NCBI GenBank assembly: GCA_038245785.1
Contig: JBBRSB010000031.1
Location: forward strand, 1 to 62,035
Direction of reading: 5' to 3'
Source of the DNA: Gloeobacterales cyanobacterium
Lineage (GTDB): Bacteria > Cyanobacteriota > Cyanobacteriia > Gloeobacterales > PMM-0068
DNA length: 62,035 bases
Part shown: positions 1 to 62,035 of the stretch, in pieces
Layout of the letters: every line of letters begins with the position of its first letter
Position numbering within the stretch: the stretch's first letter is position 1
Made by a program: the position numbers and the translations under genes
The notes under the pieces: model-generated
Seen by the model: only the letters and a program-made list of their open reading frames with translations
Database searches by the model: none
Told to the model about the DNA's origin: nothing

Positions 1-133
1 CTTCCGCTTTTTTACTTTAAGCCCTGCTTCAATCGGTCTAGGGGTGATGGGGAGGAGCGAACCATATGTTAGTAGACATGATTCCTGTCATCGCATGCAT
101 AGTCGTCTCCTCTGCCTTTCTAGTGGTCGTCTC

Positions 134-217
134 CCCATAAATCCCGTTGCACGCCGACCGCATTGAGTTGGTTGAGACCCAGAAGTTACTCGCCGCCGCT
201 GAACTCAATCGTTAGCT
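134..217 (+). other. attC-like integron cassette recombination site (degenerate)
   Basis: CCATAA-ATCCC-GTT(G)CACGCCGAC ... GCCGCCGCTGAAC-TCAATC-GTTAGCT: L''/L' pair with an extra G, 6-nt spacer, GTT core at 211; the AAC of R'' is damaged; GNAT ATG follows 11 nt later. Confidence 0.6.
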
Positions 218-227
218 TCGAGCCACT

Positions 228-752
228 ATGAAACCTTTTTACAGCATCGCTCCGGCGCAGCCAAAGCACCTCAAGGCGCTGGTCGGCATTGAGTTGTCGG
301 CAGCCACACTCCTCAAGGGACATGCCCCAGCGTCGGTCCTCGAGGAAACTACGCCGGAGAATGAGTTCCGCCAAGCTCAAGAAGAAGGAAGACTGTGGGT
401 CGCTCTTGCCGATGAAATTCCCGTTGGTTTCGCGCTAGTCGTGATGCTTGATGAAGATCATCCCTACCTTCAAGCAATAGATGTGGTTCCCGATCATGGA
501 CGCCGTGGCGTTGGGACGGCGCTGCTCCGAACGGTGCTCGAATGGACTCATCGTTCGGGTCACCAAGAACTGACGCTCACGACGTTTCGGGCGGTACCTT
601 GGAATATGCCCTTCTACTCTCAGCTCGGCTTCGAGGAAATCCATGCCGACGAGTTGCGGGCAAATCTCAAATCGGTTGTTCAGAACGAAGCGGAGCGTGG
701 TTTGGATCCCAAGGCGCGTGTGGTCATGCGATATCGGGTGAACACCGCCTAA
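228..752 (+). CDS. GNAT family N-acetyltransferase (cassette-like)
   Basis: Motif A VVPDHGRRGVGTALL and C-terminal VPWNMPFYSQLGF; stop codon lies inside GCCTAAC. Confidence 0.9.
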   Translation: MKPFYSIAPAQPKHLKALVGIELSAATLLKGHAPASVLEETTPENEFRQAQEEGRLWVALADEIPVGFALVVMLDEDHPYLQAIDVVPDHGRRGVGTALLRTVLEWTHRSGHQELTLTTFRAVPWNMPFYSQLGFEEIHADELRANLKSVVQNEAERGLDPKARVVMRYRVNTA

Positions 753-820
753 CCGACCGTTGTTGCGGACGTGACCCTCACTTCCGCTCAAATTCACGCC
801 GCTCAAATTTGTCGTTAGAG
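747..820 (+). other. attC-like site
   Basis: R'' GCCTAAC (747-753) overlaps the GNAT stop; GTTGTTGCGGAC ... GCCGCTCAAAT; R' GTTAGAG (814-820). Confidence 0.65.
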
Positions 821-899
821 TGCAAATTCGGGTTGGAGATGTAGATTAAACGTTGTTGATGAAGCGGCCGTCTATAAGGTCTTCTAAAAAAGAATTTTT

Positions 900-1601
900 C
901 TATTGAAACAAGCTATCAGCCCACTCCGAACAAAAGTCAATGTACGTTTTGACTAAACGAGATAGTTGCTTATGAGATGGATACAGAAGATTGAGTTGTT
1001 GAGTGGATAACGGATAATCTTTTAGTAATGTTTTCAACCGTCCACTCACTAGGTGCTCTTGGATTAGAAAAGGGGGCAGTTCAGTAACACATGCACCCGC
1101 TAGTAATAACTTCAGGAGATGAAGATAATCATTGACTTGCAAAAAGGGAGCAATCTGGATTGACTTATTTCCCAATGACCATGTTGTTGCATCCGTTCGA
1201 ACATTCCAACTTGCGCAGGGCATTGTAAGAAGTTGTTCTGGTTGGTAAGGTTCACCATATTGTTCTAGGTACGCTGGACTAGCAACAAGCTGATAACGAT
1301 ATTCACCCAACTGCCTAGCAATTGTCTGACTATCTTTGCGATCGCCAACTCTTAAAGTCACATCAATCCTATCCTCAATCAAGTTAATCTTGCGTTCAGT
1401 TATAAAAATCTCGAGCTTGACCTGGCGATAGCAGGCTTGAAAGTCTTGAAGTAATTCTTGCCAGGGAAGAAATCCAGGGGATAAAGAGAGGCGTAGGGTT
1501 CCTGTCAACTCTTGCTGCTGATTTTCCAGGGTAGACAAGCCGATTTCAAATGCCTCCAGCCCGCAAACCGCGTATTCATAAAATGCTGTACCGCCCTCAG
1601 T
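900..1601 (-). pseudogene. LysR-family regulator remnant lacking the N-terminal HTH
   Basis: Substrate-binding domain (GTLRLS, DVTLRVG, LLYPSHKQLS) present; similarity starts at TEGGTAFYE, no HTH upstream. Confidence 0.8.
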
Positions 1602-1649
1602 CCGACCGCGATAACAGGTCGATCGTGTTTTGGAACTGGTAGAAACCAC

Positions 1650-2030
1650 TACGCTGCTATCGGCTTGCTTGGCGCAGGTATCTTCCTCACCGATCCTTTA
1701 GACTTCTTGCACGAATCAACTTTCGCCCCCCTGCCCCCCAACTTGGGGGGTTCTGACTTCAAAGTCCCCCAGAATTGGGGGATTTAGGGGGCGTCCAGGA
1801 TTTATGCAGGAGCTCTTTTGAACGGCTACCCTCCCGGAACCCCCAACCTACCCTTGCAATACAGCTTGCCCGGCCGTCTCCATCGGCTCTTCTCAGCCTT
1901 TGTCTTTTTGGGTTTGCCTAACGCCTGCTTTGTGTTCGCACGACTCTTTGCCAGATGGGGTGAGCGTAGCTGGGCGAACTACTCGGTGATCACTGGCATT
2001 GCATTCGTAGTCATGTTCATCATCACTAGC
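1650..2030 (+). pseudogene. DUF998-like membrane protein fragment interrupted by a MITE
   Basis: YAAIGLLGAGIFLTDPL joins NGYPPGTP...GRLH...WANYS in frame once 1700-1819 is removed. Confidence 0.65.
1700..1816. mobile_element. 117-bp MITE-like element
   Basis: 18-bp imperfect TIRs AGACTTCTTGCACGAATC / GATTTATGCAGGAGCTCT (13/18), flanked by TTT on both sides, internal G/C-run hairpins; excision restores D-P-L-N-G-Y. Confidence 0.8.
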
Positions 2031-2400
2031 CACTTTGCCTTGCCGCTGTTGATTCAGAAACCAGGCGGATTAGTCGTCGAAATCACTGATGGCACAGCTG
2101 AATACGACGACACTCACTATCGGCTTTCGCTATTCTATGACCTGGCTAAAACTTCTGTGATTCGCATGGCTTGGTTGGTCGCTCGCTCACGAGCTGCAGC
2201 CGCACGGAGCAACTGCCGTGGCCCTGACTCCAGGCTGGATGCGTTCGGAGATGCTGCTGGATAACTACGGTGTTAGCGAAGCAAATTGGCAGGACGCGAC
2301 GGCAAGGGAACCACACTTCATCATCACGGAAACGCCACGATATATTGGTCGCGCCGTCGCGCACCTTGCTGGAGATCTCGAGGTTGCACGCTGGATCTGA
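2019..2400 (+). pseudogene. SDR oxidoreductase internal fragment fused to the DUF998 fragment
   Basis: ITSHFALPLL...YDLAK (YxxxK)...ALTPGWMRSE...ETPRYIGRAV; frameshift from a TTGG duplication near 2171. Confidence 0.75.
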
Positions 2401-2413
2401 AAATCTCTCGTCT

Positions 2414-2440
2414 TGTCACAGCCAGCTCGTCTCATTCGTC
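2414..2440 (+). promoter_or_regulatory. ECF41-type promoter
   Basis: TGTCACA-N16-CGTC, exact match to the published ECF41 consensus, upstream of the CMD-ECF41 pair. Confidence 0.85.
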
Positions 2441-2478
2441 TTATCTGTGAATGCTTCATACTCCTAGGAGATTTACCT

Positions 2479-2970
2479 ATGCAGACCAGAATAGAGATTG
2501 GAGTTGAATCCGTTACTTATCAAGCGATGCTTCCACTGGAACAGTCTGTTCGGGCCAGTGGCATCAATCCAACACTGCTGGCACTGATTAAAATTCGAGC
2601 ATCACAAATCAACGGCTGTGCCTATTGCATTGACATGCACACCAAAGATGCCAGACTTAACGGCGAAACAGAGCAGCGGATCTACGCCCTTAGTGCTTGG
2701 CAAGAAACGCCCTTTTTCACCTCAGAGGAACGGGCCGTGCTGGCATTGACAGAAGCGGTCACTTTAATTGCGACTGACCACGTTTCGGATGAGATTTACC
2801 ATGAAGTGAGCCGTTATTTTACGCCTGAGGCCATTGAGAATCTGCTGATAGCGATTATCCAAATCAACGGTTGGAATCGGATTGCTATTACGACTCGAGT
2901 GGTTCCAGGTAGTTATAATCCTCAGCCATTGAAGGATAGGAAAACTGTTCCTGAAAAACTCTCTGTATAG
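2479..2970 (+). CDS. Carboxymuconolactone decarboxylase / AhpD-family protein
   Basis: RASQINGCAYCIDMH motif; AGGAG RBS before ATG 2479. Confidence 0.92.
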   Translation: MQTRIEIGVESVTYQAMLPLEQSVRASGINPTLLALIKIRASQINGCAYCIDMHTKDARLNGETEQRIYALSAWQETPFFTSEERAVLALTEAVTLIATDHVSDEIYHEVSRYFTPEAIENLLIAIIQINGWNRIAITTRVVPGSYNPQPLKDRKTVPEKLSV

Positions 2971-3035
2971 ACGATTGGGGAGAGTGAAATCCTTTGCTCT
3001 CCCAACATTCCCTGCAATGCAAAAGCTAAAATGTC

Positions 3036-3914
3036 ATGAGTCATCTGGAAACTTTCAAACAGCATCGTCCTTTACTATTCTCGATCGCCTACCGCATGTT
3101 AGGAACGGTTACCGATGCCGAAGACATGGTCCAAGAAACATTCCTGCGCTGGCAGCAAACAGCGGAAGCAACCGTAAAATCGGCCAAAACCTATTTGTCA
3201 TCGATTACCACGCGGCTCTGTATTGACTATCTGCGGTCAGCCCGCGTTCAGCGAGAACAGTATGTGGGACCATGGCTGCCGGAACCAATCATGACCCAAT
3301 TAACTGATGACCCAGCCGCGCAGGTGGAATTAGCAGACTCACTTTCAATGGCATTTCTCGTTGTTTTAGAACGCTTATCGCCGATTGAACGAGCTGTGTT
3401 TCTACTGCGTGAGGTGTTCGAGTATGACTATGACGAAATTGGTCTCATGGTTGGCAAAAGTTCCACCAACTGTCGCCAAATTCTAAAACGGTCTAAAAAG
3501 CACCTGGTTGACCAGCGTCCTCGCTTTCCAGTTTCACTGCAGCAACAGGAGCAAATTACCGCTCAATTTTTAAATGCTTCCATTAGGGGTGATTTGGAGG
3601 GTCTGCTGAAACTTCTCTCGAAGGATGTCACTCTTTGGGCGGATGGCGGTGGGCAGGTTGCGGCAGCTTTGAAACCGCTATGTGGAGGAATGGAAGTGGC
3701 TCATTTCCTGTTGGCAATCCACCGCAAAGCACTCTCTAATACTATTTCTCGCGTAGTCGAGATTAATGGACAACCTGGCATTGTCTATAGTGAGGATGGC
3801 TCCATCCATACTGTGGTAACGTTTGAGATTGTGGCTGGCTATATCCAGTCCATTTACAGTGTGCGCAATCCAGACAAGCTGAAGCGACTCAGCGAAGATA
3901 CAGGAAGGCGTTAA
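3036..3914 (+). CDS. ECF41 (SigJ-like) sigma factor with SnoaL-like C-terminal extension
   Basis: DAEDMVQE, YVGPWLPEP, DGGG and RNPDKL signatures. Confidence 0.93.
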   Translation: MSHLETFKQHRPLLFSIAYRMLGTVTDAEDMVQETFLRWQQTAEATVKSAKTYLSSITTRLCIDYLRSARVQREQYVGPWLPEPIMTQLTDDPAAQVELADSLSMAFLVVLERLSPIERAVFLLREVFEYDYDEIGLMVGKSSTNCRQILKRSKKHLVDQRPRFPVSLQQQEQITAQFLNASIRGDLEGLLKLLSKDVTLWADGGGQVAAALKPLCGGMEVAHFLLAIHRKALSNTISRVVEINGQPGIVYSEDGSIHTVVTFEIVAGYIQSIYSVRNPDKLKRLSEDTGRR

Positions 3915-3925
3915 GAATCCGGGTC

Positions 3926-5176
3926 ATGAATAAAAGCACAGTCGAACAGGTTCGCAAACTGGTAGACGATGTCTACCGCACTGAGTCGCGTCGTGTCTTT
4001 GCCACCCTCATCCGACTACTTGGTGATTTTGACCTTGCGGAAGAAGCACTGCACGAAGCCTTCGCTGCGGCGGTAGAACAGTGGACGCGGGATGATGTGC
4101 CTAAAAATCCCCGTGCGTGGCTGGTCTCGACGGGTCGCTTCAAAGCCATTGATGCCATTCGCCGTCGTACCCGCTTTGATGCTTTACTTTCGGAACTTGC
4201 GATGAGACTCGACCAGGGAGCAAGTATCATCGGGTTGCAGGATAACGAAATGGTAGAGGATGACCGCCTGCGCTTGATTTTTACTTGCTGTCATCCCGCC
4301 CTATCGCCAAGCACGCAGATCGCGCTGACACTTCGGGAAATATGTGGCCTCAAGACTGAGGAAATCGCCAGTGCGTTTCTGAGTGCGCCATCCACCATTG
4401 CCCAGCGTATTGTCCGTGGCAAGGCGAAAATTCGAGATGCACGCATTCCTTACGAGGTGCCGTCGATCGCCGATCTTCCCCAACGCTTAGACTCCGTGCT
4501 GTCTGTCATCTATCTTGTGTTCAACGAAGGGTACTCTGCCTCGTCGGGCGAGTTGCTGACTCGGCCTGATCTTTCGGAGGAAGCAATTCGTCTAGGGCGT
4601 TTGCTTGTCGAGCTGTTGCCAGATCCAGAGGCCATTGGACTGCTCGCCCTGATGCTGCTGCAGGAGTCGCGGCGCACTGCACGCACATCGCCGGAAGGCG
4701 ACTTGATCTTGCTGGAGCATCAGGATCGTTCCCTTTGGAACAGAGCGCACATTTCTGAAGGCAAGACACTCGTCGAGCAGGCATTCGCTTCTGGACAGTT
4801 TGGCGTGTATACGATTCAAGCGGCGCTCGCATCGGTGCACGCTGAGGCACCGAGTACCACAGCAACAGACTGGGGGCGGATTGTGGCCTTGTATGACCTG
4901 CTGACGCGAGCGGAACCATCCCCCGTCATTGATTTAAATCGTGCCGTAGCAATAGCGATGCGAGATGGTCCATTGGCTGGGTTACAACTGATTGACGCCA
5001 TTCTGGTACGGGGTGAGTTGGCCGACTATCATCTGGCGCATGCCGCTCGGGCCGACCTGTGCCGACGGTTGGGAAGAACGGCTGATGCTAGAGAATCCTA
5101 CCAACGAGCTTTGACCCTGGTGCAGCAGGAACCAGAGCGTCGTTTTCTCGAAGGACGCCTTCGCGAATTGAACTGA
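3926..5176 (+). CDS. ECF42 sigma factor with TPR-like C-terminal extension
   Basis: DDRLRLIFTCCHPAL, YLVFNEGY, LNRAVA motifs; 416 aa; followed by DGPF genes. Confidence 0.92.
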   Translation: MNKSTVEQVRKLVDDVYRTESRRVFATLIRLLGDFDLAEEALHEAFAAAVEQWTRDDVPKNPRAWLVSTGRFKAIDAIRRRTRFDALLSELAMRLDQGASIIGLQDNEMVEDDRLRLIFTCCHPALSPSTQIALTLREICGLKTEEIASAFLSAPSTIAQRIVRGKAKIRDARIPYEVPSIADLPQRLDSVLSVIYLVFNEGYSASSGELLTRPDLSEEAIRLGRLLVELLPDPEAIGLLALMLLQESRRTARTSPEGDLILLEHQDRSLWNRAHISEGKTLVEQAFASGQFGVYTIQAALASVHAEAPSTTATDWGRIVALYDLLTRAEPSPVIDLNRAVAIAMRDGPLAGLQLIDAILVRGELADYHLAHAARADLCRRLGRTADARESYQRALTLVQQEPERRFLEGRLRELN

Positions 5177-5193
5177 AAAAAATTTTTTCTTGA

Positions 5194-5220
5194 TGTCGAT
5201 TTGCGGATTCGGCGAACGAC
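5194..5220 (+). promoter_or_regulatory. ECF42-type promoter 1
   Basis: TGTCGA-N17-CGAC preceded by an A/T tract, upstream of a DGPF gene. Confidence 0.8.
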
Positions 5221-5262
5221 TACTAAGTAACGGCAAGCATTTCAGATCGCATTTTGGAGGAA

Positions 5263-5643
5263 ATGATGAAGTTCATATGCCTTGGATACATGGAAGAAAC
5301 GAAGTGGAACGAGATGTCGGACATCGAGCGCACTGCACTCATGGAGGAGTGTTTTGCCTACGACGATGAACTTCGGAGGGGCGGACATTTTATCGGTGGG
5401 GAAGCGCTCCAAAGCATTCGGAATGCCGCAACGCTGCGCTATCGGAATGGAACGGTCGCGGTCACCGATGGCCCCTACGCTGAAACCAAGGAACAACTGG
5501 GCGGGATCTTACTGCTTGAAGCTAGAGATCTGAACCACGCGATCCAGTTGATGTCGAAACATCCGGGAGTCCGCAGCGGAGCCTTCGAGATTCGTCCGGC
5601 TGATGAGGAGATTAACGCATTGGTAACTGATAGAGAGCTATAA
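5263..5643 (+). CDS. YciI/DGPF-family protein
   Basis: [14 protein letters not shown] ... EIRP. Confidence 0.9.
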
Positions 5644-5734
5644 GCAAGATTTAAACGGCAAGACTTAAGCTGATAGCAAAAACGGCTTTAAGTAACTGAT
5701 TGTAGACATATTTTGAAATACAGGGAGAGCAACA

Positions 5735-6214
5735 ATGGATGCACAACCTCAAAAAGAACACCAATGGCTGGACAGATTTCTCGGCAAGTGGACCTACGAA
5801 TCTGAATACAGCATGGGACCTGATCAACCACCGTCAAATTCCAAAGGATTCGAGGTCGTCCGGTCTCTTGGCGGGCTGTGGACGATAGGCGAAGGTGAAG
5901 GCGAGATGCCGGACGGCGGCACTGGAAAGACCCTCATGACCCTCGGCTATGACCCACAGAGCGATCGCTATATCGGGACGTTCATTGGCTCAATGATGAC
6001 CCACCTATGGATATACAACGGCTCCCTTGATGCCACCGAGAAAGTGCTCACGCTAGACACCGAGGGCCCCAATTTTAGCCAGAGTGCGATGGCGAAGTAT
6101 AAGGACATCATTGAGTTTGTCAGCGATGACCACAGGGTACTAACATCACAGATCCTAGGAGAGGACGGCAACTGGAATCAATTCATGACAGCGCATTATC
6201 GACGGAAAGAGTAG
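5735..6214 (+). CDS. DUF1579-family protein
   Basis: PQKEHQWL..GKW, TLGYDP, IGSMMTHLW pattern. Confidence 0.8.
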   Translation: MDAQPQKEHQWLDRFLGKWTYESEYSMGPDQPPSNSKGFEVVRSLGGLWTIGEGEGEMPDGGTGKTLMTLGYDPQSDRYIGTFIGSMMTHLWIYNGSLDATEKVLTLDTEGPNFSQSAMAKYKDIIEFVSDDHRVLTSQILGEDGNWNQFMTAHYRRKE

Positions 6215-6252
6215 CTCGCTGTCGTCGTTCAACTCATTACAGGATAGAAACC

Positions 6253-6612
6253 ATGAAATATATGTTGCTCGTTTACAGTGACGAAACTGCGTGGGCCGAG
6301 AGCGAGCGGGAGCGCTGCTACGCAGAGTCTGTACAGCTCACGCAAGAACTGAATGGGAATGGTCAATACTTGGGCGCTTCGCCGCTACACTCTGTTTCAA
6401 CAGCAACCAGTGTCCGGGTTCGCGATGGAAAACGACTGGTGACCGATGGTCCGTTTGCAGAAACGCGCGAACAGCTTGGCGGATACTTTCTGATCGATGC
6501 AAGCGATCTTGATGAAGCGATTAACATCGCCGGACGCATTCCAGGTGTTCACATCGGCACCATCGAAATCCGACCGCTCATGGAACTATCGGGTCTGCCC
6601 TTAGAGAAGTAG
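6253..6612 (+). CDS. YciI/DGPF-family protein
   Basis: TDGPFAETREQLGGYF ... IEIRP. Confidence 0.92.
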   Translation: MKYMLLVYSDETAWAESERERCYAESVQLTQELNGNGQYLGASPLHSVSTATSVRVRDGKRLVTDGPFAETREQLGGYFLIDASDLDEAINIAGRIPGVHIGTIEIRPLMELSGLPLEK

Positions 6613-6685
6613 TTGCCTTCGACACTGCTCAACGCGAACTTCCCTTACACCACGACGAACTTTTCTAGAAAAAATGCGCTCAGCT

Positions 6686-6712
6686 TGTCGATTTCGCGAA
6701 CCCTTGTTCGAC
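6686..6712 (+). promoter_or_regulatory. ECF42-type promoter 2
   Basis: TGTCGA-N17-CGAC; shares TGTCGATTT...CGACTA with the 5194 copy; upstream A tract. Confidence 0.8.
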
Positions 6713-6795
6713 TAGATAGTAGAGCCAGGATGGAGACCCAATCCACTCCGACTGCAATCCAGATCTGAAACTATCAACAGAAAGGAGATTTCACA

Positions 6796-7227
6796 ATGAA
6801 AGTCATGGTTATGGTCAAAGCTACAAAGGATTCAGAAGTAGGTATTCTACCTAGCGAACAGCTTCTAACTGACATGGGGAACTACAACGAAGAGTTAGTA
6901 AAAGCGGGTATTTTGCTTGCTGCCGAGGGTCTACATCCCAGCGCAGAAGGAGTGCGAGTTCGATTCTCAGGTGCAAATCGAACCACAATTGATGGCCCCT
7001 TCACCGAGACGAAAGAACTGGTTGCTGGCTACTGGCTCTGGAATGTGAAGTCGATGGAAGAGGCTATTGAATGGGTTAATCGTTGTCCAAATCCGATGCC
7101 GGGAGAATCAGAAATTGAGATTCGTCCAGTGTTTGAGGCGGACGACTTCGGGGAAGCGTTTACGCCAGAACTTAAAGAACAGGAAGAACGCATTCGCGCA
7201 GAGGCTGAAAAGCTCGCTAACCCTTAA
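6796..7227 (+). CDS. YciI/DGPF-family protein
   Basis: IDGPFTETKELVAGYW ... EIEIRPVFE. Confidence 0.92.
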   Translation: MKVMVMVKATKDSEVGILPSEQLLTDMGNYNEELVKAGILLAAEGLHPSAEGVRVRFSGANRTTIDGPFTETKELVAGYWLWNVKSMEEAIEWVNRCPNPMPGESEIEIRPVFEADDFGEAFTPELKEQEERIRAEAEKLANP

Positions 7228-7275
7228 AAGTTTTCAAGTGATCTGGGATTAACGAAGAATACGGAGGAGAAATGT

Positions 7276-7896
7276 ATGCGGCTATACGAATTCGCTCCTA
7301 CGCGCTCGATTCGAGTGCGATGGACGCTCCAGGAACTAGACGTGGATTTCGAGTCTATAACCATCAACCTTGCAGTCGGCGAGCACTTTCGCCCAGAGTT
7401 TCTCAAGATCAATCCGGCAGGCAGGGTTCCGGTGCTCGTTGATGACGACTTCGTGCTCACCGAGTCGGTTGCAATTGTGCTCTACCTGGCAGAGAAGTAT
7501 CTCCATAAAGGGTTGGTTCCTACCGACCTCAAGCAGCGAGCTCAAGTCAACCGTTGGCTTCTGTTCACTGCCACGGAGCTGGAGCAACCGCTATGGCGCA
7601 TCGCACGTCACACAGCGCTGTATCCAGAACACCTGCGTCTTCCTGCCGAGGTCTCCCTGGCCCGCCAGGATTTCACGGACATGGCAGCCGTGATGGAAGA
7701 GCATATGCAGGGGCGCAAGTTCGTCGTTGGCGACACTCTGACGGTTGCGGATCTTGTGGGTGCCTATACCCTTGACTGGGCCAACGAAGTCCAGCTGCTC
7801 GACAACTTCCCGCAACTCCTTGAGTACATGGAGCGGATGTATGCTCGACCGAAAGCGCCTCTCCGCATCGCCAAAGCACTTGCCAGCATTAGCTAG
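7276..7896 (+). CDS. Glutathione S-transferase (copy 1)
   Basis: INPAGRVPVL, LTESVAI, N-capping TVAD. Confidence 0.93.
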   Translation: MRLYEFAPTRSIRVRWTLQELDVDFESITINLAVGEHFRPEFLKINPAGRVPVLVDDDFVLTESVAIVLYLAEKYLHKGLVPTDLKQRAQVNRWLLFTATELEQPLWRIARHTALYPEHLRLPAEVSLARQDFTDMAAVMEEHMQGRKFVVGDTLTVADLVGAYTLDWANEVQLLDNFPQLLEYMERMYARPKAPLRIAKALASIS

Positions 7897-7953
7897 CCAC
7901 AAAATATTACACGAACGGATTTCTCAATCACAAACCAACCAAAGGAGAACACC

Positions 7954-8364
7954 ATGCAACTCAACCCTTATCTCTTTTTCAACGGCAACTGCAAAGAAGC
8001 TTTCGAGTTTTACGAGCAATGTCTTGGCGGCAAAATCGCGATGATTATGACTAATAATGATGCCCCAACAGAAGGACAAATGCCTGGAATGTCTGGCGAG
8101 ACCATCATGCATGTCCGCCTTGAAGTAGGCGACTGGGTCTTATTGGGATCTGATTGTCCTCCTAATATGTTTGAGGGAAATAAAGGCTTCAACGTGAATC
8201 TTGGCATTGACGATCCAGCAGAAGCGGAACGCATCTTTAACGCCTTGGCAGAAAGCGGTGAGGTGCGGATGCCTTTTGCTCAAACCTTCTGGGCTTTTCG
8301 GTTTGGGATGGTGACCGATCGATTCGGTATTCCATGGATGGTGAATTGCGAGAAAGAAGCCTAA
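7954..8364 (+). CDS. VOC / PhnB-like protein
   Basis: PYLFFNGNCKEAFEFY ... TFWAFRFGMVTDRFGIPWMVN. Confidence 0.9.
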   Translation: MQLNPYLFFNGNCKEAFEFYEQCLGGKIAMIMTNNDAPTEGQMPGMSGETIMHVRLEVGDWVLLGSDCPPNMFEGNKGFNVNLGIDDPAEAERIFNALAESGEVRMPFAQTFWAFRFGMVTDRFGIPWMVNCEKEA

Positions 8365-8483
8365 ATCCTAGTTGGGCATCACAGAATAAGTGACGGTGAA
8401 TGATAAAGCAGATATTAACCCGGTAATAATTAAGGTTGCATTGCCATACACCCAAGATTGTTTATTCATACGGAGAGTCTCAA

Positions 8484-8882
8484 ATGAAGAATCACGCAAC
8501 AGCCACATTCAAAAATACTTCTCACAATTCTGAGAGTTATGGAGCAGCCGTTGATGAACCGCCGCTGTCCCGCGTTAGTATTGAGCGAGAATTTGCAGGC
8601 GATCTCGTCGGAAATAGCACTGCCGAACTGCTAGCCTGTCAGCCTAGCCAGGATCGTTTTAGCTATGTAGGCACCGATCGTTTCACGGGCCGACTAAAGG
8701 ACCGTTCCGGTAGTTTTGTTTTTCAGCATGGCGGAAAGCATGAGAAGGACATATTGCATCCGTTTGGATATGTCGTGCCAGGCTCTGGCACTCAAGAACT
8801 TCAAGGGCTTTTAGGCGAAATCAAAATTTCCGTGACCTCCACAGGCGAACATACGGTTGAGTTGGACTACGAGTTTGAATAG
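8484..8882 (+). CDS. DUF3224-family protein
   Basis: FTGRLKDRSGSFVFQH, VVPGSGTQELQGL; GGAG RBS before ATG 8484. Confidence 0.8.
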   Translation: MKNHATATFKNTSHNSESYGAAVDEPPLSRVSIEREFAGDLVGNSTAELLACQPSQDRFSYVGTDRFTGRLKDRSGSFVFQHGGKHEKDILHPFGYVVPGSGTQELQGLLGEIKISVTSTGEHTVELDYEFE

Positions 8883-8895
8883 TTGTGAAATCGCG

Positions 8896-8983
8896 GCCCA
8901 AAAATTGCGCTGCACCGGAACGCACAAAACTGGTCAGCTGAGAGGCAAAGGTTATTTGCGTCTGGTGAGCGCAAACGTTAGGT
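8896..8983 (+). other. attC-like site (best-preserved stem)
   Basis: TTGCGCT(G)CACCGGA(A)CGCA pairs with TGCGTCTGGTGAGCGCAA; R' GTTAGGT (8977-8983) fits GTTRRRY; R'' reads GCCCAAA instead of GCCCAAC. Confidence 0.8.
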
Positions 8984-9032
8984 TACACGAAATCCTTAAC
9001 GACATTGATGCAATACAGAAAGGAAGATCGCC

Positions 9033-9782
9033 ATGAGCATTTCATTTCCTGGAGAATCAGCAGAATATAGAAGCGCGCGCGAAAGGCTACTTTTGCAGGA
9101 GCTGGAATTGCGCCGTGCGACCGAGGCAGTGGCCGAGGCAAGACGCCGACTTCCTCCCGGTGGCGTCATTCCGGAAGACTACGCCTTTCAAGGAATTGGG
9201 GCTGACGGAGCACCGACCGACGTGAAGCTGTCAGAGCTGTTCGCGCCGGCAAAGGATTCACTCGTGATCTACAACTTCATGTTCCCGCGCTCAGCATCGG
9301 ACACGAGAGTCGGACCCGATGTCGGGCAAACCGCACTCCTTCCTTTGACTGAAGGTCCTTGCCCATCTTGCACTGCACTGCTCGACCAGTTCGAGGGTGC
9401 GGCTGAGCACGTCTCGCAGCGGCTCAATCTCGTAGTTGTCGCAAAAGCCCCACTGTCTCGCATCATTAACTTCGCGGAGGAACGCCGATGGCGAGGGCTT
9501 CGTTTGTTGTCTTCAGCGGCAAACAACTACAACCGCGACTATTTCGGCGAAACTGCCAATGGGTCACAAATGCCGATGCTTAACGTGTTTCACCGTGTCG
9601 GTGAGACAATCCGCCACTTCTGGGGGGCAGAGCTTTTGTATGCTCCCACTGAGCCCGGTCAGGAGTACCGACATGTAGGAACACTTGAACCACTCTGGAA
9701 TTTTTTCGATTTGATCCCAGAAGGAAGAGGCACGAGCTGGGACGAGCAACTAACCTACTCCTGCTGTAGCTCTGGCGTCTAG
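9033..9782 (+). CDS. DUF899 thioredoxin-like protein
   Basis: AEARRRLPPG, CPSCT, LWNFFDLIPEGRG motifs; bracketed by two attC-like sites. Confidence 0.85.
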   Translation: MSISFPGESAEYRSARERLLLQELELRRATEAVAEARRRLPPGGVIPEDYAFQGIGADGAPTDVKLSELFAPAKDSLVIYNFMFPRSASDTRVGPDVGQTALLPLTEGPCPSCTALLDQFEGAAEHVSQRLNLVVVAKAPLSRIINFAEERRWRGLRLLSSAANNYNRDYFGETANGSQMPMLNVFHRVGETIRHFWGAELLYAPTEPGQEYRHVGTLEPLWNFFDLIPEGRGTSWDEQLTYSCCSSGV

Positions 9783-9820
9783 GGGGGGGTAAAATAAGCT
9801 CCCCCTTTTCGAGCGAGCGT

Positions 9821-9904
9821 CGCTGGAAGTTCGTGCCAGCGGACGCATAGAGTTTCTTTGCTTCGTTTGATTTGCTTAGGTTGCCGCTCACTTAGCCGTT
9901 AGCC
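9821..9904 (+). other. attC-like site (degenerate left arm)
   Basis: GTGCCAGCGGAC ... GCCGCTCAC-TTAGCC-GTTAGCC; R'' not recognisable. Confidence 0.55.
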
Positions 9905-9970
9905 GTCTGCTCACAACTTTCTCATTAACTACGCAATTACGCTCATAATCCCAATTAAAAGGAAATAATC

Positions 9971-10453
9971 ATGACAACCACACAAAAAATCACACCATGC
10001 CTCTGGTTTAACTTTAATGCCGAAGAGGCTGTCAATCACTACCTGAGCATTTTCAAGAACAGCAAGATTTTGGAGGTTTCACACTACGGTGATGCAATGC
10101 CTGAACACAAAGGCAAAGTGCTTACCCTGCTCTTTGAAATTGAAGGGCAGAAGTTTCAGGCACTCAACGCTGGGCCGCAATTCCCATTTACTGAGGCCAT
10201 TTCCCTCAGTGTGGACTGCGAGACACAGGAAGAAGTTGACGCGCTGTGGAGCAAGTTGTCCGCAGGTGGGAGTGAAAGTCAGTGTGGCTGGCTGAAAGAC
10301 AAGTTCGGCCTGTCTTGGCAAATTGTGCCGCGAGCACTTCCGGAAATGCTCAAGGACAAGGATACCGACAAGGCAACGCGTGTGATGCAAGCCATGTTTA
10401 CGATGAGCAAGATTGATGTTGCTCGCTTACAGCAAGCCTATAACCAGAAATAG
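9971..10453 (+). CDS. VOC family (3-demethylubiquinone-9 3-methyltransferase-like) protein
   Basis: KITPCLWF, ALNAGPQF, QCGWLKDKFGLSWQIVP. Confidence 0.92.
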   Translation: MTTTQKITPCLWFNFNAEEAVNHYLSIFKNSKILEVSHYGDAMPEHKGKVLTLLFEIEGQKFQALNAGPQFPFTEAISLSVDCETQEEVDALWSKLSAGGSESQCGWLKDKFGLSWQIVPRALPEMLKDKDTDKATRVMQAMFTMSKIDVARLQQAYNQK

Positions 10454-10486
10454 TCTACGGCGTGCAAACAACAAAAGGAGAACACC

Positions 10487-10894
10487 ATGAGTACTCAAAT
10501 TTTCGTTAATCTACCCGTTAAAGACCTCAATCACTCCAAAGAGTTTTTTGCGAAACTCGGATTTAGCTTCAATGCTCAATTTACGGATGAGAATGCTGCT
10601 TCCATGATTGTCAGCGAGAACATCTATGTCATGCTCTTGACCCGCGAATTCTTCCAAACGTTTACCCCAAAAGAAATTTGTGATGCCACCAAAAGTACAG
10701 AAGTTCTGGTGTGCCTATCTTCCGAGAGTCGAGCAGAAGTTGACGAAATGGTTCGCAAGGCAGTGGCCGCTGGCGGTACAACCTACAAGGAACCACAAGA
10801 CCACGGATTCATGTATGGACATGGGTTTCAGGACTTAGATGGTCACATTTGGGAAATTATGTTCATGGAACCCAGTGCGGTAAATCAGGAGTAA
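10487..10894 (+). CDS. VOC / glyoxalase-family protein
   Basis: IFVNLPVKDL, DHGFMYGHGFQDLDGHIWE. Confidence 0.92.
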   Translation: MSTQIFVNLPVKDLNHSKEFFAKLGFSFNAQFTDENAASMIVSENIYVMLLTREFFQTFTPKEICDATKSTEVLVCLSSESRAEVDEMVRKAVAAGGTTYKEPQDHGFMYGHGFQDLDGHIWEIMFMEPSAVNQE

Positions 10895-10909
10895 GAAGGA
10901 GATCGATGT

Positions 10910-11548
10910 ATGTGGCTATATGAATTCGCTCCTACGCGCTCGATTCGAGTGCGATGGACCCTCCAGGAACTCGGTGTGGATTTCGAGTCTACAACCGTCA
11001 ACCTCGCAGCTGGCGAGCACCGTCGCCCAGAATTTCTCAAGATCAATCCGGCAGGCAGGGTTCCGGTGCTTGTTGATGGTGACTTCGTACTCACCGAGTC
11101 GGTTGCAATTGTGCTCTACCTGGCAGAGAAGTATCTTCACAAAGGGTTGGTTCCCACCGACCTCAAGCAGCGAGCTCAAGTCAACCGCTGGCTTCTGTTC
11201 ACGGCTACGGAGCTGGAGCAACCGCTATGGCGCATCGCGCGTCACACGGCGCTGTATCCAGAACACCTGCGTCTGACCGCCGAAGTCTCCCTGGCCCGTC
11301 AGGATTTCACGGACATGGCAGCCGTGATGGAGGAGCATATGCAGGGACGCAAGTTTATCGTTGGCGACACGCTGACGGTCGCAGATATTGTGGGTGCCCA
11401 TACCCTCGACTGGGCCAACGAAGTCCATCTGCTCGATGACTTCCCGCAGCTCTTTGGGTACATGGAGCAAATGTATGCTCGACCGAATGCGCCACTCCGC
11501 ATCGCCGAGGCGCTAGCCAGCATTAATGAGTCGGCAGTCGGCGCATAG
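10910..11548 (+). CDS. Glutathione S-transferase (copy 2)
   Basis: Near-identical paralogue of 7276..7896. Confidence 0.93.
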   Translation: MWLYEFAPTRSIRVRWTLQELGVDFESTTVNLAAGEHRRPEFLKINPAGRVPVLVDGDFVLTESVAIVLYLAEKYLHKGLVPTDLKQRAQVNRWLLFTATELEQPLWRIARHTALYPEHLRLTAEVSLARQDFTDMAAVMEEHMQGRKFIVGDTLTVADIVGAHTLDWANEVHLLDDFPQLFGYMEQMYARPNAPLRIAEALASINESAVGA

Positions 11549-11565
11549 TTTTCGGGCTTGGCGTG

Positions 11566-11670
11566 GCGCGCGTCACCGAAGGCGGCGGCCAAGTTCTTAT
11601 GGGACCGCACCAGGTTCCTACAGGACAGTGGATCGCTCAATGCCTCGACCCCCAATGCGCGATGATCGCT
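11566..11670 (+). pseudogene. C-terminal VOC fragment (GC-rich)
   Basis: Reads ARVTEGGGQVLMGPHQVPTGQWIAQCLDPQ with no start. Confidence 0.6.
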
Positions 11671-11750
11671 GCAAAACGCTGATCGGCATCGGTGGCGCAG
11701 CAGCGCTAAGATCGGGGCGGGAAAGTTCAGAACTCTTCAGCCTCTACCCC

Positions 11751-11991
11751 ATGCAAACCCCAGCCCGAACGATACGAATCCTTGCTATCTCAGGCAGTCT
11801 CCGCAAGGTCTCATCCAATACGGCTCTGCTAAGCGCCGCGATTGCGCTAGCTCCAGAGAATGTTGAGATTAAACTATACGGTGGACTCGGGGCGCTGCCG
11901 CCCTTTAATCCTGATCTGGAACCGATGGAGCCGCCCTCTGTCACAGATTTGAAGCGGCACCTTCAGTGGTCGGATAGTTTATTGATCTCAA
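11751..11991 (+). pseudogene. NADPH-dependent FMN reductase, 5' half
   Basis: RILAISGSLRKVSSN ... LPPFNPD ... SDSLLIS, then similarity breaks. Confidence 0.88.
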
Positions 11992-12090
11992 TCCATTCAA
12001 AGTCGCCTATTGCAAGACTTCAATGCCACACCGCTGGTTGATATCATTGTGCTAGAAGCGCCTGACGCTAAATCATAGGATTGAACCTCA

Positions 12091-12900
12091 ATGCACCAAT
12101 TCGATCGACCTGAGAAGCAAGCAATCGAATACGAGCAGCAGCAAATTCTGCAACAGCTTGAAGACTGGCTAGAGTTGCCAATGCTGGTACTGAGCTTGGC
12201 TTGGCTCGGTCTGTTTATCGTGGAACTCACTTGGGGACTCATGCCACTGCTAGATACGATTAGCCTCGGCATTTGGGGTGTATTTATCCTGGAATTTGTC
12301 CTCCGACTATCGCTTGCGCCCCACAAAGTTTCTTATCTCAAAGCCAACTGGCTTACGGCACTCTCACTGCTTTTACCCGCTCTACGAGTGTTCCGGTTCT
12401 TGCGCATCATGCGAATTCTACAAACGACGCGAGCTGTTCGAGGACTACAATTGCTGCGCGTTCTAACCCGAACGAATCGCAGTATGAGATCGCTCACCGC
12501 CAATTTTGCTCGACGCGGATTTGGCTATGTGGTGATGACGACTGCAATCATTACACTCGCTGGTGCTGCGGGAATGTATGCCTTTGAACAAGAAGCTCCC
12601 GATGCCCTGGGGTTTGACAGCTACGGCACGGCGCTTTGGTGGACAGCAATGCTGATGACCACAATGGGATCAGACTACTTTCCCCAAACGCCAGAAGGAC
12701 GCATTCTCTGTTTTTTGCTGGCGCTATATGCATTTGCGGTGTTTGGCTATGTAACGGCAACTTTAGCCACCTTCTTTATTGGACAGGATGCTGACAATGA
12801 CGAAGCAGAAATTGTTGGAGCAAAATCGGTTGATGCCTTGCGAAACGAAATCATCGCCTTGCGAACCGAGATTCAGAGCTTGAGACAGAACAATTTATAA
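12091..12900 (+). CDS. Ion transporter / potassium-channel-like membrane protein
   Basis: Arg-rich S4-like segment, ALWWTAMLMTTMGSDYFPQTPEGR pore region. Confidence 0.85.
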   Translation: MHQFDRPEKQAIEYEQQQILQQLEDWLELPMLVLSLAWLGLFIVELTWGLMPLLDTISLGIWGVFILEFVLRLSLAPHKVSYLKANWLTALSLLLPALRVFRFLRIMRILQTTRAVRGLQLLRVLTRTNRSMRSLTANFARRGFGYVVMTTAIITLAGAAGMYAFEQEAPDALGFDSYGTALWWTAMLMTTMGSDYFPQTPEGRILCFLLALYAFAVFGYVTATLATFFIGQDADNDEAEIVGAKSVDALRNEIIALRTEIQSLRQNNL

Positions 12901-12966
12901 CTTAAGACAGAAGACAATTTTATTTGCTTCCCATAATCTATTTGTGAAAGATTAAGAAAACTTTTC

Positions 12967-13995
12967 ATGAATACTGAAATAACAACTTTTATAGACAAGA
13001 TGCAGGCAATGCTAAATAGCTTTATTGCCTTACTGCCCAATATCATATTGGCGTTAATTGTCTTTGCTATCTTTTTCTTCGTTGCTAGAACTATCAAGAA
13101 AGTTGTTAGAAACCTGACGAACGATCGCCGAGCAGCCCGTAATTTAGGTATGGTGCTGGGACGCTTGGCGCAAGGCATAACCATCCTGATCGGGTTATTT
13201 ATCGCTTTGTCGATTGTGATTCCCTCGCTTAAAGCCAGTGATCTTGTACAGCTACTTGGAATCAGTGGTGTCGCGATCGGCTTTGCGTTTCGAGACATTC
13301 TACAAAATTTCCTGGCGGGTATTTTAATTCTATTAACTGAACCGTTTCAAATTGATGATCAGATTGTCTTCAAAGATTTTGAGGGCACGGTCGAGAATAT
13401 CCAAACACGAGCAACCACAATTAAAACCTATGATGGTCGCCGGATTGTCATCCCTAACTCTGAACTCTTTACCAACTCTGTGACGGTCAACACTGCCTTT
13501 GAACATCGCCGTCTCCAGTATGATGTGGGCATTGGCTATGGTGATGATATTGATCAGGCAAAGCAGTTACTTTTAGAGGCAATACATGAAACTGATGGGG
13601 TCTTGGAAACACCTGCACCCGACGTGCTCGTGGTTGAATTAGCAGGAAGCAGTGTCAATATTCGTGCTCGTTGGTGGGTTGCACCACCCCGTCGTGCCGA
13701 TGTGCTAGACCTCCAGGATCGAGTGTTGATGAACATCAAAAATAAGCTGACGGCAAATGGTATTGATCTGCCCTTTCCGACGCAGCAGATTCTCTTTCAC
13801 GACCAGACTGACGAAACGGATGGCGATCGCACTCGACAGCGCGAAGGCTGGCCTGCTGGCAAAGGCAAAGTGCCGCAGTCGCGCAGCATCAGCAGTTCGC
13901 TCAAACGACTTGCTGAAATCAAAGCTCAGCGGAATGGCTCTGAAGGAGATAGCGCAGAGCATTCTTTAGAGGAGAAGCGAACAAATGAGAACTAA
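12967..13995 (+). CDS. Mechanosensitive ion channel MscS-family protein
   Basis: AIGFAFRDILQNFLAG, GTVENIQTRATTI, IVIPNS. Confidence 0.92.
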   Translation: MNTEITTFIDKMQAMLNSFIALLPNIILALIVFAIFFFVARTIKKVVRNLTNDRRAARNLGMVLGRLAQGITILIGLFIALSIVIPSLKASDLVQLLGISGVAIGFAFRDILQNFLAGILILLTEPFQIDDQIVFKDFEGTVENIQTRATTIKTYDGRRIVIPNSELFTNSVTVNTAFEHRRLQYDVGIGYGDDIDQAKQLLLEAIHETDGVLETPAPDVLVVELAGSSVNIRARWWVAPPRRADVLDLQDRVLMNIKNKLTANGIDLPFPTQQILFHDQTDETDGDRTRQREGWPAGKGKVPQSRSISSSLKRLAEIKAQRNGSEGDSAEHSLEEKRTNEN

Positions 13996-15316
13996 GCTTA
14001 GTAAGCTGTTAGATTCACTGCACTCTAGCTTCTGGTTTGTCCCAACCCTAATGGTATTGCTAGCGATCGGGCTGTCGTTTTTAACCATTCACATTGATCA
14101 AAGCTTAAATACAGAAACTATTGGCAACTTGGGTTGGGCTTATGCGCTAGGGCCAAACGGTTCACGCGCTATTCTTTCAGCAATTGCAGGTTCAATGGTG
14201 AGCGTTGCGACAACGGCATTTTCCATTACGATCGTTGCCCTTCAGCTTGCGTCCTCGCAGTTTGGTCCTCGTCTGCTGCGAAACTTCATGCAAGATACAG
14301 GCAACCAAATTGTTTTAGGAACTTTTATCTCCACATTTGTTTATAGCCTGCTAGTGCTACGAACCATCAATGGTGTAGCCAAAAACGAGTTTGTGCCCCA
14401 TCTTGCAGTCACCTGCGGTATTGGATTGGCGATCGCCAGCATCGGCGTTTTGATCTACTTCATTCACCACTCAGCATCATCGATTCAAGTGGATCAGGTC
14501 ATCTCGAAAGTAGGATGTGAGCTAGATGACGTGATCGATCGCCTCTTTCCTAAACAGATAGGGCGAGGCGCATCAAAGCATCGAAACGAACCTTTGATAA
14601 ACGATATTCCAGCCAATTTCGATCGTGATGCCCGCCCAATTCAAGCAACTAGCAGCAGCTACCTTCAAGCGGTTGACACCGATCGGTTAATGGAGCTTGC
14701 GGCAGAAGGAAATCTTTTACTTCAGATTCAGAAGCGTCCTGGAGATTTTGTTGTCAAAGGCAGACCGCTCGCGATCGCTTATCCCGAAAAAGCTGTTAGT
14801 AAAAAGCTAGCTGAGCAAATTAACAGCGCTTTTGTGTTGGGTTCACAGCGGACTGACCAGCAAGATATCGAGTTCTCAATTAATCAACTGGTTGAAATTG
14901 CATCACGCGCCTTGTCACCGGGAATCAACGATCCGTTTACTGCTGTTCGCTGTGTTGATCAACTGAGTGCCGCACTTTGTCATCTGGCACAAAAAGAAAT
15001 TCCTTCTGCCTACCGCTATGATGACGGAGACAAGCTGCGTGTGATTGCTCAACCTGTATCTTTCGTCGATGCGATCGATGCCGCTTTTAATCAAATTCGC
15101 CAGTATGGACAAATGAGCGTAGCAGTCACAATGCGTCTGCTGGAAGCGATCGCCGTTATTGCCCCTTTTACCCACACCAAAGCCGACCGAGCCGCTCTGC
15201 TGCGTCATGCCGATATGATCGAGCGTGGAAGTCATGAAGGAATTTCAGAAGAGCTAGACCAGAAGGATGTTAAAGAGCGATATCTAGCCGCTGTGAAAGC
15301 GATCGAGCAGCAGTGA
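13985..15316 (+). CDS. DUF2254 membrane protein
   Basis: ASSQFGPRLLRNF and RALSPGINDPFTA motifs. Confidence 0.88.
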   Translation: MRTKLSKLLDSLHSSFWFVPTLMVLLAIGLSFLTIHIDQSLNTETIGNLGWAYALGPNGSRAILSAIAGSMVSVATTAFSITIVALQLASSQFGPRLLRNFMQDTGNQIVLGTFISTFVYSLLVLRTINGVAKNEFVPHLAVTCGIGLAIASIGVLIYFIHHSASSIQVDQVISKVGCELDDVIDRLFPKQIGRGASKHRNEPLINDIPANFDRDARPIQATSSSYLQAVDTDRLMELAAEGNLLLQIQKRPGDFVVKGRPLAIAYPEKAVSKKLAEQINSAFVLGSQRTDQQDIEFSINQLVEIASRALSPGINDPFTAVRCVDQLSAALCHLAQKEIPSAYRYDDGDKLRVIAQPVSFVDAIDAAFNQIRQYGQMSVAVTMRLLEAIAVIAPFTHTKADRAALLRHADMIERGSHEGISEELDQKDVKERYLAAVKAIEQQ

Positions 15317-15454
15317 TGCCATGATATCCATTAACTGGAAAGGATATCGATTTGCCGCTTGGGTTGGGCAAACGCTACTTGCAATTGCCGCGCTTGCTGC
15401 TGCGGTTTAGGGAAAATGGCAAAACGCGATCGCGCTGTTACTTTTTCTCATCGC

Positions 15455-15781
15455 CTCAAGTCCTGAGTATGCACACGGTGTAACCGGTGTGTTGAAGAAC
15501 GCTCTGGACTGGCTGGTGAGTGGAGAAGAGTTTGTTTACAAGCCTGTTGCTGTGTTGAATGCATCGCCCCATGCAACCTATGCTCAGGCCTCCTTAACGG
15601 AAATCATTACGGTGATGTCAGGACGGCTTGTCCCGAAGCCTCAATTACTGTGCCCCTAGCTGGAAAAAACCTGGATGCGGTCGGCATTGCGGCTTACCCA
15701 GAAATTTCGGCTGCCTTACAAACCGCGATCATAGTGTTTGCAACTGAAATCGAGCGCTACCGAGCCGAAGCAGCCCACTGA
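15455..15781 (+). pseudogene. NADPH-dependent FMN reductase, 3' half
   Basis: SSPEYAHGVTGVLKNALDWLVS...KPVAVLNAS; frameshift near 15633; continues the 11751 fragment. Confidence 0.88.
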
Positions 15782-16674
15782 AGAGACTTTTCTGCAACGA
15801 AATCCAGAAATACACGAGCTTTGGAGGATAGATAAAGTGAGTTAGGGCAAGTGACGTAGAGCGTCTTTTCTTTCGTTCCCCAAGTAGAGAGAATTCGTTT
15901 GAGTTTGCCTGTTGCCATAGCTTCTGGCAAGATTGTCTCTGGCAAATAGGCAATCCCTGCTCCTGCGATCGCCGCCTGTCTTGCCAAAATTAGATCATTG
16001 ACCACCAGTTTTCCTTTCACTTTGATGGTTTCGACGGTTCTACTCGGGCTGATGAATGGCCAATCCGCGTAACCAGCGTGCAATCGAGAACGCAACACAA
16101 GACAACAATGCTGGTTGAGATCTTGGGGCACCTTGGGTTCTCCATGTTGCCGTAAATAACCTGGGCTGGCACAGACCCAATAGGAAACTTGTTTCACCTG
16201 CTTCTGGCTCTCCAAGGAAGTTCCGTTTAAATCAGACTGCCAGCGGAATGCGATATCGATGCCTTCAGCCGCCAAGTTAAGGCTCTGGTTGCTGAGCAAA
16301 ACCTCAACCTGGACCTGGTCATAGTGCTGCAAAAACTCAGCCACCCATTCTCCTAAAATCGTCATCCCGAAAATAAGCGGAGCCGTAATTCTCAAGGTTC
16401 CCTGCGGCTCGACCTGTAAGCAGGTAACCGCGCGATTAGCCTCTTCCATATCGCTCAAAACACTGCGACAACGCTGAAAGTAGAGGTTCCCAGCTTCTGT
16501 TAAATAGAGCTTCCGAGTGGTGCGATGAATCAGTTCTACTCCCAAACTTGTCTCTAGCGCGGCTACTTTACGGCTCACGGTTGCCTTGGGCATTCCCAAC
16601 GCTCGCGCCGCTTGCGAGAAGCTACTGCTTTCTACAACTTTAACGAAAATTGCTACAGCATTTAGGTCATACAT
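15757..16674 (-). CDS. LysR-family transcriptional regulator
   Basis: SFSQAARALGMPKATVSRKV HTH; GTLRITAP. Confidence 0.93.
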   Translation of the reverse strand: MYDLNAVAIFVKVVESSSFSQAARALGMPKATVSRKVAALETSLGVELIHRTTRKLYLTEAGNLYFQRCRSVLSDMEEANRAVTCLQVEPQGTLRITAPLIFGMTILGEWVAEFLQHYDQVQVEVLLSNQSLNLAAEGIDIAFRWQSDLNGTSLESQKQVKQVSYWVCASPGYLRQHGEPKVPQDLNQHCCLVLRSRLHAGYADWPFISPSRTVETIKVKGKLVVNDLILARQAAIAGAGIAYLPETILPEAMATGKLKRILSTWGTKEKTLYVTCPNSLYLSSKARVFLDFVAEKSLQWAASAR

Positions 16675-16902
16675 TTCATAAATTGTTCCACTGATGAGAC
16701 AATGCGTTCCATCGTAATAGGCTAGTCAAATTTTTGGAACAACTGCTAATGTTTTATTAGCTTTTGATGGCCAAAGCAGGGAGCCAAATAAATCAGGTAA
16801 TTCCAGTCATGTCCATCACAGGTTACGGGAGCAGACAAGGGGTCGAGCAACCTAAAACAACTTGTTTCTGCTGAAAAAGACATCACAACTTGGAAGAAAT
16901 TA

Positions 16903-17241
16903 ATGAAGATTATTGCATTCGATCACTTTAAACCGGGTGTGACGCTGGAAACGATCACGCCCTTTCTACCAGAGGAAGTTGCCAGTGTTTGGCGGTTGTG
17001 GAAAGCTGGAATCGTGCGAGAAAACTATGCTCGTGCAGATGTTGGTGGTGTAGTGATTATGTTTGAATGCGACAGCATTGAGCAAGCTAAACGCTACGTC
17101 GATGATTTTCCACTATCCAAAGCGGGATATCTAGAGTGGGAGTTTATTCCTCTGATGGCACCGCTACCCCTAGAAAGTTTATTCAATCCAACTGTTGATG
17201 TAGTAGAGCCCTACGATCGCACATCCGTGTCACAGAATTGA
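16903..17241 (+). CDS. Small muconolactone-isomerase-like (dimeric alpha/beta barrel) protein
   Basis: VWRLWKAGIVRENY...GVVIMFEC...FPLSKAG pattern. Confidence 0.55.
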   Translation: MKIIAFDHFKPGVTLETITPFLPEEVASVWRLWKAGIVRENYARADVGGVVIMFECDSIEQAKRYVDDFPLSKAGYLEWEFIPLMAPLPLESLFNPTVDVVEPYDRTSVSQN

Positions 17242-17294
17242 TTATGGGATAACTCCAATTCATCTTCATAGAGACCTTTATTACAGGATTCATT

Positions 17295-17939
17295 ATGGAA
17301 CAAGCCTTTGGACTAGAGATTCCCCAAACGCTATCAGAAGTCTGCCATCCTCAACGCACGGCTCTACTGGTCTACGATATGCAGATCGGGATTCTCAATC
17401 AACTTCCTCAAGAACGAGCGCAGAACATTACCACACAGGCGCTTGAAGTTCTGAATGCCGCCCGCACTGCTGGAATTCGCGTCTTCTTCAGCCGTCATTT
17501 GTCCTTGCCCGTTGCATCGGCAGGGGTATCTCAACTGCGATCGGCGATGGCATGGCAGCGTGTGACTAAAGTTCAAGAAGTCAAGCCCTGGTTTCTTAGA
17601 GATGCGCCAGGATTTCAACTGATTCCAGAACTTTCACCACAACCTTCTGAAGTAATCTTTGACAAAATCACGATGTCAGCTTTTGAGGGTACATTTTTAA
17701 ATCTGGCGCTGCGAGATTGCGGCATCAATACTGTGATCATTGTTGGAATTGCCATGGAAGTTGGCATTGAACCTACCGTCCGCCATGGTGCGGATCTGGG
17801 CTTTATTCCAGTGGTTGTGACAGATGCTTGCGGAGCCGGTGATGAAGCCGCTGCTCAACGGTCTTTAGCGAGCCTTGAATTTGCTGGCGATGCCTGGATA
17901 ACAGATGTAGCGACTATATGTAGCATTTTCAATCATTAG
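17295..17939 (+). CDS. Isochorismatase / cysteine-hydrolase-family protein
   Basis: TALLVYDMQ, FDKITMSAF, VVVTDAC. Confidence 0.88.
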   Translation: MEQAFGLEIPQTLSEVCHPQRTALLVYDMQIGILNQLPQERAQNITTQALEVLNAARTAGIRVFFSRHLSLPVASAGVSQLRSAMAWQRVTKVQEVKPWFLRDAPGFQLIPELSPQPSEVIFDKITMSAFEGTFLNLALRDCGINTVIIVGIAMEVGIEPTVRHGADLGFIPVVVTDACGAGDEAAAQRSLASLEFAGDAWITDVATICSIFNH

Positions 17940-18015
17940 CACGCTCCAACAATTTTAATTCGACGCATCGATATGCAGGAATCATAGAGAATATCAACAA
18001 ATTCAGGATCCAAGT

Positions 18016-18921
18016 ATGGAGTCAGAGAGAAAATCGAGTTCAATCGGAACGCCAGTATCCGAACTCGAACTCGATGCGGCTCTCGTCTACGGTTTGTTAG
18101 AGAAGCAGCATCCAGATCTGGCACACCTGCCGCTTCATCTCGTGGATGCGGGTTGGGACAATGCCATGTTTCGATTAGGCGACCACTTATCTGTGCGACT
18201 CCCCCGTCGAAAAGCTGCAGCTACCCTAATCGAAAATGAGCAAACCTGGCTTTCACTACTGGCAGACCGTCTTCCCATCCCTGTTCCAACTCCTTACAGA
18301 TTAGGCAAGCCCACAAGAAGTTACCCTTGGCGATGGAGTGTTTTACCCTGGCTGGCTGGCATTGCTGCTGATCAAGAAGAACCCAATGTAAATCAGGCAA
18401 AACGCTTTGCGTCCTTCCTGCGTTCCTTGCATGTACCTGCACCCTTTAATGCGCCGCTAAATGCAGTACGGGGCGTACCGTTGCATCAGCGGGCAGCTTC
18501 TGTCGAAGAACGGATGCAGCGACTTGAGACGAAAACGAACTTGATTACTCCGAAGATCAAGAAAATTTGGAATGAGGCTTTGAAAGCGCCTATTGATGTT
18601 CAGCCAACATGGCTGCATGGTGACCTTCACGCACGAAACGTCCTGGTCGAAAATGGTGAGATCTCAGGCATCATTGATTGGGGCGATATTACTTCAGGCG
18701 ATCGTGCAACAGACCTTGCTTCTATATGGATGCTCTTTGCTGAGCGAAATGCACGCCAACAAGCCATAGCAGAATACACAAATATTTCTGAGGCAACACT
18801 GCAACGTGCCAAAGGATGGGCAATACTTTTTGGTGTAGTGCTACTCGATACCGGACTGATTGATAACCCGAGGCATGCAGTGATGGGCGTGAGAACATTA
18901 AGCCGTGTTTCTGAGGATTAA
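18016..18921 (+). CDS. Aminoglycoside-phosphotransferase-family kinase
   Basis: GWDNAMFRLG, WLHGDLHARN, IIDWGD. Confidence 0.9.
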   Translation: MESERKSSSIGTPVSELELDAALVYGLLEKQHPDLAHLPLHLVDAGWDNAMFRLGDHLSVRLPRRKAAATLIENEQTWLSLLADRLPIPVPTPYRLGKPTRSYPWRWSVLPWLAGIAADQEEPNVNQAKRFASFLRSLHVPAPFNAPLNAVRGVPLHQRAASVEERMQRLETKTNLITPKIKKIWNEALKAPIDVQPTWLHGDLHARNVLVENGEISGIIDWGDITSGDRATDLASIWMLFAERNARQQAIAEYTNISEATLQRAKGWAILFGVVLLDTGLIDNPRHAVMGVRTLSRVSED

Positions 18922-18936
18922 TGCCTCAAGAAGCCT

Positions 18937-20292
18937 GTGACTAGAGGAGAAGCCATTTTGAAACCAGGTACGCTTGCACAACAACTTAAGCGATCAGCCG
19001 TTGACTTTGAGGCCTTGCATGGGGATTACCACCCCATGTTAGAGCTGGTCAGAATATTGATCGGGGTGATTCCCAACTGCGATCCGCTGCTTGAAATCTG
19101 GCCGACTGGATTCCGCACCTACGACCTGTTAGTTCCCAACTGCTTGAATCTACCCTTTTCACTGTTTGGGCTCCGAGCCCCGAAAGCGCTCATTGGTCTA
19201 GCGATGTACACTTCTAGCCGGGTAGCAGCTTGTGCCTACTGTTCGGCACACACCTGCTCTTTTGCCTTGCGGCGTGGGGCCACTCCCGCCTCTTTGACCG
19301 GACATCGAGATTTGCGTGAGGAAGTAGTGGTCGCCGTAGCCGAAGGAATGTCGCGGATTCCATCTGACCTCACGGCATCCCAGTGTACAGCCCTTACTGA
19401 ACACTTCTCCCCCGAAGACATGGAATGGAGCGTCCTCTCTGTTGGACTGATGGGATTTCTAAACAAGTGTATGGATGCCCTTGGGGTAGAGCTTGAAGCT
19501 GAGTCTATTGCTGATGTTGGGTCACTACTGACACCGACAGGCTGGACCCCTGGCAAGCACGCTGGAGAGGATGTCAAGATGCCGAATGGACCGATATCGC
19601 CGCAAACAGACAACATCGGAACTTATTTCCGCGTCCTGAGGCAAGTGCCCTCAGCCATCCGACTAGAGCAAAACTGGACTACAGAGGTGCCGGACCAATA
19701 GCCAGAAGTAGGTGTATTTCTAGAAAAACAGACGGGGAACCCGTTTCCGCTACTCAGCCATCTTCGGCACAAGAGGGCCATTCGGGCTTTAACAACCGTT
19801 CTACGAGATAACCTCGACCCAGAGAAGAGCGAGGTTGGTTTAACAGCAAAATGTCTCGCTGCCTTAGTGTATGCAACGGTAGTCGAGGATCAGACTCTAG
19901 CGCAGGAAGCTCGTCTAATTGCACGACGGCTGGCTCCTGGGCTGGACGAAACCACTTTTACTACAATTTTGCAGTTTGCTGCCAAATCTAGTGTGAAGGA
20001 TGTCTCTGCATGTCAACAGACACTTTTAGAACTGTCAGCATTACCTGGTTTGTCTAAACAAGATGCGGCAGCGGTCCTTCTTGCTCGGGCCGCTGCAACC
20101 AGTCCTGCGGAAATTACTCCCATTATTTTGACTGAGGTGTCTCCATTCCTGACCCCAGAAAGCGTTGTTGAACTGATCGTTTGGTTGTCTCTCCAACAAC
20201 TTTTGCATAGGATAGGCTCCTTCTACGCTGTAACCGAGGGATACGGATTACAAAACACAGATACACCCTTTCCCCCTGCCACTGAGGCATGA
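18937..20292 (+). pseudogene. Large AhpD-like protein with one in-frame TAG
   Basis: CAYCSAH motif; ORFs 18937..19701 and 19867..20292 share a frame separated only by TAG 19699-19701. Confidence 0.75.
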
Positions 20293-20326
20293 AAAGCCGA
20301 TATCGCAGACAAACTCCTAGCACGTG

Positions 20327-21271
20327 CTACCACAGCTTCTCCTTAACTCCCTTACCCGCGCTAAATACAGGCACGCTCGTCGCGGAAATCTGCATTTTGT
20401 CCTCCAGAAATTTGAGAAAAACTTTGACTTTCTGAGGTAGGTACTTACGGCTAGGATAGACCGCGTTAATCGGTACAGTTACTGATGACCACTCTGGTAA
20501 AACGTTGATCAATTCCTGACGCTGGATCTTAGGCTGAACCAGAAACTCTTGCATCAGCCCAATTCCTAACCCATCAACCACTGCTTGATAAATCGGTGTG
20601 ATGTCATTGCTCAACAAGCGGGGGCGAAACCGGAAAGTTGCTGTTTCTTGCTGGTCGTTCTGCAATGTCCATCTCAGTTCGTTTTGACTATTCGCCATGC
20701 TCAGCAACGCATGGGTTTTGAGATCAGCGATTTCTTCTGGCTGACCATAAATTTTGAGATACCCAGGAGTGGCAAAGAGTTTCAGTCGACCCACACCCAG
20801 GCGTTTCATCACTAGGGTTGAATCTTCCAGATGCCCTACTCGAATGGCTAAGTCATAGCCGTCTTTGACTAATTCCTTTCGCTCATTCGTAGAATTGAGC
20901 ACTACCCGCAGATTGGGGTAAGCCCGTAGAAATTCTGGCAAATTGGGCGCAAGAATGGACTGAACAAATAGCACAGGTGCTGTCACGCGCAATATACCCT
21001 GCAGATTTCCCTGCAGGCTGGCAATCGCATCATGGGCATCCTGCAACGCATCGAGCATTGGCAGGCAGTTTTCGTAATACACTCTTCCTTCTTCGGTGAG
21101 GGAAACTCGCCGTGTCGTGCGATGCAATAAGCGCACACCTAGCCGCTGTTCCAGCTCGTTAATTTTTAAGCTGACCGTTGATTTAGGCAAACTGAGCAAT
21201 CGCGCGGCTGTGACAAAACCACCCTGTTCTGCCACTTTGAGGAATATTAAAACGGCATTTAGATCTTCCAC
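20327..21271 (-). CDS. LysR-family transcriptional regulator
   Basis: GFVTAARLLSLPKSTVS HTH; DLAIRVG. Confidence 0.93.
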   Translation of the reverse strand: MEDLNAVLIFLKVAEQGGFVTAARLLSLPKSTVSLKINELEQRLGVRLLHRTTRRVSLTEEGRVYYENCLPMLDALQDAHDAIASLQGNLQGILRVTAPVLFVQSILAPNLPEFLRAYPNLRVVLNSTNERKELVKDGYDLAIRVGHLEDSTLVMKRLGVGRLKLFATPGYLKIYGQPEEIADLKTHALLSMANSQNELRWTLQNDQQETATFRFRPRLLSNDITPIYQAVVDGLGIGLMQEFLVQPKIQRQELINVLPEWSSVTVPINAVYPSRKYLPQKVKVFLKFLEDKMQISATSVPVFSAGKGVKEKLW

Positions 21272-21400
21272 TGTATTCTAATACTAGGATCTGGCTATCC
21301 TATCTCTCACATTATCCAAAATGACGAACAATGAATCCAGCAAAACTAGCTTTATCTGACTCCACTGTTTGGTCATACTGAAAGAGTAAACAACAGAGGA

Positions 21401-21769
21401 ATGAAGATGAAACTCAATCACTTAGATCTTCAGGTGTCAGATGTGCAAACAGCACGAGACTTTTTTGAAATGTTTTTCGACTTCCATTGTTCTTATGCTA
21501 GGGCGGAGTTAGCCATTCTTGAGGATGAAGATGGCTTCGCTATGGCAGTCAGCAATTTGAGTAAAGCGTCAGCACCTAAATATCCGGTTGATTTCCACAT
21601 TGGGTTTATATTAGACAGCGTTGAGAAAGTCAAAGACATCTATGATCGCTTAAAGAAAGCAGGTGTCGAAATGAAATATGACCTGCAGGAAGCCGGTCCT
21701 CATCTAACGTTTTTATGCTACGCACCGGATGCTATTCCCGTTCAGGTGTCAGCACCTATTGGATCATAG
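21401..21769 (+). CDS. VOC family protein
   Basis: KLNHLDLQVSDV, FHIGF; divergent from LysR. Confidence 0.85.
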   Translation: MKMKLNHLDLQVSDVQTARDFFEMFFDFHCSYARAELAILEDEDGFAMAVSNLSKASAPKYPVDFHIGFILDSVEKVKDIYDRLKKAGVEMKYDLQEAGPHLTFLCYAPDAIPVQVSAPIGS

Positions 21770-21862
21770 CTATAGAGCTTTCGTCCTACTAACTAATGTT
21801 TGTCTTAGCTAGGGTATCAACCTCTATGTGGATCAACTACACTAATCCTGAAGTGTAAAACT

Positions 21863-21955
21863 ATGGCTATCACACTCAATCACGCTATAGTACCGGCTCA
21901 TGACAAAGTACAGGCAGCTGAGTTTTTTGCTCATATTTTGTACAGTCCTGTATAA
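21863..21955 (+). pseudogene. Truncated VOC N-terminus
   Basis: MAITLNHAIVPAHDKVQAAEFFAHIL then stop. Confidence 0.6.
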
Positions 21956-22176
21956 GACTTGCCTCCCTGGATTTGTAACAACCGAACGGGGCGGGGGGTA
22001 AGAGACAAGAAAATGACGTGTTCGTCGCGGTAATGAAGGTTTCCCTTGTATTCACTTTGAGAGAGATGCTGCCGAGAAGCTAAATGAGCCGCAAGATTTT
22101 GATAGTGGCACAGGAATCAAATAGCTGAGCAAGGGCCGTTTGCCTAAGCTGAAATAGTGATTATGCAGGGGGCTCC

Positions 22177-22665
22177 ATGGTAACTATTAACAACTTGTAC
22201 TTTCCCTTAACACTTTTATCGGCACTAGGATGCGGGCTAGTCGCCGGAGTCTTCTTCGCCTTTTCGACCTTCGTGATGAGCGCCCTTGCTCGACTTCAGC
22301 CAGCACAGGGTATTGCCGCCATGCAATCCATCAATATCACGGTGATCAATCCATGGTTCATGACGGCGTTTCTTGGAACCGCTGTGACTTGTCTCTTTCT
22401 GGGCATCTCCTCGCTGCTAAAGTGGAATCAACCCGGTGCTGCTTACTTGCTCGTCGGCAGTCTGCTCTATATTGTTGGCGCATTTGGCGTGACCATAGTG
22501 TTCAATGTGCCGCTGAACGATGCCCTGGCAACCGTCAAACCAGCCAGCACAGACGGTATGAACCTATGGGCTAGCTACCTTACCAACTGGACATTCTGGA
22601 ACCATATTCGGACAATAGCGGCGCTTGCCGCATCGGTATCAATGATCCTCGCGCTCGGTAATTGA
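22177..22665 (+). CDS. DUF1772 / anthrone-oxygenase-family membrane protein
   Basis: GVFFAFSTFVM, NVPLNDAL, WTFWNHIRT. Confidence 0.88.
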   Translation: MVTINNLYFPLTLLSALGCGLVAGVFFAFSTFVMSALARLQPAQGIAAMQSINITVINPWFMTAFLGTAVTCLFLGISSLLKWNQPGAAYLLVGSLLYIVGAFGVTIVFNVPLNDALATVKPASTDGMNLWASYLTNWTFWNHIRTIAALAASVSMILALGN

Positions 22666-22850
22666 GCAGCGCAATAGGAATGAAGAAGCTTTCCACCTTG
22701 AAACAGTTTAGAAACACTGCCGTTATTTACGAACAATCCAAAATGACTACCGAAAGGCTTATGAAGAAAAGCTCCATGCCCTACTTGAGCATCTAAAAAA
22801 ATGGCATCAGGCTCAATGACCACTTCAAAAGCTCTATGTAGGATAGCTAT

Positions 22851-23282
22851 ATGGAAGAACTCTTAATTACACGCCTGACAACAGATAAATGGGAAAAAGC
22901 ACAGGCTAGCGTTGCGCTGTTTTGGGATACGAAGCCTAGTCAGGAAATAGTTGTCAAATTTTTGAGTAATGCTCAGAACATTCTGTTATCGGCAGAACTA
23001 GATAATGTTCCGGTCGGTCAAGCCATTGGTTATATTCTTGATCGTTGGGATCGAGATGAACCGATGCTGTTTTTGTATTCAATCGACGTAGTAGAAACCT
23101 ACCAACGCAAAGGAATTGGGACATCCTTGATCAAAGCAGTCAGAGAAATTGGCCAAGTACAGGGCTGCTCTGAATCATTTGTATTCACAAATGATAGTAA
23201 TCTTGCTGCTAAGCAATTGTATCAATCTACGGGCGGTAAGCGCTCAGACCCAGATGATATTGTGATGTTTGAGTATGACTAG
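22851..23282 (+). CDS. GNAT family N-acetyltransferase
   Basis: IDVVETYQRKGIGTSL, NLAAKQLYQSTGG. Confidence 0.88.
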   Translation: MEELLITRLTTDKWEKAQASVALFWDTKPSQEIVVKFLSNAQNILLSAELDNVPVGQAIGYILDRWDRDEPMLFLYSIDVVETYQRKGIGTSLIKAVREIGQVQGCSESFVFTNDSNLAAKQLYQSTGGKRSDPDDIVMFEYD

Positions 23283-23385
23283 AGGTGATCGTAGTCTAAC
23301 CATTTATTAGCAACGTCCCTTAATGAAACGCTCATCGGGTTTAATCGTCTAAGAGATGTAACTTCAATAATGAGATCAATAGATC

Positions 23386-24159
23386 GTGAAACAAAACTAT
23401 AAAAAAATTCTAGCAACGCGCAATTCAAGCCGAAGGCACGTACTCGTACTCCTACGGTCAACAGCAGCAGCATTCCTCGTGGGTTGCATAGGCAGACAGT
23501 CCGCTTTAGGAAAAACGCCTAGTTCGGCCACGCAGACTCCAGACAAAACAGCAAAAATTCCCTCATGCGTAGTGAAACCCCAGCAGACTGAAGGACCTTA
23601 CTTCGTAGACGAGAAGCTCAACCGTTCTGATATCCGCTCAGATCCATCCAATAACTCATTGACAGAGGGCACTGAGTTGCGTTTAGTGATGCGTGTCTCT
23701 CAAATTAGCGGTAGTTCTTGCATGCCCCTATCTGGTGCGACGGTAGACCTTTGGCACTGTGATGCCCTCGGGGTCTATTCCGATGTCCGGGACAGATCTT
23801 TTGATACGAGGGGGAAGAAGTTCCTGCGAGGCTATCAGGTTACAGACAAAAATGGAGTGGTTCAATTCATTACGATCTATCCAGGCTGGTATCAGGGTAG
23901 GACCGTTCACATGCATTTCAAGATCCGCAATGATGTCACGTCTCAGCAGATCTATGAATTTACGTCCCAGCTCTATTTTGATGATTCCTTTACGGATAAA
24001 ATCTTTGCGCAAGCTCCTTATGCCGCTAAGGGAAAACGCACCCTGAGAAATAATCAAGACGGAATCTTTCAAGACGGCGGGAAAGACCTGATACTTCAGG
24101 TAAGCAAAGATAGAAAAGGCTATGTGGGAACGTTCGACATAGGACTTCAGCAGTCTTAA
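23386..24159 (+). CDS. Intradiol ring-cleavage dioxygenase-like protein with Tat/lipoprotein-like leader
   Basis: QTEGPY, WHCDALGVYS, YPGWYQGRTVHMH; SRR...LVGC leader. Confidence 0.85.
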   Translation: MKQNYKKILATRNSSRRHVLVLLRSTAAAFLVGCIGRQSALGKTPSSATQTPDKTAKIPSCVVKPQQTEGPYFVDEKLNRSDIRSDPSNNSLTEGTELRLVMRVSQISGSSCMPLSGATVDLWHCDALGVYSDVRDRSFDTRGKKFLRGYQVTDKNGVVQFITIYPGWYQGRTVHMHFKIRNDVTSQQIYEFTSQLYFDDSFTDKIFAQAPYAAKGKRTLRNNQDGIFQDGGKDLILQVSKDRKGYVGTFDIGLQQS

Positions 24160-24191
24160 TCCGCTAATTATCTTAGAGAACTTGAAAGCCG

Positions 24192-24974
24192 ATGAGTTTG
24201 AGAACAGTAGTTGCTACCAGGTATGTAACCCCATTGCGCGAGGGTGGATCGCTTCCAGCCATCATTGAAGCTGATGATGATGGCATGTATGTGCTTAAGT
24301 TCCGGGGTGCGGGTCAGGGACCGAAAGCGCTCATCGCTGAGTTACTAGCAGGGGAGATCGCCCGCGCATTAGGATTACCGATGCCTGAGATCGTCTTTGT
24401 GGAACTCGACCCCGAACTTGCCCGCACTGAGCCCGACCCAGAGATACAAGATCTAATTAGGGCGAGTGCTGGCCTTAATCTCGCCCTCGACTATCTGCCC
24501 GGTTCTGTGACGTTTGACCCGGTTGCAGAGAAGCCTGATGTGGATCTTGCCTCTTCGATCGTCTGGTTCGATGCCTATGTGACCAATGTCGACCGTACGC
24601 CGCGCAATACGAATATGCTTATGTGGCACAGACGGCTCTGGCTCATCGATCACGGTGCCGCTCTGTACTTCCATCACTCATGGAACAACTACCTCCAGCG
24701 CAGCCGAGACCCTTTCCCGATGATCAAAGACCACGTCCTACTCCAGTTCGCCAGTGCTCTGCAATCAATAGACGCGAAGATGACTGGGCTGGTTACGCCA
24801 GACATTATTGACCGCATCGTTAAACTTATTCCTGACACCTGGCTAGTGGGGGATTCTTTGTTCGCGGAGAGCAACCAACACCGAGATGCTTATAGGGAGT
24901 ACCTGCTCAGTCGGCTAGAGCCACCGCATGTTTTCCTGGAGGAGGCGCTCCGTGCACGATCACTGTACCTATGA
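24192..24974 (+). CDS. HipA-like kinase
   Basis: LREGGSLP, YVLKFRG, NVDRTPRNTN, LIDHG. Confidence 0.85.
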   Translation: MSLRTVVATRYVTPLREGGSLPAIIEADDDGMYVLKFRGAGQGPKALIAELLAGEIARALGLPMPEIVFVELDPELARTEPDPEIQDLIRASAGLNLALDYLPGSVTFDPVAEKPDVDLASSIVWFDAYVTNVDRTPRNTNMLMWHRRLWLIDHGAALYFHHSWNNYLQRSRDPFPMIKDHVLLQFASALQSIDAKMTGLVTPDIIDRIVKLIPDTWLVGDSLFAESNQHRDAYREYLLSRLEPPHVFLEEALRARSLYL

Positions 24975-25398
24975 TTACGCTGTGGTGCGGGTCGTTCCCA
25001 AGGTCGAACGTGGGGAGTTTATTAACGTGGGCATCATAGTTTCCTGCCAGGCTAAAGGATTCCTCAAGGCACGTATTGAACTGGATGAGCAACGGTTGAT
25101 GGCCCTTGATTCGACGCTAGATCTCGAATCAATCCGGACCCACTTGGCAGCCATCGCTGCTATTTGTGCTGGGGGGGAGGATGCTGGGCCGCTAGGTCAC
25201 CTATCCCAGAGACAGCGCTTCCACTGGTTGGTTGCACCCCGAAGTACCATCATTCAAACCTCCCCTGTGCATACGGGTCGTTGTACGAACTTAACGGCTA
25301 TGCTCAATCACCTGCTTGACACAATGGTGCGACCGTCACGTACGAAAGCTGCGGCGACACAAATCGGTTTGCTGGGCCCTTCTGAAGACAGAGCATAG
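24952..25398 (+). CDS. DUF3037-family protein
   Basis: YDYAVVRVVPKVERGEFINVG, RFHWLVAPRSTIIQTS; GGAGG RBS, GTG start overlapping the kinase. Confidence 0.88.
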   Translation: MHDHCTYDYAVVRVVPKVERGEFINVGIIVSCQAKGFLKARIELDEQRLMALDSTLDLESIRTHLAAIAAICAGGEDAGPLGHLSQRQRFHWLVAPRSTIIQTSPVHTGRCTNLTAMLNHLLDTMVRPSRTKAAATQIGLLGPSEDRA

Positions 25399-25399
25399 G

Positions 25400-25417
25400 T
25401 TGTGACCTACCCCGTTA
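25400..25417 (+). repeat. 18-bp direct repeat, copy 1
   Basis: TTGTGACCTACCCCGTTA, 16/18 identical to 26530-26547. Confidence 0.75.
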
Positions 25418-25528
25418 ACTGCATCCTTCTAGACCGGCTATTGGATGCCATGAATACCCCCTTTACCAAATAAAAATCGCTATGACGCAGGCATCGCACC
25501 TGACTAATTTTTTCGGCATTGCGTTAAA

Positions 25529-26413
25529 CTAGCTTAAAATTCTTCTTAACTTACCTTGCATCATTTCTATAGTAGGAATGAGGCGCGATATTTTTTTGGA
25601 AATCGCCCCCGTGCCTAACAGATTGATAGGTCTTTTACCCCTATACGCAGTTCGATCAAGGATATCGAAAAATCGCTCCTTGAACTTATAGTCATAATCA
25701 GCATGCCAAGGCTTCACCTGACCCCAAAAATGAATAATTCCATCATTGAAATCTTCAGAAGCATCATATTTGGATGTATTCCATTTCGTATCTAGATTTA
25801 GCCATTTATCTTCCAAAACGATATTGAGGACATCCTGATCCATATGATCAAGGAGATCGTACTTTTCAATGCCACATTTGATTGCTTGCGAACCGATTTC
25901 GTCCTTCCTCCAAGCATCAAGATCAATTAGTATTACTCCGGAGTTAAAATAAAATGATGGATTTTTTAGGCCCAATGCATCCTTAAAGTGAGCGTGTTGG
26001 ACCTCATTAAATGAGGAGGCATCACAGACACAGCCTGTAGTATGTCCTATCAGATCAGTGTTATAGAGTTCTGTGATGTCTGAACATACGATCAAATCAG
26101 TATCCAGATACAGGCAACGAGAAATATTAGGAAGATATTTGTCAATGTATAGACGAGCATAGGCTACCTTGCTTTTTAGGAAAAGTGTTGCTCGGAAAGG
26201 GGCAACCTTACGCTCATCCAAAGGGACAAATTCTATCGTCCCAGCATTCGGCACTTTCCAAGAATTAAGCAAATCTAGTTGTTCGCTGGGCTTTAAGTTT
26301 ACTGACAAGATATAGACATTACAAGTGGTGCTGCAATGTTCGAGAACAGAGCGAACCGTGACGGCTAATCCCCACAAATTGTTGGAGTCTGTTGCTAAAA
26401 CAAGGTTGGCCAT
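25529..26413 (-). CDS. Glycosyltransferase family 8
   Basis: LYLDTD, YFNSGV, DQDVLN, IIHFWGQVKPW. Confidence 0.92.
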   Translation of the reverse strand: MANLVLATDSNNLWGLAVTVRSVLEHCSTTCNVYILSVNLKPSEQLDLLNSWKVPNAGTIEFVPLDERKVAPFRATLFLKSKVAYARLYIDKYLPNISRCLYLDTDLIVCSDITELYNTDLIGHTTGCVCDASSFNEVQHAHFKDALGLKNPSFYFNSGVILIDLDAWRKDEIGSQAIKCGIEKYDLLDHMDQDVLNIVLEDKWLNLDTKWNTSKYDASEDFNDGIIHFWGQVKPWHADYDYKFKERFFDILDRTAYRGKRPINLLGTGAISKKISRLIPTIEMMQGKLRRILS

Positions 26414-26529
26414 GAAAACTCTCCTTAATTCAGTGGCTAGAGTAATCGTTTGGTAGAACTAGTTAGACAGACGCTTGAAAGTGAGTAAGAACCTATCTAC
26501 TTCTCGCTATTAGAGGAGCAATAGAGGGA

Positions 26530-26547
26530 TTGTGACCTGCCCTGTTA
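26530..26547 (+). repeat. 18-bp direct repeat, copy 2
   Basis: TTGTGACCTGCCCTGTTA. Confidence 0.75.
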
Positions 26548-26591
26548 GTGAGGTCCAATAAATGAATGTTCGAGTTTTGCAGAACCTAGCA

Positions 26592-26673
26592 CATCCAGAC
26601 TATGAAAGACAAACGTCTCTGGACTTAGGTAGTCCAGCACACGGTGCGGACGGACTTTGTCGTAGTCTGGATG
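26592..26673. repeat. Nested inverted repeat (REP/MITE-like)
   Basis: CATCCAGACTA / TAGTCTGGATG enclosing a CTGGACT / AGTCCAG hairpin. Confidence 0.6.
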
Positions 26674-26696
26674 CCGACGAATCACCCTATGATTTC

Positions 26697-28418
26697 TCAG
26701 TAACCGGCAGGAAAACCAAGCTTACGAGGATCGCTTGCCCCGTAAAACTTTCCGTCTTTAACTTGAATTATTTGTACCGCTCCAAGTTCATTGACTGTTT
26801 TAAGCTCATGGCCTCTTTCTTTCAGGCCATCGAGTACATCTTGGGGAAACTCTTTTTCGATGGAGATTTTATTCGGTTTCCATTGATGATGAATCCTTGG
26901 GCTTTCTACCGCAGCGCGTACATCTAGTCCGTAATCCACCACATTCAAAAACGTCTGCAGGGTGGAAGTAATAATCATCGGTCCCCCACTTGCCCCAAGG
27001 ATGAGATAAGGCTTTCCTTGTTTAAAGACAAGGGTTGGAGACATGGACGAGAGAGGCCGTTTTCCAGGAGCAATAGCATTGGCAGCGTTGCCCACTAAAC
27101 CAAAGGCATTAGGCACTCCAGGCTGGGCACTAAAATCATCCATTTCATCATTCAAAAGAATTCCGGTCGAAGGACTCAAAACCTTGCTGCCAAAACTGAG
27201 ATTGATGGTGTTGGTCATCGCTACTACATTGCCCTGGCTATCGGCGACGGATAAGTGACTGGTTCCGTGGTCTATAGCAGCAGCGTTAACCTGACTGAAT
27301 CCACCGTAAGACTCAGGGGCTTTTGTCTTTTGGTCAATGCGCTTGCGCAAATCAGCTGCATAGGCTTTGTTGATGAGCTTTTCGATGGGAACTTGAACAA
27401 AATCTGTATCGCCCATCACCTGGGCTCGGTCACTAAAGCCATGTTTCATCGCCTCTGTAATCAAATGCAAAGAAGCGGAGGAATTTTGACCTAGAGCGCT
27501 GAGGTCATAACCTTCCAAGATATTTAGGATTTCTACAAGCACTGCCCCTCCAGAACTAGGAGGGGGCATAGTGTATAGCTCTAAACCTCGGTATGTGCCC
27601 TGAATCGGTTTGCGGACTTTGGCTTCATAACGGGCTAGGTCTTGCTCGGTCAGGAGCCCGCCTGCTTCCTGAATATCCTTAACCAAGCCTTGAGCCACTT
27701 GCCCTTGATAAAAACCTTCGGGACCTTTTTGGGCAATTAAAGCGAGTGTTTGGCCTAGCTTCGGTTGTTGGAGGAAATCACCTTCGCTCAGCAATTTTCC
27801 CTGAGGAGCGAAGACGGGCAGCATCGTCGGAGCGGCCAGAATCGAATTTTGGCTTGCCTTGAGAAATTGGGAGAGGAGGGGGCCAACGGTCACGCCCTTT
27901 TCTGCTAGACGTTGGGCTGGAGCTACTACCTTCGCCCAGGGCAACTTTCCGTGACGTTGATGCGCTAAATAGAATCCTTTAATCTCTCCAGGGACAGCAA
28001 TGGCTAACCCGCCCGTCTGGGAAAGCTCTGCTACGGCCTTGCCGTTGCGGATAAACATATCCCGACTGGCTTTGGAAGGAGCCGTCTCCCGATAATCAAT
28101 GACTTCTACATTCGGCGTGTTGACTTGCGTTGGTTTCGTCCCATCCCGCACCAACATGAAGCCACCGGCTCCAATGCCAGAAGCAAAGGGCTGCAGGACT
28201 CCCAGGCTTAGAGCAGTAGCAATAGCGGCATCGGTTGCGTTGCCTCCTGCTTTGAGAATGTCTCTACCCACTTCGCTAGCTATTGGGTTATCAGAGGCAA
28301 CCATGCCTTTGGTGGCGACTAAAGGCGGATAGTCATAGGCAAGGGTTGGCGGACAAACAGAGGATAGAAAAGCAAAGCTCCCCCATAGTAGCCAAAGGCC
28401 CTTGGCTCTAGAGCCCAT
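26697..28418 (-). CDS. ggt: Gamma-glutamyltransferase (exported)
   Basis: GGNATDAA, IDYRETAP, TSHLSV nucleophile, LLNDEMDDF, RPLSSM; probable ATG at 28418. Confidence 0.95.
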   Translation of the reverse strand: MGSRAKGLWLLWGSFAFLSSVCPPTLAYDYPPLVATKGMVASDNPIASEVGRDILKAGGNATDAAIATALSLGVLQPFASGIGAGGFMLVRDGTKPTQVNTPNVEVIDYRETAPSKASRDMFIRNGKAVAELSQTGGLAIAVPGEIKGFYLAHQRHGKLPWAKVVAPAQRLAEKGVTVGPLLSQFLKASQNSILAAPTMLPVFAPQGKLLSEGDFLQQPKLGQTLALIAQKGPEGFYQGQVAQGLVKDIQEAGGLLTEQDLARYEAKVRKPIQGTYRGLELYTMPPPSSGGAVLVEILNILEGYDLSALGQNSSASLHLITEAMKHGFSDRAQVMGDTDFVQVPIEKLINKAYAADLRKRIDQKTKAPESYGGFSQVNAAAIDHGTSHLSVADSQGNVVAMTNTINLSFGSKVLSPSTGILLNDEMDDFSAQPGVPNAFGLVGNAANAIAPGKRPLSSMSPTLVFKQGKPYLILGASGGPMIITSTLQTFLNVVDYGLDVRAAVESPRIHHQWKPNKISIEKEFPQDVLDGLKERGHELKTVNELGAVQIIQVKDGKFYGASDPRKLGFPAGY

Positions 28419-28971
28419 CGACGGGGATATCCATGAAGCGGGCAATTGCTGCGGCCTGGTCTTCTACCACAGACAGGGCTGGTGGTTGTCCTACTCCTGA
28501 GAGGCGGATATCATTCTTGCCTTTGACTTTCAAGTAGAGCAGTCTACGGGGGTTTAGTCCTTCTTTGAGAACAACCCGTACTCCCTGAATGGATTTGTAG
28601 GGATATACCAGTTCAATTTCACGGTTTTTTCCAGGAAACCCATTTCGATAAATGGTTACTTTTTGGGTGCGTCGATTAAATTCGTTGTAGCCACTGCCGA
28701 CATTCCAGACAACCGTCAGCCAGTAGTACAGGGCGAACAGGCTTCCGAGAACGCCGTAGAAACCCATGACGATACCCTGGGGGAAAAAGAGGAGCTTCGT
28801 AGCATCCGTGAAGGGGAGCACATTGTTTTTGGTATAGCTAGAAATAGAGGCCAGGAAAAAACCGACCCCTCCAATGGTTAGAGCGGCAGCGGTTAGATAG
28901 GTGCTTAAGCGCCTAGACCCAATCACCTCAAACCGAAGCGCTTGTTCGGTCTCTGTAATTCCCAAAACCAT
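28408..28971 (-). CDS. ycf4: Photosystem I assembly protein Ycf4
   Basis: GSRRLS, FPQGIVMGFYG, WNVGSGYNEF, GFPGKNR, EGLNPRR. Confidence 0.95.
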   Translation of the reverse strand: MVLGITETEQALRFEVIGSRRLSTYLTAAALTIGGVGFFLASISSYTKNNVLPFTDATKLLFFPQGIVMGFYGVLGSLFALYYWLTVVWNVGSGYNEFNRRTQKVTIYRNGFPGKNREIELVYPYKSIQGVRVVLKEGLNPRRLLYLKVKGKNDIRLSGVGQPPALSVVEDQAAAIARFMDIPVDGL

Positions 28972-29068
28972 AGTGTGTTACGAATGACCAACCTGCATCA
29001 TAGTGTGATTTTAGCGCCAAGAGTGGATCTCGTCCGCTAGCAAGGTCTAGATTCTCTTTCTAGAACTC

Positions 29069-29683
29069 CTACAAAACTCCTTTGCTGCTCGGAATAGCCC
29101 CTACCCGTCGCGGATCCATTTCTGTAGCCATGCGCAAAGCACGGGCAAAAGCTTTAAAGGAGGCCTCAATAATATGGTGAGAATTGATCCCTGCCTGTTG
29201 CCGGATATGTAAGGTGATCCCGGCATGGTTGACAAAGGCTTGATAGAACTCCCGGATCAGTTGGGTGTCGTAGGTGCCTACCCGCTGGGTGGGAATATCT
29301 AAGCCATAGACCAAATAAGGTCTGCCGGAAAAGTCCAGCACCACTTCAATCAGAGCTTCATCCAAGGGTGCAGAAAAATGCCCAAAGCGGACCAAGCCTT
29401 TGCGGTCCCCCAAGGCTTGGTTAAAAGCTTGGCCCAGGGTAATGCCCACGTCTTCATTGGTATGGTGGTCATCAATTTCAAGATCTCCCTCAGCCCGAAT
29501 TTCTAAATCAAACAGTCCGTGGGTACTTAGTTGGGCCAGCATATGGTCTAAGAAGGGGATGCCTGTATGAACCCGATGTTCGCCCGTGCCATCTAAGAAC
29601 AAACTGACATTTACATCGGTTTCTCCTGTCTTGCGAGCGGCATGGGCGCGGCGGACGGTGGACGTAGGTTTTAGGGTTTGCAT
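29069..29683 (-). CDS. hisB: Imidazoleglycerol-phosphate dehydratase
   Basis: [11 protein letters not shown] and [12 protein letters not shown]. Confidence 0.97.
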
Positions 29684-29737
29684 AGCATTATTTTGTGGGT
29701 GGGCTTTAGGGCTTTCAATTATTTTGGTGAATCGTTC

Positions 29738-30685
29738 TCAATCATCCGTGAACCAGAAACGTTCGGATAGATACTTGTCTGCACTATCACAGAGTACAGA
29801 GACCACGACTCCATGGGTAAGCTGACGCGCCACTTTCAAGGCTGCTACGACATTGGCACCAGCAGAAATTCCTACAAGCAGACCTTCCTCTCTGGCAAGC
29901 CGTTTGACCATTTTCTGAGCGTCTTCCGTGGCTATTTCTATCTGCCTATCCGGTACTCCAGGATCGTAAATCGGCGGGACAATCGCCGTCTCCATGTGCT
30001 TCAAACCTTCCAGACCATGAAAAGGAGAATCTGGCTGCATGGCCAAAATTTGGATATTGGGGTCGTATTCTTTGAGGCGACGGCCTACGCCCATACAGGT
30101 ACCAGAAGTACCTAGACCTGTCACAAAATGGGTGATCCGCCCTTCGGTCTGTTCGTAAAGTTCTACGCCCGTAGTGTTGTAATGCGCTTTCCAGTTGTTG
30201 TCATTGCCATACTGGTCCGGATAAAAATAGTGGTCCGGATCCTGGGCATAAATTTCTTGAACTTTCTCAATCGCGCCATCGGACCCTTTCGCCGGGTCTG
30301 TCAGCACGAGTTCTACGCCATAGGCATGCAAAATTCTTTTGCGCTCTTCAGAAGCATTTTGGGGCAAAGTCAGCCGCACTTTGTAGCCCCTTGTGGCCGC
30401 GATCCAGGCATAAGCGATGCCTGTATTCCCAGAAGTGGCGTCCAGAATAATTTTGTCTGGTGTCAGTTTTCCTGAGCGCTCCCCTTCCAAAATCATGTTC
30501 AAGGCTGGGCGGTCTTTCACCGAACCGCCGGGATTGAAGTACTCTGCCTTCCCATAAATCTCTACACCAGGAGCTAAATCGGAGGTTACCCGATTCAGGC
30601 GAATCAGGGGAGTATTGCCTACCAGTTCTGTAAGGTCTTTGGTGGCAGGACGATAGATAGAACGCGTAGCAGCAGGGACGTACAT
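29738..30685 (-). CDS. cysM: PLP-dependent cysteine synthase (CysM/CysK family)
   Basis: NPGGSVKDR, TSGNTG, GLGTSGT; paralogue identity uncertain. Confidence 0.85.
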   Translation of the reverse strand: MYVPAATRSIYRPATKDLTELVGNTPLIRLNRVTSDLAPGVEIYGKAEYFNPGGSVKDRPALNMILEGERSGKLTPDKIILDATSGNTGIAYAWIAATRGYKVRLTLPQNASEERKRILHAYGVELVLTDPAKGSDGAIEKVQEIYAQDPDHYFYPDQYGNDNNWKAHYNTTGVELYEQTEGRITHFVTGLGTSGTCMGVGRRLKEYDPNIQILAMQPDSPFHGLEGLKHMETAIVPPIYDPGVPDRQIEIATEDAQKMVKRLAREEGLLVGISAGANVVAALKVARQLTHGVVVSVLCDSADKYLSERFWFTDD

Positions 30686-30747
30686 CCTCTGATTGTACTG
30701 TTTGTCGGTCGGGATGTGCTGGCTTCAGAAGATGCTTAATTCTTGCT

Positions 30748-31098
30748 CTAATTCGAAATCGGTACATCCTTAAATGCCTGGGTGTGCTCCACAAAAAGGT
30801 CTAGGGATTTATTACCTTCAGGGACTTTCAACCAAACATAAGCATCGACAGAAGTGCCCTTGGCGATCTCATTTAGCCAGACCGTTCCTGTCGCTTTGTT
30901 CCCCTCTAGAGCTTTGAAGGTTTCGCTAGTCTCAGGATTTCGGGCTTTTGTATCGGAAGGATGGAGGCTACTGATGCCCCTCAGGTCTTCATCCCGCACC
31001 ACATTAGACCGCTGCACCCGAAACTGGACATTGACCACATCGCGGGTGCCTGTTTTCGGGTCTTTGATCCGTTTAACGGAGAGGAGTTCCACTTCCAC
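30748..31098 (-). CDS. Hypothetical protein, possibly a 5'-truncated remnant
   Basis: 116-aa ORF with protein-like composition; no family recognised. Confidence 0.45.
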   Translation of the reverse strand: MEVELLSVKRIKDPKTGTRDVVNVQFRVQRSNVVRDEDLRGISSLHPSDTKARNPETSETFKALEGNKATGTVWLNEIAKGTSVDAYVWLKVPEGNKSLDLFVEHTQAFKDVPISN

Positions 31099-31298
31099 GT
31101 GTTTTTTTACGCACAGGAATTCACCCTACTTGTGCCTAGGTCTACAAGCAAAAAAAGATGAATGGGTTCCGTGGCAAGAGATAAAGGCTCAAGCAGCTTT
31201 TAGCCCTGAATCTGAGCCTGTCATAAAATTGACAAAAGACCCCAAGAGCATTATCTTTGTCTCCTTGGACTGCGCGCGTAATTTAGGAAACAAGCTTT

Positions 31299-32645
31299 TT
31301 GGCCAACGTTATTGTGGTTGGGGCCCAGTGGGGCGATGAAGGGAAAGGCAAGATTACGGACCTCTTGAGTCGTTCTGCCGATGTCGTGGTTAGGTATCAA
31401 GGAGGCGTTAATGCAGGCCATACGGTGGTCGTTAACGACGTAACCTTTAAGTTGCACCTCATTCCCTCTGGGATTCTCTACCCGGACACTACGTGTCTGA
31501 TTGCTTCAGGGACTGTCATCGATCCTAAAGTTCTCGGTCAGGAACTGGATAATTTACAAGCTCTAGGAATTTCTGGCGACAATCTCAGAATTTCTCAGAC
31601 AGCTCATGTCACGATGCCCTACCATCGGCTTATTGATTTAGCAGAAGAAGAGCGTAAGGGTCAGAACAAGATTGGCACTACGGGGCGGGGGATTGGGCCA
31701 ACCTATGCAGATAAATCGGACCGCACAGGTTTTCGCATTTTGGACTTGATGTGCCCAGACCGCTTCCGAGCAAAACTTGATTGGGTACTCCCGCTGAAGA
31801 ATGTTCTTTTAGAAAAGCTATACGGTCTTGAACCTCTGGATGCTGATGCGATTCAAGAAGAATACATGGTCTACGCTGAGCGTTTAAGTCAGTACGTTGT
31901 AGATACGGCCCTATTTATTGACCAAGCGGTACGCAGTCGCAAAAATATTCTTTTTGAAGGGGCTCAGGGCACGCTGCTTGACTTGGACCATGGCACCTAT
32001 CCCTACGTCACCAGCTCTAACCCGATTTCTGGGGGAGCTTGCGTCGGCGCTGGCGTAGGTCCGACCATTATCGACCGCGTGATTGGCGTCACAAAAGCCT
32101 ATACAACACGGGTCGGAGAAGGCCCTTTTCCTACGGAACTCAAGGATGGGATCGGCCAACATTTAGGCGATGTTGGTGCTGAATTCGGGACCACCACGGG
32201 TAGAGCCAGACGATGCGGTTGGTTTGATGCCGTTATTGGTCGCTACGCCGTACGGATCAATGGCTTAGACTGTTTGGCCATTACCAAACTGGATGTCTTG
32301 GACGAGTTAGATGAAATCAAAGTTTGTGTAGCCTACAAAATTGATGGTCAGAAGGTGACGGAAATACCACTGGACGCTCATCTGTTCGGTCGTTGTGAAC
32401 CGATGTATGAGACTTTGCCCGGCTGGAAAACTTCTACTAGCGAATGTCGCACCGTAGAAGAACTGCCTAAAGCCGCCTACAACTATTTGAAATTCTTGGC
32501 TGCTCAAACGGGCATTCCCGTTGCGATTGTCTCCTTAGGCGCTGCAAGAGGAGAGACCATCATTGTTGAAGACCCGATCCATGGACCCAAGCGTGGCCTC
32601 CTCTACGATGGAGACTTGGCGGTTCATCCTTTGGGTGCGGAATAA
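31299..32645 (+). CDS. purA: Adenylosuccinate synthetase
   Basis: [32 protein letters not shown] start. Confidence 0.98.
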
Positions 32646-32976
32646 TCGAATCGAGCTATATACCAAGACCCCGAGCATCGTTGAAATGTTAAGCGATGTA
32701 TTCCTTTTTACTTTTCTTGATTGCTTATCCAGCAGGATATGCTGTTTCTCCACTCTTGCCATGCACCAAAATTAAATATAGTTTTGCAGGTAATCCGTAA
32801 TACATCCTTTCCAAGAAAGTTGGTATATGGTTTTACTAGTAGGGGCACAAACTCGTCTGTAACCGTTCTTTTTAAGAATAGTTCAGCTAGTTCTTCTTAG
32901 GTCTACAGGTAGAACAGTGTCTTCTTGACGGGCAAGCAAAAAATTAATAACTGGTTCTTCTTTTGTGAGGGAGAAA

Positions 32977-33387
32977 ATGTCGAACAAGCGGAGCAAACGT
33001 GCCCATATTCAGAAGTTTCACTGTCCTTATTGTGAAAGTCGCCTTTGGCGTTTGGGAGGACCGCGACATTTCCTGTATTACAGCAATGCAGCCGAGATCC
33101 TCAAGAATCTGGATGTAACCCGAAAAAGGGCAACGCTGATTGCTACCCAAGGCGCTTACATAGACCGCCTTACCTGGATAGAAGAATTCTTTTGTGGAGA
33201 CCACGGCAAGCTATGGCTACGCCTCCATCAAAAGGAAGATGGCCCTATCATTTCCAAATTAGCCAGTGACGAGGATTGGAGCAGCTCCACAGGAACGATC
33301 GACCCAAACGCGCCCAATCCATCCGTGAGCGAATTTACTTATCGCATGAGCCGCAGACAGGGAAACTACACTCGATATTACAGCTAG
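32977..33387 (+). CDS. Hypothetical protein with putative Zn ligands
   Basis: CPYC and CGDH pairs; GGGAG RBS. Confidence 0.7.
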   Translation: MSNKRSKRAHIQKFHCPYCESRLWRLGGPRHFLYYSNAAEILKNLDVTRKRATLIATQGAYIDRLTWIEEFFCGDHGKLWLRLHQKEDGPIISKLASDEDWSSSTGTIDPNAPNPSVSEFTYRMSRRQGNYTRYYS

Positions 33388-34026
33388 CGCCTTGAAGTTA
33401 AATAATGGGTACTTTACGTCCCTTCTCGATAGCAATCATAAGGTTTTGGATTTACCCGCTTCCCGCCTAAGAGAACGGATTAGCTCTCTTAGGACTTCCG
33501 TTTTGGTGCGTTGAGCTTGGCGACAATATCGTTCTAGCAGAGTACGTTCTTCAGTAGAAGCTTGAAAAGTAATCCAGCCTTGTTCTTTACGGGGCATGTG
33601 TGTACCAAATAAGTTAGAGGAGCTAGGAGCGGATAGTTATACTTAGGACAGTTTTGTCCTTGAGTGTGTAGTTGTGAACTTATGGAATCTTAGCTTTACA
33701 AGCTTGTCAGTGAGCTGCACTATAAGTAAGCGTTATTTTACCGAAAATTCAGGGCTACAGCCTAAATTTTTCAAGGCCTAAAAACAGATTTTTTTTTGAT
33801 AAACATGCCTATGATATCGTCAACGAATGCTTTTCATCCGTTATCATAGTTTCCAGAATGAGAATAAAAGCAGCGTAGCAAACAATAGTAGATATTTTCC
33901 CAAATAATTTCTAAAGCAGGTAATTTTGACTATTTAAATATACTTATCAAGCAAGTCTGAGGCTACGCTACCTATTGGCTCATTTAAGTGAGATCGCCGC
34001 AGTAAGGTGAAGCATCTTACAGATAA

Positions 34027-35190
34027 TTACTCTATTTTCAGCATCAGAACCTGCCGCACTTTCTGCGCAATTATTTTCCAATCGAAGTGTGTAGAAGCAT
34101 ATTCAGAACAGGCAGTTCTAGAAGGTAACGCTATCCTTCCACTCAGGAGTTCTATCAATCGTTCGGCAATTGCTGTTTCTTCCAGAGTTTGGGTAACCAA
34201 GTCAGGACAGAAGGGGTCCAAAACTTCAGGCATACCACCGACTGGAGTACATAGAGCAGGGGTACCGCAGGCTAGCGATTCCAACAGGATCAAACCAAAG
34301 CCTTCTAAACTTTGGCTAGGAACTACGGTTAGGTCTGAGGCTTGGTAGGCAATCGGTAACTGTTCATCAGGCAAAAAACCCAAAAATCTAACGTTATCCT
34401 CCAAGCCTAGTTGTTGAACTTGACGCTCCAGGTCATTTCGCAGGGGACCTTTGCCAGCAATGGCCAGCCACACATCGGGAACCTGAGCTTTAACTTGGAT
34501 TAATGCGGTAAGTAGTTTATCCAGTCCCATGCGGTGAACGAGACGACGAGGAGTAAATAAAATTGTGCGGTCTGAAGGCCAATTGAGTTGGTCACGAGCT
34601 TCCTGACGAGACAGGTTCGGACGGAAGTAGGTCGTATCTACTCCACCGGGAATAATATGAATCTTTTCCCATGGAATACCATATTCCTGATGCAGAATAG
34701 CCCCGAAAGCCTTGCTAAGAACGATGAAGCGATCGCAGCGGCGATAGACAAGCTGCTCCATCCATCGTTTGACCAGTACGTTTAGTGGGCTGCTTCCTTC
34801 CCCTTGACTCTCTAAACCCCAAGGCCCATGAAAGGTGTAGGTAATGGGTACGCCAGAAGGCAAACTGGGCAGCAGAGGCAAACTGTAGGGCGCAAAATGC
34901 AGGTTGATCGCATCTGGATGGGGTGCTTGCCTTTTCTCCCATTGGATGCGGGTTTCCCAAAGCCGTCTCCACATTGGGCTATCAGATTCAGCCAAATTAG
35001 TAAGTTTGATGAGCGGGTTAGAGGCTACGGTAGGCAATCCCACCCCCAATAATTCAATCCGGTCCTGCTCTGCGGCCAGATGATGGGTCAGTTCATAAAC
35101 GTAGCGCTCAAGTCCACCTGGTTTGTTAAGCAGCCAACCATTTCCAACACAGAGAATGTAGGCAGGTTCAGAAAATTTAGCGTTTGGCAT
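34027..35190 (-). CDS. Glycosyltransferase family 4
   Basis: EGFGLILLESLACGTP. Confidence 0.93.
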   Translation of the reverse strand: MPNAKFSEPAYILCVGNGWLLNKPGGLERYVYELTHHLAAEQDRIELLGVGLPTVASNPLIKLTNLAESDSPMWRRLWETRIQWEKRQAPHPDAINLHFAPYSLPLLPSLPSGVPITYTFHGPWGLESQGEGSSPLNVLVKRWMEQLVYRRCDRFIVLSKAFGAILHQEYGIPWEKIHIIPGGVDTTYFRPNLSRQEARDQLNWPSDRTILFTPRRLVHRMGLDKLLTALIQVKAQVPDVWLAIAGKGPLRNDLERQVQQLGLEDNVRFLGFLPDEQLPIAYQASDLTVVPSQSLEGFGLILLESLACGTPALCTPVGGMPEVLDPFCPDLVTQTLEETAIAERLIELLSGRIALPSRTACSEYASTHFDWKIIAQKVRQVLMLKIE

Positions 35191-35862
35191 GATCGGTTCC
35201 CTTCCGTAAACGGGAAAATCGCGTCTTCAATGGGGCATCCTGCCTAAACTTTTTTTAAAGTATTCAGGAGATTTAAAACAAAGTGATTTAGTGATCCCCA
35301 AAAACATTTGAAATGGCCTAATTTCACGCTGGCAGGTCATTTTAACTCGTTTTATTGGCTATTTGCTCTAATAGTTCTCTAAATTTTGCGAACCCATCGG
35401 ACGAATTTGAAAATTTAATTGCAATAAAAATTTCTTGTGGTAATTACTTAGAAATTTGGGGAACTTATAAGCAAGTTCTCTCATCCTTTTCTGTACCTCT
35501 GTAGCAGAGAAAATACCACTTTTCATGAAAAACCTGTCTTTTTCTTGCGCTTTTCGCGTGGAGAATTCCGGATTACTCCCGGTCAAGTCCTCTTTATCGT
35601 CCTATCTGCCTGTATCTCTACGTGGCGATTTACTTAGAAAAAATACAACCCACTCAGTGCTAGGGAGCCGCACGCGCAGCAAGACCTTAACCAAAACCTG
35701 GAATATGGAATCTAACATGATGACAATAGACAAAGACCTAAGCTTTCAGCCTTATGTAGAGAAGGCATCCGCTGCCGTCTTGCACCAAAAGCTGCTGGAC
35801 TTGAGGCCAACCCTGTCGGGAACCCATGTAGTAGTCAACAGCGGTTTGAGGTCGGGTTTCTA

Positions 35863-38574
35863 ATGATTAAGCAATTTCCCGCAAGAACATTTATGCAAAT
35901 CTTCCATACGAAGAGCTTCCCTAAATTGGCCCTAGCTCTTCTTTCCACCTGTTGCGTGATGTTCGTTACATCCTCTTCGAAGACAACAGCAGCCCCTTCT
36001 ACGGTCACTATCTGGCCCTCTACGGCGACCCCTGCTTTGCCGGCAGATCCAGACACTCAGGCGACTGAACTAGGCGTCAAATTCCGTTCTGATCTAAATG
36101 GTTCTATCACCGGTATCAGATTTTATAAAAGCTCCAGTAATACGGGCTCGCATATCGGCACCCTTTGGGATAGCACTGGGAAAAAATTGGCGCAGGCGAC
36201 TTTTAGCAATGAGACGGCCTCAGGCTGGCAGCAGGTCACTTTTGCGACTCCAGTGGCTATTACGGCCAACACCGTCTATGTGGCGTCCTATCACACCAAT
36301 GCTGGACACTATGCCAACGATGATAATTTCTTTGCAAAGGGTGTGGATAATGGTCCCCTGCATGCCCTGAGCGAGGCAGTGAGTGGAGGAAATGGGGTCT
36401 ATAAATATAGTGCGACTCCTACTTTCCCCGACTCCAAAAACCAGTCCACTAACTACTGGGTAGATGTGGTCTTCGCTAACAGTACTCCTGCTCCGACACC
36501 AACACCTACTCCAGCACCGACACCTACTCCTGCGCCCACTCCAACTCCGACGCCGGCACCAACGCCTACTCCTGCTCCAACACCAGCACCTACTCCTTCC
36601 GCGACAGCACCTGTCTTTCCCCTAGAGGTAATGGGTGTGGGGCCATCCTATGGGAAAACAATCACTATTAATGTTCCTTCCACTCAGGTTTCCCAAATTA
36701 AGGGCATCAAGCTAAGAACAAACAATTTAGCTTCTGAAGCTCAGGGGAAAATCCAGATTGGAGCAAACACCTCCTTTATTGATTTGACCAACACAAGCGC
36801 TAAAGTACTTGGCAATGCGAAAACTTATGGGGGTATTGGGGGTGCATTCTCAACGGTTGAAATGATTTTGCCGTTACCATCAGGTCGTGTATCAGCAGGA
36901 GACAATCAGCTCACCTTCCAACAGAATCAGATTAATAACGGCACCGTTGGTTACAGAGTACTTAACGTTGACTTTGTTGATGCAAACAACAACAAGATTA
37001 CAATCCCTGGGTACAGCCCACAGATTGAAGACCCCTCAAAATGGACTGCGCCAGCAGGATATCAAGACCAAGCATCTATCGCTGCTGGAAAGGCTCTATA
37101 CGAGAAGCGTGATAGCTTAAAAGACCCTACTTTTAGTTCCTTCTCTGCTCCAAGAGCGATCAAGGCTTCTTGTGTAGACTGTCACGTTAAATATGGGACA
37201 GACCTTAAGTACTACTCTTTCTCGAATCTCTCGATTATCGAAAGAGCGAAGTTTCACGGTCTATCGGATGTACAAGGCAAACAAATTGCTGCTTACATAC
37301 GTAGTAACTCCTCCCCTGCTCCTGGTAGACCCTGGAATCCACCCTATCAACCTGGGCCGGGAACAGACAGCAAGCCCATCCAAGAGTGGGCTGCAGGTGC
37401 AGGTGTAGATTGGGTTCTGCCAAAAGACTCTGATTCTTTGCCGTACTTGTTCCCTAATGGCATTGGCAATGTTGCTGACATCTCTGCTGATAAGAATATC
37501 AATGCCCGCGAAATCCCAGTAGCGCTACAATTTCCAGACTGGAACCACTGGTTACCTCGCATTCATCCATTAGATGCTTGGGGTGAGTCTGTATGGAATT
37601 CCAGTACTGTACCAAAGCGGTATGACGATCTTAGAGCAGGGCTTAGCGGACCAGACTCAGCAACCTACAAAACTAATGATTATCCATCGCAATTGGGAGG
37701 GCTTAATATCGCTCGCTTTGAATGGACTAAGAACCATCTCGTAGGTGAAAGTCAATGGACACCAGAGTTTACCCAAAAGGTATACGGAACTGCTCTTTGG
37801 AACCTGGTTAAAAACTGGGAACTAGAGCATGAATTCGGCCTTGAGGGCTATGGTTCTAAATGGTATGGCTCTAATGCTGAATCTCGTATTTGGCCGGTGC
37901 ATACGTTCTTCCTCTCTTCACCTTTTATGTTGAATGTTCCTGACGGCCCATCTAGTGTTGGTGGCAATCATCGCAATAATGAATACGTTTCGGCGGCATG
38001 GTATCACGCTCAGGTTGTAACAAATGATTCTTACAGTGGGAATTGGCAAGGGAACAATCCCGTGGATTCTGGCTACTGGTTCGCCAAAGGCAAAGACTTA
38101 GTTCAGGCAGGCGGAGCTCCTGATGGGGTGCGCCTAATGATTAGCCAGCAAAAGTTTTATTATGGACGTGCCAGAACTGGCATTGGCCCTGATAAACCCT
38201 CAGAAGGCTGGTTCCTTGGCTTTGAACTACCTAGCTGGTTAATTGGTGAAGATTGGGCTCCAACAATGGCAGAATTGACAAACCAAGATAAGGCTAAAGT
38301 GTTTACTGCCTTCCTCCGAACGTTTCTTGACAAGAGTAAAAAGTTTACCCCAGCGCAATACTACGCTGGTTCCGCTGAGGATACTAGAATCCAAGATCAA
38401 AACTATGTTCCAATGAGAGCTCCAGATCCACAAGCAGGCCCATACGCGGATCGTCTTGTGTACATGATTCCAAGATTTCGTGAACAAGGGGTAGATAGTG
38501 TGCTTCTTAATGAACTCTGTGATTGGGCTAAAACTATTTGGCCTCGCGGCAACTGGGATTCTCTTAAAGGTTAA
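35863..38574 (+). CDS. Secreted protein: DUF4082 domain, Pro/Thr linker, CxxCH cytochrome-c-like domain and unknown C-terminal region
   Basis: Signal peptide; ELGVKF...GIRFYK...GWQQV...NYWVDVVF; (PT/PA)n; GKALY...CVDCH...[15 protein letters not shown]. Confidence 0.85.
36484..36597 (+). repeat. Pro/Thr/Ala linker-coding repeat
   Basis: TPAPTPTP units with diversified third codon positions. Confidence 0.85.
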
Positions 38575-38591
38575 CTGATCTTAAGGGCAAG

Positions 38592-38627
38592 CAAAAAGAG
38601 CCACACCATATGGTGTGGCTCTTTTTG
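38592..38627. terminator. Bidirectional intrinsic terminator
   Basis: Perfect 36-bp palindrome CAAAAAGAGCCACACCATATGGTGTGGCTCTTTTTG between convergent genes. Confidence 0.85.
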
Positions 38628-38881
38628 TATAACGTCACTGCAGTGATAGTCTCCATCCTCTCTCGCTTTACCCGCCAAGACCGGGAAATCGGAGGATGTA
38701 TGAAAGAAGCCTGATTAGATAAACTAAATCAATCCTGTTCGAATAAGCAAAATCTGAGGGCCAGGTCAACTTGAGAAGCTGATTCCTCTGTTGTCATTAT
38801 TAGAATGATGTGAGGAGTAGGGCGTAAACAAACAGTATACGAGTCTCTAACGCCATTCAGGATAGATTCAAGACTTGACTT

Positions 38882-40009
38882 TTAATTGTCTAAATTAACC
38901 AAGTTTCGGCAAACTTGTCCTACTCTTTGTGCTAGTATTGCATACTCAAAATTATCGCTAGCTACTTGTCTTGCTTCTTCAGCAACATCTAAAAGTCTGG
39001 GTTCTGTCAAGAGTATTCTCAGCTGGGTGGCAAGGCGTGCCGGATAGGTATTATCTCGGACACCCTTATAAGTCAAAAGGCAGCCCACTCCAGGAAGAAC
39101 TCGGCTTGCTTCTCCGACATCGGTCGCAATGATATATTTACCGTAAGCAAGATAGAGTGGCAGCTTGCCAGTCGTTCGTACCATACCCACTAAATCGTTA
39201 GACTGGGTAGACACACATACGTCCATTGCCGAAAGGTATTGGGAAAGTTCATCGTAGGAGATTCGCCCAGTAAACACGACTCGGTCAGTCACACCAAGTT
39301 CTCGTGCGCGATTTTCTAAAATGGGGCGACCATCTCCGTCGCCAACAAGAAGTGCTTTTACCGATAGGTCTTTCAGTAATCCTAAAGCTTCAATGATGTC
39401 CCATCCGTAGCACATCTGATGTCTTTCAGACCAGGACATTGTTCCCACTAGACCGACAACTAAGCTATTGTCAAGTCCCAATTCTGTTTTGAGAGAGGTT
39501 GCATCAACTGATTTAGCTGTATTCATATCAACGCCGTCTGGAATAAATACAACGTTTCGAATACCTCGCTTCTCTAAGAAAGGTTTGTGATAGCTGCCAC
39601 GAACAATAAGGCAATCTGAATTCTTGAGTGCTATCTGTTCTATCCAGTGAATCAGCCCTAGTTGCACCTTAGAGTAATTGCCTAAGGATTTCGCTAACTC
39701 ATAGGCGACATCCCCTGTGTCGATTATCAATTTGGAGCCAATCAGTTTTTTGGCGATACACCCGGCCAAGACACCCGTGTAAGCAGTATCCATCACATAG
39801 ATAATGTCGGGTCGGTACTTTAAAGCAGTTTGGATAAAGGGAAGGATGCCTTTCCATTTAGGGACTGGTCTATAGTTGAACCAAATGTCCCACTCCGGTG
39901 ACAGCCTTTCTGCAAATATCTTGGCACGAACACCAGCGGCACTGACTTCAGAGCCATTGACAAAAAAAATCAGCTTAAGCTTGGAAATTTTGCAATTGAT
40001 TGGCTTCAT
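38882..40009 (-). CDS. Glycosyltransferase family 4-like
   Basis: IPDGVD, LVGDGDGR, KLPLYLAYGKYIIATDVG. Confidence 0.85.
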   Translation of the reverse strand: MKPINCKISKLKLIFFVNGSEVSAAGVRAKIFAERLSPEWDIWFNYRPVPKWKGILPFIQTALKYRPDIIYVMDTAYTGVLAGCIAKKLIGSKLIIDTGDVAYELAKSLGNYSKVQLGLIHWIEQIALKNSDCLIVRGSYHKPFLEKRGIRNVVFIPDGVDMNTAKSVDATSLKTELGLDNSLVVGLVGTMSWSERHQMCYGWDIIEALGLLKDLSVKALLVGDGDGRPILENRARELGVTDRVVFTGRISYDELSQYLSAMDVCVSTQSNDLVGMVRTTGKLPLYLAYGKYIIATDVGEASRVLPGVGCLLTYKGVRDNTYPARLATQLRILLTEPRLLDVAEEARQVASDNFEYAILAQRVGQVCRNLVNLDN

Positions 40010-40763
40010 TTTTTATGGCTACTGCATGTTTGTAAGCTTTTATGCGAATATTGAAAGCAAGTAAACGAGGATACGGAACGCCGCTTTCCCAGTCCTGTAA
40101 GCGATTAAGTGAATTCCCAATTGGACGTGGTAGCAGCTCCAACCTGTCACCTACTGCTAGTATCCAATTGATAAATGGCATGAATAAACCACAAAACCGA
40201 ACGTCTTCAATTCTAAAACGATTGGCAAAGAGCTGATTAATTTCATCTAAAGATAAATGCTTGTGCCCTACTTCTACTGGAGTAGATGGAGTGAAGTTAG
40301 CTATACGCATATAAGTACGATATATTGCTGGAAATCGCCGTTTGAAGTCTAAATGATCTACCCAAGCAAATAATCCATCGTAAGGTGCAGTAAATATGAA
40401 TAAGCCGCCATCTTTCAACACTCTCCAGGCTTCATCAATAACAAGTTGCTTGTTTTCGTCCCCAACATGTTCAATCACCTCAGAGAGGATTACCACATTA
40501 AACATATTGTTTTCAAAAGGTAAACTAGCTGCCGTTTGATGAATAAATTTAATGTTTGGATATGATTGTCGAGCCTGCAATAGGGCATCTCGATCCATAT
40601 CAATTCCCCACAATTCATTAGATTTTCCTACTAGCGATCCTAGTGTCCATCCATAAGAACAACCAATGTCTAATATCTTATCTACAGAATCTGGGACAGA
40701 TTCAGAGACATAGGGGATTCGACCTCCGCCAATCGATTTTAGGGATAACCAAAAGTTAGACAT
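39975..40763 (-). CDS. Class I SAM-dependent methyltransferase
   Basis: ILDIGCSYG, EVIEHV, RVLKDGG. Confidence 0.9.
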   Translation of the reverse strand: MSNFWLSLKSIGGGRIPYVSESVPDSVDKILDIGCSYGWTLGSLVGKSNELWGIDMDRDALLQARQSYPNIKFIHQTAASLPFENNMFNVVILSEVIEHVGDENKQLVIDEAWRVLKDGGLFIFTAPYDGLFAWVDHLDFKRRFPAIYRTYMRIANFTPSTPVEVGHKHLSLDEINQLFANRFRIEDVRFCGLFMPFINWILAVGDRLELLPRPIGNSLNRLQDWESGVPYPRLLAFNIRIKAYKHAVAIKNEANQLQNFQA

Positions 40764-40824
40764 GTTGCAAATCCTGTGAAAATTGTTATGCCAATTAAAA
40801 ACCAAATAAGATTTAGTTCTGCAA

Positions 40825-41898
40825 TTACGATAAACTTGCCAATGAGTTTAGGATTTTAGACCTGTATTCTCCAACAATAGCTTCTGAACATTTCGTTTTC
40901 CACCAGTTTAAAGAATCTTGATATTTTTGCCGCATAAGGGCTTTATTTTCGAGCAATCTTGGCAATATTATTTCTAACTCACTCTAATCATTAATTTGTA
41001 TAGCAGGAGAACCCTCATAGAACCACCGTAAAGGCAAAGCTTCCACCACTACAATGCAGCCATACCTCATTGCTTCAAAAAAGCGAAATGTCTCAAAAGA
41101 AGTTCCTCTAGGCACGAGGCATATTTTGGTATTCATCATGTTTTCGGAATAGCTATTCTTATCGAGCGCATCTTTACTAGAGCCGAAAGAAGACGTTAAA
41201 GCAAGTTCAATTTTAAGCTCTGGATACTTTACCTTGAGTATTTTAATCTTCGAAATCATTATTTTTCGAGAGAGACTCTTGGGATTGTCAAACCAATATT
41301 TTAAAGACCATCTGGAATAGTTTCCATGCTGTATACTTCCAGCAAATGAAACATCATACTCACGCTTTTCTATATCCTTGATTGGCAGATCTAACTGTCT
41401 GGCATAACCCAAAGGGATATCGTAGATATGCGATATTTTATTAGAGCTATGTTGAAAGTATTTCAATCCATGGAACACATAATTTATCCAACCTGGCAAG
41501 CGACGAAATCCAACTTTGAAAAATTGTATCAAAGTTAGAGTACTTAGAGGGGAAAACTCTACAAAGGGATTGCATCTCAGTATTGGTTTAATACCATAAC
41601 ATTTGAATACTGCTAGCACCGTGTGGCAATATGTTGGTATACGACATCATTCATCCCCTACTATAACGGCGACAACATTATTCCCATAAGATGGTAGTTC
41701 ATCAACGCTATCCCAGGTAAAGTAAAATACAAGACCACCAACCTCCAAACTCTTTTCCATCGCCTCGAATACTTTACCAATATAGGTATAGTCAACCCAA
41801 TATAACGGGTGAGGATCGGGTGGATTCCAAGAAACTGGCTCTTGTCCCTTATGTAAGTAAAGGTAGTATTTATTAGGTGTCTTATTGACTATGTTCAT
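40825..41898 (-). pseudogene. Exostosin (GT47)-like glycosyltransferase with two in-frame stops
   Basis: KICLVPRGTSFETFRFFEAMRYGC; TGA at 41647-41649 and TAG at 40984-40986 in one frame. Confidence 0.75.
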
Positions 41899-41930
41899 AA
41901 GCGTCTTATTTAACTTGATAGTTTGATGAT

Positions 41931-43049
41931 TTAGGAAATCATAAGCAAATCATCAATTGCTTTAATAAAGTTGCGTACGTATGCTTGCACGGAAAAATCA
42001 TCTGTACTTCCCCTTGCGGCTAATCCAACGCGATGGGCAAATTCTGGATTATCAAGATATCGTAGAATCGCACTTGCCAGCGCATCTGAATTTCCATAAG
42101 GCGCTAGAAGTCCGTTGACTTCATCGGTAACAATCTCAGTTGGTCCTCCAGTATCCCCCGCAACAATAGGCTTTCCCAATGCCATTGCTTCAATAATTAC
42201 GATGCCAAAGGGTTCGTTGTCCGAAGCGTGTACGATAATATCCATTGCCTGCATCCATTCAGGTACATTTCGCTGTAGTCCAGCTAGGGTGACTTTGGTA
42301 TCAACTCCCAACACTTTTATTTGTTCTTTTAGGAAATCCTCATAATCAGGCTCTAAATCGTGTTTGCCACCAACCACTACGCAATGAGAATCTGGATAGG
42401 ATTCAAGTATTCTAGGCATGGCCTCCACCAAAACGTGCATACCTTTCCATCTCTGGAGGCGACCTACAATACCTATCAGCGGACCATGATTGGGCAAGCC
42501 TAGCTTACGGCGCATTTCTTTAGGGGAGGATAGCCGATTAAAATCGAATCGATCGAGATCCGCGCCGGGGTAAACAACACGGACAGGACGTAATGGTAAC
42601 ATCCTTGTCTGAGCTTCACCGCCTGCTTTCGAGCAGGCTAGAATGCCGCGAGCAGGGAGCATCGTTACGATACTATCCATCCAGTTTTGACTAGTTGGCA
42701 TTCCATGCTGATACCAGAGGGAAGGAATACCAGCCATCTTGGCAGCTAAGCTGCTATAGAGGTGGGCTTTGCCCATCCAACTGAAGAGCATGTCGGCACC
42801 ACTTTTCCTAACAATTGAGGCAATTTGAGTGACAGTTGGAATAAAACGATGAAATTCGCGCAGGCGACCGGCTGAAACGAGATATGTCTCAATACCCCAA
42901 GACTGGAATTGAGAAAGCATAGAACCATTTTCCAGGAAGATCGTAAGCCAGTCTACCCCAGTGTTATTCCCGTATCGGATTAGCTGCCAGAGAAGCAATT
43001 CGCTACCACCTCGCTGCTCAGCTAGTGGCATTACAATCGCAATTTTCAT
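41931..43049 (-). CDS. Glycosyltransferase family 4
   Basis: GRLQRWKG, EPFGIVIIEAMALGKP. Confidence 0.93.
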   Translation of the reverse strand: MKIAIVMPLAEQRGGSELLLWQLIRYGNNTGVDWLTIFLENGSMLSQFQSWGIETYLVSAGRLREFHRFIPTVTQIASIVRKSGADMLFSWMGKAHLYSSLAAKMAGIPSLWYQHGMPTSQNWMDSIVTMLPARGILACSKAGGEAQTRMLPLRPVRVVYPGADLDRFDFNRLSSPKEMRRKLGLPNHGPLIGIVGRLQRWKGMHVLVEAMPRILESYPDSHCVVVGGKHDLEPDYEDFLKEQIKVLGVDTKVTLAGLQRNVPEWMQAMDIIVHASDNEPFGIVIIEAMALGKPIVAGDTGGPTEIVTDEVNGLLAPYGNSDALASAILRYLDNPEFAHRVGLAARGSTDDFSVQAYVRNFIKAIDDLLMIS

Positions 43050-43096
43050 AAAGATTGACCTAGTTAATTTATTATTCTGATAGTAGGTGAAAAGGG

Positions 43097-43897
43097 CTAT
43101 TTCCTAGCAATAGCCCAGAGATGGGGACTCATTACTGTCCAGAGTCCCAAAAGAGACACTAATTTTTTTAGTACGCTATCTGAGTTAACGGGAGCATAAA
43201 AAACTTGTGTTTTCTTGTGTGAAAATGATTGCAAGAGATATGATTGAAGTGAAGCTTTTGACTGAATGTTAATATGACCAAATTTGACTTCTTCTTTGGC
43301 TGTATAAGTTGCCCATTCTAGACCTTTTAATTGAAAAAAGAATTTGGTAATGTATTGACCATATAACTTAAAGTTTACAGTGGGCAAAGTATGAATTATT
43401 AAAATTCCCCCTGGTTTCAAGACTCGGTAAGCCTCAGAAATAGCTTTTTTTAAATTGAAATTGTCAAGGTGTTCAACAATATCAGTCATATAAACTACAT
43501 CAAAAGTTTCATCATTGAATTCTAGTTCTGTGGCACTCATTTTACGAATGATGGCCTGACCATTCCTTATTTGTTGTTCACAAACTTGGCAGGATATATT
43601 AACTGAATCTTGAGATAAATCAATACCTACTACATAGTGCAGCCCTAACCGAGCAAGTGCAAAAACTAATTCTCCCCTACCACAGCCAATATCCAAGGCC
43701 ACATAATTGACATGTAAAGGACATAAATTCAAAGCATATTCTCTAAGGTCATCTAACTCTGCCCCCTGAGAAGAATTAAAAACTTCACACCCACCACACT
43801 GAGTTTTGTAATATTCTTCGTCATAGATATCGATGGGTGGCTCTTCATAGATACACCGTATATTATCTTTGTAATTTTTGATGATTTTGTCTAGCAT
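43097..43897 (-). CDS. Class I SAM-dependent methyltransferase
   Basis: LDIGCGRG, DIVEHL, RVLKPGG. Confidence 0.9.
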   Translation of the reverse strand: MLDKIIKNYKDNIRCIYEEPPIDIYDEEYYKTQCGGCEVFNSSQGAELDDLREYALNLCPLHVNYVALDIGCGRGELVFALARLGLHYVVGIDLSQDSVNISCQVCEQQIRNGQAIIRKMSATELEFNDETFDVVYMTDIVEHLDNFNLKKAISEAYRVLKPGGILIIHTLPTVNFKLYGQYITKFFFQLKGLEWATYTAKEEVKFGHINIQSKASLQSYLLQSFSHKKTQVFYAPVNSDSVLKKLVSLLGLWTVMSPHLWAIARK

Positions 43898-43910
43898 TGA
43901 AAATATCCTA

Positions 43911-45332
43911 CTAAGCTTGTCTACTATAGTTAGTCAATTGATGCCGATGATAAATTTTACCTGCCATAGCAATACTTGCAAAATACCAAATAATAAAGGC
44001 GGGTAAACCAGAAAAGAAATTGCCACTTGGTGAAATTGCTAGGGTGAAAGCAATTGCACGAGCAACGAACAGAAAGACATCATAATTCTCTCTAGAATTT
44101 TGAAAGAGTTGCCATAAAAATAAACTTAATCCACCTAAAAAAGGTATAGAGCCCAACCAACCCATCTCGGATATCAAATTTATAATTCCACTGTCAGGAT
44201 GATTTAAACTTGACATTCCAGAACCGATAGGATTAATCAGACCATTGTTGAAAAAATCTTCATATTGCCATTTTCTCGCCTGAGCACTATAATCATCATC
44301 AACTTTTGATAGAGTTGCAAAACGAGAAGCAATTATCCCTGAAAAAGGCGGCATACTAGCTAATGGAAAGACAGACAGTACCACCACTAAAGTAATAAGG
44401 ATTATTTTTATCTGAAGGCGCAATCGCAAACTTATCGTCAGGATGAGAAGTGCTACCAACGATAATATCCAACTAGTACGTGAGTTAGTTAACAAAAACG
44501 CCAAGCAGCCAACCACCGCAACAGGAATAGACAAGGGAGATTTATTGTTAAGTAAAAATAATACGCCAGGTATCAATAGCAAGGCTAAAGATCCATTGGT
44601 GTTACTCGTGCTCCAAATCGCACTGCCTAGCTCACCAGCTAATGCGTTTACATAACCTGCTTCTTCGACTACCTTTTGTTGCCAATATGAGTCCCAAGGG
44701 GGCATTGCGATGAACTGTATTAATCCATAGCTTCCCATCACCAATGTTCCCCAAAAGAAAGTCCTCAGTGTATTTTCCTTGTAGCTGGGATAATTTCGCC
44801 AATTGGAAAGTATGAAAAAACCAAAGGCGACAGGACCTATCCACTCCGCAAAGGTACGTATTAGTTTGAAATTAAAGCCTAGGTTTACGAGTCCAATGAG
44901 AAAGCTATAGCATATAGCTATAAGAACTAGAATAAAGGGCAAGCCGCCTTGGCGGTAAGGATACGATCTCCAGAAGTATTGAATTAATTTAGGTAAAGTA
45001 ATTGCTGTCACTAGAAAAGGTGTTGCCAAGATAAGAGCCTGAACTTCAAAGCCACTCTTATAATCTACGAGTCGACGAACCAATGGTGCGAGGAACCAAA
45101 GCCACCACGTAAAACCTATGTAGAGTTCTGGATATCTTTTATACAGGAACAACCCCACAACAAAAGATGCTACTGGAAAAGCTATGCGTAAGAAACTACC
45201 ACCTGCCAGAATTCCTAGTATTGTAAAAAGTACCAATCCCAGTATTGCTAACCATGCAGGATCTTCTTTTAAGCCGAGTTGTACCCTCTCTTTAGAGTTT
45301 TGAGGATCGTTAATATTAGGTGGATTTAGCAT
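43911..45332 (-). CDS. O-antigen ligase/polymerase-like membrane protein
   Basis: Many TM segments, SRTSW motif, large loop; WLWFLAPLVRRLVDY. Confidence 0.75.
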   Translation of the reverse strand: MLNPPNINDPQNSKERVQLGLKEDPAWLAILGLVLFTILGILAGGSFLRIAFPVASFVVGLFLYKRYPELYIGFTWWLWFLAPLVRRLVDYKSGFEVQALILATPFLVTAITLPKLIQYFWRSYPYRQGGLPFILVLIAICYSFLIGLVNLGFNFKLIRTFAEWIGPVAFGFFILSNWRNYPSYKENTLRTFFWGTLVMGSYGLIQFIAMPPWDSYWQQKVVEEAGYVNALAGELGSAIWSTSNTNGSLALLLIPGVLFLLNNKSPLSIPVAVVGCLAFLLTNSRTSWILSLVALLILTISLRLRLQIKIILITLVVVLSVFPLASMPPFSGIIASRFATLSKVDDDYSAQARKWQYEDFFNNGLINPIGSGMSSLNHPDSGIINLISEMGWLGSIPFLGGLSLFLWQLFQNSRENYDVFLFVARAIAFTLAISPSGNFFSGLPAFIIWYFASIAMAGKIYHRHQLTNYSRQA

Positions 45333-45357
45333 CTATATTTTTTCTTAAGGGAGGAGA

Positions 45358-46326
45358 TCAAAAGCAAATGCCTCTCGAATACAGTCTACGCGATCCAGTT
45401 TTACTCTGCCGCCAAGTTTGCCAGCCTTGCCAATGACCCTTAAGAGTTGCTAGCCATTTCTGTCCGGCCAGGTTGCCTTCATTTGGCAAAAAGCGTAAAT
45501 ATTGGATAAGACCAAAGGACGATCTTGAGCCAATTAGGACCGTCCAAAAGAGAAAGATAATACGTTGGACAGCCGTGAAATGTTCCAGCAAAGCGAGGGT
45601 TTCATTATGTGTAGCATTAATCCAGGCAATTTCGTTAAACTGACCGCGTTGATCTTCATCAAATCGTTGGGCTGGATAGTGATCTACTGAGACATTAGGA
45701 TCGTAGATAAGTGCCCAACCTCGTCGCTTTAAGGCCAGAGTAAACGCCACCTCAAAATGGGCCTGTGCGCCAGTGCCTCGCATCCTTTCATCAAATCGTA
45801 AGCCTGCGATCGCGCTCTTCCGGTAGGCCATGTTGACTCCTTTCAGCACATATACCTGCTGTGGTTCACCAATACCAAGATGGTGATCTCCAATAACCCT
45901 CCCCCACCATTGCAATTGACCCACCACTTCTCGTTCTCCCGGTTCTTTAATGCGACCATCCTGGTACTGCCAATCTCTTCCACCAATACCGCCCAGTTGA
46001 CGATCTGACTGGAACCAGATTTCAATACGTTCTAGCCAATCTATGTGAGGCTCTGCATCGTCATCAGTAAAAGCGATAATGTCTCCAGATGCTGCATCAA
46101 GACCAACGTTCATAGCTGCTACCACCCCTGGAACCATTACCTTCACAGTATTCAGCAATAAGAAATCACGGTTGACCCCTTCGAGAAATCTCCAAGTTTC
46201 GGCATCAGTATCGCGGACCACCACCAATACTTCATCAGCTAGACGAGTTTGTTGTCTTAATGCTTCCAAGCACCGAGCCAGATCTTTCGAACGGCAGTAA
46301 GTAGGTATGATAACTGTTATCTTCAT
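45358..46326 (-). CDS. Glycosyltransferase family 2
   Basis: VIIPTY, AFTDDD, GVNMAYRK. Confidence 0.92.
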   Translation of the reverse strand: MKITVIIPTYCRSKDLARCLEALRQQTRLADEVLVVVRDTDAETWRFLEGVNRDFLLLNTVKVMVPGVVAAMNVGLDAASGDIIAFTDDDAEPHIDWLERIEIWFQSDRQLGGIGGRDWQYQDGRIKEPGEREVVGQLQWWGRVIGDHHLGIGEPQQVYVLKGVNMAYRKSAIAGLRFDERMRGTGAQAHFEVAFTLALKRRGWALIYDPNVSVDHYPAQRFDEDQRGQFNEIAWINATHNETLALLEHFTAVQRIIFLFWTVLIGSRSSFGLIQYLRFLPNEGNLAGQKWLATLKGHWQGWQTWRQSKTGSRRLYSRGICF

Positions 46327-47465
46327 CTTTCTTTAATGATTTTTTCAAACAGGTCAATATAACTCTGTGCTTTACTACTCCAGCTATGCTGTTCTGCGAT
46401 CACTCTGGCAGCGTGTCCCATTTGACTTCTTAGATGGTGATCGCTGGAAAGCCTAGTGAGGGCCTCTGCCAAAGCTTGAGTATCTTCTGAATCAGCCAAA
46501 ACCATCCCACAGTCTGGCGTAACGATCTCAGCGCCACCAGCCGTGGTAGCAGTAATGACAGGTAGCCCGGTCGCCATGGCTTCTAGCAGGACAAGCGTAC
46601 ACGCCTCGTAGCGTGAAGGAAAGACAAACAAATCCACCGCCTTCATAATCTCCGAGACATCACGCCGATATCCGAGAAAATGGACACGCTCACCTAATCC
46701 CAGCTTTAAAGCTAATGGAGGATATGGGCTTCTTTCGGTAGAACCTGCAACGGCCAGGTGTAACTCTGGTGCCTGAACCAAAGCATGCAGTACAGTGTCC
46801 AAGTTCTTTCTTTGGGAGCGGATATCTCCTACAAAAAGTGCAAGCGTCGTTCCTTCAGGCAACCCTAATTGACTGCGGTCAGCGGAACCAGGAGAAAACT
46901 CTTTCAAATCAGCGCCATTCAAGATAACTCGGATACGCTCTTTAGGAACACCGATTTCTAACAAGTCCTTCTCGATTTTTTCAGATACTGCTACGACCAC
47001 TTTTGCCTGCCCGAAAGCCTCTTTCTCCCAATGAGCGTTTAAAACTGTATAAAACCACTGGTAAGCACCGTAAAAATCTCGACGCAGGCGCGAAGTATGC
47101 ACTGGTGATTTCAGCCAACCACTATGAACAAACTGTACGGTATTTACGTCTGCTTTAACACCAGTTACAGCCCCGTAAATTTGTACTAGATCGAACTCGC
47201 GACGATACTTCCGCAACCAAGCTGCACTCTGCCACGAAAAAACCAAGCTACTCAACAGTTGAGTTGGCCACTTTTTAACAGGAATATAAATCCAATGGAC
47301 CTGGCTATGCTTTTGCAGCTCGGGGTCTAGATTACTTGACAGTATCGTAACTTGATGTTTGCGATGTATGGCTTCCCATACAATTTCATAGTTAGCCCGT
47401 CCTTGACCATCACCTTTACTAATGTTGCGCGTAACGATGCACAGGTTCATAGTTAAGCTCTCCAC
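46323..47465 (-). CDS. Glycosyltransferase family 4
   Basis: FPSRYEACTLVLLEAMATGLP. Confidence 0.93.
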   Translation of the reverse strand: MESLTMNLCIVTRNISKGDGQGRANYEIVWEAIHRKHQVTILSSNLDPELQKHSQVHWIYIPVKKWPTQLLSSLVFSWQSAAWLRKYRREFDLVQIYGAVTGVKADVNTVQFVHSGWLKSPVHTSRLRRDFYGAYQWFYTVLNAHWEKEAFGQAKVVVAVSEKIEKDLLEIGVPKERIRVILNGADLKEFSPGSADRSQLGLPEGTTLALFVGDIRSQRKNLDTVLHALVQAPELHLAVAGSTERSPYPPLALKLGLGERVHFLGYRRDVSEIMKAVDLFVFPSRYEACTLVLLEAMATGLPVITATTAGGAEIVTPDCGMVLADSEDTQALAEALTRLSSDHHLRSQMGHAARVIAEQHSWSSKAQSYIDLFEKIIKER

Positions 47466-47786
47466 TGAAATAAAAAAATCCGCCAGAAGCAGACGGAGTA
47501 TTAGAGATCAAAAAGTTTCGGTTTTCCGTCCTCATAAGACTTTTGGCCCTTCTGCATTTGTTGCCTGACATAGTTTGCAATATCCTTCGCTTATGATTTT
47601 TGTAGAGATATTCGCTTACTCCGGAATTTTACATTGCAAACTGCAAGGAATAGCCCCTTAGAGAGTTAACTAAATCTTCGCTTAGATCGCTTAAAGTGAC
47701 TCTGCAGACTAACTCTACTAAAGATAGTCTACAGTTTTTCTAAACAACAGCTAAATCAAGTGTTTAGGAAAAATAAAATATTTCTA

Positions 47787-48683
47787 TCAACTTGGCTTTG
47801 TAAAAAAGTAACGACTAGCGAGTGCTGTCGCTCGGATTGCCCCCCATACTCCTTGTACATTTCCTCTGCGAATAGCGCTTCCGGCAAGTTGAAATGGGGC
47901 TAACACTATATAGGCAAGTGTCTTGAGCATGGAACGTTCATACTGCCAGTAGGCTTTTGTAGTTGCATACAGCCGAGAGGCATCGATAAATTGCTTATAT
48001 TTTTCCCGATTCACGAGTGATGGATGATGCTCGACATATAAACAATCCTCATAAACGATACGATAACCAAGAGAGATCGCGTGCTGTGCCATATCTACTT
48101 CCTCAGAACCATAGCGTAAATTCTCATCGAAAAGGGCTTGCCCAAACAAGCTGCTAGGAAAGATGGTGGAATTAATGACAATTGCGCCGTAGTCATTACC
48201 AACAGGTACCTTCTGAAACCCCCAGAAATCAGGGTTGTGGGGAACAATCTTTTTGATTTCCCCCTCCCAATGTCCTCCTCCTCCATAATTCATCTCATAA
48301 CCTGTGATAATTGTTTTGGAGTCAGCAGAATCAATGAGCCGTTGCGCTGTTGCAAAGAACTCTGATGGCACACGGACATCATCATCGATAAAAATAATAT
48401 GACTGCTTATAGCATACTTGATACAAGCGTTTCGGTTCGGCCCCAACCCTCGATGTGGACCCTCTTGGTAGATGATACCTGGATACTTGGCTACCACTAG
48501 CTGAGTTGGTCTGCCATCGGGACTGTCATCGCTGATGATAATCTCATCAGGTATCTTGTTACTCTGAAAAACACTATCTAAACATCGACTTAGATCCTCT
48601 GGTCGGTTCATAGTGCAAATACACAAAGTGATTGAATGGCTATTTCCTTTAGACTGCTCAAAATTAGTGCTCACTACCCTCAC
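47787..48683 (-). CDS. Glycosyltransferase family 2
   Basis: CICTMNRP, ISDDS, IFIDDD. Confidence 0.9.
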   Translation of the reverse strand: MRVVSTNFEQSKGNSHSITLCICTMNRPEDLSRCLDSVFQSNKIPDEIIISDDSPDGRPTQLVVAKYPGIIYQEGPHRGLGPNRNACIKYAISSHIIFIDDDVRVPSEFFATAQRLIDSADSKTIITGYEMNYGGGGHWEGEIKKIVPHNPDFWGFQKVPVGNDYGAIVINSTIFPSSLFGQALFDENLRYGSEEVDMAQHAISLGYRIVYEDCLYVEHHPSLVNREKYKQFIDASRLYATTKAYWQYERSMLKTLAYIVLAPFQLAGSAIRRGNVQGVWGAIRATALASRYFFTKPS

Positions 48684-48724
48684 CTCTTAGAGAGATTCAC
48701 GGAACATAGCCTATTAGCTTACTA

Positions 48725-49403
48725 TTATTGATTGCGTTTTAAGCCCATTTGGGCGTTTCTAATGGCAAAGGTAACTATTTGGCGAAAGCGTTCTCGGGGC
48801 AGAGGGCCTGGCCAAGTTCGTATCTTTTCTAAGATCTCAAGTGCATTCTTAATGTCAACTCTGCCGCGCCTATAGTAACGTCCTCGTCGGACATAAAGGT
48901 TTCTCGATAGATTGATCACATTATCAGTAAATTCTCTTGTTTTGCCACACATTTCAACATCTTGCTTTAGTTGAACAAAAAGGTTCTCTTCATCCACTAA
49001 GAAGAGGTTATTTTTGCCATGGATTCTATAAGCTCCAAGAATCTTATCCTCGATAAATACTGGTCCAAAGTAAGCTGCCAAAGAAATAAGTAAGTGATCT
49101 GGACAGGTACGCCAGTTTGCGGTAGGTAATGGAAAGATGTTTTCGAGAATCTTGCGTCTGTAGACTAATCCTGAAATAACCGTGTACAGGTGTCTAGCGC
49201 CGGTGGCTCGTAGAAGGGGATATAAATCTAGTAATTCTCCTTCTACTTCGGGAGGTCTTGCTTTGACAATACAAGCTTTATCGCGAGAATTCAGTCTTGG
49301 TTTTCCTTGACTATCAATTCTTCAAGAGAGTGCATGAAACCGATCGCTTCCGGATGTTCAGCGAGATCCAAGACAACTGTATGGATACGGTGGGGATAGC
49401 TAA
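48725..49403 (-). pseudogene. GT2 remnant lacking its N-terminus
   Basis: SYPHRIHTVV...ISGLVYRRKILENIFPLP...LGAYRIHGKN; frameshift near 49320; 5' part missing next to the IS remnant. Confidence 0.7.
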
Positions 49404-49484
49404 CTAACCCTGATCTGTCAAATTGGGACTTTTCAACGCAAGTACGACATTTCAGCCAACGAGAAATGAAAAGCCCAATCGCAG

Positions 49485-49507
49485 CCCTTCGACAGGCTCA
49501 GGAACCA
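49485..49507 (+). repeat. 23-nt micro-insertion, family A
   Basis: CCCTTCGACAGGCTCAGGAACCA splits the IS200 end hairpin. Confidence 0.8.
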
Positions 49508-49602
49508 CAAGCTGCGGGGTATCTAAAGCGGAAACAACCGTATCTGTTGTGCTCTAGCTTTCTCTTCTTCGCTTCCTTGCTCTCGAATGTACTTTTTGAC
49601 AA

Positions 49603-49627
49603 GCGTTCGACTGAGCTCACGCCGAAG
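49603..49627 (+). repeat. 25-nt micro-insertion, family C
   Basis: GCGTTCGACTGAGCTCACGCCGAAG; removal restores T-E-I-V-K-K-Y. Confidence 0.8.
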
Positions 49628-49741
49628 TCTCAGTGTTGACGCCATCGCCAACCGTGCCAATATAGCCACCATCGCTCCAGAATTCCCCGCCCCATAGCTG
49701 TTTACGGATTTCTGGAATTGGATAAACATCTGCCGGGCACT

Positions 49742-49762
49742 GTGTCCGGCAGGCGGAGCCGA
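49742..49762 (+). repeat. 21-nt micro-insertion, family B
   Basis: GTGTCCGGCAGGCGGAGCCGA; removal restores S-I-S-A-R; identical to 53182-53202. Confidence 0.88.
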
Positions 49763-49774
49763 GATACTTTTGAG

Positions 49775-49797
49775 AGGTCCCTGAGTTTGTCGAAGGG
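49775..49797 (-). repeat. 23-nt micro-insertion, family A
   Basis: Minus strand CCCTTCGACAAACTCAGGGACCT; removal restores M-Q-I-L-K-S. Confidence 0.82.
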
Positions 49798-50231
49798 AAT
49801 CTGCATCACGCGAGAGGGAGAATACTTCGGAGCTGCTCCGACAAACAAATGCACATGGTCTCCATCCGTACCCATCTCCTCCATCTCAAACCAGTAGCAC
49901 TCTGCAATCCCTTTTATAACCTGCTTTAAATACACGCACCGTTCTTCGACAGTTAACAAGCGCTGACGATACTTGATACAGAAAACCATGTGATACCGAA
50001 TCTGATACACGCAATGACTCGCACGCTGGAGTTTTATTCCCAGATTATAGGGCCGACCTCACGGTCGTAGGTAGATCTTTTACAAAGGAATTGCATTAAT
50101 ACAAACTTTTGAAGTATGTGCTAGGGTAAACTCATCTTAATTTTTGAAAAGCTTACTGGACATAGGAGTTTGACGAACTCGGTTGTTTTCTATGAATTGC
50201 CGAAATCCCCCCTAAATAAGGGTTTTAGAAT

Positions 50232-51134
50232 TTATATGCGTTTACCCTGAAGTCTATACAAACCAGCTCTCCACAAGCTGCGACGCCAACCCGACCAAGC
50301 TGTTAGATCGAGATACTTATAAAAAAGCTGTTTTCGGCTATGTCGACGCCATAGCCAAGGTTTTCTGTTGTCTGCGAAGTGTATGATATAAGGATTATTT
50401 ATAATGTCTTGACAGTTAAACTCTCCACAAATTTCCTTTAACGAATCAACAAATACTCGCTCCAGTTTACTAGATTCATGAAATAGATAATTCCATTTTG
50501 GATCTAGTTCACTCCACTTATCCCATAGCATGGCATTTAAAGCTTCTTGGTCTCCAAAAAGTGTATGTTCTCGAGGTTTAGTAAGATATTCTATTATTTT
50601 TGATGAAGTATTATCTTCTCTCCATTTATCCAAGTTGAATACTAAAACACCACTGTTGAAATATTTGCTTGTTGCGGGAATACCAAGTTCTTGGTGATTT
50701 GGTACCCCTTTAGAAATAGTAGGCATAGAGAAGTCTCGGACGGCTAGAAGATGACGATCTCCAATTTCTATATTCCACAACTCACCTATGTCTGTTAGTA
50801 CCAATAAATCACAGTCTAAATAAATAACTTTGTGTAAATCTTTGGGCATAAGCTCGGGAATGAGGAGTCTGTGAAAAATAGCTTCAGAGAAATGACCATA
50901 GGTAGGAACTTCTCTAAAGAGACCTTTGGTATCGGCAAATTTTACATTACATCTAGGTGAATTGAGAGATTGAAGTAACTTGTCTATATTTCTAGGTTCA
51001 ATTCCTCCATCCAAAACGTATAAATTTAGTTTCCGATCAGCAGTGAGATTCTTAAGAATTGAACATGCTGTAACAGCGAGAGGCATGGCATAGTTATTGT
51101 CTGCAGCACAAACTACCGTAATATTGCTATTCAT
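50232..51134 (-). CDS. Glycosyltransferase family 8
   Basis: IYLDCD, YFNSGV, DQEALN, IIHF...KPW. Confidence 0.92.
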   Translation of the reverse strand: MNSNITVVCAADNNYAMPLAVTACSILKNLTADRKLNLYVLDGGIEPRNIDKLLQSLNSPRCNVKFADTKGLFREVPTYGHFSEAIFHRLLIPELMPKDLHKVIYLDCDLLVLTDIGELWNIEIGDRHLLAVRDFSMPTISKGVPNHQELGIPATSKYFNSGVLVFNLDKWREDNTSSKIIEYLTKPREHTLFGDQEALNAMLWDKWSELDPKWNYLFHESSKLERVFVDSLKEICGEFNCQDIINNPYIIHFADNRKPWLWRRHSRKQLFYKYLDLTAWSGWRRSLWRAGLYRLQGKRI

Positions 51135-51200
51135 ATGTGTTTATCTCCAGATTATTTATCTCAAGAATATAAATAAATATAACAGCAGAGTTAACTTGAC

Positions 51201-52136
51201 TTAGAGTCGTGAATGACCTAGCCCAAGTGTTTCAAGCCCCAGTTTGAAAACAGTTTTGAGTTTTGAAGGAAGGCTTGTTACCCAGGGATTTTGCAAGGCT
51301 AATCGACTGAGATAAACTAAGTTCTTTTCATAACCTAGCTTGTATCTCAGTAACTGATAGGGCCAGTGATCGGCCAGACTGACTTCTACATTAACGCCGA
51401 AACTTTTGAGAGCATTATTTAATACTTCCACTCGGACTTCATGGTTTTTCAACGATCGCTTTTCTAGATCGATAGGATTGCTCCAGATATTAGCACCATG
51501 AATGCGAAATAGGGATAGAACTCGATCGATGCCTACGACTTCCCCGAAAAATGGAGCTAGATCGGCTAAGTAAGGTTCAGCCGAAAAGCGGAATTCTCCC
51601 TCCTGTGGGATATCCATCACTTTAGATAGAAACGTCCGTCTAAAACTTAGCGCTGTTGACGGGGGCCAAGGCCACCAACTTCCCGTTCTGACAACCTTAC
51701 TAGAAATATCTCCTTTGATCGCTTTGTAGGGCGGCCAAGGTGAACTGAGGGATTTCCCCTCTTGATCGATATTTTGAACTTTGTGGTAGATAATAGCAGC
51801 ATTTGGATAGGCACTAACAACTTTAACCACTTCTTCAACTTTATTAGGCAACCAGATATCATCTGCATCCAACGAGCAAATAATTTCTCCTTGACTAATG
51901 GCAAATCCCGCATTTATTGCAGAAGCCTGTCCGCCATTTTCTTTGAGAACTGGGATAATTTTGTCTTTGTAACTGGCGATCGCCTCCTTGGAATTGTCTT
52001 TAGAACCGTCATCCACCACAATTACCTCTATATTGGAATAAGTCTGATTGAGGGCGCTATCTATTGCCTCCCTCAAATATTGACCGTAGTTGTAATTGGT
52101 AATTAAAACACTCACTAAAGGCAGATTAGAAATCAT
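51201..52136 (-). CDS. Glycosyltransferase family 2
   Basis: VSVLITNYNY, VVDDGS, LDADD. Confidence 0.93.
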   Translation of the reverse strand: MISNLPLVSVLITNYNYGQYLREAIDSALNQTYSNIEVIVVDDGSKDNSKEAIASYKDKIIPVLKENGGQASAINAGFAISQGEIICSLDADDIWLPNKVEEVVKVVSAYPNAAIIYHKVQNIDQEGKSLSSPWPPYKAIKGDISSKVVRTGSWWPWPPSTALSFRRTFLSKVMDIPQEGEFRFSAEPYLADLAPFFGEVVGIDRVLSLFRIHGANIWSNPIDLEKRSLKNHEVRVEVLNNALKSFGVNVEVSLADHWPYQLLRYKLGYEKNLVYLSRLALQNPWVTSLPSKLKTVFKLGLETLGLGHSRL

Positions 52137-52280
52137 ATTTATTTAACAGAAGGAAAAAGGGCATGTAAATTAGTTTGTGCTAAAGGTCAGAGCTTGAGAG
52201 CTAATGAACTAACTCACCGAGGTACAGACCATGACCTTTCGACCGGAACTCATTGATGAATTGCTCAAAGACTATCGTAA

Positions 52281-52304
52281 CCCTTCGACACGGCTCAGGA
52301 GCCA
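52281..52304 (+). repeat. 23/24-nt micro-insertion, family A
   Basis: CCCTTCGACACGGCTCAGGAGCCA; removing 23 nt restores Y-R-N-P-E-D-L. Confidence 0.82.
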
Positions 52305-53181
52305 CCCGAAGACTTGATGGGTGAGGGTGGAATCTTTAAGCAGTTGACCAAAGCCTTAGTCGAGCGCTGCTTAACGGCTGAACTGGACACTCATCTGGAG
52401 CAAGAGCGTGCAGAGCCAGAGCCCGCTAGTTCCAATAATCGCCGCAATGGACACAGCAAGAAGACCATTAAAGGCGAGTTTGGGGAAGCTGCGATTGCCG
52501 TGCCGCGCGACCGCCACGGCGAGTTTGAACCAATAATTATCCAGAAGGGCCAGACCCGCTTTACCGGCTTTGATGACGAGACTGTGTCGCTCTACGCCCG
52601 TGGCATGACGACCCGAGATATCCAAGCGAGTTGCACGATTTGTACGGGGTGGAAGTGTCCCACACCCTCATTTCCAACGTGACCGAAGCGGTAGAGACGG
52701 AGCGCAAACTCTGGCAGAATCGGGGGCTCGATGCGGTTTATCCGATGGTCTTTCTCGATACCCTGGTGGTGAAAGTGCGCTAAGAGGGCCGTGTCATCAA
52801 CAAAGCAATTCACCTGGCCTTAGGCGTGAATCTAGCGGGAGAGAAGGAGCTATTGGGGCTGTGGATAACGCAGAACGAATCGTCCAAGTTTTGGTTGTCG
52901 GTGCTAACAGAGTTGCAAAATCGCGGTGTTAAGGACATCTTCATTGCCTGTGTCGATGGGCTCACGGGCTTTCCTGAAGCGATTGAAACAGTCTACCTCC
53001 AGACGCAAATACAGCTTTGTATAGTTCATCTGGTGCGTAATTCCCTCAGCTATGTTTCTTACAAAGACCGCAAAGCCGTCGCTGCTGACCTGAAATTGGT
53101 GTACGGCGCTGCCACAGATGGGCAGGCAGAACACGCACTAATGACCAAGGCAATTTATACTACCAATGCCATTGAATCAAT

Positions 53182-53202
53182 GTGTCCGGCAGGCGGAGCC
53201 GA
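53182..53202 (+). repeat. 21-nt micro-insertion, family B
   Basis: Identical to 49742-49762; removal restores I-E-S-M-N-M-T. Confidence 0.88.
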
Positions 53203-53311
53203 GAACATGACCCTGCGCAAGATTTTACGGAATCATCGTTCTTTTCCGACAGATGAATCTGCCATGAAAGTCATTAATTTAGCAATCCAAAATATTTCTA
53301 AGAAATGGACT

Positions 53312-53335
53312 CGGCCCCTGAGCTATGGCGAAGGG
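53312..53335 (-). repeat. 24-nt micro-insertion, family A
   Basis: Minus strand CCCTTCGCCATAGCTCAGGGGCCG; removal restores K-W-T-M-P-I-R-D-W. Confidence 0.82.
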
Positions 53336-53505
53336 ATGCCGATTCGAGATTGGAAGAGTGCATTAAATCGGTTTGCCATTGAGTTTGAATGGGGTTTCCC
53401 GTGTAGCCATTTCCCCCTTGACACAAACTACTTTACAAACCCGGAAAAAGCATCAATCAAGTTAATTTTTCAATTAATGAAAACCGCAAAGCAACATAAA
53501 TTAAA

Positions 53506-54333
53506 TTACAGTTTCATTAAGTTTCTGTAATACCTGAACCATAGCTTAACTGATTGATCCTGAAGTTCGTGAGATATTTTAATGGGTGTTAACTTTCTGA
53601 GAAGACTTTTTACCAATAGCTTTACTCCATACCTTTCTTTATACATATGCCATGGCTTCTTGTCACCAGCATAATGAATAACTCTAAGGACATATCGATC
53701 GGAATTAAAAGAATAACCAAATAATTGACTATAACTATCCAACTCATAATAAAACATATTATATCCATGATCTAAATGAAGATTTTTTTGATTAGGCCAA
53801 TTAGGATAATAAGCTTGCAGAAAATCTTGATCGCCTCCAGTTTGGGTTTTTTCGATCGTGCCGACTTGGGAGAGCATGTCCTGAAATAATTCCAACGATG
53901 GTTCGACAATCAATAGTCCAGAATTTAATGAATTGTATCTGTCTCTTTCTGGTAGTATTACTCGGTTATTCACAGCAGACATATGTGGTCTTTCAAATAA
54001 CTCATCTATATTTCGAACAATCACCATATCAGCGTCTACATATACCAGCTTGTCAAACTGTGTCAAGCCAAAAATATTTAATTTTGCATAGGTAGGGAAC
54101 CAACGATGCTTCTCATCAATTTGAGTTGGGTTCTCGATATTTTGGATTGTAGTATATTGAATTCCGTGCTTAGATAGAACTTTTAGGACTTCATCTGATA
54201 TATTGGGCGTTATTAGAAGTAGAAAAGGATGTTTAGAATTTGTTTTTTTCAACGAATGATGTAGGACTAACACACCTTCTAAAAAGTTATTTGAAGTGAT
54301 TATAGAGACAAAGCTAAATCTTTCTGAGGCCAT
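53506..54333 (-). CDS. Glycosyltransferase family 8 (glycogenin-like)
   Basis: KLVYVDAD, LNSGLL, GDQDFL, HYAGDKKPW. Confidence 0.9.
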   Translation of the reverse strand: MASERFSFVSIITSNNFLEGVLVLHHSLKKTNSKHPFLLLITPNISDEVLKVLSKHGIQYTTIQNIENPTQIDEKHRWFPTYAKLNIFGLTQFDKLVYVDADMVIVRNIDELFERPHMSAVNNRVILPERDRYNSLNSGLLIVEPSLELFQDMLSQVGTIEKTQTGGDQDFLQAYYPNWPNQKNLHLDHGYNMFYYELDSYSQLFGYSFNSDRYVLRVIHYAGDKKPWHMYKERYGVKLLVKSLLRKLTPIKISHELQDQSVKLWFRYYRNLMKL

Positions 54334-54634
54334 ATCTAATCTCTGAAAAATAAGGAAAATAATAAAATTGTTGCACGACACTCTGCTTCAGCTTAGAGCT
54401 ATTCTATTTGAGCTGGCTTGTCACTTGGCCAGAATCTTTCTGACACTTCCTAACTCATGACAACAAACGTTATGTCTCTAGTAATACATGATTCCATATA
54501 GGAAGGACTATTGGAGTTACCATCCCCAGAAATAACAACGAGTTCAGGACTAAATTCCTTAAGAAATCTAAACGCCCTATCGGGATAGAACCTAGCTATC
54601 AACCTCTAAATTAGGTTATTGTACCGACGTACAA

Positions 54635-56332
54635 CTATACAACCCGATTTTTCGATGTCTGATATCTGCTTTGCTTACTTTTCCCTTCCTTTAAGCGCCA
54701 GTATAACCAATAGGGTAGTAAAAGGCTGAAACGTCCCCCCCTTGGACCGACGCCATGTTTTTTGACCTGTCCCCACCAGAGCCGTAAACGATGAGTAATG
54801 GGGAGCATTGGTAGACGCGCTTGAATGGCCCAGTCAACCCAGTTGTCTATCCAACTATGAATACGCTGTATGAAGACATCTGGCTCACCTATAAACATCT
54901 GATCCATGGGAGCAGTCCTTACGATTTCTCTGGGCTCAGTAGAAGCATGAGCATAGACTTCTTCTAGAGACTTCTGCCAGTAACTTTCTGTGTGGGTCTC
55001 AACAATTTTTTTACGTGTTGCTTCGCCCAAAGATAGCCGATATTCCTCATCTTCAATTAGGTGTGACAATGTTTTTCTATACTCTTCAAGATCTCGTGTG
55101 CGAATCAAATTACCATTTAGACCAGGCATATCAGCACCAAGCACGGCAGATGCATCAGAATAGAGGAAGCGACTCACCAAAGGAACACCATAACTTCCTG
55201 CTTCTAACAGGGATGTAGTCGAGATAAAAGGAAATGAATCGACATAGATATCAGCTGCTTGGTGAAATATGGCGGTGTCATCCCGCTCTGGGTATACGAT
55301 AATTCTCCCCTGAGTTCGCTCAATAGCAGCAGACCAATCCACTCTGTAACCTGCACCAACGACAACGAGAAAAGCACTTTCATATCGTTCTAGCAATGGG
55401 ACGTGTGCATCCGCAAAGCTTATTCCGTCGATCGTATTATATTTAACGGCTCTAGCAATTGAGAGCAGTAAAACGCTGTTTTTAGGAATCCCAATCTTCC
55501 GTTTGGCTTCTGTTCGAGAAAGTACTCTTTGCGGAGGAACTATAATAATAGGAAGTAGTACACTCCGATTTGGAGAAATTCCTCTGCGTTCTTGAGCTAG
55601 ATGCAGACCAGATTTACGGAGACTAATTGCGATATCACTGATGCCAGCACCCAACCAAAACATATGATCGGCATGGTCTAGAAAGAGGATAGTTGGAGAT
55701 TGCTCCTTATTTGCAAAAGCAATTAAGGGAACAACATCAAAGTTATATATATGCAAAATAACCAGATCTGCCGCCGCCGCAATTTCTCGTAGGCGTTTTG
55801 CCTGAGCAATAAGCTCAAAATCTCCAATCTTTTCATTTAGGACGTATATCTTGCCGTGACTATCGTTCACAGCCTCTCTCAACAGGTGGGGGATCTCAGC
55901 CGCATCCTGCCGCGTTAGCACGAGAGAGTGGGAGCGCTCGGTATCCTGCTGAATCCAGCGCCAAATCATTCTGGAATGACCACCTATACTCATGACCGAG
56001 GTGGCAACATGCAAGACATGCTTTGGTGTCTTATGCAAAGGGGGGCTTTGAGCAGAACTCAAGCTGATTGGGATAGCCTTCTGTCCGATCTTAGAGAGAA
56101 TAGACTCTAGCTCTGGACTCACAAAAAGACCACAATGTTTACCGACTGCATAAATGGCTGCTATTTCTGCATACATTGCCGCAGCATCATACTGACTGCG
56201 CTCCATAAATTTTTTTGCCTGTGCAACCAGACTACGAAATTCCTCAAAGTTTTGCTGGATAAGAAGGCTACCTTCTTCTCGCCAGAGGCTAAGTGTATCG
56301 TTATCTAATGTCTCCTTATCTATTTTTTCCAT
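54635..56332 (-). CDS. Large GT-B-fold glycosyltransferase-like protein
   Basis: IGGHSRMI, ADIYVDSFP...TSLLEAGSYGVP. Confidence 0.75.
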   Translation of the reverse strand: MEKIDKETLDNDTLSLWREEGSLLIQQNFEEFRSLVAQAKKFMERSQYDAAAMYAEIAAIYAVGKHCGLFVSPELESILSKIGQKAIPISLSSAQSPPLHKTPKHVLHVATSVMSIGGHSRMIWRWIQQDTERSHSLVLTRQDAAEIPHLLREAVNDSHGKIYVLNEKIGDFELIAQAKRLREIAAAADLVILHIYNFDVVPLIAFANKEQSPTILFLDHADHMFWLGAGISDIAISLRKSGLHLAQERRGISPNRSVLLPIIIVPPQRVLSRTEAKRKIGIPKNSVLLLSIARAVKYNTIDGISFADAHVPLLERYESAFLVVVGAGYRVDWSAAIERTQGRIIVYPERDDTAIFHQAADIYVDSFPFISTTSLLEAGSYGVPLVSRFLYSDASAVLGADMPGLNGNLIRTRDLEEYRKTLSHLIEDEEYRLSLGEATRKKIVETHTESYWQKSLEEVYAHASTEPREIVRTAPMDQMFIGEPDVFIQRIHSWIDNWVDWAIQARLPMLPITHRLRLWWGQVKKHGVGPRGGRFSLLLPYWLYWRLKEGKSKQSRYQTSKNRVV

Positions 56333-56364
56333 ACAACTCCTTTACTAACTTCTACATAGTCTTG

Positions 56365-57561
56365 CTAACAAACTGTCTTCAAAACCTCTATTGCATGATC
56401 CTGTTCTGTCTCGGTCATCTGATGGAATAGAGGCAACAAAATGGCATGATCTTGGGCTTGCTCACTCTCGGAGAGGCGAGCACACATTCCTACTTCGCAG
56501 ACGCAGGTTTCTCGATCCATTCCACAGGACCAAGCTTCAACTTGATAAGCGGGTTCGCGGTGCGTGCACATAATTCCGCGTCTGGTAGAAATCCCTGCAT
56601 CCAGCATGGTTTGCATCACTTGCTGCTGCTCACAATGCTCTGGCAAACGGACACAGTAGCTCTGCCAGTTACTTCGTGCCCAAGCTGGCTCGGTGGGTAA
56701 TTTCAATCCCGGCACCTCTGCCAGCATTTCCCGATAACGCTCTGCCAGGTAACGGCGACGTTCGATAATTTTTGGTAAGCGCTTGAGCTGTTCGCGTCCA
56801 ACGGCTGCCTGGATGTCCGTCATGCGATAGTTGTAGCCCAACATCGGGTAAGACTCGAAAATGACTTGTTTAGCCCCGTGCCGCACGGTATCGGCCACGC
56901 TCATCCCGTGCTGCCGCCAAAGGCGAAACTGCTTGTCCCACTCAGGGTTGTTGGTGGTAAGCATGCCACCGTCACCTGTGGTAATCACCTTGCGGGGGTG
57001 AAAAGAAAAGCAGGCAATATCCCCATGGGGTTTGCCGATTTTTTCCCACTGCCCATCCCGAAGAATTTCACTGCCGATGGCACAGGCTGCATCTTCAATC
57101 ACGGGCAATTCGTAGTGGTGGGCAATGTCCAAAAGCGCTTTGAGATCGCACGGCATTCCCATCTGGTGAACCACAAGAATGGCGCGCGTACGATCGCTGA
57201 CTGCATCTTCGATTAAGACCGGGTTGATGTTAAACGTCTGGGGTTCAATATCAACAAATACGGGCGTTGCGTCACAATAGCGGATGCTGTTAGCTGTAGC
57301 AATGTAAGAATGGCTGACGGTTATCACCTCGTCCCCTGGATGCACACCGACAGCGAGGAGCGCTAGGTGCAGAGCCGTCGTACAGTTGGAGACTGCACAG
57401 GCATGGGTTGCCCCCACATAGGCCGCAAACTCTTGCTCAAAGGCAGCCACTTCCGGTCCCTGGGTAACCCAGCCCGCCATGATCGGGCGCTTCGCTGCCT
57501 CAGCTTCTGCTTCCCCTAGCCAGGGTTTGGCAATGGGAATATTTTGCATCTTCTCAGACAT
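56365..57561 (-). CDS. DegT/DnrJ/EryC1/StrS aminotransferase
   Basis: IEDAAC, FSFHPRKVITTGDGG, GYNYRM. Confidence 0.95.
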   Translation of the reverse strand: MSEKMQNIPIAKPWLGEAEAEAAKRPIMAGWVTQGPEVAAFEQEFAAYVGATHACAVSNCTTALHLALLAVGVHPGDEVITVSHSYIATANSIRYCDATPVFVDIEPQTFNINPVLIEDAVSDRTRAILVVHQMGMPCDLKALLDIAHHYELPVIEDAACAIGSEILRDGQWEKIGKPHGDIACFSFHPRKVITTGDGGMLTTNNPEWDKQFRLWRQHGMSVADTVRHGAKQVIFESYPMLGYNYRMTDIQAAVGREQLKRLPKIIERRRYLAERYREMLAEVPGLKLPTEPAWARSNWQSYCVRLPEHCEQQQVMQTMLDAGISTRRGIMCTHREPAYQVEAWSCGMDRETCVCEVGMCARLSESEQAQDHAILLPLFHQMTETEQDHAIEVLKTVC

Positions 57562-58528
57562 TGCTGGTTTCCTTTGTTAGCTGTTGCTCACGCCACCAAT
57601 TCACCAACCGACTTAATCCATCTTCCAGAGATACTTCGGCTTCAAAGCCCAATAATTTTTTCGCTTTAACAATATCTGCCAGGCGACGCTGCACAGGATT
57701 GGCTTTGCGCTCTGGACCATATTCTGGTGTCAGGTCAGATCCCATGACCTTGGCCAAACTGTAAGCCAAATCGTTTAGGCTCGTTTCCACGCCGCTAGCC
57801 ACGTTGAATACCTCATCTGTCACCTTTGCTTTGGCCGCCAAAATGTTGGCTCTAGCAATGTCTTCTATATAGACAAAGTCCATGGTCTGTTTGCCGTCTC
57901 CAAAGATGAGGGGTGGCTGACCCGCAACGATGCGATCCATCCAGCGAATTAAGACCTCGGTGTAAACTCCGTAAATATCCATGCGCGGACCATAAACATT
58001 GAAGTAGCGTAGGGCTACGTAGTCCAACCCATACATTTCGTGGAAGCTACGCAATAGCCCTTCATTAAAGACCTTTGCTGCACCGTAAATCGTGCGGTTG
58101 CTGTAGGGATGGTGGGACTCTGTGGTGGGGAATTCTTCAGCCATGCCATAAATCGAGGCTGACGAGGCCGCTACCACCTTTCTTACTTTGGCATTCACTG
58201 CTGCTTCTAAGACATTGAAGGTACCATCTGCCAGAACTTCTAACGCCAGACGCGGTTCTTCGGCACATTGGGTAATGCGGATTGCTGCTTGATGAAAGAC
58301 AATGTCTACCCCTTGCATAACATCAGTGAGCAGTTTTTGATCCCGAATGTCACCCTCAACAATAACCAGGTGCCCTTGCTCTTGTGCCGCAGCCAGGTTC
58401 GCCATCCGTCCCCGCGTGAAGTTATCGAGGACGATAATTTCGGAAACTCCCTCCTTGACGAGCAAATCGGCAATATGAGAACCAACTAAACCAGCCCCAC
58501 CCGTAATCAGCACTCGACTATTTTGCAT
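57554..58528 (-). CDS. NAD-dependent nucleotide-sugar epimerase/dehydratase
   Basis: TGGAGLVG, YGAAK, LRYFNVYGP. Confidence 0.95.
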   Translation of the reverse strand: MQNSRVLITGGAGLVGSHIADLLVKEGVSEIIVLDNFTRGRMANLAAAQEQGHLVIVEGDIRDQKLLTDVMQGVDIVFHQAAIRITQCAEEPRLALEVLADGTFNVLEAAVNAKVRKVVAASSASIYGMAEEFPTTESHHPYSNRTIYGAAKVFNEGLLRSFHEMYGLDYVALRYFNVYGPRMDIYGVYTEVLIRWMDRIVAGQPPLIFGDGKQTMDFVYIEDIARANILAAKAKVTDEVFNVASGVETSLNDLAYSLAKVMGSDLTPEYGPERKANPVQRRLADIVKAKKLLGFEAEVSLEDGLSRLVNWWREQQLTKETSNV

Positions 58529-59498
58529 TTTCTTTTAACCTTATAATTTCCTGTTCAAGCGTTTGGATACGATTCAATAGGTCTGACATGTGCAAGCCTA
58601 AACTACTTTTAACAGACTTAACTATGTTGGCTGCAGCTGTCTTTTCATTTCCTTCAAATTGCATCTCAAAAATTCTTAGTACTCCATCACCTGTGAGTAC
58701 ATCAACATACCCTTCCGTTCTTGATCTACCGATGACGCGACCGGGGATGCGCCCCACATAGGAAGGAGCATTGTCAACGGGTCTGGCTTTCCATATCAGC
58801 AATTTTTTTCCTTGGAAGTATGTATAGGCACCAGGGAAAGGAGAAACCAATGAGCGAATAAAGCAGTCTATGCTTTTGGTAGAATTTGACCACTTGATCT
58901 CACCATCTTCGGGAAGGCGAGTGCAGCAATAAGTAGCTTCAACGCTATTTTGTGCTGTGCCTTCATAGCCGTTTAATGCCTTGACAACAGTCTCTCCCAA
59001 ATGTTGCTGCTGGATATCATTTAATCGATCATAGAGATCAGCTACAGTGTCATCCCCGCCAATTGGAATTAATTGCTGAAATAAAATATTCCCCTCGTCT
59101 AGATCAGGTGAGATTTTATGAATTGTGATCGCTGTGCACGATTCATCATTAATCAGTGCCCAGTTGACATTGGCACGACCACGATACTGGGGTAAGGGAG
59201 AATAATGGACGTTGATAAAGGTAGACAGTTCAAGCAATTCTATGGGCAGAATTTGGTTGTAGGAAGAAACGACCACACAATCTGGCTGAAACTTTAGAAT
59301 TAATGATTGAATCTCTTTTTGGGAGGGGTCTGGAAATATAGGGATGCCGACTTGTTGAGCCAGGTTGACAACCGGGTCATCACCGTTAGAGGCAGCGGCT
59401 ATCGGTCTCACGATCCCTTGCACCTTGCATCTAGATAGTAGGGATTCCAGGGCGGTTAAGGTGGTTGGGCCTAGACCAATGAGTAGGACGTTTGCCAT
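58518..59498 (-). CDS. Formyltransferase (Fmt-like, probably sugar N-formyltransferase)
   Basis: INVHYSPLPQYRG, DEGNI, PFPGAYT; nucleotide-sugar context. Confidence 0.88.
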   Translation of the reverse strand: MANVLLIGLGPTTLTALESLLSRCKVQGIVRPIAAASNGDDPVVNLAQQVGIPIFPDPSQKEIQSLILKFQPDCVVVSSYNQILPIELLELSTFINVHYSPLPQYRGRANVNWALINDESCTAITIHKISPDLDEGNILFQQLIPIGGDDTVADLYDRLNDIQQQHLGETVVKALNGYEGTAQNSVEATYCCTRLPEDGEIKWSNSTKSIDCFIRSLVSPFPGAYTYFQGKKLLIWKARPVDNAPSYVGRIPGRVIGRSRTEGYVDVLTGDGVLRIFEMQFEGNEKTAAANIVKSVKSSLGLHMSDLLNRIQTLEQEIIRLKENAK

Positions 59499-59511
59499 TT
59501 GTTACTTCCCT

Positions 59512-60522
59512 TCACAGCAACTGCACAAATTCCATGGCTGGATCGCTGGACTGCGATGATTGACGCCAGACCACCTCAGCAGCTTTCAGCCCACCTGTTT
59601 GCAAGCGGATAATCGGTTCGGGTCCTACGGCAGAGGGCAGAATCCCCATATGCCCCGGTTTCGGCTCTTCTGCTGGACAGATAGGAATGTTTTGGGTTGA
59701 AAAGGCAGACCGCTCAATGTCTCCCCAGTATTGGGCGACCAGTGCCCCTGGCCAATACTTGGCCACCGATATTGCGTCTGTGGCAGACAGTACTGGTTCT
59801 GGTCGTGGCTGCAAGGCGACCAAAATAGCATCGTAGGTTTTGTCGATGGGGGCTGTTGCGAGACTTTCAACAGTATCTACCCGTGCACCAGCATTTACTA
59901 GACCCTGTTCGATAAATGAACGAAACGGGTTATCGCACAACAACAAAATATCGCTTGTGTAAACAGCTACTCCTGAATCCAGCAGGAGCTTGACCGCCAT
60001 AATCCCCAGAAAGGAAAATACGTCTACAGCCGGATGGTGCTCATTTACCCCTACAACCTTGATCCCTTTCTGAAGGCAGGCGGTGAGATCTATATCTTCC
60101 GGTCTGAATTCCCAGGCCTCATACATGAGTCCAATGACAGCGGTAGACTTCATCCACCCAATCATTTCCGAATCAATGGGCCGTACGTGTCCACTATTCG
60201 TAATGATGTCGGCCTGTGCGACCAGCTCAGGCAACTTCTGCGTGATAAATTCGATACGTCCACCTACGCCTGCAATCTCTGCTAGTTGCTGTGTCTTCTC
60301 TTTCACCTGTTCTACCGTTCCATAGGGACTGCTCCGGGTAAGCGCAAACACCTTTTCAGCTCCTGCCATGGCCGCCAATACAGGGGTGACTGCATAGGCT
60401 CCCGTTGCTGCTTCTGTAAGTACGATCGTTTTTTGAAGTTGCAGATCGCAGCGCAGAATTGCCTGACGCATCAGGGAGACAAGGCGATGGGGGTTTAAAC
60501 CAGGACGGATGTCAGTGATCAA
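59512..60522 (-). CDS. Hypothetical enzyme (Rossmann-like)
   Basis: VLTEAATGAY, ADIITNSGHVRP, LMYEAWE; tightly coupled in the operon. Confidence 0.7.
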   Translation of the reverse strand: MITDIRPGLNPHRLVSLMRQAILRCDLQLQKTIVLTEAATGAYAVTPVLAAMAGAEKVFALTRSSPYGTVEQVKEKTQQLAEIAGVGGRIEFITQKLPELVAQADIITNSGHVRPIDSEMIGWMKSTAVIGLMYEAWEFRPEDIDLTACLQKGIKVVGVNEHHPAVDVFSFLGIMAVKLLLDSGVAVYTSDILLLCDNPFRSFIEQGLVNAGARVDTVESLATAPIDKTYDAILVALQPRPEPVLSATDAISVAKYWPGALVAQYWGDIERSAFSTQNIPICPAEEPKPGHMGILPSAVGPEPIIRLQTGGLKAAEVVWRQSSQSSDPAMEFVQLL

Positions 60523-61628
60523 ATCCCTGTTCCCTGAAGAATGTTCTGAAGACTTTCAGCAACGGTATTAATCTGTGCTGAGGTGAGTTCGGCATGCATA
60601 GGTAGGGAGAGTACCCTCCCAGCGGCTTGTTCAGAATGAGGAAAATCACCTAGCTTGTATCCCAAATCGGAATAGGCTGCTTGCAAATGTACTGGAATGG
60701 GATAGTGGATACCGGTTTGGATGCCCTGCTCATTAAGCTTCTGCTGTAACAGATCCCGCTGCTGCACTTGCACAGCATAAATATGGTAGACATGATGGCT
60801 GTAGGGCATGACAGCCGGAATTTTAACGCCAGAGTTTGCCAAGAGAGCGTCGTACCTTTCCGCATTGGCCCTTCGGGCATCCGTCCACGCATCCAAGTGG
60901 CGCAACTTAACCCGCAAAATCGCTCCTTGTAAACCATCCATTCGGTAGTTGTAACCTTTGAGAACATGGTGGTACCTTTGCCCTTGTCCCCAGTCACGAA
61001 ACATCTGGATAGTACGAGCATGTTCGGGATTATTCGTGACTACCATGCCTCCCTCCCCATAAGCTCCTAAGTTCTTACCGGGATAAAAGCTGAAACAGCC
61101 TAAATTACCGATACTACCTACCCGACGCCCTTTGTACTCGGCTCTATGAGCTTGGGCCGCATCCTCAATGACGGCCAGACCATAACGACGGGCAACTTCC
61201 AAAATTGGATCCATGTCTGCTGGTTGACCATATAAATGCACAGGCAGAATAGCTTTAGTCCGCTCGGTGATGGCCTTTTCAATTTGTGTGACATCAAGGG
61301 TATAGGAGACTGGATCAATATCTACGAAAACAGGTGTGGCTCCGGTGTAACCAATCGCAGCTACCGTAGCAACAAACGTAAATGGTACAGTTATGACTTC
61401 GTCGCCAGGACCGATCCCATTGGCCAGTAGTGCCAGATGGAGGGCACTAGTTCCTGTATTGACGGCAATACCATAATCAGCGCCACAGTAATGGGCAAAC
61501 TCTTCTTCGAAGGCTTTTACTTCATTTCCCAAGATGAACTGGGTACTCTCTAGCACTCCAGCAACAGCGGTGTTGATTTCGTCTTTAATGCTGATGTATT
61601 GAGCCTTCAGGTCTACAAATGGAATCAC
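60519..61628 (-). CDS. DegT/DnrJ/EryC1/StrS aminotransferase
   Basis: MIPFVDL, IEDAAQAH, FSFYPGKNLGAYGEGG. Confidence 0.95.
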   Translation of the reverse strand: MIPFVDLKAQYISIKDEINTAVAGVLESTQFILGNEVKAFEEEFAHYCGADYGIAVNTGTSALHLALLANGIGPGDEVITVPFTFVATVAAIGYTGATPVFVDIDPVSYTLDVTQIEKAITERTKAILPVHLYGQPADMDPILEVARRYGLAVIEDAAQAHRAEYKGRRVGSIGNLGCFSFYPGKNLGAYGEGGMVVTNNPEHARTIQMFRDWGQGQRYHHVLKGYNYRMDGLQGAILRVKLRHLDAWTDARRANAERYDALLANSGVKIPAVMPYSHHVYHIYAVQVQQRDLLQQKLNEQGIQTGIHYPIPVHLQAAYSDLGYKLGDFPHSEQAAGRVLSLPMHAELTSAQINTVAESLQNILQGTGI

Positions 61629-62035
61629 ACAATTACCCCCGCGAAGTCTAGTTCAACTAATCGTCCCTGCTCTTTCATCGATTTTGTAGCAGCTTCTAGA
61701 ATTTTCACTACCCGCAGTCCAGCTTCCCCGTCTGTTACTGGACGTTCGCTCTGTTCAATGCACTGAAGGAAATGCAATCCTTCCGTTCGTAGTGCTTCCG
61801 TCATCTCCAACTTCGGTGCCCACATGTCACCAGTACGGTACCCAATGAGCATTTCGTAGACTTTTTCGGTATCCCCATTGACCGTAATCCCTTTGTCATA
61901 AATTTTCACTTTTTCACTGACTTCCAAGTCGTCATACACAATCATCTTCTGACTGCCACTGATCAGGGTGCGACGTACTTTTACAGGTGCCAGCCAGTTA
62001 GCATGAAGGTGAGCAATCAAGTTGCTATCAAAAAA
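61625..62035 (-). CDS. Gfo/Idh/MocA oxidoreductase, C-terminal part (runs off window)
   Basis: HANWLAPVKVR, MIVYDD, TDGEAGLRVV. Confidence 0.85.
   Translation of the reverse strand, partial: FFDSNLIAHLHANWLAPVKVRRTLISGSQKMIVYDDLEVSEKVKIYDKGITVNGDTEKVYEMLIGYRTGDMWAPKLEMTEALRTEGLHFLQCIEQSERPVTDGEAGLRVVKILEAATKSMKEQGRLVELDFAGVIV

Follow-up and report, generated by a model that had tools for sequence, protein, structure and literature searches.

Short Hairpin-Core Inserts in IS200 and IS256 Remnants of a Gloeobacterales Cyanobacterium and a Candidate Mobilising GIY-YIG Nuclease

Introduction

In 2008, Elhai et al. reportedly described SDR1-8 of Nostocaceae as dispersed repeats of 21-27 nt, the mobility of which was deduced from filled versus empty sites. 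These small dispersed repeats (SDRs) are said to lie in nested arrays, heptamer repeats and minitransposons, and to possess a secondary structure with compensatory changes. Movement by means of an RNA intermediate and a group II intron-type reverse transcriptase was reportedly proposed in the same work. To our knowledge, the way in which repeats of 21-27 nt move has been an open question since 2008. SDR5/HIP1 and the restriction of SDRs to Nostocaceae are treated in the accessible parts of PMC5861425 and PMC4390886. A second relevant system is that of the Ssn enzymes, for which cutting is demonstrated and insertion is not, according to the accessible parts of Chenal et al. 2025 (PMC11893778).

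At the locus analyzed here, the element boundaries are defined exactly, the targets follow rules, empty alleles are available, and a candidate enzyme has homologues that are intact; the question can thereby be reduced to an assay in which oligonucleotides are tested directly for cleavage and insertion. The locus further points to a single-stranded DNA nuclease/hairpin pair that the published SRM pattern does not cover, and to the in-frame addition of peptides to essential proteins, TyrRS for example. No anti-transposon defence is revealed.

Boundaries and Empty Sites of the Seven Inserts

The window, which is the whole stretch of 62,035 nucleotides that was analyzed, contains two IS remnants. 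The IS200 remnant (about 49465..50068, minus strand; PF01797) comprises a Y1 transposase pseudogene and the right-end hairpin. Its alignment to the G000:C88 and C43 copies demonstrates that the start codon and the left-end hairpin are gone and that 1 nt is deleted near 49715. The IS256 remnant (52160..53442, plus strand; PF00872) is bounded by an 8-bp target duplication at 52152-52159 and 53443-53450. It is approximately 85% identical to the C21 copy and, compared with its siblings, displays a 1-nt deletion with frameshift, a TAA stop and a 102-nt deletion, all independent of the inserts. Both copies are broken by lesions other than the inserts. Two contig-only sequencing runs displayed empty alleles that agree with sibling IS copies, and no polymorphism that could be assigned to the window locus.

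An earlier note on this DNA had claimed seven inserts of 21-25 nt in the two remnants, three of which shift the transposase frame and one of which enters the end hairpin. Each of these points was borne out: for each of the seven, one or more homologous IS copies show a gap of 21-25 nt instead. In the IS200 remnant, a family A insert of 23 nt (49485..49507, plus strand) occupies the loop of the end hairpin and is a gap in C88 and C43. A family C insert of 25 nt (49603..49627, plus strand) causes a frameshift near the C-terminus of the transposase, being absent from C88 and common to C43. Absent from C88 likewise are an in-frame family B insert of 21 nt that starts with a TGTC tag (49743..49763, plus strand) and a frameshifting family A insert of 23 nt (49774..49796, minus strand). 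None of the four sites is thus filled in the C88 copy, where the gaps measure 23, 25, 21 and 23 nt, and C43 has only the family C insert of these four. In the IS256 remnant, a family A insert of net 23 nt (52282..52304, plus strand) shifts the frame and is a gap in the C21 and G002 copies. An in-frame family B insert of 21 nt (53183..53203, plus strand) is missing from C193 and a G002 copy and present in C21 as a 1-nt variant. The last, an in-frame family A insert of 24 nt (53311..53334, minus strand), is absent from the C21, C193 and G002 copies; C21 is accordingly empty at 52282 and at 53311-53334.

The earlier note had also proposed to check whether the inserts are specific to individual copies. 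This holds for five of the seven, which are found in no sibling copy and which rule out inheritance of all copies from one ancestor; it does not hold for 49603, shared with C43, and 53183, shared with C21. Seven inserts in about 2 kb compare with 0.8 expected at the density of embedded IS (Poisson P 2e-5). The catalogue holds no further element copy in the window; position 6616 matches the core alone and is a doubtful copy. The family A site in the IS200 end hairpin was used repeatedly, 5 of 11 such hairpins being filled. The predicted stems of the seven elements are 3-5 bp, and their stability in ViennaRNA was not unusual (z 0.27 to -0.99).

Families, Targets, and the Shared Core

A scan of the genome for the three motifs, as suggested in the earlier note, yielded 84 elements at 73 sites for families A, B and C, compared with 1 in a reversed-genome control. 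The elements are dispersed genome-wide and often nested, with fixed lengths of 21 nt (B), 23-24 nt (A) and 25 nt (C), and no target duplication is visible past a 1-nt ambiguity. The targets are short and degenerate. Family B enters Y-T|C-R, with T at -1 in 40/40 targets, C at 0 in 36/40 and a purine at +1 in 37/40; family A inserts after C (24/24 at -1), followed by a weak G-Y-A-N-C, nested targets being counted in both cases. General targeting of hairpin loops found no support: 6 of the 24 targets of family A and 8 of the 40 of family B are enclosed by a stem of 4 bp or more, against a background of 16-23%; the IS200 end is the sole stand-out.

The core that families A and C had been said to share is indeed common to both, but it is more widely shared than claimed, being carried by B as well: TGAGC-N2-4-GYCGAA, taking the form AGGC-GNA-GCCGAG in B. 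Compensatory swaps occur in the B mini-stem in 7 of 24 copies. Among 400 further genomes from the phylum, 14 contain family A as well. No Rfam match was obtained among 18 loci, and a search of mostly open-access literature found no paper carrying the core sequence in variant spellings.

The Flanked GIY-YIG Gene

The hairpin core common to the three families flanks a small stand-alone UPF0213-like GIY-YIG gene (domain PF01541) across phyla. All 80 of 80 related loci have the core between -330 and +250 nt relative to the GIY-YIG match, and 59 have it on both sides, compared with 2/80 in the control. Watson-Crick covariation of the hairpin arms reaches 312, 302, 301 and 273 of 326, against shuffled means of 175, 122, 141 and 173. 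G-T pairs are few, and a GNA triloop, a stable DNA motif, forms the loop. With regard to a possible place in the cd10448 clade, the encoded protein is closest to the UPF0213 structures 1ZG2 and 1YWL, distant from the single NTS-linked protein found (a long branch), and without a match in NCBIfam. In this genome, the gene is frameshifted and has such core-hairpin flanks (G000:C16:63398-63676).

Of 10 genomes with 50 or more cores, 4 contain the gene, compared with 2 of the 141 that have fewer (P 1.4e-4, in a sample where kin are not independent). At E 1e-20, the nuclease match is missing in 6 of the 10 core-rich genomes; G001, G002, G117 and G335 possess elements, and this nuclease subfamily was not matched in them by the query used. 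The earlier note had suggested looking for a linked HUH/RAYT nuclease or reverse transcriptase. None adjoins a catalogued element, and the linked enzyme is the GIY-YIG nuclease instead. Y1 transposase loci were scanned in five of eight cases, none being core-flanked, and the remaining three are IS200 copies carrying inserts. In mostly open-access literature, no paper was found on a GIY-YIG gene flanked by repetitive extragenic palindromic repeats, and Chenal 2025 was the sole relevant nuclease paper.

Distribution and Explanation of the Inserts

Enrichment in IS DNA, which the earlier note had deduced from the window, extends to the genome. Embedded IS contain 26 sites in 48.9 kb and intergenic DNA, with 691 kb, contains 21, a 17.5-fold excess in IS that becomes 13.4-fold without this window and 5.3-fold once shared events are collapsed and collapsed IS contigs are added; non-IS pseudogene fragments contain 2 sites in 48.6 kb. 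A purely regional enrichment was ruled out, since contigs >30 kb display 17 sites in 26 kb of IS against 9 in 578 kb of intergenic DNA. Target-motif density was ruled out as the cause too, being near equal across classes and no higher in IS. The claim that inserts occur only in IS stands for the window but fails for the genome, where 34 of the 62 sites fall in other DNA (C9:85544 left out as doubtful, and 10 pure nuclease-type (A0) hairpin sites tallied separately). Among these is an in-frame insert of 24 nt in tyrS, which is missing in G002.

A hand tally of 16 insertion events in transposase coding DNA gave 13 with a length divisible by three and 11 after which the frame stays open; two IS1 inserts contain stop codons. 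Inserts common to several copies were observed in IS110 (x3), IS481 (x2), IS200 (family C, x2; family B, x2) and IS256 (family B, x2), and one insert is shared x4 at a G002 IS end. The five IS insertions present in several copies point to IS spreading together with the insert. Orientation relative to the host frame was the same in 20 cases and opposite in 9, a ratio confounded by stop codons and left out of the argument.

On balance, we lean towards the reading that the inserts are non-autonomous micro-elements of the SDR class, probably mobilised by a nuclease, and that the IS excess is mainly a product of tolerance, hitchhiking and a hot spot. The GIY-YIG nuclease or a relative would bind the hairpin on single-stranded DNA and cut beside it, as SsnA does; the excised short piece would then be ligated at another place, where the DNA is nicked or single-stranded, the nuclease gene of this genome having presumably broken later. 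The IS excess would mainly develop after insertion. IS DNA may tolerate inserts, in dead copies or as in-frame additions, IS copies may spread carrying their inserts, the IS200 end may act as a hot spot, and most host DNA would purge inserts. Embedded IS with other lesions contain 13 sites in 9.7 kb against 5 in 20.8 kb, a crude count that is possibly inflated where computed excision of an insert left one base. Tolerance alone under-predicts the excess: outside the window, lesioned IS have 6 sites in 7.5 kb compared with 2 in 23.3 kb of lesioned non-IS pseudogene segments (P 0.004), and the density in long intergenic tracts is 9.5-fold lower. Also to be set against this reading are the core-rich or element-bearing genomes that gave no nuclease match, the unremarkable predicted stability of the seven elements, the reverse transcriptases available in trans, and the fact that Ssn enzymes are known for cutting rather than inserting.

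A second reading has the same elements and nuclease, but in it the insertion itself is biased towards DNA that is mobile or newly arriving (IS, plasmid genes, toxin-antitoxin islands), perhaps because such DNA is single-stranded during transfer or transposition, and the elements are a hyperparasite of the mobilome. We consider it possible, if rather unlikely. The IS excess persisted through every control built, and the sites outside IS are themselves clustered, 16 of 32 having another within 5 kb. Many of them lie in toxin-antitoxin, DUF4351/DUF2887, Uma2 or plasmid-like genes; flanks are multi-copy at 5 of 13 gene sites versus 51 of 600, and 8 of 19 family B matches in G001 and G002 are IS-linked. 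However, tyrS, a POTRA gene, a PEP-utilising gene and core spacers also carry inserts, Pfam places an IS at only 3 of the 26 family A loci from other cyanobacteria, and the IS families concerned differ in transposition chemistry. Young IS collapsed on small contigs (91.7 kb) also lack any catalogued site, though consensus contigs would mask copy-specific inserts. The narrower proposal that a UPF0213-like GIY-YIG nuclease mobilises hairpins of 21-25 nt and inserts them preferentially into single-stranded mobile DNA is advanced tentatively, as it seems doubtful at present. If true, SDRs would be nuclease-driven hyperparasites of mobile DNA, IS included, and the smallest mobile elements known would gain the mechanism that they have lacked.

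Copying of an RNA intermediate by a group II intron-type reverse transcriptase, the link with the nuclease being merely ancestral, appears improbable. This genome has 11 RVT_1 matches that are available in trans, and elements are retained in genomes that give no nuclease match; on the other hand, no reverse transcriptase lies near any catalogued element, Rfam gave no match, and stem covariation almost free of G-T pairs around a GNA triloop argues against RNA. Finally, the host system suggested in the earlier note, which would place sequences in transposons to disable them, is largely refuted and very improbable. In its favour, the window has three frameshifts and a broken end hairpin, stop codons are found in the two IS1 inserts and IS with inserts tend to be dead. 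Against it, the frame mostly remains open, IS have been copied with the insert already in place, and both window copies are inactivated by lesions other than the inserts. The nuclease gene, moreover, is broken in this genome and has a patchy occurrence in others. The inserts in ordinary host genes make the elements look like selfish micro-elements linked to a small nuclease rather than an anti-transposon defence.

Comparison with Known Systems

The SDR-like identity put forward in the earlier note agrees well with our results, and assignment to the SDR class appears justified by described features rather than by SDR1-8 sequences. As in SDRs, the elements are 21-25 nt long, dispersed and precisely inserted, with filled and empty sites at all seven window sites and at tyrS. 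They are nested and lie within heptamer repeats and transposon remnants. The evidence on secondary structure is mixed: compensatory changes are present in the B mini-stem and the nuclease-flanking hairpin, but the folding energy of the seven elements is not significant. Unlike in SDRs, the host is HIP1-poor (48 per Mb) with no sign of Nostocaceae, the IS excess is strong and a candidate mobilising nuclease is identified.

Compared with the Ssn/NTS system, as described in the accessible parts of Chenal et al. 2025 (PMC11893778), the single-domain GIY-YIG gene of about 100 aa, its own oriented hairpin on both sides across phyla, and the way in which gene presence follows repeat abundance are alike. 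The SRM pattern differs, occurring in 2/80 loci against 76/80 NTS loci, in 0/6 window stretches, and 18 times in the genome against 38 in the control. NTS are rarely intragenic in the same parts of that source, whereas inserts here often are. The CGTC-tagged REPs of Di Nocera et al. 2013, in the accessible parts of PMC3733652, resemble our elements in being short oriented hairpins with tolerated intragenic copies and no dedicated transposase. Family B, and B alone, begins with a TGTC variant of the tag; the 8-9 bp stem of those REPs is missing here, and A, B and C are single or nested rather than dimers. With REPIN/RAYT, in the accessible parts of PMC3116915, the elements would share the principle of small hairpins spread in trans by the gene that they flank, but the gene here is a GIY-YIG nuclease, and the Y1 transposase loci scanned have no core flanks.

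Insertions in the window and in sibling IS copies

The host genome is a 5.0-Mb draft, of which the window is contig C31; PipX and CP12 matches identify a cyanobacterium, in which HIP1 sites are few (242, or 48 per Mb). Pfam confirmed the IS200 and IS256 remnants, both within the glycosyltransferase cluster of the window. Pairwise alignment with sibling IS copies demonstrated that the seven short motifs which the earlier note had reported there, four in IS200 (~49485-49796) and three in IS256 (~52282-53334), are true insertions, with sets differing between copies. The IS200 copy on contig C88 lacks all four of those in the window (23, 25, 21 and 23 nt), and that on C43 has just the 25-nt one of these. 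Two of the IS256 insertions (net 23 and 24 nt) are missing from the C21 copy, which has the 21-nt element with a single change and bears a further 24-nt insertion of its own; the 21-nt element is absent from the C193 copy and from one copy in the sister genome G002. Both window copies are also disrupted by lesions independent of the insertions. A B variant lies in frame, doubly compensated, directly after the start codon of the C88 and C43 IS200 copies (fetched stretches L004:480-500 and L049:10899-10919), and the window copy is without it. The supposed copy at 6616 is still doubtful, since positions 6616-6640 match only the core, in a spacer, and no empty site was found. A disrupted glycosyltransferase gene adjoining the IS200 remnant (48725-49400) contains no catalogued element.

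One core, TGAGC-N2-4-GYCGAA (AGGC-GNA-GCCGAG in family B), is present in all three families, with a one-base variant at 53311. Insertion is precise and recurrent. Family B (21 nt) enters at Y-T|C-R and family A (23-24 nt) after C, with a weak G-Y-A-N-C preference, consensuses that include nested targets and are hence inflated; neither duplicates its target beyond a one-base ambiguity. Of 11 copies of the IS200 end hairpin, 5 are occupied at the same base; three or more variants are involved, and left as well as right ends are affected. A general preference of the insertions for hairpin loops was not found, and the stability of the seven window elements is not unusual by standard folding.

Genome-wide distribution

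Scanning the draft for the motifs revealed the three families dispersed genome-wide, with 84 elements at 73 sites against one in the reversed genome (iterative pattern peeling); this catalogue is incomplete, further related families and deeper nests being visible. After site 53311 was added, one doubtful site removed and adjacent sites merged, with 10 sites that consist purely of the hairpin flanking the nuclease kept apart, 61 sites resulted, or 62 if two adjacent IS200 insertions are taken separately. By an IS mask from eleven Pfam family searches extended by BLAST, and genes from a custom hexamer gene finder, the 62 comprise 26 in the mask, two IS200-type end hairpins, 21 other intergenic sites and 13 open frames, which refutes the claim that only IS are entered. 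For example, tyrS (C29:23888; L042:446-470) bears a 24-nt in-frame insertion, giving tyrosyl-tRNA synthetase eight additional residues, for which G002 provides the empty site. Further hosts are a POTRA gene, a PEP-utilising gene, MazF and DUF4351 genes and spacers such as trmD-pipX, the non-IS genes being identified from stop-free segments only. Moreover, 8 of 19 family B matches in the sister genomes G001 and G002 are IS-linked, and among the non-IS matches is a RecD-like helicase gene that bears B in frame and at the same site in both (L174 and L180). Seven element sites lie in a toxin-antitoxin-rich island at 212-229 kb of C2 (L025, L026), where no IS was detected.

Other repeats were observed in this genome. 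A unit of ~50 nt on C43 (L049:4140-4160 and 12269-12289) harbors another SDR-like family, inside which B is nested, and the end of the unit resembles a CRISPR-type repeat. A multi-copy non-coding element with no Rfam match bears A insertions (L056:1100-1300, L055:3700-3900, L051; also C25 and C2 ~9.9-11.1 kb), and a reverse transcriptase gene lies ~2.4 kb from one copy. There are also a CRISPR-like repeat (41 copies) and several abundant G/C-run hairpin families (20-55 copies each). CGATCG occurs 130 times in 85 kb of C21, far more than on other contigs checked, which suggests a different origin for that contig.

Elsewhere in the phylum, 14 of 400 genomes contain family A; 3 of 26 fetched loci touch an IS (Pfam; 75 of 101 candidate frames scanned), and most lie within heptamer repeats or other hairpins. 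Exact B copies occur in metagenome contigs L334, L337 and L332, whose flanks look unlike the remaining matches, only 22 stretches.

Enrichment in IS DNA

The proposed concentration in IS DNA is real genome-wide: 26 sites lie in the 48.9 kb of embedded IS and 21 in the 691 kb of intergenic sequence, a 17.5-fold excess. It falls to 6.5-fold once collapsed IS contigs are added and to 5.3-fold when shared events are collapsed as well (P = 6e-7); with the window left out it is 13.4-fold. Density also exceeds that in non-IS pseudogene fragments found via in-genome paralogues (2 sites in 48.6 kb, or 2 in 23.3 kb with clear lesions), controls that are not truly age-matched. IS on small contigs (91.7 kb) yielded no sites, consensus contigs concealing copy-specific insertions. 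Where embedded IS have other lesions, insertions are denser (13 sites in 9.7 kb, against 5 in 20.8 kb), a crude comparison that fits build-up in dead copies. Furthermore, five insertions are common to several copies in the draft genome and one insert-bearing IS end is present four times in G002, so that these IS were most likely copied with the insertion already in place; the same-site insertions of the IS256 pair may be independent hits. Of 16 insertion events in transposase coding DNA, 13 have a length divisible by three and the frame is still open after 11, by a hand tally with only part of the events compared with an empty allele. That the elements disable transposons for the host is not borne out and is highly improbable, given this tally, the likely spread of IS after insertion, and the hits in tyrS and other host genes.

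Linked nuclease and proposed mechanism

A small, frameshifted, UPF0213-like GIY-YIG gene (C16:63398-63676) lies between inverted core-bearing hairpins, into which nested A, B and C have in turn inserted (L037:2410-3090; C16 ~63200-63900). Related loci, 502 in all, come from many phyla; in the best 80 the core always adjoins the gene, in 59 on both sides (control, 2). Within 326 distinct nuclease-flanking hairpins, the arms covary as Watson-Crick pairs and the core with its GNA loop is invariant. When 151 genomes of the class were compared, the gene was found in 4 of the 10 that have 50 or more cores and in 2 of the 141 that have fewer. Counting against the link, along with the ordinary folding stability noted above, the query used did not match this nuclease subfamily in six core-rich genomes or in four that bear the elements.

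We slightly favor a process in which the nuclease would trigger release of a short ssDNA hairpin, subsequently joined elsewhere, and tolerance, together with hitchhiking and a single hot spot, would account for most of the IS excess. As a weaker, tentative alternative, insertion itself may be biased toward mobile DNA, a reading sustained by the residual excess over the pseudogene control (P = 0.004). Mobility through RNA and reverse transcriptase is doubtful, and less likely than such a bias.

Comparison with known systems

The insertions display the features that Elhai et al. reportedly described for SDRs in 2008. The core, in six spellings, was not found in print in the literature searched. 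Chenal et al. (PMC11893778) showed that SsnA binds its hairpin only when the DNA is single-stranded, cutting a few bases upstream of it, and they proposed that cassettes of this type may spread their own repeats. The nuclease/hairpin pair resembles Ssn in architecture; however, it is not classed as Ssn, because the hairpin here fails the test for the Ssn motif (SRM) and the protein is closest to UPF0213 structures.
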